Part shown: positions 1 through 32,000 of the stretch, in pieces
How positions within the stretch are numbered: the first letter of the stretch is position 1
How the letters are laid out: every line of letters starts with the position of its first letter
Assembly: GCF_000020225.1 (NCBI RefSeq)
Contig: NC_010655.1
Coordinates: forward strand, 2,520,001-2,552,000
DNA length: 32,000 nucleotides
Origin: Akkermansia muciniphila ATCC BAA-835
Lineage (GTDB): Bacteria; Verrucomicrobiota; Verrucomicrobiia; Verrucomicrobiales; Akkermansiaceae
Direction of reading: 5' to 3'
Translations under genes and position numbers: made by a program
Notes under the pieces: generated by a model
What the model was told of the DNA's origin: nothing
The model's database searches: none
What the model saw: only the letters and a program-made list of their open reading frames with translations

Positions 1-964
1 CATAATGTTCCACCAGAACCGGATGGACGTCAGGCCGCGCCGCCAGCATGCCGATGCCGAAGATGGCCGCTACCAGCAGGCAAATGCCAGCCAGGCGCAG
101 ACGTTTTTTTCCGCCGGGGGCGGAAACGGCCTGCAGTTCATCCGTCGCCGCCGTTCCGGCAGATGCCAGACCGGGTTTGCGGCGCAGGTATCTGCCAAAA
201 ACACAGGCAAAATGCCACAGCAGCCCTACAGCGATGATGTAGGAGGACCATTTGGGCATTTGCTCCAGGGGATTATGGGAAGCACGGAGAATGGAGATAA
301 GCCTGCCCGGATGCAGGGAATCCTGGCCCCAGCTCATCTGGTACAGCGTCCAGCCGGAAAGGCGCAGAGGCTCATTCATGCGGATAACGGCGTCATACTG
401 ACCGCCGGATTCCGGAAAAACGGTTATCTGGGATTCATAGGATTTAGGCTTGGAAGTCCCCGGATAAAACTCCGGCACAAAGCGGTTCAGGCGCAAATCA
501 AACGGAAGGGAATACTCGTGCACCCGGTCCCCCTGGGGCAGTTCCACCTGTTCCACAGCCACCGTCATTTTGTTGCCCAGCATGATGCCGGCCAGCAGCA
601 GCAAAATTCCCCCATGAGCCACCAGCACGCCTGCGTGCCTCCAGGTCCACCGGATACGGAATACCCCGCCTATGAGCAGGTTGGCGAACAGCAGGACACA
701 AGTAATGCCCATGCCGGGCAAAGGCAGGGAAATCAGGGAGTTCTCCCCGCCCAGCGGTATCAGCACATAAGCCGCCCCGAAAAAAGACTCTATGGCAGCC
801 TCCGACCCCATGGCAGAAGACAACCGCACCTGGTGCAGCGTCCCGGCAAAGGTCAGCACCAGAAGGATCAGCATCAGGGCAATGCCTAAGCCGTAGCTTC
901 CGGCAAAATTCCAGAGGCTGCGTCCATATTTTTTCCATACCGCATCCGTTCGTTCCCTGTCCAT
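1..964 (-). CDS. ResB/Ccs1-like cytochrome c biogenesis membrane protein, N-terminal 321 codons (gene continues past the left edge)
   Basis: My own translation of the minus-strand frame that the ORF track omits, because it has no stop before the window edge: MDRERTDAVWKKYGRSLWNFAGSYGLGIALMLILLVLTFAGTL...FVPEFYPGTSKPKSYESQITVFPESGGQYDAVIRMNEPLRLSGWTLYQMSWG...LAGICLLVAAIFGIGMLAA. It shows hydrophobic helices plus the ResB-type block (S-x-I/V-T-V, I-R-M-N-E-P-L, G-W-x-L-Y-Q). ATG at 964; in-frame TTG/GTG starts further upstream (to about 1010) are possible. It lies 90 nt downstream of rbr on the same strand. Confidence 0.65.
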   Translation of the reverse strand, partial: MDRERTDAVWKKYGRSLWNFAGSYGLGIALMLILLVLTFAGTLHQVRLSSAMGSEAAIESFFGAAYVLIPLGGENSLISLPLPGMGITCVLLFANLLIGGVFRIRWTWRHAGVLVAHGGILLLLAGIMLGNKMTVAVEQVELPQGDRVHEYSLPFDLRLNRFVPEFYPGTSKPKSYESQITVFPESGGQYDAVIRMNEPLRLSGWTLYQMSWGQDSLHPGRLISILRASHNPLEQMPKWSSYIIAVGLLWHFACVFGRYLRRKPGLASAGTAATDELQAVSAPGGKKRLRLAGICLLVAAIFGIGMLAARPDVHPVLVEHY

Positions 965-1054
965 CAGCGTAAGGCGTCCGTAGTCCAAAAAGAGGGCCGA
1001 TTGCACGATCAACTCGTGAAACCGGCCCCAATCATATTCCTGGAGAAAAGGTTA

Positions 1055-1630
1055 TTAAAAGTTATCCGCCAGTTCTTCAAAGAATGCCTGGGGATGCGCA
1101 CAGGCCGGACATACCTTGGGGGCAGTGGAACCGGTATGTACATAACCGCAGTTGCGGCACTTCCACTGGATTTCCTTTTCCTTGGCAAAAACCCTGCCTT
1201 CGCGCACATTTTCAGCCAGCTTGAGATAGCGGGCTTCATGGTGCTGCTCCACGGAGGCAATCTTGCGGAAAGTTTCCGCAATGGCGGGGAAGCCTTCCCT
1301 GTCCGCTACTTCGGCAAATGCAGGATACATGTCGGACCATTCGTCATGTTCACCGGCGGCGGCGGCCAGCAGACAATCCTCCGTAGATTCCAGGGGAGCC
1401 GTGCAGACGGCGTGCGTTACTTCAATGCAAGCGTCTTTCAGCAATTTGAAAAATACCTTGGCATGTTCCTTCTCATTGTCGGCCGTTTCCAGAAAGATAG
1501 CGGCAATCTGTTCGTAACCGGCCTTCTTGGCTACGCCGGCAAAGTAGGTGTAGCGGTTGCGCGCTTCTGACTCCCCGGCAAAAGCCTTGAGAAGATTCTT
1601 TTCTGTTTCTGTTCCTTTGATGGATTTCAT
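1055..1630 (-). CDS. rbr: Rubrerythrin
   Basis: 191-aa ORF. It has an N-terminal ferritin-like diiron domain ([29 protein letters not shown]) and a C-terminal rubredoxin-like CxxC...CxxC (CRNCGY...CPACAHP). Confidence 0.95.
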
Positions 1631-1739
1631 AAATTAGTCATCTGGTTGCGTAAACGAAAGCATCCTAATAAGACGCCGTGAAAAAACAAGCAAATATTGA
1701 ATGAATCTAAAAAATGTGCATATCCGGAAAAACATACGG

Positions 1740-1763
1740 CAGTTTCCCCATTTGGGAAAACTG
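1740..1763. promoter_or_regulatory. 24-nt near-perfect palindrome (CAGTTTCCCCATTTGGGAAAACTG) in the divergent rbr/GNAT intergenic region; candidate operator
   Basis: Read directly: 10 of 12 symmetric positions pair. The centre is about 120 nt upstream of the rbr ATG and about 180 nt upstream of the GNAT ATG. Its function is inferred only. Confidence 0.3.
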
Positions 1764-1931
1764 TCGCCATACACGCTTCTGCTGTCCCCCATACGCGCCG
1801 GCAGCAAAACGGCATCCTGGGAAACAGGCAGGAACCCGTACCGCAGCATCAGGCCTAAGCATGAACCGGATCATTTGACACCCCCTGTGCAAACAGTAAA
1901 ATTAAACGAAAAAAAACCTTAAGCTCCACCC

Positions 1932-2528
1932 ATGAATTCCGCCAATACCCCCTTATTGGAAACCGAGAGATTAATACTGAGAAAATTCACGGAAAATGAT
2001 CTGGAGGCCCTGTTCAACATTTACAGCAATGAAGAGGTAAACACGTATTTGCCGTGGTTTCCATTAACTTCCCTGGAAGAAGCGGCGGCCCTGTTCAAAG
2101 AAAAGTACCGGGAAGTGTACAAACGGCCTTACGGGTATCATTACGCCATCTGCCCGAAAAACAGCAACCTCCCGGCAGGGTATATCCACGCAGGCACGGA
2201 CGACAGCCATGACCTCGGCTACGGATTGCTTCAGGAGTTCTGGCACAGAGGCTTTGCCACGGAGGCGACCAGGGCTGTTGTCGCCCGGTTGAAGAAAGAC
2301 GGCATGCCCTACATCACGGCCACACACGATATCAGGAATCCCCGCAGCGGAGGCGTCATGAAACAGCTGGGCATGCGCTACCAATATTCCTATGAAGAGC
2401 TGTGGCAACCCAAAAATATTCCGGTCACTTTCCGCCTGTACCAGTTGAATCTGGATGGACAGGAGGATCGGGTTTATCAGGAATACTGGAACAGGTCATC
2501 CGTCCGTTTCAAAGAAACTGATATCTGA
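1932..2528 (+). CDS. GNAT-family N-acetyltransferase (RimJ/RimL-like)
   Basis: 198-aa ORF. The N-terminus LETERLILRKFTENDLEALFNIYSNEEVNTYLPW and the later GYGLLQEFWHRGFATEA are typical of the Acetyltransf_3/GNAT family. Confidence 0.85.
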   Translation: MNSANTPLLETERLILRKFTENDLEALFNIYSNEEVNTYLPWFPLTSLEEAAALFKEKYREVYKRPYGYHYAICPKNSNLPAGYIHAGTDDSHDLGYGLLQEFWHRGFATEATRAVVARLKKDGMPYITATHDIRNPRSGGVMKQLGMRYQYSYEELWQPKNIPVTFRLYQLNLDGQEDRVYQEYWNRSSVRFKETDI

Positions 2529-2602
2529 ATTCCCAATACCCGGCTTCATCTTCAGGAGCTCCTTCCCGCCCTGGGAAACATGGCGGATACCTCCGCATCC
2601 GG

Positions 2603-3247
2603 TTATCTTTCCACCGGTTTTCCGGAGAAAGTCCCGCTCCACGGTTCTTCCAGCCTGTCCGGGACGCTTTCCAACTCCCGGAGTATTTTCTCCCGCTCCC
2701 GGGAAATCCGCTCCTGATCCGCAGAGGCCGGAACAGGCTGCTCCCCGGGCAGAGGCATCAGCCCGTCCGCCATCCTGCCGCCGTCCGGGGCAATCGGAGG
2801 AGCAACAACCTTGCTGTCTTCATCCGTTTCCGGTTCAGGGCTGACCGGCTTCTGCTCATCCATCTTTCCGGTACTTTCCGGAACAGCCAGGTTCCGATAC
2901 AGGAACACCAGGTCCCCCGCCTCCACAGCGCCGCTGCGGATATCCGCAGGAATGCGCGCACGCCCCATTCGCTCCTCCGTCACAATCAGGTTGGCGACTC
3001 TGCATTTTTCTTCCCGGCCCGGAGATTGGGAGATAAGCACGGTTCCCGGTTCATAAACATTCCCGGCCAGAGCAATCAGCACATAATGATGATTAGGATA
3101 CACCTGCTCCACCTTGCCCACATATACGGGGGGAGGGGCTGCTTTCTTAACGGGCTGCTGCACCTGCTGGGAACAGGAGGCCCCCAGCACCACAAACGCC
3201 GCCAGAACAGGCAGGGAAACAATTCGTCTCATGGGGAGTTTTTTCAT
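2603..3247 (-). CDS. Hypothetical secreted protein / probable lipoprotein with a Pro/Glu-rich C-terminal half
   Basis: ORF 2603..3301. I prefer the internal ATG at 3247 (MKKLPMRRIVSLPVLAAFVVLGASCSQ), which gives a signal peptide followed by Cys and starts 4 nt after the ftsK stop. I recognise no family. Confidence 0.65.
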   Translation of the reverse strand: MKKLPMRRIVSLPVLAAFVVLGASCSQQVQQPVKKAAPPPVYVGKVEQVYPNHHYVLIALAGNVYEPGTVLISQSPGREEKCRVANLIVTEERMGRARIPADIRSGAVEAGDLVFLYRNLAVPESTGKMDEQKPVSPEPETDEDSKVVAPPIAPDGGRMADGLMPLPGEQPVPASADQERISREREKILRELESVPDRLEEPWSGTFSGKPVER

Positions 3248-3251
3248 CGTT

Positions 3252-5777
3252 TCATTCCACCAGCACCTTGCGTGGACGGTTGGTATTATCCGCCGGGGCA
3301 ATAATGCCGCGGGATTCCAGCAAATCCATCATGCGCGCTGCACGGCCGTATCCAATGCTCAAACGCCGCTGCAGCAGAGAGGTGCTTACCTTACGTTCCA
3401 CAACAGCCACTTCCAGGCACTTGGCATAGCATTCCTCTTCCGCGTCATCCAGCGGACTGTCCGCACCTCCGCGGGAAGGCTCGTCCAGAGACTTCTGAAC
3501 CTCTTCATGGAATTTCTGCTTGGCCTGGGAAGCACAGTGGGCCACCAGGGCTTCCACTTCATCGTCAGAGATAAAGGCTCCCTGCGCCCGCTCCACCTGG
3601 GCGGAACCCGGCGGCAAATACAGAAGGTCTCCCTTGCCCACCAGTTTTTCCGCCCCCTGCCTGTCCAAAATCACACGGCTATCCGTACCGCTCGCCACCT
3701 GGAAAGCGATGCGCGTCGGGATATTGGCCTTGATCGTCCCCGTCACCACCTGCCTTCTTGGCGTCTGCGTCGCCACAATAAGGTGGATGCCTGCGGCACG
3801 GGCCTTTTGGGTAAGACGTCCAATATTCGTTTCTATGTCCGCTCCTACTGTCTGCATCAGGTCCGCAAGTTCGTCAATAATAATGACGATGTAGGGGAAG
3901 CGTTCAGGAATAACTCCGTCGTCCTCCAGATCCAGTTCATCATCTTCTTCCACAGGCCATTCCCCCTGGGATTCCAGGTCTCTGGCAATGGATTCCGCCA
4001 AAGCTTCATCCACCTGCCCGTCTTCCGGTTCCTCCGTCTCTTGCGCAGGAACATCCGGCGGGCGCTTGTTGAAAGCTTCAAAGTTTCGCACACCCACCTT
4101 GGCAAAGCAATGATAGCGGTGCTCCATTTCATTCACGCACCAACGCAGGGCATTGGGAACTTTCTTGGGATCCGTCACCACCGGAACAATCAGATGCGGC
4201 AGCTTGGAATAAGGCTGCATTTCCACCACTTTCGGATCCACCAGAATAAGCCTCAGTTCATCCGGGCGGAATTTCAGGAGCATGGAGGAAATAATGCTGT
4301 TAATGCACACGGATTTTCCGGATCCGGTGGCGCCGGCCACCAACAGGTGCGGCATGGACGCCAAGTCCCCGATCACGGTACGTCCATACACGTCCTTCCC
4401 CAGCGCCAGCGGAATCTTTTTCTTGGGGGAACAAAAAGCGGGATCCTGCAAAAGTTCCCGCAGGGGAACGGCCACCTTCTTCCGGTTGACGATTTCAATA
4501 CCTACCGTATCCTTGCCCGGAATGGGGGCCACGATGTTCACGCTTTCCGCCTTGGTCGCCAGCGCAATATCCTTCGCATACTGGTCAAAAGTATTTACGC
4601 GCACGCCGCGCGCGGGATACACTTCATAACGGGTGATGGTCGGGCCTCGGGTAATATCCCCAGGCGTCACGTCCACGCGGAATGTCGTCAGAGTATCAAT
4701 AATCTTCTGCTGTATTTCCAGCATTTCTTCCTTGTCCTCTGCCGTAGGGCCTTCCGGCTTTTCTTCATAATGCAGCAGTTCAAATGGAGGCAGCTCATAC
4801 TCGCGGAATTCCTCCGTGGGCGGAGTGGACAATTTGGAAAAAGGCTGTTCTTTGGGCGCGGGCTTCATTTCCGCCGGTTCCGCAACGGTAATCCTGGGGC
4901 GCGGAGCCAGGGGAAGGCGGCCCTGGGTTCGCGGGGCGCTGGGAGGCGGAACAGAATCCTCCGGCTTGGACGGAGCAACCGCCGCTGCTTCATGATACAA
5001 ACTTTCCAGATCGTCCCCGGTGCGCTGCAGACGGGGAACGGAAGCCCGGCCCTTTCTAACCGGTCTGGGAGCGGACAAAGCGGCATCTTCCATGCTGGCC
5101 CTCACGCGGGCAGCTTCCCTGGCAAGCAGAGCGGTCTGTCGCGCCAGTCTTTTTTCCTTCCTGTTCATACGCCAGGCACGCCATTCCCGCAGCATGGCCC
5201 GGCAAAACGGCCGGGGACGCATCCCGGCGGCATAAACCAAGGCCAGCAAATAGCCCAGCCCGGAAAACGCCAGCACAGCGGATCTGCCGGCCAACGGAAA
5301 AAACAAACCAGTTCCCAGCAAATGACCCACCAGCCCCCCGGCCCCCTGGACCTGGTGGCGAGCCACCCACTCATTTCCCGGCACATGCCCGGCTGCCAGA
5401 AACAGGCATCCGAACAACAGCAGGAACAAACCGCCGTAAACCACGCTGCGGGGCAGTCTTCCATAGTGGAGCAGACGGTAAAGCCCCCACCACTCCAACA
5501 GAACAACCAGCATCCAAGCCATGCCTCCCAGCGTCCAATAAAAAATCCCCGCACCATACAATCCTACCGTTCCCAGCACATTGGAGGTACCCGGAATTAC
5601 CTGCCCGGAACCATTTAAATAACTCCAGCCTATTTCCCGCACATCAAATGTCAGCATAGCAGCCAGAAGAGCCGCCCCCCCCAACAAAGACACGACGCCC
5701 CATACCATTCCAATCCAAACAGGGGAACGCCCCTCTTCATGCTCAAATGCATGATGCTCCTGCATATCCAATGCCAT
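3252..5777 (-). CDS. ftsK: DNA translocase FtsK/SpoIIIE
   Basis: N-terminal membrane helices, a Pro/Ala-rich linker, a motor domain with Walker A (LLVAGATGSGKSVCINSII) and Walker B (YIVIIIDELADL), and a C-terminal winged-helix gamma domain (LLQRRLSIGYGRAARMMDLLE). The track ORF extends to a TTG at 5852. I prefer the ATG at 5777 (MALDMQEHH), but the start is uncertain. Confidence 0.9.
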   Translation of the reverse strand: MALDMQEHHAFEHEEGRSPVWIGMVWGVVSLLGGAALLAAMLTFDVREIGWSYLNGSGQVIPGTSNVLGTVGLYGAGIFYWTLGGMAWMLVVLLEWWGLYRLLHYGRLPRSVVYGGLFLLLFGCLFLAAGHVPGNEWVARHQVQGAGGLVGHLLGTGLFFPLAGRSAVLAFSGLGYLLALVYAAGMRPRPFCRAMLREWRAWRMNRKEKRLARQTALLAREAARVRASMEDAALSAPRPVRKGRASVPRLQRTGDDLESLYHEAAAVAPSKPEDSVPPPSAPRTQGRLPLAPRPRITVAEPAEMKPAPKEQPFSKLSTPPTEEFREYELPPFELLHYEEKPEGPTAEDKEEMLEIQQKIIDTLTTFRVDVTPGDITRGPTITRYEVYPARGVRVNTFDQYAKDIALATKAESVNIVAPIPGKDTVGIEIVNRKKVAVPLRELLQDPAFCSPKKKIPLALGKDVYGRTVIGDLASMPHLLVAGATGSGKSVCINSIISSMLLKFRPDELRLILVDPKVVEMQPYSKLPHLIVPVVTDPKKVPNALRWCVNEMEHRYHCFAKVGVRNFEAFNKRPPDVPAQETEEPEDGQVDEALAESIARDLESQGEWPVEEDDELDLEDDGVIPERFPYIVIIIDELADLMQTVGADIETNIGRLTQKARAAGIHLIVATQTPRRQVVTGTIKANIPTRIAFQVASGTDSRVILDRQGAEKLVGKGDLLYLPPGSAQVERAQGAFISDDEVEALVAHCASQAKQKFHEEVQKSLDEPSRGGADSPLDDAEEECYAKCLEVAVVERKVSTSLLQRRLSIGYGRAARMMDLLESRGIIAPADNTNRPRKVLVE

Positions 5778-5989
5778 ACCTGTTCCTATCCTAGCAACTC
5801 TCCGCCCCAAACTCAAGGCCAAACCGGAAAGAAGAGGAATTGCTCGAATCAACTTCCCGCAAGCCTGAAAGCGCCAACTTCCGGCTCGGAAATACGGTCT
5901 TTATGTACTTTTTCCTCCCTAGGAGAGCATCTCTGAAAAAAGCCCTTTCCCTACCTGAGAAAATACTGGTCCCGCATCTCCAAATCAAT

Positions 5990-6330
5990 AAAACCGAAGC
6001 AATTTCAATACTTATTTTTCATATCTATTTGATTATTTATTATTAGCATAAATTTTTATTACAAAAAAATGTATCGTTCGACATTTTTTATGCTTCATGA
6101 AACATCCGGCGGATTTCAAATTCGGTGTCAATAGTAATCCCTTAAAAAAAACTGTTTATTATTATTTATGGATATAACGATAAGAGGAGAATTTTGTAGA
6201 AATTATGTGTTTAATCTTATTAAGTTGTTAACAATTAGTTAATTATATTAAACTACAATATTCCTATTTTTTTAATAGGATTTGAAATCCGCTAATTAGA
6301 AACCTCTTCCCATGATACAGCAATTACAAT
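5990..6330. promoter_or_regulatory. Extreme AT-rich trough inside the 863-bp gene-free divergent region between ftsK and wza; presumed promoter/regulatory region of the polysaccharide locus
   Basis: No ORF of 60 aa or more lies between 6046 and 6716. By eye this stretch is roughly 20-25% GC against mid-50s% GC flanks. It contains several palindromes and the inverted-repeat pair listed below. I could not assign a convincing -35/-10 pair. Confidence 0.5.
6109..6292. repeat. Perfect 13-bp inverted repeat pair (GCGGATTTCAAAT at 6109-6121; ATTTGAAATCCGC at 6280-6292) flanking a 158-bp AT-rich segment
   Basis: Read directly from the sequence. The arms are exact reverse complements. Each arm is embedded in a near-palindrome, GGATTT(C/G)AAAT(T/C)C. 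A perfect TTGACA hexamer lies on the minus strand at 6126-6131, just inside the left arm. Confidence 0.9.
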
Positions 6331-6343
6331 CTGTTAAACAGAT
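6329..6343. promoter_or_regulatory. 15-nt perfect palindrome ATCTGTTAAACAGAT; candidate binding site for a dimeric regulator
   Basis: Read directly: 7+7 symmetric positions around a central A. It lies 37 nt downstream of the right inverted-repeat arm and 373 nt upstream of the wza ATG. Confidence 0.35.
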
Positions 6344-6431
6344 ACGGCCCTTATGTGCAGGAGCGTCAGTCAATCTCTCCCCAGCCTACCTGTCGGAACC
6401 AATCTTGACAGCCTCCCCTTATTATTGCTGA

Positions 6432-6460
6432 TCATTTCCCTGCTTTTTCATCTGAGGGGA
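6432..6460 (+). repeat. Copy 1 of a 29-nt motif (TCATTTCCCTGCTTTTTCATCTGAGGGGA) shared with 30360-30388
   Basis: Hand alignment with copy 2 gives 24 matches, 4 mismatches and 1 single-nt gap, including an exact 11-mer TTTCATCTGAG. The motif ends about 255 nt upstream of the wza ATG. Confidence 0.6.
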
Positions 6461-6556
6461 AATATACCTGCCTTTTTCAAATACTTTCTTATTTCAAACA
6501 AAAAAAATCAAAATCATCAAATTTAAAATGATGACTGAACATAGAGCGGCCTTTTT

Positions 6557-6582
6557 CTTTCAAACTTCCGGAAGATTGAAAG
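6557..6582. promoter_or_regulatory. 26-nt near-perfect palindrome CTTTCAAACTTCCGGAAGATTGAAAG in the wza leader
   Basis: Read directly: 12 of 13 symmetric pairs, with a central CTTCCGGAAG core. It lies about 135 nt upstream of the wza ATG. It could act as a DNA operator or an RNA hairpin. Confidence 0.35.
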
Positions 6583-6715
6583 CATGGAAGGCATCACGCC
6601 ATTCCCGTGGTGCTTCCGGGGCAAGGAAGAAAATCCTTTGAGCCGGAATGGCCTCTTTCCCTGTTTTTAGCATCATCTTTCCTCCTAAAAGCAACGTTTC
6701 CTCCTTCCTCACCAA

Positions 6716-7498
6716 ATGAATACAAACAACCTCATCAATAAAGCCATTCTGTGCTCCCTGGCCATGGCCGGAGCCGCTCTCCTGCCTTCCTGCGTCAGCC
6801 CCAAGGAAGTCCTCTATATCCAGGATGTTTCCGGAAACTCCAGAGAAACCATCAAGGCAAACTACCAGACAACCATCCAGAAGGATGACCAGCTCTATAT
6901 CGCGGTCAGCAGCAAGCAGCCGGAGCTCACCGCCCCCTTTGCCATGTCTGAAATCGGTTCCGCCAGCGGCACCTCCAGCAACAAACCCAAAGGATATCTG
7001 GTGGATGCCCAGGGCTGCATCGTCCTGCCCGTCATCGGCAAAATGAAGGCTGCGGGCAAAACCTGCTCCCAGCTGGCCTCCGACATTGCCGCGACTCTCA
7101 AGAGCAATGACTACATCCGGGATGCCTCCGTCAATGTTCAGATCATGAACTTCAAATTTTCCGTTCTGGGCGAAGTCAATGCTCCCGGAACCTACACTAT
7201 TGAAGGCCAGCGCGTAACCATTCTTGAGGCCATCAGCCGGGCCGGAGACCTTAATATTGACGGCAACCGGGACGTCACGTTAATCAGGGAAACCAACGGA
7301 ACCCGTCAAATCGCCAGCATCGACCTGCGCAGCAAGGATTTGTTCACTTCTCCTTATTATTACATCCAGCAAAACGACATCATTTACGTGACACCCTCAG
7401 ACCGCAAGGTCAACACGCGCAGCGACGCTGCTCAATGGTACGGCTGGGGTCTCTCCGGGCTTGGTGTCACTCTGGCCGTGATCGCCCTGTGCCTGTAA
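6716..7498 (+). CDS. wza: Polysaccharide export outer-membrane protein (Wza/BexD/CtrA family: Poly_export + SLBB)
   Basis: 260 aa. It has a signal peptide ending in Cys (ALLPSC), a PES-type motif region (YIQDVSG...DDQLYIAVSS), an SLBB-like block (FSVLGEVNAPGTYTIEGQRVTILEAISRAGDL) and a C-terminal hydrophobic helix. Confidence 0.9.
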   Translation: MNTNNLINKAILCSLAMAGAALLPSCVSPKEVLYIQDVSGNSRETIKANYQTTIQKDDQLYIAVSSKQPELTAPFAMSEIGSASGTSSNKPKGYLVDAQGCIVLPVIGKMKAAGKTCSQLASDIAATLKSNDYIRDASVNVQIMNFKFSVLGEVNAPGTYTIEGQRVTILEAISRAGDLNIDGNRDVTLIRETNGTRQIASIDLRSKDLFTSPYYYIQQNDIIYVTPSDRKVNTRSDAAQWYGWGLSGLGVTLAVIALCL

Positions 7499-7628
7499 CG
7501 GACATTCCGCCTCTTTCTCGTCCGGCTTAATCATACCTGTGAACGGAAATATAGGGACGGTCCGATTGCATCGGACCGCTTCCCCAGGGGTTCAGTATTT
7601 CCACACAACATTCCACCCTCTTTCCTCC

Positions 7629-10031
7629 ATGACAAATAATACCGCTCCCACTCCGCCTGTTACGGAAAACACAGAAGAAACAGCTCTTTCCCTGGACACG
7701 GTGCTGACGATCCTGCGCCGTTACTGGTTCATCATCATTCTGGCAGCTCTCGCCGGAGGCACGGCGGCCTATTACCTGGCCGGCAAACAGAATTATATTT
7801 ACCAAAAAACGGCCAGCGTCCTGATGCGCGATGCCAAAACAGGCAGCGACGCCTCTTCCGAACGCATCATGGCGGAATTGAACATAGACCCCAACGCCGC
7901 TAATCTGGCCAATGAAAGCCTCGTTCTCAAATCCACCGCATTAATGAACAAAGTGGTGGAAGACCTCAGCCTCAACACATCCTATTGGCAAAAAAAAGAC
8001 TTCAGGGAGCTTGATCTTTACCATGCCACCCCCTTATTGGTGCACTTTGAACAGATCGACAAACAACGAGCCTGCACCCTGAACATCACGCCGCTGGATG
8101 AAAAACGCTTCATGCTTGGCCATCCCAATGATCAGGGGGAACTCATCCTGCTGGAAGGTTTTTACGGAAAACCGCTTACGCTTCCCTTTGCCACCATTTC
8201 CGTCCATCCCACCTCCCTGATGACCGACGCATGGAACGGAAAAACCGTCATCGTAAGACACTCTCCCGTTCTTGAAACCGCCAACGCCCTGCTCCGTGGC
8301 CTGACAATTACCCGTCCAGACTCCAAGGAATCCAGCCTTCTGGAGATGACTCTGACATCCAGCAATCCCCAGAAAGCCGAAGACACGCTCAACCACCTTA
8401 TCCAGGTTTACAACCAAATTTCCAAGGACGAACGGAACAAGGCGTCCCTTAAAACGAAAATCTTCATTAGGGATCGACTAAAAGAACTTGGAGCCTCCCT
8501 GAGCGACGTGGACAAAAAACTTACCGAATTTAAAACGAAGAGTGACATCGTCAAAGATGCGGACACAACCATGAGCGCGGACTTCAGCACCTCCCAGGCG
8601 CTGGAAAAGGAAATCTTTGATCTTGAAACCCAAATCAAACTGGCGTCCACCCTTGCTGACAATCTCAAGGAAAGCGAACGCAAACATGGGCTGATCTCCG
8701 TAGAAACCGGTCTTCCCGATTCCGGCATCGCCCGGCAGATAGAACATTACAATGAGGCTTATCTGGAATATCAGAAAATCGCCGGAAGCGCCGGCTCCCA
8801 AAACCCGATTGCCGTGAGCTTGAGGGACAGGATGAATTCCACCAGAGCGGCGGCTAACAAAGCTCTCTCCAACTACCGCAGCAATCTGGATCTCAAACTT
8901 AACCAGCTTATTAACAAAAGGAATTCCCTGACTGAACGCCTGACGGAAACTGCCATCAAGGAACAGGAAATCATTCCGCTTATCCGTGAACACAAGGTTA
9001 AGGAAGAACTGTACCTGATGCTGTTGAGCAAGGAACAGGAAAACGCCCTGGCCATGGCGGTAACGGAATCCAATGCCCGGGTACTGGAAACCGCCCATGG
9101 CTCCAACCTCCCTATCTCTCCTAAAACCATTAAATACGTCGCCGGAGGAACGGCAGGCGGAGCCCTGCTCAGTATCCTGGCCTTCATGGGAGCGGCCATG
9201 TTGAACAATAAGGTCAACAACAAGCATGACCTCCCCGCTGCAAACAGGCAGCCGGTCATTGCCGAACTGCCTCAAATGAGCAAAAAAGAAAGCAAAAACA
9301 CCAAGCTTTTCATTCAGGACGAACATTCCGTCATCGCGGAATGCTTCCACATTCTGCGCAATAACGTAGATTCCATGCTCCCCAGGCCGGAACAGGGAGG
9401 ACACGTCATTCTGGTCACCTCCACCCTCCCCGGAGAAGGGAAAACCTTCACCTCCGCCAATCTGGCCGCCGCTTTCGCCTATGCCGGCAAAAAAGTACTG
9501 CTTATTGACGGGGATTTCCGCAAATCCTCCCTGACCCGGCGTCTCGGCGGTTCCGGACGCAAAGGACTCACTTCCATCCTGCTCCAACAGACCACCGACA
9601 CCACCGGCATCATTCGCCCCCTGGGAGAAAACTCCCGCGGCATGGATATCCTTTACACCGGCCCCATGGTGCCCAATCCGGTCACCCTGCTCAGCCATCC
9701 CCTGTTGGGCCATATCCTCGGCATCCTGAAAAAACAGTATGATGCCGTCATCATCGACGCTCCGCCCTACGGCATTCTGGCAGACACCGCCATTCTGGCA
9801 TCCCTGAGCGATATTACCCTGTACGCCGTGCGCAGCGGAAAAATCGACAAACGGTATCTGCTCCAAATCCAGCAACTGGCCGATCAGGGAAAACTGCCCA
9901 ATATGGCGTACATCATCAACGGCGTCAACTTCAAGTCCGCCAGCTACAGCTACTATGGCTATGGCTACGGCTACCAGTATGGCTACGGGACCAAAGAACC
10001 GCAGCAAACCAGCAGGAAACAAGATAAATAA
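7629..10031 (+). CDS. wzc: Polysaccharide co-polymerase / BY-family tyrosine autokinase (Wzc, PCP-2a)
   Basis: N-terminal Wzz-like region with a TM helix, a long coiled-coil periplasmic part and a second TM helix. The C-terminal kinase has Walker A (PGEGKTFTSANLA), A' (LLIDGDFR) and B (VIIDAPP) motifs and a Tyr cluster, SYSYYGYGYGYQYGYG, encoded at 9942-9989. The track ORF starts at a GTG at 7539; I prefer the ATG at 7629 (MTNNTAP). Confidence 0.9.
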   Translation: MTNNTAPTPPVTENTEETALSLDTVLTILRRYWFIIILAALAGGTAAYYLAGKQNYIYQKTASVLMRDAKTGSDASSERIMAELNIDPNAANLANESLVLKSTALMNKVVEDLSLNTSYWQKKDFRELDLYHATPLLVHFEQIDKQRACTLNITPLDEKRFMLGHPNDQGELILLEGFYGKPLTLPFATISVHPTSLMTDAWNGKTVIVRHSPVLETANALLRGLTITRPDSKESSLLEMTLTSSNPQKAEDTLNHLIQVYNQISKDERNKASLKTKIFIRDRLKELGASLSDVDKKLTEFKTKSDIVKDADTTMSADFSTSQALEKEIFDLETQIKLASTLADNLKESERKHGLISVETGLPDSGIARQIEHYNEAYLEYQKIAGSAGSQNPIAVSLRDRMNSTRAAANKALSNYRSNLDLKLNQLINKRNSLTERLTETAIKEQEIIPLIREHKVKEELYLMLLSKEQENALAMAVTESNARVLETAHGSNLPISPKTIKYVAGGTAGGALLSILAFMGAAMLNNKVNNKHDLPAANRQPVIAELPQMSKKESKNTKLFIQDEHSVIAECFHILRNNVDSMLPRPEQGGHVILVTSTLPGEGKTFTSANLAAAFAYAGKKVLLIDGDFRKSSLTRRLGGSGRKGLTSILLQQTTDTTGIIRPLGENSRGMDILYTGPMVPNPVTLLSHPLLGHILGILKKQYDAVIIDAPPYGILADTAILASLSDITLYAVRSGKIDKRYLLQIQQLADQGKLPNMAYIINGVNFKSASYSYYGYGYGYQYGYGTKEPQQTSRKQDK

Positions 10032-10093
10032 GGCGCAGGCCATACATAAGCCCAGGCTTTCTTCCCTGCTTTTTACTCTTTTCGGCAGCAATC

Positions 10094-10765
10094 ATGTTCG
10101 GCAACCTGTTCACCCCCCGGTATGCGACATCCAGCCTTTTTCCGGACGGCATGGACATGCACACCCATATTCTATGGGGGGTGGACGACGGAGCCGCCTG
10201 CCTTGAAGAAAGCCTGGGCATCATTCGCCGACTCAAGGCCATGGGACTCAAAGGAGCTTACTGCACCCCCCATATCATGGCGCGCTACCCGGATAATACG
10301 CCCGATTTCCTGCGCCGCCGTTTCGACCAGCTGCTTGCCGACACCAGGGAAGAACAATTCCAGCTTCGGCTCGCGGCGGAATACATGCTGGACAACCAGT
10401 TCCATGAGCAGCTGCGCCGATACACTCCCCTGACCTACGACGGAATCCACCTGCTGGTGGAACTGCCCCAGTACTACCTTCCCGGCGCCTGGAAGGACAT
10501 GATCAGCTCCGTTCGGGACATGGGATACGTCCCTGTCCTGGCGCACCCTGAACGCTATGGCCGCCTCCTGCAACAGGAAGATTTCCTCCAACTGGCCCGG
10601 CAGGAAGGCGTCAAATATCAGGGCAATGTCGGCTCCCTGAAAGGATTTTACGGCAAATCCGCCGCAGCCCTGGCACAAACGTTCCACACCCGTCAACTTT
10701 ACGAATGGTGGGGGACAGACAGCCACAACATCGCCATGGCCAAACGCATGCCTCTGAAAAACTAA
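10094..10765 (+). CDS. PHP-family (CpsB/YwqE-type) protein-tyrosine phosphatase
   Basis: 223 aa. It has the metal-binding signature DMHTHILWGVDDGA near the N-terminus, then TPH and LAHPERY motifs typical of CpsB/CapC manganese-dependent phosphatases. Confidence 0.85.
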   Translation: MFGNLFTPRYATSSLFPDGMDMHTHILWGVDDGAACLEESLGIIRRLKAMGLKGAYCTPHIMARYPDNTPDFLRRRFDQLLADTREEQFQLRLAAEYMLDNQFHEQLRRYTPLTYDGIHLLVELPQYYLPGAWKDMISSVRDMGYVPVLAHPERYGRLLQQEDFLQLARQEGVKYQGNVGSLKGFYGKSAAALAQTFHTRQLYEWWGTDSHNIAMAKRMPLKN

Positions 10766-10803
10766 CTCCGCCTACCCTATCAACAACCTCTCGTACTACA
10801 CCC

Positions 10804-11652
10804 ATGTCAGCCCCTATAACTAATATCCCCTTCAGCAACCCGCTGTATCGTAATCATAATTTTTACAGACGCTACGGAAAACGCGCCCTGGATTTCACGG
10901 GTGCACTCTTCGGCCTTATATGCCTGTTTCCGGTATTAGCCATTCTGGCTATTCTGCTGGCCATCGTCCAGCGGACATCTCCCTTCTTCCTGCAAAAGCG
11001 CATCGGGCACGGCCTCAAACCCTTTCATATCATCAAATTCAAAACCATGAAAGACACCAGGGACAAGGAAGGGAACCTGCTCCCGGACGAAGAACGCACA
11101 ACAGTCCTGGGCTCCCTGCTGCGCAGCACCTCCCTGGACGAACTGCCTGAACTCATCAACGTTCTGCTGGGGGACATGAGCTTTATCGGCCCACGCCCCT
11201 GGATTCCCGATCAAATGGCCATTTTTACCCCTTCCACCCGGAAAAAAAGAATGTCCCTGCGCCCGGGCATCACGGGGCTGGCCCAGATTCGCGGGCGCAA
11301 CAACCTCACCTTCCGCCAGCGGGTATGTTATGACCTGAGCTACCAACGCCACCTGACCTTTCGGTACGACCTGAATATCCTTTTTTACACCTTCCTCAAG
11401 GTTGTCGAGAGAGAAGGCATTCAACAGCGACCGGATGCCCTGAGCACACCGGCCCGTGTACTGAAGCCCAGGGATTTGATGACCTACGGATTAAAAGAAA
11501 ATACGCAACTCATCTTAAGAAGTATCCGAAAAGAACCCGTCCCATCCTTGAGCGTACCCGACCATCCCTTGACCCCCAAAGACCTGCCGACCAAAGGCCT
11601 TAGGGCAAATACCCAGCTTATCATGAGGAGCCGTCAGAAAAGCGTCCAATAA
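10804..11652 (+). CDS. Initiating undecaprenyl-phosphate sugar phosphotransferase (Bac_transf, small PglC/WbaP-C-like) with an extra repeated C-terminal tail
   Basis: Preferred ATG at 10804 (MSAPITN). One N-terminal hydrophobic helix is followed by SPFFLQKRIGHGLKPFHIIKFKTMKD, DELPELINVLLGDMSFIGPRP and PGITGLAQI, the hallmark motifs of bacterial sugar transferases. About 75 extra C-terminal residues follow. Confidence 0.9.
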   Translation: MSAPITNIPFSNPLYRNHNFYRRYGKRALDFTGALFGLICLFPVLAILAILLAIVQRTSPFFLQKRIGHGLKPFHIIKFKTMKDTRDKEGNLLPDEERTTVLGSLLRSTSLDELPELINVLLGDMSFIGPRPWIPDQMAIFTPSTRKKRMSLRPGITGLAQIRGRNNLTFRQRVCYDLSYQRHLTFRYDLNILFYTFLKVVEREGIQQRPDALSTPARVLKPRDLMTYGLKENTQLILRSIRKEPVPSLSVPDHPLTPKDLPTKGLRANTQLIMRSRQKSVQ

Positions 11653-11677
11653 AAATCCTCCACTCCCCCCGCCAAAA

Positions 11678-12454
11678 ATGAAAATTTCAGTCATTACGGT
11701 TTGTTATAACAGCATTGCAACGCTGCAAGACACGCTGGAAAGCATTCTGCGGCAAACCTACCCGGACGTGGAAAGCATTGTGGTGGACGGGGCCAGCAAG
11801 GATGGAACCGTGGAATTGATTGAAAAATACAGTCATCAATTTTCCGGCCGCATGAAATGGCTATCCGAGCCGGACAAGGGAATTTATGATGCCATGAACA
11901 AGGGGATAGGCATGGCCACGGGAGATGTCATCGGCTTTCTGAATGCGGATGACTATTACCAGGACGGAAACGTGCTGGAAGCCATCGCCGAAGCGTTTGC
12001 CCGGCATGGGACGGACGCTGTGCACGGCAATCTGCACTACATCAACGGAGCAAGGGAAATCGTACGCACATGGCGCGGAACGGAGTACACTCCCGGTTCC
12101 TTCCAGCGCGGCTGGAACCCGGCGCACCCCACGTTCTATTGTAAAAAGGACTGCTTTACCCGTTACGGCGGCTTTGATCCTGCTATAGGCAGCGCGGCGG
12201 ACTTTGAGCTGATGATGCGCTTTATAGAAAAAAACAGCATTTCCACCGCCTATATCGACCGCGACATGGTATTCATGCGCACCGGAGGCTCCAGTACGGC
12301 GGGCTTGAGAGCCATTCTGAGGAATACGCGCCAGAACAAGCAGGCATTCAAAAAAAACGGCATCCCTTACCCGTGGCATTACGGAGTAACCCGGCTGCTG
12401 GCCAAGGCTGGCAGTATGCGCAATCCCATCCTTTATCTGTTCAAAACCCGTTAA
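11678..12454 (+). CDS. Glycosyltransferase family 2
   Basis: 258 aa. Motifs: ISVITVCYNSIATLQDTLESILRQTYPDVESIVVDGASKDGT and FLNADDYY (DxD-type). Confidence 0.9.
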   Translation: MKISVITVCYNSIATLQDTLESILRQTYPDVESIVVDGASKDGTVELIEKYSHQFSGRMKWLSEPDKGIYDAMNKGIGMATGDVIGFLNADDYYQDGNVLEAIAEAFARHGTDAVHGNLHYINGAREIVRTWRGTEYTPGSFQRGWNPAHPTFYCKKDCFTRYGGFDPAIGSAADFELMMRFIEKNSISTAYIDRDMVFMRTGGSSTAGLRAILRNTRQNKQAFKKNGIPYPWHYGVTRLLAKAGSMRNPILYLFKTR

Positions 12455-12488
12455 ATTTTCTGTTCCCATTCCTTTCCGTCACGCCGTC

Positions 12489-13643
12489 ATGAACCTGATT
12501 TTCTATTTTGACCAACCCATCCTGCCCCATGCGGGAGGAACGGAACGGGCGGCATATCTTCTGGCGCAAGCCCTGTCGCGGCACGGCCACCGTATTTCCT
12601 TTCTGTCTCTCCAACAGGCGGATGTTCCTCCCGGCGGACTGCCTTATTTCACCCTTCCGCGGCAGGACACGCTCTTCTGCAGGGAAAACAGGGAATATGT
12701 GGAAAATCTATGCTCCGCACAAAAGACGGACGGCATCATCAACTGCGGGGCCAATCAGGATGACTCCTTTTTCTTCAGCCATGAACACCTTGACATCCGG
12801 GCTTCCATCATTTCCTGGATTTCCTTTGACGTCCGCACAGGGCTGGATTATTTCTCCTGCCTGCTCCGGAAGGATTTCTCCACCTGGGGCAATACCATGA
12901 AAACGCTGTTGCGCCATGCGCTGCTACCCTGTAAAAAACACGCGGCCGTCAGCAACAAGAGGAGGAAATACAGGGATATGTTCCGCGGGTCGGACAAGGT
13001 GGTCTTTCTCTCCCCCCGGTATACGGAAGACGCCCTCCAGCTGGCGGGCCCCCCGGAAAGGGCCCGGCTGTACGCCATTCCCAACCTGCTGACTTATGAT
13101 CCCGTCCAGCCTGACCTTTCCGGGAAGGAAAACGCCGTTCTTTATGTGGGACGGATGGCGGACTCTCCCAAAAAGGTGGATCGCCTGCTGAATGTCTGGA
13201 AGAAAGTGCAGCCGCTTCATCCGGACTGGCATCTGTACCTGGTGGGGGACGGCCCGGAACGCGGCAATCTGGAGCGGATGGCGGCGCGCCTGAAACTGGA
13301 AAACGTCCATTTTGAGGGAGTTCAGGAACCCGCGCCCTATTACCGCAAGGCCAGAATACTCTGCCTCACCTCCACCCACGAAGGCATGCCCATGGTAATT
13401 AACGAAGCTCTCTCCTACGGCTGTTTTCCTGTAGTTTTCAACAGTTTCCACGCTGCTGAAGACATGCTGCCGAACCGGGAGACGGGACGTCTCATCCCGC
13501 CCTTCAGCTTGCGCCTCTTCGCGCGGGAACTGGATGAACTGATGAGCGGCCCCTACATCCCGCCCTGCACCAAAGTATTAACGAACTATCACCCGGAAAA
13601 GGTCATTCCCCTGTGGATGGAATGCCTGCAGGACCAGCCATGA
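12489..13643 (+). CDS. Glycosyltransferase family 4 (GT-B, Glycos_transf_1)
   Basis: 384 aa. The N-terminus has GGTERAAYLLAQAL. The C-terminal block is YVGRMADSPKKVDRLL...LVGDGPERGNLE...TSTHEGMPMVINEALSYGCFPV (EX7E). Confidence 0.9.
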   Translation: MNLIFYFDQPILPHAGGTERAAYLLAQALSRHGHRISFLSLQQADVPPGGLPYFTLPRQDTLFCRENREYVENLCSAQKTDGIINCGANQDDSFFFSHEHLDIRASIISWISFDVRTGLDYFSCLLRKDFSTWGNTMKTLLRHALLPCKKHAAVSNKRRKYRDMFRGSDKVVFLSPRYTEDALQLAGPPERARLYAIPNLLTYDPVQPDLSGKENAVLYVGRMADSPKKVDRLLNVWKKVQPLHPDWHLYLVGDGPERGNLERMAARLKLENVHFEGVQEPAPYYRKARILCLTSTHEGMPMVINEALSYGCFPVVFNSFHAAEDMLPNRETGRLIPPFSLRLFARELDELMSGPYIPPCTKVLTNYHPEKVIPLWMECLQDQP

Positions 13644-14818
13644 GCAACATCGTCATCTATCTTCCCAATGAATCCCTGGGCAAACAGGGAGGCATGGAAC
13701 GGGCCACTCATCAGCTGGCCGCCATGCTTGCCGGTGAAGGCCACCGGGTAACGCTCCTCTGCAGAAACAAAAACAGGCTGGGGGAAGAATACGTGCCTCC
13801 GACGGATCTCGTGTTCATTCCCGCAGCCCTCAGCCGGAAGGAAGAACAGAATTTCCTGCTTAACCTTATCCGGGAAAGAGAAATTGAGAGCATCATTGAC
13901 CAGACGGAAGGCGGGATTGTGGGGCGGTGGGGAATCTTCCGGCATCGCGGGCACATGAACGGGGTTTCCGTCAAACTCATTGCCGTACAGCACAGTTCCC
14001 AATATACCTATCTGAAACATTACCGGACCGTCAACCGGAGGCCCTCCGGACGCGGCCTCATCGGCAAGGCATGTTCATTTTTCTATCATACGCTTATACT
14101 GGCATTAAAAAAATACAGGGCAATTTTGCTTCAGCGCAGCCTGTTCCGGGAACTGGCTTCAGACTATGACCGGATAGTGACGCTTTCGAAAGGGGGCATT
14201 GAAGAATTCAAAAAACTGTGCCCCTCCGTCCCCGGGAACAAGCTCGTCTGCATTCCCAATATCGTGGAACCGGCCGTTCTCTCCAAGGAAGAGAGAAAAG
14301 AACCGCGCTGCCTGTTTGTCGGCAGGCTGGACAACCCCTCAAAAGGAGTGGACAGGCTTCTGCGCATATGGGAAAAAGTGGAAAAAACATGTCCGGAATG
14401 GCATCTGGACATTGTGGGCGACGGACCGGATGCAGATATGCTTAAGGATTCCGCCCAAAAACTGGGGCTTTCCCGAATTGCCTTTCACGGCTTCCAGAAT
14501 CCGGAGCCTTACTATTCCAGAGCCTCCGTATTCTGCATGACTTCCACGTTTGAAGGGTTCGGCCTTGTTCTTGTAGAGGCCATGCAGCACGGGTGCGTTC
14601 CTGTTGCCTTTGACAGCTACCCTGCCGTCCGGGATATTATCTCCCACGGGGAAAACGGCATCCTCGTTCCCCCCTTTCAGGAAGAAATTTACTCGAACGC
14701 CCTCACATCCCTTATCAACAATCCCGGCGAACTGGAAAAATTCAGCCGGCACAGCCTCGTCACATCCAGAAACTTCAGCTCCTCAAACCTGGCGGCCAGG
14801 TGGGCCGCCATTCTGTAA
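13640..14818 (+). CDS. Glycosyltransferase family 4
   Basis: Preferred ATG at 13640 makes an ATGA overlap with the upstream stop. Motifs: GGMERATHQLAAML and FVGRLDNPSKGVDRLL...IVGDGPDADML...TSTFEGFGLVLVEAMQHGCVPV. Confidence 0.9.
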   Translation: MSNIVIYLPNESLGKQGGMERATHQLAAMLAGEGHRVTLLCRNKNRLGEEYVPPTDLVFIPAALSRKEEQNFLLNLIREREIESIIDQTEGGIVGRWGIFRHRGHMNGVSVKLIAVQHSSQYTYLKHYRTVNRRPSGRGLIGKACSFFYHTLILALKKYRAILLQRSLFRELASDYDRIVTLSKGGIEEFKKLCPSVPGNKLVCIPNIVEPAVLSKEERKEPRCLFVGRLDNPSKGVDRLLRIWEKVEKTCPEWHLDIVGDGPDADMLKDSAQKLGLSRIAFHGFQNPEPYYSRASVFCMTSTFEGFGLVLVEAMQHGCVPVAFDSYPAVRDIISHGENGILVPPFQEEIYSNALTSLINNPGELEKFSRHSLVTSRNFSSSNLAARWAAIL

Positions 14819-14851
14819 AATCAAAAAAACTTCATCAAACCATTTGTAAAA

Positions 14852-16024
14852 ATGAAAATTTGTTTTGTCGCATGGTCTGATTTCGGAATAGGAGGCGTCC
14901 CAAGAGTTCTGACCTGCCTGATGGATGCCTTGTCACGCAAACATGACGTAAGCCTCTACTCCCTGAAAAACCTTCCGCCGTCAGGCATCCAAGGAATCAA
15001 CCGGGAACAAATTCATATTTACTGCAGGGAAATGAATTTATATGAGAAAATTCGCCGCTCCGCGGCGGACATTCTCGTCTGCAAAACCCCTCTGTTCAGC
15101 TCCGCCCTTGGCTGCCGGCTATACGCGGCCGCGCGCTACACGTCAGGCTTCAAAAAGGCGCTGACGAACCATCTCAATAAACATCAATATGATGTGGTCA
15201 TTTTCGGTTCCGGCTTTGAAGACTCCCTGCTTCTCGCCCTCACCAAAAACAAGCTCCTGCCCAGCATGAGAATACTGACGTGGTCCCATGCTTCCTATGA
15301 CAACTATTTCACCAACATGGGTTCCTTCTTCTCCCGGTACATGAAGGAAGCCATCAAGGCATATTACCATCGTTTCGATGAAATCATCGTCCTGTCTGAC
15401 GGGGACGAAAAAGAATTCAGAGAAAAACACCATCTCCCCGCCCGTCGAATCTACAACCCCAACACGATGAACCCGGCCAGAAAATCGACCCTTACCAGCA
15501 AAACGTTCGTTTACGTCGGGGCTCTCTCCCACCAGAAAGGGACTGATCTGGCCGTCCGCGCGTTCCACAAATTCATTGAAACGGATCAGGAATGGAATCT
15601 CCACATCTATGGGGAAGGCCCGCTGAAAGGATGGATTGAAGAATATGTATCCTCCAACGGTTTGCACCACAGAATCATTCTGCACGGGCCCTGCGGAAAT
15701 ATGGAGGAAGAATTTCCCCGCCATTCCATCCTGCTCTTTCCCTCCCGCTGCGAAGGCTTCGGACTCGTCCAGGTGGAAGCCATGTGCTGCGGGCTGCCTA
15801 TTCTGGCGGCGGATATACCGATCTGTCGGGAAATAGTGGAAAAACATCACGCCGGCATCCTTTTTGAGTCGGACAATCCGGAAGACCTGTGCCGGGCCAT
15901 GCGTGAAATGACGGCCTCAGACCTCTCATCCTATGCGGCAAACGGCCTGGCCGCGGCGCCTCTGTTCAATCTGGAGCAGACTGTCTCTGAATGGGAAAAC
16001 ATGTTCAACGCAGTAAAATCATGA
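14852..16024 (+). CDS. Glycosyltransferase family 4
   Basis: 390 aa. Motifs: YVGALSHQKGTDLAV...IYGEGPLKGWIE...PSRCEGFGLVQVEAMCCGLPILA. Confidence 0.9.
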   Translation: MKICFVAWSDFGIGGVPRVLTCLMDALSRKHDVSLYSLKNLPPSGIQGINREQIHIYCREMNLYEKIRRSAADILVCKTPLFSSALGCRLYAAARYTSGFKKALTNHLNKHQYDVVIFGSGFEDSLLLALTKNKLLPSMRILTWSHASYDNYFTNMGSFFSRYMKEAIKAYYHRFDEIIVLSDGDEKEFREKHHLPARRIYNPNTMNPARKSTLTSKTFVYVGALSHQKGTDLAVRAFHKFIETDQEWNLHIYGEGPLKGWIEEYVSSNGLHHRIILHGPCGNMEEEFPRHSILLFPSRCEGFGLVQVEAMCCGLPILAADIPICREIVEKHHAGILFESDNPEDLCRAMREMTASDLSSYAANGLAAAPLFNLEQTVSEWENMFNAVKS

Positions 16025-16986
16025 AACATTTAACATTACTGGAACCTATCAGGAAAGAAGGCAATTACCAATTCTTCATGCAATGGTTCGCGGACGCATG
16101 GGCAGCCAGCGGGGGAAAAACGGTCAGGGGAATTCGCGCCCCATGGAATTTGCGTCTGCTGATCGCCAAATCCCGACTCTCAAGGAATTTCCCCCTGTTC
16201 ACCAGCTCACGCAAGGCGTTGCTGGTTCCGGGGGCCGGATACCCGGACTCATTCGCGTGGCCGTTCGGCTATACCAATGAAATCGTGCCCATGCTGTGGG
16301 ACGTCTGGCCCCGGTACTGGCCGCGTCTCATCTCTTCCCTGAAACGCCACCATGTGCAAACATTGTTGTGCACGTCATCCCAGGTTTGCGAATACGTGGC
16401 TGAAAAACTTCCGCATATTCACACGGTTCACGTTCCGGAAGGCATAGACCCCACCGGCTATAGGGACGGAGGAGCCCTGGAGGGGCGCCGGACGGACATT
16501 CTCCAGATCGGGCGCCTGATGCAGCCTGTACACGAGGCCATCCTTCAAATGCGGCAGGAGGCGCCACACCTCAGCTATCTTTACCCGGAAGAACCGGGCC
16601 GCCTTGTCTTTCCGGATTTTCCTTCGCTGTGCGAAGGGCTGGCTTCCACAAAAATCGTCATCTGCTATCCTCGCTGCCGAACCCACCCGGAAATGGCGGG
16701 CGATGTGGAAACGCTGACGCAGCGCTACTGGGAATGCATGCTCTCCGGAACGCTCATCGTCGGCCAAGCCCCCAAAGAACTGGTTGATCTGCTGGGGTAC
16801 AATCCCGTCATTGAACTCCAGACAGACGGGGACATCGGCAACCGGCTCTCCCAGATTCTGGACAACATCGCCACCTATCAGGAACTGGCGGACAAAAACC
16901 TGGCCGCCGCCCGGGAAAACGCATCATGGGAGACAAGAATGACCCGTCTCCTTCCACAATTGCGCCAACTGGGATATATGCAGTAA
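16021..16986 (+). CDS. Divergent glycosyltransferase-like protein (possibly Glyco_trans_1_2/CgeB-like); function uncertain
   Basis: Preferred ATG at 16021 (MKHLTLLEP) makes an ATGA overlap with the upstream stop. The only weak family resemblance is in the C-terminal part (TQRYWECMLSGTLIVGQAPKELVDLLGYNPVIE). Calling it a CDS rests on codon usage, its operon position and the coupled start. Confidence 0.6.
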   Translation: MKHLTLLEPIRKEGNYQFFMQWFADAWAASGGKTVRGIRAPWNLRLLIAKSRLSRNFPLFTSSRKALLVPGAGYPDSFAWPFGYTNEIVPMLWDVWPRYWPRLISSLKRHHVQTLLCTSSQVCEYVAEKLPHIHTVHVPEGIDPTGYRDGGALEGRRTDILQIGRLMQPVHEAILQMRQEAPHLSYLYPEEPGRLVFPDFPSLCEGLASTKIVICYPRCRTHPEMAGDVETLTQRYWECMLSGTLIVGQAPKELVDLLGYNPVIELQTDGDIGNRLSQILDNIATYQELADKNLAAARENASWETRMTRLLPQLRQLGYMQ

Positions 16987-17026
16987 CAATCTTTTTCAGT
17001 TTCACTCAAAACCAGCGAATCCGGAC

Positions 17027-18166
17027 ATGGCCGCACTCTGCAAATACTGGGCTTTCGCCTTCATTCTCTGCCAGCTTGGCCAGCAGCACATGCTCTTAAA
17101 CGGCATTGGCTCCATGGGGTCTTTTCTTCTTCTGGGGCTGGGAGCTCTGTTGCTGCTGATCAACTCCGGACGCGTATTTGACCGGAAGACGGTCTCATCA
17201 TCTCCTTTCATTTATTCCTTCGTCTTCATTTTCATCCTGTATCAATTCACATTCGGTATTTTTGACCTTAATGAGAAAACGGGAATTTATCTGATTGCCA
17301 AGGTCGTCTGCTGCCTGATGATTGCGCTTTCCGTCCAGAAGGACCTGTCATTCTATTTACAGCGCCTCATGCCGATTCTGTCGGTAGTCACCAGCCTGCT
17401 CATCCTTCTCGGTTTTGTTCACAACGACGTTATTTTTGAGGGCCGCCACACCCTGGGATTCTGCAACGCGAATGGGCTGGGAGCCATCTCCTCATTATGC
17501 GCAGGAGCCATGATTCTGGATTCTTCCGACCGCTCAAAGAAAAAAATCGCCATCATCCTTCTATGCGTCCTGGCCACCTTCCTCTCCGGAAGCCGGGCTT
17601 CCATAGGCATCCTCTGTTTGACCTTCGTCATCAAATACGGTCTGAACGCCAAATTTCTGGCAGTACTCCTGGCCGGAGTGCTCGCCTGGCAAATCATCCT
17701 GCCCATGGCGGGAATCTCTTCCACCGGCCTGAACCGGTTCACGGAATCCGTGGAAAATATGGATTTCTCATCCTCCCGGGAAGGCGAACGGAAAGCGACT
17801 CTCATCATGATCGCCGAATCCCCCATCCTGGGAAACGGCTTTGACGTGGAACAGAGCGAAAAAGCCAAGGCGGTAAGCGGCCTGGGGTCCCACAACGGCT
17901 ATCTTGACATCATGAAAATGATAGGCATTCCCTACTCTGTTTTCCTGTTTGCGTTCATGGCGTATTATACCTGCTCCGTCTGGCGGAAATTCCACAAATC
18001 CGCCTGCGATTATGACAGGATACACCTGTTCGTCATCATCTCCGTTCTAATCGCCGCCAACTTCGAATCATATCTATGGGGAATCAACCAGGTGGTCACC
18101 ACCCTGTTGTTCACCTCCTTCGCCGTATTGCAAAAACGCATGACAGACCTTAAACATGGAATCTGA
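17027..18166 (+). CDS. wzy: Wzy-type polysaccharide polymerase / O-antigen ligase-family membrane protein
   Basis: 379 aa and polytopic. It carries the Wzy_C-like signature (SGSRASIGILCL ... a loop with EGERKATL ... GLGSHNGYLDIMKMIGIP). GC content is lower than in the neighbouring genes. The start is uncertain. Confidence 0.75.
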   Translation: MAALCKYWAFAFILCQLGQQHMLLNGIGSMGSFLLLGLGALLLLINSGRVFDRKTVSSSPFIYSFVFIFILYQFTFGIFDLNEKTGIYLIAKVVCCLMIALSVQKDLSFYLQRLMPILSVVTSLLILLGFVHNDVIFEGRHTLGFCNANGLGAISSLCAGAMILDSSDRSKKKIAIILLCVLATFLSGSRASIGILCLTFVIKYGLNAKFLAVLLAGVLAWQIILPMAGISSTGLNRFTESVENMDFSSSREGERKATLIMIAESPILGNGFDVEQSEKAKAVSGLGSHNGYLDIMKMIGIPYSVFLFAFMAYYTCSVWRKFHKSACDYDRIHLFVIISVLIAANFESYLWGINQVVTTLLFTSFAVLQKRMTDLKHGI

Positions 18167-18986
18167 AAAAACATATTTCTACCCTGTCCTCTCGGATTAT
18201 GACTTCGGCTGGTTCCGTTTATCAGGACCGGGGCTTGCCAACTGCATGTTTGTGGCGGCTCGCGCCTACATACTCAGCAGACGGGAAAACGCAGGCTACA
18301 TTTCCCCCACCTGGACCAAACTCAGCCCGGGGACATTCCTTCGCCGGGAGAAAGATAAAAGAGTTTATTTCAAAATTTTCAATGAGCTGGGAATCAAAGG
18401 ATTAAAAAAAGTCCAACTGCTGCTTGCGGAAAAATTGCGCCCCGGTTCCGGGAAGGTGAAGCAAATCCGCGGCATGGGGGAATACTTTGACGACCTCAAT
18501 GAACACATGGATCTGGTGCATGAATTCATAGAAAAAATCACCAGGAAGGAAATCATTGAAAACGTGCGTCCGGAAGCCCTGAAGGACTGCATCGCCATTC
18601 ACGTGCGGCTGGGAGACTATTCTCCGGAGATGCGGGTGGATATCCTCTGGTACGTGAATCTCGTCAGGGAAATCCTGTCCATCAAGCCGTCCCAGCAATT
18701 CCTCATCTTTTCCGACGGCTCGGACGAAGAGCTTCGGGAACTGCTGGCCCTCCCCAACGTCAGGCGCGCGTTTTACGGCAACGCCTACGCGGATATGTAC
18801 GCCATCAGCAGGTGCAAATGGGTCATTGCTTCGGATTCCACATTCTCCGCCTGGGGAGCGTTCATAGGGGAACGCCCCATCCTGTTCAACAAAAGGCATT
18901 TCAAGCGGGTATACCGGAACAGCGTTCCGGAAGCCGTTCTGGGGGACAGCACCCGCATTCCGGATGAATTCAAGGCGCTGCTTTAA
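18156..18986 (+). CDS. GT11-like glycosyltransferase (alpha-1,2-fucosyltransferase-like)
   Basis: 276 aa. It has GPGLANCMFVAARAYI (compare GGLGNQMFQYA), IAIHVRLGDY (the HxRRGDY motif of the fucosyltransferase superfamily), FSDGSDEE and DMYAISRCKWVIASDSTFSAWGAF (compare the NSTFSWW block). Its start overlaps the wzy stop by 11 nt. Confidence 0.55.
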   Translation: MESEKTYFYPVLSDYDFGWFRLSGPGLANCMFVAARAYILSRRENAGYISPTWTKLSPGTFLRREKDKRVYFKIFNELGIKGLKKVQLLLAEKLRPGSGKVKQIRGMGEYFDDLNEHMDLVHEFIEKITRKEIIENVRPEALKDCIAIHVRLGDYSPEMRVDILWYVNLVREILSIKPSQQFLIFSDGSDEELRELLALPNVRRAFYGNAYADMYAISRCKWVIASDSTFSAWGAFIGERPILFNKRHFKRVYRNSVPEAVLGDSTRIPDEFKALL

Positions 18987-18988
18987 CT

Positions 18989-20032
18989 ATGAACAAGCAA
19001 TATGACTTCATCTACCTGACCAATACGCCTTCCTTTTACAAAGTAAGGCTTTGTGAGGAACTGGCGAAAAAACACTCCGTTCTCCTGGTTCTTTACGGCT
19101 ATGGGGCGGAAGCGGTCAATACCCAGCTCTCCGGCAATGAGGGAGGCTTTGACTACTTCTTTCTGCATGAGGGAGATGCGGGAAAAAGAAACAAGGCTCT
19201 TGTCCTGCTCAGGCTCCTGAAGCTGATGGCCCGGGTTCGGGCCCGCAGAGTGCTGTTCTCCGGCTGGATGGCGCCGGAATACAACATATACAGCTTTTTT
19301 TCCCCCAGGCGCCGCAATGCCGTCATTTGCGAATCGTCAGCCATTGATTCCGGCATGAGCGGCTGGAAAAGCCTGCTTAAAAAAGCCGTCATACGCCGCA
19401 TGAGCGCGGCGCTGCCTTCCGGTTCCCCCCACCGCGCCCTGTTTGAGCATATTCGTTATCCGGGAGACATCCATGTCACGGGCAGCGTAGGCATCTTTAA
19501 CATGGAAGGCCGCCGTGCCCTCCGCCATTCCCCGTCCGCTCCCCTGAACTACATTTACGTCGGGCGTCTCGCGCCGGAAAAGAATCTGGAACTGCTCATC
19601 AGGGAATTCAACTCCAATGGGCGGCCTCTGTCCATCGTGGGGGACGGCCCTCAAAAAGAACTTCTCAAAAACATGGCCAAGGATAATATCCGCTTTCTGG
19701 GCCACGTTCCCAACGACAGACTCCCGGAAATATACGGACGGCATGACGTGTTCATCCTCCCCTCCCGCTATGAGCCGTGGGGGCTGGTCGTGGAAGAGGC
19801 CCTCTTCCGGGGGCTGCCCGTCATCGCCAGCGACAAGGTGGGCAGCGCGGCCGACATGGTTGCCGCTCTGGAAACGGGCGCCGTCTTTTCCCTGTCCGCG
19901 CCGGACGGCCTGAGCAACGCCATTCATGAAGTTGAAAAGAATTATGAAACCATGGCGCGCCGCGTCGCGGACATCAACTGGAACAGCCGCGTGGAAACGC
20001 AGCTCAAGGCATACACCTCCCTTTTAGATTAA
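18989..20032 (+). CDS. Glycosyltransferase family 4
   Basis: 347 aa. Motifs: YVGRLAPEKNLELLI...IVGDGPQKELL...PSRYEPWGLVVEEALFRGLPVIAS. Confidence 0.9.
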   Translation: MNKQYDFIYLTNTPSFYKVRLCEELAKKHSVLLVLYGYGAEAVNTQLSGNEGGFDYFFLHEGDAGKRNKALVLLRLLKLMARVRARRVLFSGWMAPEYNIYSFFSPRRRNAVICESSAIDSGMSGWKSLLKKAVIRRMSAALPSGSPHRALFEHIRYPGDIHVTGSVGIFNMEGRRALRHSPSAPLNYIYVGRLAPEKNLELLIREFNSNGRPLSIVGDGPQKELLKNMAKDNIRFLGHVPNDRLPEIYGRHDVFILPSRYEPWGLVVEEALFRGLPVIASDKVGSAADMVAALETGAVFSLSAPDGLSNAIHEVEKNYETMARRVADINWNSRVETQLKAYTSLLD

Positions 20033-21171
20033 TGGCTCCCATATTACAAACCATCGCGTCCCTTGACTCCCGTTCGGGCGGCACCAGCACCTGCACTTAT
20101 GACCTGGTCAAAGCCCTGAACGCTTCCGGCATGCCCACGGACATCCTCACCCTCCAGCCCGGCTCCCCACAAGAACGGATGGTGGGAGAAGACAGCTTTA
20201 TCCATGCCTGCCCGTTTGACGCCCGCACCCCTCTCGCCGTCTCCCGGAACATACGCCGCTTTCTGGCCGGCTCCCGGTACCGCCTCTACCACACCAACGG
20301 CCTGTGGCTGGACGTCAACCACGCCACATGCGCGCACGCGCGCAAAACGGATGCCCCCTGCGTCGTTTCCCTGCACGGCATGCTGTACCCCCAGGCGCTG
20401 GAGCGCGGCGGCTGGAAAAAGAAACTCATGCTCGCCCTGGGACACCGGAAAGACATCTCCGGAGCCGCCTGCGTCCACGTCACCTGCGAAAAGGAAATGG
20501 AATACTACAGGGACATGGGCTTTTCCAACCCCGTGGCCGTCATCCCCAATCCGGTGCGGATCCCGGAATATCTTGCGGATATCAGGCGCCCCGGGCACGA
20601 GGGCTTCCGGGCCGGATTCCTGGGCAGACTCCATCCCATCAAAAATCTGGAGGCCCTGATCACGGCCTGGGGTCAGCTGCGCCTCCCGAACGCGGAGCTT
20701 CTGCTCATCGGTGACGGAGACCCGGAATACAAGGCCCGGCTGGAAGAACTGGTCCGGGAGGAAAACATTTCCAATATCTCCTTCACGGGCTTTGTTTCCG
20801 GAAGGCGGAAATATGAAATGCTCTCTTCCCTGGACGTCCTGTGCGCCCCCAGCCACCAGGAAAACTTTGGAATGAGCATTGCGGAGGCCCTGCTGGCGGG
20901 AACGCCCGTCATCGCCAGCCGGGGAACGCCGTGGGAAGCGCTGAACACCCGCCGGTGCGGCTGGTGGTGCGGCAACGATTCCTCTTCCCTGGCCGCAGCC
21001 CTGGAAAACGCCTTCAACCTCTCCCCGCAGGAAAGGCTCGCCATGGGAGACCGCGGACGCTCCCTCGTCATGGAAACCTGCGCCGCCCCCCACGCGGCCG
21101 ACCGCATGAAACGCCTGTACCGGTATCTGCTGGGGCAGGAAGCCAAACCGGAATTTGTCTATCTCCCATGA
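20032..21171 (+). CDS. Glycosyltransferase family 4
   Basis: 379 aa. Its start overlaps the upstream stop by 1 nt. Motifs: GGTSTCTYDLVKAL, FLGRLHPIKNLEALI...LIGDGDPEY...PSHQENFGMSIAEALLAGTPVIAS. Confidence 0.9.
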   Translation: MAPILQTIASLDSRSGGTSTCTYDLVKALNASGMPTDILTLQPGSPQERMVGEDSFIHACPFDARTPLAVSRNIRRFLAGSRYRLYHTNGLWLDVNHATCAHARKTDAPCVVSLHGMLYPQALERGGWKKKLMLALGHRKDISGAACVHVTCEKEMEYYRDMGFSNPVAVIPNPVRIPEYLADIRRPGHEGFRAGFLGRLHPIKNLEALITAWGQLRLPNAELLLIGDGDPEYKARLEELVREENISNISFTGFVSGRRKYEMLSSLDVLCAPSHQENFGMSIAEALLAGTPVIASRGTPWEALNTRRCGWWCGNDSSSLAAALENAFNLSPQERLAMGDRGRSLVMETCAAPHAADRMKRLYRYLLGQEAKPEFVYLP

Positions 21172-22343
21172 ACATCCTCTTTTTGCTCGGAAAATTCCCT
21201 TCCATAGGCGGCGTGGAAACCGTCACCGCCATTTTGGCGAATGAATTCTCCGCCCGGGGCCATGCGGTTCATGTGGTTTCCTTTGAACAGGTAACGGAAA
21301 AGCCCTCCCCAGCGCTGGACGAACGGGTCACGCTGCACCGGCTGAGCTACCCCGTTTCCAGCCGGTCCAACCGGAATGCCCTGCGGGACATCCTGGCCAC
21401 CTGCCGCATTGACGTCATCATCAACCAGTGGTGCCTGCCCTTCCACGTCACCAGGCTGTGCCGGAAAGCCATGAGGGGCCTGCCCTGCCGCCTGCTGGCC
21501 GTCCACCATAACGCCCCGGACTGCAACGCACGGCTGGAAGGCCTCAGGATGCGCATGGCCCGGACGGGAAACCCGGTGAACAGGGCGTCCCTGCGCCTTC
21601 TGCTGAAAGGCTGCGCCATGGCTACCGGGGCCAGCCTGCGTTACGTTTACGCCCACAGCGACCGTTACATCCTCCTTTCAGACAGTTTCCACCAGGCCTT
21701 CCGGAACATCACCGGACTGAAAGACACCGGAAAACTTCTGACGATTCCCAACCCCATTACCGTGGAAAACCCGGAATTCCGCTATGAACCGGGCCTCAAG
21801 AAAAAGGAGGTTCTTTTTGTCGGACGGCTGGAACCCAACCAGAAACGGGTCTCCCGCGTGCTGGAAACGTGGGCGCTGCTGGAACCCTGCTTCCCGGACT
21901 GGACTCTCCGCCTGGTGGGTGACGGGCCGGAAAAACGCTCCCTTCAGGAATTCTGCGAGGAACACCGCCTGAAGCACGTCTCCTTTGAAGGCTTCCAAAA
22001 TCCTGCCCCGTATTACGAACAGGCCTCCCTGCTCTTTTTAACCTCGGAATATGAAGGACTTCCTCTCGCTATGGTGGAAGCTATGTCCTTCGGCGTCTCC
22101 CCCATTGTTTACGGAAGCTTCTCCGCCGCCTATGACCTGGTGGACCACGGAAAAGACGGCTGCATCCTGCCCGCGGCCGGCGGTTTCCAGGCGCATCGGA
22201 TGGCGGAAATGGCCGCAGGGCTGATGCGGGAACCGGCCGCCCTGCGCGCCATGGCGAGGAACGCCATAGCCAAAAGCCGGAAATTCACGCGGGAACATAT
22301 CATTCCCCAGTGGGAAAAAGCTTTCCTCCCAGACGCCTCCTGA
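21168..22343 (+). CDS. Glycosyltransferase family 4
   Basis: Preferred ATG at 21168 (MNILFLLGKFPSIGGVETVT) makes an ATGA overlap with the upstream stop. The first 109 codons of track ORF 20841.. overlap the previous gene in another frame and look non-protein-like. Motifs: FVGRLEPNQKRVSRVL...LVGDGPEKRSL...TSEYEGLPLAMVEAMSFGVSPI. Confidence 0.9.
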   Translation: MNILFLLGKFPSIGGVETVTAILANEFSARGHAVHVVSFEQVTEKPSPALDERVTLHRLSYPVSSRSNRNALRDILATCRIDVIINQWCLPFHVTRLCRKAMRGLPCRLLAVHHNAPDCNARLEGLRMRMARTGNPVNRASLRLLLKGCAMATGASLRYVYAHSDRYILLSDSFHQAFRNITGLKDTGKLLTIPNPITVENPEFRYEPGLKKKEVLFVGRLEPNQKRVSRVLETWALLEPCFPDWTLRLVGDGPEKRSLQEFCEEHRLKHVSFEGFQNPAPYYEQASLLFLTSEYEGLPLAMVEAMSFGVSPIVYGSFSAAYDLVDHGKDGCILPAAGGFQAHRMAEMAAGLMREPAALRAMARNAIAKSRKFTREHIIPQWEKAFLPDAS

Positions 22344-22368
22344 ACACGCCTTCCCCCTTTCTCTCTAC

Positions 22369-23943
22369 ATGGAACAGACCCGGAAACAAACGGACATCGC
22401 ATTAACCATCAGCGGGAGGTTTGCCGCATCCTGCACCGTGGCCTATATGGCGCTCCCCACCCTCCTTTTCCTGCTGGGATGGGTCAGGCCCCTGTTTTCC
22501 ATTCCGGCCGCTGCGGCCGTAGCCGCGGCCTCCGTCCTGCTGAGCGCAACAATCCCGGCCCCCACGCTTCACCTGACCAGACGGCAGCTGGCCATTTACC
22601 TCTGTGCCCTCGCCCTTTCCCTCCTGTGGCTTCTGGCGGGCGGAATGACGGGAATCACTTCCCAGCACGCGGACTTTGTGGTCCGCAACCCCATTTATGA
22701 AACCCTCATCCGTTGCGACTGGCCGCTGGTGGACGCGGGAGACAGCCACTTCATTTACTACCTCGCCTTCTGGCTGCCACCGGCTCTGGCGTGCAAATGT
22801 TTCTCCTGTTCGGACATATTCATCATTAACTATGTCCTGACCGCCTGGACGGGGTTGGGCCTGGCGCTGACCCTCACGGTCCTCTGGAGCAGATTCCGCT
22901 CGGCCACCCTGCTCTTCCTGCTCCTGCTCATCTTCCAGGGCCCGCTGGACGGCATCGTCAGGTGGGGGCTTCATTTGCTCAATTTGCAGGGGCCCCTGGC
23001 CCACGAACTCTACCTGACGGTACTGGCTTTCTTCGGAGGCGTGCCCCCCACCATGCAGCTTCATTACACCTTTCATCACACCACGCTGCTGTGGCTGTTC
23101 CTGGCCATGGCGGTCTCCTGGAACATTCCGCCCAAATACCAGCTCTTCCTGGCCGCCCTGTGCCTGCTCGCCTCTCCCATCGGCTCGCTGGGCCTTCTGG
23201 TCTTCATCGCCGTCCGCACGCTGGTCCACCGTACTCCCGTCAGGCAATACTTCTCCTCCTGGACGGTGCTGGCGGGCGCCGCGCTGGTGCTGCTGGCCGG
23301 CATCTATTTTACAAGCAGCAACGGAAACAACCGCATCCGCCTGACGTGGCAGGACTCCCCCTTTGACCTGCTCCAGTACGGCAACTGGAAATTCTGGGGC
23401 GCCATGGCCGGCTCCTGGCTGCTGACGGTCGGCGTTCCGGCGGCGCTTCTGTTCCGCCGCTTCAAAAAAGACACCCTGCTCTGGTCAGCCCTGGTCATTC
23501 TCACGCTCACCTACTTCATTTACATAGGTTCCGTGGGCGGCTACAATGAATTCTGCTACAAGGCATCCAGCGTCAGCTTTTTCTGCCTGGCTCTCCTATT
23601 CACCCGCATCTTCGTGGAACGGGTGGGAACGCCCCGGTGGCGCAAACTGTGCGTCTGTTATCTGCTCCTGGCCGCACTCCCCAGCCTCTCCGTCTTCGCC
23701 AAGGCCGCACCCACACTCGCCTTGACGAAGCCTGCGCGGCTCGCCAACATGCAGCGGGAATGGAAGGGACATCTCCACCATCCGGAACATCCCTGGAACG
23801 CGCCCCTTTGGGGAGCCGGAGAAAGCGGAGCCTTCCGGAACATCTATTTCCAGAAGGCGGGCCAATCCGCTGAAGGGCCGCTGGCCGCCTTTTCCACCGG
23901 AATAAAAACAGACGCGGAACCAGCCGCCACACCCCGGCCATAA
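22369..23943 (+). CDS. Large polytopic membrane protein of unknown family (candidate second polymerase or GT-C-like glycan-modifying enzyme)
   Basis: 524 aa. By eye it has at least 10 hydrophobic segments and a hydrophilic tail of about 90 aa. I recognise no family motif. Calling it a CDS rests on its length, operon position and membrane-protein composition. Confidence 0.75.
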   Translation: MEQTRKQTDIALTISGRFAASCTVAYMALPTLLFLLGWVRPLFSIPAAAAVAAASVLLSATIPAPTLHLTRRQLAIYLCALALSLLWLLAGGMTGITSQHADFVVRNPIYETLIRCDWPLVDAGDSHFIYYLAFWLPPALACKCFSCSDIFIINYVLTAWTGLGLALTLTVLWSRFRSATLLFLLLLIFQGPLDGIVRWGLHLLNLQGPLAHELYLTVLAFFGGVPPTMQLHYTFHHTTLLWLFLAMAVSWNIPPKYQLFLAALCLLASPIGSLGLLVFIAVRTLVHRTPVRQYFSSWTVLAGAALVLLAGIYFTSSNGNNRIRLTWQDSPFDLLQYGNWKFWGAMAGSWLLTVGVPAALLFRRFKKDTLLWSALVILTLTYFIYIGSVGGYNEFCYKASSVSFFCLALLFTRIFVERVGTPRWRKLCVCYLLLAALPSLSVFAKAAPTLALTKPARLANMQREWKGHLHHPEHPWNAPLWGAGESGAFRNIYFQKAGQSAEGPLAAFSTGIKTDAEPAATPRP

Positions 23944-23976
23944 CCCCTCTTTCACCACTCACCCCCATCCCCAGCC

Positions 23977-24516
23977 ATGGATCTTTCCCGTTACCAGGAA
24001 CACTACTCCCTCAGCCACCGCCTCAAACGGTATGGCTGGTACATCGTCAACCGGACGCTCTTCCGGCTCATGGTCACCAACGCCATGAAAGTCCCCCGGA
24101 ACCTGCTGCTCCGCCTGTTCGGGGCAAACATACCGCTTGCCTCCCTCGTTTACCCCAGCAGCAATATCTGGGCGCCATGGAATCTCTCCGTAGGGGAATA
24201 CGCCTGCATCGGCCCTGATACAGAAATTTACAACAAGGCCCCCATCTCCATCGGAAACCACGCCGTCATTTCCCAGGGGGCCTTCCTCTGCACGGCCTCC
24301 CATGACATCTCGGATCCCGCCCACGCCCTCATCTCCGCCCCCATTACTGTGGAAGACCAGGCATGGGTGGCGGCGCAGGCCTTTGTGGGCATGGGGGTGA
24401 CGGTTGGCCGGGGAGCCGTGGTAGGAGCCCGCAGCGCCGTATTCAGGGATGTGGCCCCCTGGACGGTTGTGGGCGGGAACCCGGCCCGATTCATCAAACA
24501 ACGCACGCTCCGCTAA
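23977..24516 (+). CDS. Left-handed beta-helix (hexapeptide) O-acetyltransferase, WcaF-like
   Basis: 179 aa. It has the WcaF-type N-terminus (HRLKRYGWYIVNRTLFRL...PRNLLLRLFGANI) followed by hexapeptide repeats (IGNHAVISQGAFLCTASHD...AWVAAQAFVGMGVTVGRGAVVGARSAVFRDVAPWTVVGGNPARFI). Confidence 0.9.
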   Translation: MDLSRYQEHYSLSHRLKRYGWYIVNRTLFRLMVTNAMKVPRNLLLRLFGANIPLASLVYPSSNIWAPWNLSVGEYACIGPDTEIYNKAPISIGNHAVISQGAFLCTASHDISDPAHALISAPITVEDQAWVAAQAFVGMGVTVGRGAVVGARSAVFRDVAPWTVVGGNPARFIKQRTLR

Positions 24517-24519
24517 ACC

Positions 24520-25368
24520 ATGCTTGACCTCTCCGTTATCATCCTCGCCAGAAATGAGGAACTCCATATCCGCCGCTGTCTGGAAAACATTCTTCCCGTC
24601 GCTAAAGAAGTCTTTGTCATTGACTGTTTTTCCACAGACAACACCGCCGCCATCTGCCGGGAATACCCCAGGGTGCAGGTCATCCAGCATGAATGGCCCG
24701 GCCTGTACGCCCTCCAGTTCAACTGGGCTCTGGACAACTGCCCCATCACCGCAGAATGGGTGCTGAGGCTGGATGCGGACGAATGGTTCATGCCGGAAGC
24801 CCTGGAAGAACTGAAGGCAAAACTGCCCGCCCTTCCCCCGGACGTCACCGGAATCATCCACAAGCGCCGGCATATTTTCCTGGGCCGGTGGATGAAGCAC
24901 GGCGTTTACCCGGTCAAGCTGCTGCGCCTGTTCCGCTACGGAGCGGCCAGATGCGAACAGCGCCATATGGACGAACACATGGAACTCAGCCGGGGCCACT
25001 CCGTTGAATTCGAATATGACTTCGTGGATGAAAACCTGAATGACCTGGGCTGGTGGGCGCATAAGCACGTGGACTATTCCTCCCGGGAAGCGGCGGATAT
25101 TGAAGACATCCTCTCCTCCTCCGCGGCGGACTCCGGCATCGACGGCCAGGCAGGCAGAAAACGCGCCATGAAGGAACGCTACGCCCGCCAGCCGCTCTTC
25201 TGGCGTTCCTTCGCCTACTTCTGCTACCGTTACTTCCTGAAGCTGGGTTTTCTGGATGGCAGGGAAGGATTTTTATGGCATTTCATGCAGGGATGGTGGT
25301 ACAGGACCCTCGTGGATGCCCGGCAATTCGAGAAACAGAAAAAAGGCTCCGCCAACACGGTACGCTGA
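24520..25368 (+). CDS. Glycosyltransferase family 2
   Basis: 282 aa. Motifs: LSVIILARNEELHIRRCLENILPVAKEVFVIDCFSTDNT, RLDADEW, and a C-terminal GFLDGREGFLWHFMQGWWY typical of the KdtX/WaaE-like GT2 subgroup. Confidence 0.85.
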   Translation: MLDLSVIILARNEELHIRRCLENILPVAKEVFVIDCFSTDNTAAICREYPRVQVIQHEWPGLYALQFNWALDNCPITAEWVLRLDADEWFMPEALEELKAKLPALPPDVTGIIHKRRHIFLGRWMKHGVYPVKLLRLFRYGAARCEQRHMDEHMELSRGHSVEFEYDFVDENLNDLGWWAHKHVDYSSREAADIEDILSSSAADSGIDGQAGRKRAMKERYARQPLFWRSFAYFCYRYFLKLGFLDGREGFLWHFMQGWWYRTLVDARQFEKQKKGSANTVR

Positions 25369-25391
25369 CCCCATTACCCCGCTTTATCTCC

Positions 25392-26396
25392 ATGTCCCCG
25401 CTTTTTTCCATCATCATCCCCGTTTACCGTTCCGGCCCTTTCCTCAGGGACTGCCTGGACTCCATCAGGAACCAGACCCTGACGGACTGGGAATGCATCT
25501 GCATCAATGACGGCTCCCCGGACGACAGCGGAGCCATCCTGGACGAATACGCCCGGAAGGACGCCCGTTTCACCGCCATCCACCAGGACAACCGGGGCGT
25601 AAGCGCCGCGCGCAATGCGGGGCTTTCCCTGGCGAAGGGAAACTGGACCGCCTTTGTGGACGGGGACGATACCGTGGAGCCGGACATGCTGGCCTGCCTC
25701 CATGAGGAAGCTCTCCGCGCGCAGGCAGCCGCCCTCCTCTGCTACGGAATCAGCAAAGACTTCCATGCGGGTTCCCGGCTCATCCGCACGGAAACCACCC
25801 TCCCAAGCCGGAACCAGCACATCCCCGCGGGGGAAACGGGGGCTTTCCTGCGCTACCTGCTGACCAGCCTGGACATGGAATCCTCCTGCAACAAATTGTT
25901 CCGCACGGAACTCCTGAAAAAAAACGGCATCCTCTTCAACACCTCCGCCGTCGTATTTGAAGACTTCCAGTTTGTCCTGGACTACCTTTCCGTCTGCGCC
26001 CCGGACATCATCCTGCTCAAAAAAGCCTTCTACCATTACCGCGCGCAGGAAACGGAAAACGGAGCGGCCAAGCGCAGCCGCTTCAATCTCGTCCGGGACA
26101 TAGACACGCTCACAACCAAATTCCTGGCCTGGACCAGCACCCTTTCCCTCCCGCAGGAAGATATTCCCATTGTCAAAGGCTACATCCTGCAAAAAATCAG
26201 CGTGATTTTCCATGCCCTCCAGCGGCAGCCCTATGCCGCGCGCAAGGAAGTATTCCGGGACTTCCTTACCAGCGGACTGGCCGCACGCAAGGCGGAGCTT
26301 CCCCTGTGCGGCCGCTACTTCCACCTTGTCTGCCGTCTGCTGGCGGCACGCAGGTACCGGCTGGCCCACCTTCTGCTGAAGGCAAGGAACATCTGA
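25392..26396 (+). CDS. Glycosyltransferase family 2
   Basis: Preferred ATG at 25392 (MSPLFSIIIPVYRSGPFLRDCLDSIRNQTLTDWECICINDGSPDDSGAILDEY), with FVDGDD as the DxD motif. The upstream part of track ORF 25275.. overlaps the previous gene. Confidence 0.9.
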   Translation: MSPLFSIIIPVYRSGPFLRDCLDSIRNQTLTDWECICINDGSPDDSGAILDEYARKDARFTAIHQDNRGVSAARNAGLSLAKGNWTAFVDGDDTVEPDMLACLHEEALRAQAAALLCYGISKDFHAGSRLIRTETTLPSRNQHIPAGETGAFLRYLLTSLDMESSCNKLFRTELLKKNGILFNTSAVVFEDFQFVLDYLSVCAPDIILLKKAFYHYRAQETENGAAKRSRFNLVRDIDTLTTKFLAWTSTLSLPQEDIPIVKGYILQKISVIFHALQRQPYAARKEVFRDFLTSGLAARKAELPLCGRYFHLVCRLLAARRYRLAHLLLKARNI

Positions 26397-26549
26397 CGAT
26401 TGTGGAATCAATAACATGCTTCAAAATTTCATCAAAAAAAACTTATCCGTTCCCAATTTCGGTCGTTCCCGTTTTTGTTAAATAACAAATAGCCGGAATC
26501 AAAACATTTCCAGAAAGCAAAATCTCTCATTGACCACCAGGACTCGCTT
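26397..26549. promoter_or_regulatory. Largest gap between wza and the nitroreductase-family gene; AT-rich, with the palindrome TTGTTAAATAACAA (26475-26488). Possible internal promoter and module junction
   Basis: A 153-nt non-coding gap, where the other gaps between wza and the nitroreductase-family gene are 62 nt or less. It coincides with the drop in GC content between the upstream GT genes and the downstream module. Confidence 0.3.
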
Positions 26550-27734
26550 ATGAACCAACACGCACACCTTCCAAAAGCAGGCATTATTACAAGCCACTAC
26601 TATTTCATTAAAACAAACTACGGTTCACTGCTACAAAATTTTGCCCTCCAGCGTTACTTGGAAAAAATGGGCCTATTTCCATTCCTGATCAGACAGGAAG
26701 AAATCAGCCAGCCCATTTCCTTCCGGGAGAAAATAAAGTTTTATCTTCTTCATCCTCTCCAATTGTTCCGCCGGCTTTTCCAAAAACCAGCACGGGAAGC
26801 TGAGGAAAAAGCACAGAGGATTGCCCGCTTCAACCGGGAGCACCCGCGCCCCTTTGAATCTTTCATCAGCAAACACCTTAACACCACCCCCATCACCTAT
26901 GACCGCGTTACATTGCGCGAGCATCCGCCGGAAGCGGATGTTTACCTGGCGGGCAGCGACCAAATATGGACCCTTGATGATTTTGACAAACTGCTGAATT
27001 TTGCTCCTCCGGGAAAACGAATCGCCTATGCGGCCAGCGCCAATTGGGGAAAACAAAGCAAACGATGGTTTATTGAAGCCAGAAAGGAGCTGCCTTATTT
27101 TACAGGAATCTCCGTCAGGGAAACTGAAGGCAGGGAAATATGCCAAAAAGCCGGTATGGAGCAAGTGGAAGTCGTTCTCGACCCAACCCTGTTGCTGGAT
27201 CCTTCAGAATACACCTCGCTAGTCACGGCACAATCCGCCTACCTTCCTCCTGACTCCATTCTCGGGTATTTCCTCAATACGGACGCCCTTACTGAAATTT
27301 ACTGGAATCAGATTCTTGATTCCTTCAAGGGAAATCCTCTTCGTATCATTCCCCTGCAGGGAACGGAACTCTGCATTCCGGAAGACAGCATCATCACCCC
27401 TGATCCTTATGAATTCATCCAGGCCTTCAAGGAAGCGAAAAACATCATCACCAATTCCTTTCATGGTACGGTTTTTTCCATCATCATGCGCAAGCCGTTT
27501 CTGAGCATTCTTCAGGCAGGAGACACGGCCATTCAAAACACGCGTTTCTTCTCTCTCCTGAAATCCCTGGGGCTGGAAGACAGGATTTACGCGCCGGAGA
27601 GAGGTCTCATGCGGGAACAGATGGAACAGAGGATCCAATGGGAAGCCGTAGAAAACAGGCTGGAACAGCTTCGCGGCCACTCTGCCGAATTTCTGGAAAA
27701 GGCCATTCAACAAAGCATTTGCCGCCATGGCTGA
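26550..27734 (+). CDS. Polysaccharide pyruvyl transferase family protein
   Basis: 394 aa. Motifs: NYGSLLQNFALQRYLEKMG, DVYLAGSDQIW and ITNSFHGTVFSIIMRKPF, which match the conserved blocks of PS_pyruv_trans (WcaK/CsaB-like) enzymes. Confidence 0.75.
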   Translation: MNQHAHLPKAGIITSHYYFIKTNYGSLLQNFALQRYLEKMGLFPFLIRQEEISQPISFREKIKFYLLHPLQLFRRLFQKPAREAEEKAQRIARFNREHPRPFESFISKHLNTTPITYDRVTLREHPPEADVYLAGSDQIWTLDDFDKLLNFAPPGKRIAYAASANWGKQSKRWFIEARKELPYFTGISVRETEGREICQKAGMEQVEVVLDPTLLLDPSEYTSLVTAQSAYLPPDSILGYFLNTDALTEIYWNQILDSFKGNPLRIIPLQGTELCIPEDSIITPDPYEFIQAFKEAKNIITNSFHGTVFSIIMRKPFLSILQAGDTAIQNTRFFSLLKSLGLEDRIYAPERGLMREQMEQRIQWEAVENRLEQLRGHSAEFLEKAIQQSICRHG

Positions 27735-29262
27735 AGAAAACAGCAATAAGCGCATTGCCCGCAACACCATGCTGCTTTACACCCGTTCGCTGGTCAATCT
27801 GGTCATCGGGCTGTACACGTCGCGCCTTACCCTGGACGCGCTGGGAATAGCGGATTACGGGATTTACAACGTCGTCGGCAGCCTGGTGGCTCTTTTCGGC
27901 CTGTTCAACGGCAGTCTGAATACGGCCATCAGCCGGTTCATCACTTACGAACTGGGAAGGAACAATAACCAAAGGCTGAACAAGGTTTTTTCCTCTTCCC
28001 TGAGCATCCTCTTTATTTTTGCCCTGGTGATATTCATACTGGGGGAAACCGTGGGGCTGTGGGCGGTTAATTGCCGCATGGTTTTTCCCGCGGACCGAAT
28101 GAATGCCGTCAACTGGGTCTATCAGATTTCCCTGATGACATTCCTGGTAAGCCTGCTCAACGTGGCGTACACCGCAACGCTGACAGCGCATGAAAATTTC
28201 CGGGTGCTGGCGACAGTAGAAATCCTGTTGACAGGAGTCAAAGTAATATGCGTCATCCTGCTGTATTACGCACCTATGGACAGGCTGATTTATTTCGCCG
28301 GGTACTGTTTTCTGCTCACCCTGGCCTCAAGCGGCTTTTATGCCCTTTACTGCAGCAGGCATTACTCCAGCTGCCGCTACCGGGCCATTCTGGACAAGCC
28401 CTTTCTCAAGGAAATGGGAGCATTTTATTCGTGGAACCTTTTCGGCTCCATCGCCTGGCTGCTGAAGGGGGCCGGCATCAATGTGGTCATCAACCTCTTT
28501 TTCGGCGTACTCATCAATGCCGCTCAGGCCGTGGCGTCCCAGGTTTCATCCGGAGTAACCTCCCTGATGGGAAGTTTTTCCAGCGCCATGCAGCCGCAAA
28601 TCACGAAAAGCTACGCGGCGGGAGACTACGAACACATGTGGAAACTGGTATTCAACGGAACGCGCTACAGTTTCTTTCTCCTGGCCGTCTTCATGCTTCC
28701 CCTGTGCTTCAACATTGATTTCATCCTCTCTCTCTGGCTCAAGGAAATCCCCGCATACACCAATATCTTCGTGATTCTTCTCCTGGCTAACGTGCTGGCG
28801 GAAAGCTACTCCACTTATTTGATCACCGTTCTCCTGGCTACAGGGAAAATCGCCCTTTATCAGGCCAGCGTGGGAACAATTCTCCTGTTGAACGTCCCGT
28901 TAAGCTATCTGGTCTTTCAATGGGGGTTCCCTCCCGTTTCCTTCCTGATCGTCTCCATTGTCCTGACCATCATGGCGCTGATCATGAGGCTCTGGCTTCT
29001 GAAAAAAATGCTCCGCTTTTCCGTACTTTCCTTTCTTAAACAGGTGGTTCTCAAAACAGTTTCCGCCAGCCTGCTGATCTGCCTTGTCAACTGCGCCATT
29101 TATCTGCTGTTGCCTGACATGTATGGAAAACGCATTATTTTTCTTCTTTCAACGTCTCTCTTGTCCATCCTTCTCACTTACCTGACAGGATTGAATAACC
29201 AGGAAAAAATACTGATTCTTCAACAGCTTAAAAAAAGAATTACCTCCCTTATCCACTCCTGA
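27727..29262 (+). CDS. wzx: Wzx-type flippase (MOP/polysaccharide biosynthesis protein family)
   Basis: 511 aa, with about 12-14 hydrophobic segments. It has the typical N-terminus NKRIARNTMLLYTRSLVNLVIGLYTSRLTLDALGIADYGIYNVVGSLVALF. It overlaps the upstream gene by 8 nt. Confidence 0.85.
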   Translation: MAEENSNKRIARNTMLLYTRSLVNLVIGLYTSRLTLDALGIADYGIYNVVGSLVALFGLFNGSLNTAISRFITYELGRNNNQRLNKVFSSSLSILFIFALVIFILGETVGLWAVNCRMVFPADRMNAVNWVYQISLMTFLVSLLNVAYTATLTAHENFRVLATVEILLTGVKVICVILLYYAPMDRLIYFAGYCFLLTLASSGFYALYCSRHYSSCRYRAILDKPFLKEMGAFYSWNLFGSIAWLLKGAGINVVINLFFGVLINAAQAVASQVSSGVTSLMGSFSSAMQPQITKSYAAGDYEHMWKLVFNGTRYSFFLLAVFMLPLCFNIDFILSLWLKEIPAYTNIFVILLLANVLAESYSTYLITVLLATGKIALYQASVGTILLLNVPLSYLVFQWGFPPVSFLIVSIVLTIMALIMRLWLLKKMLRFSVLSFLKQVVLKTVSASLLICLVNCAIYLLLPDMYGKRIIFLLSTSLLSILLTYLTGLNNQEKILILQQLKKRITSLIHS

Positions 29263-29301
29263 TTTAAAAACCTTCCTTCCCATTAACCGCAATCCACATC
29301 C

Positions 29302-30306
29302 ATGAATATGCTGAATCTCCTGAAAAAAATTTCCAACCGTCTCAATGCCATATGTTACACGCGTTCCAGCCGTTATAAACTAAGGTATCTTTATTCCTAC
29401 GACCGTAAAAGATTTATCCGCCATGCAGGCTCCCTTCACCATGAGGAAGAAGAACAGAAACTGGCATCTGTCATCATGGCCTACCATGTATTGGAAAAAG
29501 GATTAAGCATGCCTGAAAGACGTCTGGGATTTGGACATGATGCCGTCCTGAACCTCATCAGTCTGATAAGGGATTATTCAGAAAAGTTCCCTCAAAATGA
29601 TCAAATCCTGCATGCCATCTCCGTCTTGGACGCTTACCGCGAAATGCACAGAAAAGAAAACTTCAGCCTCCGTCCGGATCTCCAGCAGGCGCTGGACAGC
29701 CTGCTGGCGGACTTCCCCCCTGCGGTCAAGGAAGACGGTCAGATAGAAATGACCAGGGAACAATATTATGCCCATTTGGAATCCTCCTTTCCCGAATTTT
29801 CGGCATCCCGCCATTCCGTGCGTCACTTCAATGGCCCGGTTTCACTGGAACAAATAGAACAGGCCGTATCCCTTGCCCGCAATGCCCCATCCGCCTGCAA
29901 CAGGCAGCATGCCCGCGTCCATTGCATCTGTGACAAGGAAACCCGGAAAAAAGTGCTTTCCCTCCAGAATGGAAACAGGGGATTCGGTCATTTGGCTGAT
30001 AAGCTGCTCATTATTACCGCGGATCTCCACGACATCCGCTGGGAGGAAGAAAGGAACGACCTGTACACTAACGCAGGCATCTTTCTGATGAATCTCTGTT
30101 ATGCCCTTCATGCCAACAAGGTAGCCCACTGCCTCCTGAACTGGTCCGTATCCCCCTTTCAGGATATCCGGTTGAGGCAGCTGGTTTCCATTCCCGACCA
30201 TGAAAGCATCATCTGCATTCTTGCCTGCGGTGATTGCCCGGAAAACTTCAGATTAGCGCCTTCGCCTCGTAAACCTGTCAGCCGGATATTAACCGTACAC
30301 CGGTAA
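29302..30306 (+). CDS. Nitroreductase-family protein with an N-terminal extension of about 155 aa and unknown function
   Basis: 334 aa. The nitroreductase fold signature starts near residue 165 (FSASRHSVRHFNGPVSLEQIEQAVSLARNAPSACNRQHARVH). I recognise no motif in residues 1-155. Confidence 0.8.
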   Translation: MNMLNLLKKISNRLNAICYTRSSRYKLRYLYSYDRKRFIRHAGSLHHEEEEQKLASVIMAYHVLEKGLSMPERRLGFGHDAVLNLISLIRDYSEKFPQNDQILHAISVLDAYREMHRKENFSLRPDLQQALDSLLADFPPAVKEDGQIEMTREQYYAHLESSFPEFSASRHSVRHFNGPVSLEQIEQAVSLARNAPSACNRQHARVHCICDKETRKKVLSLQNGNRGFGHLADKLLIITADLHDIRWEEERNDLYTNAGIFLMNLCYALHANKVAHCLLNWSVSPFQDIRLRQLVSIPDHESIICILACGDCPENFRLAPSPRKPVSRILTVHR

Positions 30307-30359
30307 TTTCACCTGTGTTCACAGCATACAATTCCCTCTATCCGGTTACGCTGTAATTT

Positions 30360-30388
30360 TCATTTTCCCAGCTCTTTCATCTGAGCGA
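30360..30388 (+). repeat. Copy 2 of the 29-nt motif (TCATTTTCCCAGCTCTTTCATCTGAGCGA) shared with 6432-6460
   Basis: See copy 1. This copy lies in the 174-nt gap between the nitroreductase-family gene and the acyltransferase gene, ending about 90 nt upstream of the ATG at 30481. Confidence 0.6.
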
Positions 30389-30480
30389 TTTGTTGAAGAT
30401 TAAAAGCCAGAATCTTTTGAGGATCTTACAGCAACGCTATTCCGCATAATTCCGTTCATTTATCTGCAATCCTGATCAAT

Positions 30481-32000
30481 ATGAAGCAAATCACTTCACT
30501 CAGAGGCCTCGCGATTATTCTGATCATCCTTTTCCACCTCAATCCGGAGCATTTCCCCTACGGCTACTTCGGCGTTGAAGTGTTTCTGGTGATTTCCGGC
30601 TACCTGCTCATGAAGTCCCTCCAGAAACAGCAAATGCAAATCCGTCTCGGGGAATTTGCCCGTAAAAAAGTCTTAAGACTTTTTACCCCGGTTGCCGTCA
30701 TCGTCCCGCTCACTCTTCTGGCTGGCATGTTCCTTCTGGACTATACGGACCTGGCGACAGCCAGTTCCACAGGCGGATATACGCTGATAGGCGCCGCAAA
30801 CAGGTTCCTGGCCGTCATCCAGTCCGACTATTTCGCGCAGGATTCTTCCGGCAATCCGTTCCTTCACATGTGGTACCTGGCGGTGACGGTGCAGATTTAT
30901 CTTTTGTTCGCGGGGGGATGCGTCCTGTACCGTTACCTTCCCAAACGGGCGGCCGCCTCTCTTTTCTGGATCGCCGGCATCGGGTCCTTTCTCTGGGCCT
31001 ATTCCTATCCCATTCACAACCTGTTGCAGGAAATCGGCCTGCCCGTCTGGGAGCAGGTCCGCCCCACTTCCCATTACATGACGCTGCCCCGTTTGTGGGA
31101 GGTTTGCGCGGGGATTTTGTTAGCAATATACCCCCCCCCCTTAAGTTCAACATGTTGCGAAAACAACAAGAAAAACGCTCTCCTCTTCCTCCTTGGAATG
31201 TTATGCATCCTCGTACCTGCCCTTTCCCGCGGAAAGGATGTCTCCCTCTGCTCGGCGGCCGTAGTTTTGGGGACATGCCTGGTGATCCGGTATGCGGAAT
31301 CCGGCAGGCTAGCCCACTGGTTCAACAATAAACTTCTGCTGTGGATTGGAGGAATCTCGTTCTCCCTTTACCTGGTGCATATGCCCCTCATCGCGTTCTA
31401 TCATTCGTGGTTTCTCCATGCTCCCGGATGGCCCGGAATGCTTGCCATCGGAGCGGCGTCCGCAGTCCTGGGAGGTCTCCTGTACCTTGCAGTAGAGAAA
31501 AAGCGCATGAAGATGAAATGGTTTATCCCCTTGTACCTTTTCGCGTTGCTTCTATGCGTTGCAGGAAGGCAGACGGAAGGATTCCGGAACTACATCAACA
31601 AGGAAATCAACTCCATTTCCAGCCCCCAGCTGCATGGCGCATCGGAAATCAAATCTCCTGAAGCCGCCCGGGGATTTGATAAGGAAGCCATCAAATTCAA
31701 TAACAACATCTTTGCCTTCGTCAGCAGAGCCGATTTCAAAGGAAGTGCGGAACCCGGCCTGCTGCAGCTGGGTTCCCCTGCCGAAGCTCCATCCATAGTC
31801 CTGCTGGGGGACAGCCACGCCTCTGCGGCCTTTTGCGGATTGGACGCAGCATGCAGGGAACTGGATATCTCCGGGATTTACGTTTCTTCCGTCATTTCCC
31901 CGTTCTGGAACAGGGAATTGCCCGCGCTGCCGTTTGATGCAAGCTACTATTGCGACGAGAAAAAAATAAAGGCCCTCATGGCATGGCTGAACGTCCACCC
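30481..32000 (+). CDS. Membrane O-acyltransferase, acyltransferase-3 (AT3) domain fused to an SGNH domain (OafA/YrhL-like); C-terminus lies beyond the right edge
   Basis: My own translation; the ORF is absent from the track because it has no stop in the window. It reads MKQITSLRGLAIILIILFHLNPEHFPYGYFGVEVFLVISGYLL... and is open for 506 codons to position 32000. It has the AT3 R-x10-H motif, multiple TM helices (LWIGGISFSLYLVHMPL) and then SGNH block I (SIVLLGDSHASAAF). Confidence 0.9.
   Translation, partial: MKQITSLRGLAIILIILFHLNPEHFPYGYFGVEVFLVISGYLLMKSLQKQQMQIRLGEFARKKVLRLFTPVAVIVPLTLLAGMFLLDYTDLATASSTGGYTLIGAANRFLAVIQSDYFAQDSSGNPFLHMWYLAVTVQIYLLFAGGCVLYRYLPKRAAASLFWIAGIGSFLWAYSYPIHNLLQEIGLPVWEQVRPTSHYMTLPRLWEVCAGILLAIYPPPLSSTCCENNKKNALLFLLGMLCILVPALSRGKDVSLCSAAVVLGTCLVIRYAESGRLAHWFNNKLLLWIGGISFSLYLVHMPLIAFYHSWFLHAPGWPGMLAIGAASAVLGGLLYLAVEKKRMKMKWFIPLYLFALLLCVAGRQTEGFRNYINKEINSISSPQLHGASEIKSPEAARGFDKEAIKFNNNIFAFVSRADFKGSAEPGLLQLGSPAEAPSIVLLGDSHASAAFCGLDAACRELDISGIYVSSVISPFWNRELPALPFDASYYCDEKKIKALMAWLNVH
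31131..31140 (+). repeat. C10 homopolymeric tract inside the AT3 acyltransferase coding sequence (encodes Y-PPP, currently in frame)
   Basis: Read directly: TATA CCCCCCCCCC TTAAG. In the coding frame this is TAC CCC CCC CCC TTA. Confidence 0.95.

Follow-up and report, generated by a model that had tools for sequence, protein, structure and literature searches.

Known Invertible Promoters

Invertible promoters of the capsule (CPS) operons of Bacteroides fragilis were reportedly described by Krinos in 2001, and the Mpi recombinase by Coyne in 2003. In these invertons the segment holds a complete promoter of the TAnnTTTG type, and upxY (NusG-like)/upxZ come first in the operon. The whole promoter is likewise carried by the invertible segment of E. 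coli fimS, which has 9-bp inverted repeats and adjacent genes for its recombinases (FimB/FimE). Insertion sequences can form hybrid or junction promoters, in which the −35 hexamer is located in the end of the element and the −10 hexamer in the flank or in the other end.

In Akkermansia, the repeat motif CGGATT..AATCCG, together with an “Akkermansia promoter motif,” is said to have been defined by Jiang et al. in 2019. The same repeat motif was found again as “inverton group 138,” which has 32 members in ATCC BAA-835 and to which no invertase group was linked (PMC11892184). A long-read survey found the most intergenic invertons per genome in Verrucomicrobia, where only Akkermansia was sampled. 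The closest described system is the cps1 inverton of A. muciniphila MucT, which has been validated experimentally (Gracia et al., mBio 2026; PMC13343947): with CGGATT..AATCCG as the repeat motif, long reads were recovered in both orientations, and PCR-digest and qPCR evidence was obtained too; capsule-positive Percoll fractions contain more of the ON orientation and capsule-negative fractions more of OFF; mice and humans harbor both states; the repeats are conserved throughout the genus; and cps1 expression responds to mucin as well. The text and supplement of that study name no promoter, recombinase, or sequence-level ON/OFF assignment, and promoter position, recombinase, and ON sequence are named neither there nor in the group 138 report (PMC11892184). 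Transcription start sites mapped in A. muciniphila show −35 and −10 sequence bias, and ~10% of them are leaderless (PMC4782308).

The cps1 Inverton in the Reference Genome

The window considered here is a stretch of 32,000 nt from A. muciniphila ATCC BAA-835 (NC_010655.1, forward strand, 2,520,001 to 2,552,000). Between two divergent genes, ftsK and wza, it contains an AT-rich segment enclosed by short inverted repeats; the following features are referred to throughout.

3252-5777, minus strand: ftsK, divergent from cps1; ATG start at 5777, 841 aa
6109-6121, no strand: left inverted-repeat arm, the 13-mer GCGGATTTCAAAT, exact
6110-6124: putative left recombination core, 15 bp, CGGATTTCAAATTCG; central C
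6122-6279, no strand: invertible segment, 158 bp, 24.5% G+C
6126-6131, minus strand: TTGACA, putative −35 hexamer (TGTCAA on the plus strand), two bases from the left core, on the invertible DNA
6144-6151, minus strand: T8 tract (A8 on the plus strand), candidate UP-like element, 5′ of the −35
6202-6231, minus strand (like TTGACA): promoter-like site inside the segment, TTAACA-18-CATAAT; 10/12 matches in a consensus scan
6227-6232, no strand: HpaI site GTTAAC, asymmetrically placed in the segment
6277-6291: putative right recombination core, 15 bp, AGGATTTGAAATCCG; central G where the left core has C
6280-6292, no strand: right inverted-repeat arm, ATTTGAAATCCGC, the exact reverse complement of GCGGATTTCAAAT
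6293-6298, plus strand: TAATTA, putative −10 half of a split promoter, in the fixed flank on the wza side
6299-6715, plus strand: long leader between the switch and wza, including a 26-bp palindrome (6557-6582)
6716-7498, plus strand: wza (amuc_2077), first gene of the cps1 capsule operon; Pfam Poly_export + SLBB

This element is the published cps1 inverton (amuc_2077-2098), known since 2026; the two objects are identical in position (upstream of amuc_2077 and next to ftsK), repeat motif, primers, and HpaI site. Table 1 of PMC13343947 places amuc_2077 at 2,526,716-2,527,498, which at an offset of 2,520,000 is 6716-7498 of the window; CGGATT and AATCCG stand at 6110-6115 and 6286-6291; the published inverton primers map to 5962-5981 (plus strand), 6384-6402 (minus strand), and 6123-6144 (minus strand); and orientation was assayed in that study by an asymmetric digest with HpaI, whose site lies at 6227-6232. 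Between primers 5962 and 6402, a cut there would yield pieces of ~268 and ~173 bp from the reference orientation and ~211 and ~230 bp from the flipped one. A prophage has been reported inserted at one arm in strain Akk1610; a phage database search with the intergenic region of the window as the query returned no match.

A sequence-only reading of the window had reported exact 13-bp arms around 158 AT-rich bp, a TTGACA on the minus strand at 6126-6131, and ~420 bp between the element and wza; all of these sequence claims checked out, the distance measuring 423 bp from the right arm. It had also put the chance probability of the 13-mer repeat below 0.05, which is roughly what simulation gives: when the 938-bp intergenic region was simulated 3000 times with a first-order Markov model, ~1.5% of the runs contained a perfect inverted repeat of 13 bp or longer around a loop of 20-440 bp. 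Because a repeat of this kind arises by chance at that rate, by itself it is suggestive, not conclusive.

The G+C content of the segment, 24.5%, compares with 51-65% for the neighboring genes. Downstream of wza the cps1 operon continues with wzc, cpsB, and a sugar transferase gene and reaches the end of the window, and its genes have capsule functions throughout. On the other side, the start of ftsK is ~330 bp from the left arm; the genes upstream of cps1 in the window encode rubrerythrin, a GNAT acetyltransferase, and FtsK, along with two ORFs, at 5-889 (plus strand, 294 aa) and 2603-3301 (minus strand, 232 aa), which lie upstream of ftsK and have no Pfam match. The longest ftsK ORF begins with TTG at 5852 and would encode 866 aa, and the annotated start differs among assemblies: the protein is given as 818 aa, as 841 aa, or as a split gene of 656+178 aa.

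How close is this locus to the classical switches? The cps1 inverton resembles the B. fragilis CPS invertons in its short inverted repeats, a segment on the order of 200 bp that would carry promoter sequence, its position upstream of a capsule operon, its ON/OFF subpopulations in the gut and, in all likelihood, a recombinase encoded elsewhere. Unlike the Mpi-type elements, however, it has GGATTTSAAATCC-type arms and a promoter-like element, TTGACA, which differ from the Bacteroides repeat consensus and TAnnTTTG promoter, and an operon that starts with wza, wzc, cpsB, and the sugar transferase gene, without upxY/upxZ. The analogy with Bacteroides drawn in the sequence-only reading thus holds for the way in which the switch works, but not for family membership, given the differences in repeat motif, promoter type, and operon head. 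The cps1 switch is like fimS in its short inverted repeats, in a segment that would bring promoter sequence to the genes of a surface structure, and in recombination sites whose arrangement would suit a tyrosine recombinase; in contrast, fimS has adjacent recombinase genes and a whole promoter in its segment, whereas no recombinase was found in the window or near 18 clusters of related switches. Its kin are found within the genus: the group 138 elements, which bear the motif attributed to Jiang et al., have the same core, segments of 149-200 bp, a TTGAC-containing motif, and genes for surface proteins or polysaccharides alongside. The cps1 switch belongs to this Akkermansia CGGATTTSAAATCCG family and to neither the Bacteroides nor the fimS family.

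Inversion in Natural Genomes

The 158-bp segment inverts in nature. Nine loci encoding exactly the same Wza protein were obtained from public contigs. Three of these (L001; L003, CP174100.1; L004) match the window exactly over the 1000 bp that precede wza; another three (L006; L007, from the complete 2.66-Mb genome CP024740.1; L008) match it exactly over the same 1 kb except at 6122-6279, and reverse-complementing these positions leaves zero mismatches. Since only 6122-6279 is flipped, strand exchange lies within the 13-bp arms, which is what site-specific inversion would produce. A scan of metagenome contigs for TTGACNNCGRATTTSAAATCCG yielded at least 117 stretches. Among the matches listed, at least eight are copies of cps1, in which TTGAC points toward ftsK, as in the window, twice and toward wza six times. 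When these copies are pooled with the exact-Wza loci, the window itself, and L074 (a flipped cps1 switch found in the family scan described below), 9 copies among the matches listed are in the window orientation and 10 are flipped. Nor is inversion confined to one allele: a diverged cps1 allele, ~70% identical in the segment, is present in both orientations, as are two further family members (6 vs. 2 and 5 vs. 1, among the matches listed).

These observations bear on the most skeptical view of the element, that of a chance inverted repeat or an assembly artefact mimicking inversion. A perfect 13-bp repeat does arise in ~1.5% of simulations, and assemblers can mis-orient short segments between repeats, but both orientations occur in complete genomes, many independent metagenomes, two diverged alleles, and several paralogous loci, and PCR-digest, qPCR, and long-read evidence has been published; the probability that chance or artefact accounts for the element is next to nil. 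The proposal of an inverton upstream of a surface-polysaccharide operon has thus been borne out, by natural assemblies in both orientations and by the published cps1 work, down to its prediction that TTGACA, which now faces ftsK, would face wza after inversion: L007 and L074 show exactly this configuration.

The length of the segment is constant among cps1 alleles that are ~70% identical (L002, L135, L148, L189), and the core-to-core distance stays at 152 bp while the alleles differ at ~30% of positions. This constant spacing suggests a constraint on segment length, imposed, for example, by synapsis or DNA bending. The alleles also show a sharp boundary: between the window and L002, identity is ~70% from the switch to ~6450 and ~99% from there through wza, which suggests a breakpoint of recombination or horizontal transfer that separates the switch region from the capsule genes.

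Recombination Cores and the Akkermansia Family

A scan for GGATTTSAAAT-N(145-175)-ATTTSAAATCC in one genome per species, with TTGAC not required, found ten Akkermansia-labelled loci, which correspond to nine distinct elements (L044 and L068 being the same). In these loci, pairs of CGGATTTSAAATCCG are 149-172 bp apart, and each arm is a 15-bp palindrome with this consensus, to which the cps1 inverted repeat of the window conforms, as it does to the motif CGGATT..AATCCG. In MucT cps1 the outer half-site of each core follows the consensus and the inner one departs from it (CGAATTT, AGGATTT), which is why the perfect repeat is only 13 bp long.

What is the function of these palindromes? That each arm is part of a near-palindrome, GGATTT(C/G)AAAT(T/C)C, had been noticed at the outset; the property is evident in the 15-bp cores and common to the whole Akkermansia family. 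It had given rise to an alternative in which a dimeric regulator binds both arms as paired operators and draws the AT-rich DNA between them into a loop, with no inversion. The palindromes are what such a regulator would bind, but the arrangement of the locus is not fixed, inversion being directly observed as well as published, and since both orientations exist, paired operators are refuted as the sole explanation. Moreover, in all ten Akkermansia loci the central base of one arm is the opposite of that of the other, which fits the polarity of a recombination site and would be irrelevant to operators; we regard the operator view, which these data do not support, as highly improbable. The arm palindromes are best explained as a recombination core, in which inverted half-sites would flank a short crossover region and a single base pair would confer polarity. 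Their odd length would suit the 2-bp center used by serine invertases less well than a 7-bp overlap, which is common among the sites of tyrosine recombinases. A reading of the core as a tRNA anticodon stem-loop or phage att site was rejected, as the loop has 5 nt, not 7.

Similar sequences occur outside Akkermansia. Non-Akkermansia matches of the scan were rejected as invertons, being mostly tandem direct arrays, pairs with the same central base, and chance pairs. The arrays (L019, L052, and others, from Marinifilum and Cytophagales) have a period of ~160 bp and a GGATTTSAAATCC palindrome as their unit, with the central base always the same. A second class of elements, comprising L092, L098, L102, L141, L147, L165, and about 40 other metagenome loci among the matches listed, combines the same 15-bp core and adjacent TTGAC with inverted repeats of ~34 bp (...GGCGTCCCGGCGGATTTGAAATCCGCC / GGCGGATTTCAAATCCGCCGGGACGCC...); partner sites are 83-135 bp away, sometimes with three clustered cores, and the contigs have 46-51% G+C. 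In L141 and L165, a Bacteroidales-type tyrosine integrase is encoded ~6 kb away.

The Search for a Recombinase

Recombinases were sought by matching regular expressions to the motifs of the tyrosine and serine classes and by phmmer searches with E. coli FimB, FimE, XerD, and PinE as queries; the 4287 ORFs searched with phmmer came from the window and every locus retrieved. None was found among the ORFs of the window, in agreement with the sequence-only reading, nor within ~4-7 kb of any Akkermansia family member (18 clusters). The sole matches were the Bacteroidales-type integrase of L141 and L165, which belong to the different element class, and a Clostridium locus. The lack of a nearby recombinase agrees with the absence of an invertase linked to group 138 (PMC11892184). 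The cps1 switch is likely flipped by a trans-acting recombinase encoded elsewhere.

A Putative Split Promoter

What would the inverting segment deliver to the capsule operon? In 8 of the 9 distinct Akkermansia members TTGAC-NN-core is found at exactly one arm, and it is present in the window too. The family pattern 5′ of the core reads ...AAAAATTnTCA-TTGAC-NN-CGGATTTSAAATCCG, and A/T-rich tracts (AAAAATT, TTTTTTTT) precede TTGAC in most members. Both fixed flanks were compared in 18 clusters, representing ~10-13 independent loci among the matches listed. TA one base past the core (+1) occurs on at least one flank in 16 of these clusters and on both flanks in one cluster only; at the other 29 offsets, TA is found in 0-7 of the 18. 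TA at +1 is thus separated from TTGACN by exactly 17 bp, the −35/−10 geometry of a σ70 promoter. Behind the TA-bearing flank comes a gene that reads in the same direction, 3-90 nt away in most clusters and 424 nt away in MucT cps1, where it is wza. The genes behind TA flanks encode Chlamydia-PMP or PATR autotransporter-like proteins, a lectin-fold protein with a PEP-CTERM-like tail, sugar transferases, glycosyltransferases, and a TerD protein. Among the cps1 alleles, TAATT is kept in all, in a flank that is otherwise ~70% identical.

From the family-wide placement of TTGAC and TA, and from the lack of a common internal promoter, a split promoter is proposed: the −35 would reside on the invertible DNA, the core would serve as the spacer, and the −10 would be fixed on the regulated side. 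For the family as a whole (~30 elements, the cps1 switch included), we lean, by a little, toward the view that no member has a complete promoter and that each assembles one across the recombination site. The weakness of this proposal is in the −10 half, of which only TA is conserved, the final T, as a rule an important position, being present in about a quarter of members. The promoter scan used here requires T at the last −10 position, so it could not report TTGACA-17-TAATTA; in the window it reports only TTAACA-18-CATAAT. No description of a split layout was found in the published accounts of the cps1 inverton and of group 138.

The internal site is at the heart of the more conventional arrangement, in which a complete promoter (e.g., TTAACA-18-CATAAT, read from 6231 to 6202) would lie inside the segment and the arm-adjacent TTGACA would not be a working −35. 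There is precedent in Bacteroides CPS invertons and in E. coli fimS, both with complete promoters; the site scores 10/12 on the same strand as TTGACA; and the ON orientation it predicts is the same as in the split model. Yet the diverged cps1 allele lacks the site of the MucT copy, complete promoter-like sites are found inside the segments of 3 of 15 members on the relevant strand vs. 4 of 15 on the opposite strand, and the fixed TTGAC-NN-core geometry and the gene-side TA at +1 are left unexplained. An internal promoter is an unlikely explanation for the switch.

The split promoter also assigns the two orientations. In the flipped state (L007, L074), TTGACA-CCGAATTTGAAATCCGC-TAATTA points toward wza with 17-bp spacing; in the window, TTGACA-...-CGGATG points toward ftsK and the junction has no −10-like sequence. 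By this layout, the ATCC BAA-835 reference would be in the OFF orientation and the flipped form (CP024740.1) would be ON. Orientation counts are nearly even in assemblies, and a lean toward the presumed ON state (6/8) shows up only in the small, unbiased sample of metagenomes.

These elements can be assembled into a mechanism. A site-specific recombinase, acting in trans on the entire Akkermansia switch family, would exchange strands within the cores at 6110-6124 and 6277-6291, which are inverted with respect to each other through a single asymmetric central base pair; the exchange would flip the 158-bp segment and turn the capsule ON or OFF. The segment would supply only the upstream half of a σ70-type promoter, i.e., the A/T tract and the −35 TTGACA, with the core as the 17-bp spacer, while the −10-like TAATTA (6293-6298) would stay in the wza-side flank. 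In the flipped state the halves would join as TTGACA-CCGAATTTGAAATCCGC-TAATTA, and transcription would start near 6305, with a ~410-nt leader into wza (ON). In the window orientation, TTGACA would meet CGGATG, which is not a −10, on the way toward ftsK (OFF). A cps1 phase-variation switch that flips at the cores, with a presumed split promoter and a probably trans-acting recombinase, is with high confidence the best explanation overall. The proposed layout is like the insertion-sequence junction promoters in joining a mobile −35 to a fixed −10, but these arise by transposition or circle formation, whereas in cps1 the junction would be made by reversible inversion.

In one family member, the metagenome locus L193, both flanks have TA where the −10 would be, with a co-directional gene behind each, one for a GT2 glycosyltransferase and the other for a 389-aa protein; such an element would toggle between two genes rather than act as an ON/OFF switch.

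The wza Leader and Other Modes of Control

Inversion might, in principle, act without moving a promoter: the segment could place a terminator or roadblock in the path of transcripts from a fixed promoter, or change their leader RNA, or ftsK could be the main target. The published mucin regulation of cps1 implies additional control, the leader is long, and the divergent ftsK begins only ~330 bp from the left arm. However, a terminator scan of 5750-6800 found none on either strand, the ftsK-facing junction has no −10-like sequence, and in most clusters the gene behind the TA flank is 3-90 nt away, which leaves little room for attenuation. Taken together, these points make a non-promoter action improbable.

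Even with a split promoter at the core, the 423-bp leader of wza likely contains further promoters or regulators, because cps1 also responds to mucin. Comparison of 5700-6900 with Rfam, under a permissive threshold, turned up no RNA family beyond a snoRNA match at chance level, and the ops/JUMPstart element (GGCGGTAG) is absent from the wza leader. The leader does contain a near-perfect 26-bp palindrome, CTTTCAAACTTCCGGAAGATTGAAAG, at 6557-6582, with no T run after it; this could be a regulator binding site, possibly tied to the mucin response.

Implications for Akkermansia

Akkermansia muciniphila is a leading next-generation probiotic candidate. Its capsule, according to published work, governs association with the mucus layer vs. 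aggregation and biofilm formation, and in mice and humans the switch makes part of the cells capsulated and leaves the others bare. A reading of the sequence alone identified a real, experimentally confirmed phase-variation switch. The switch itself was already published in 2026; added here are a proposed split-promoter layout and the reading of the reference genome as OFF. Since ATCC BAA-835 would be OFF, orientation matters when capsule status is predicted from assemblies. And if the promoter is split, the OFF state would be very tight, and a recombinase bound to the core could compete with RNA polymerase.
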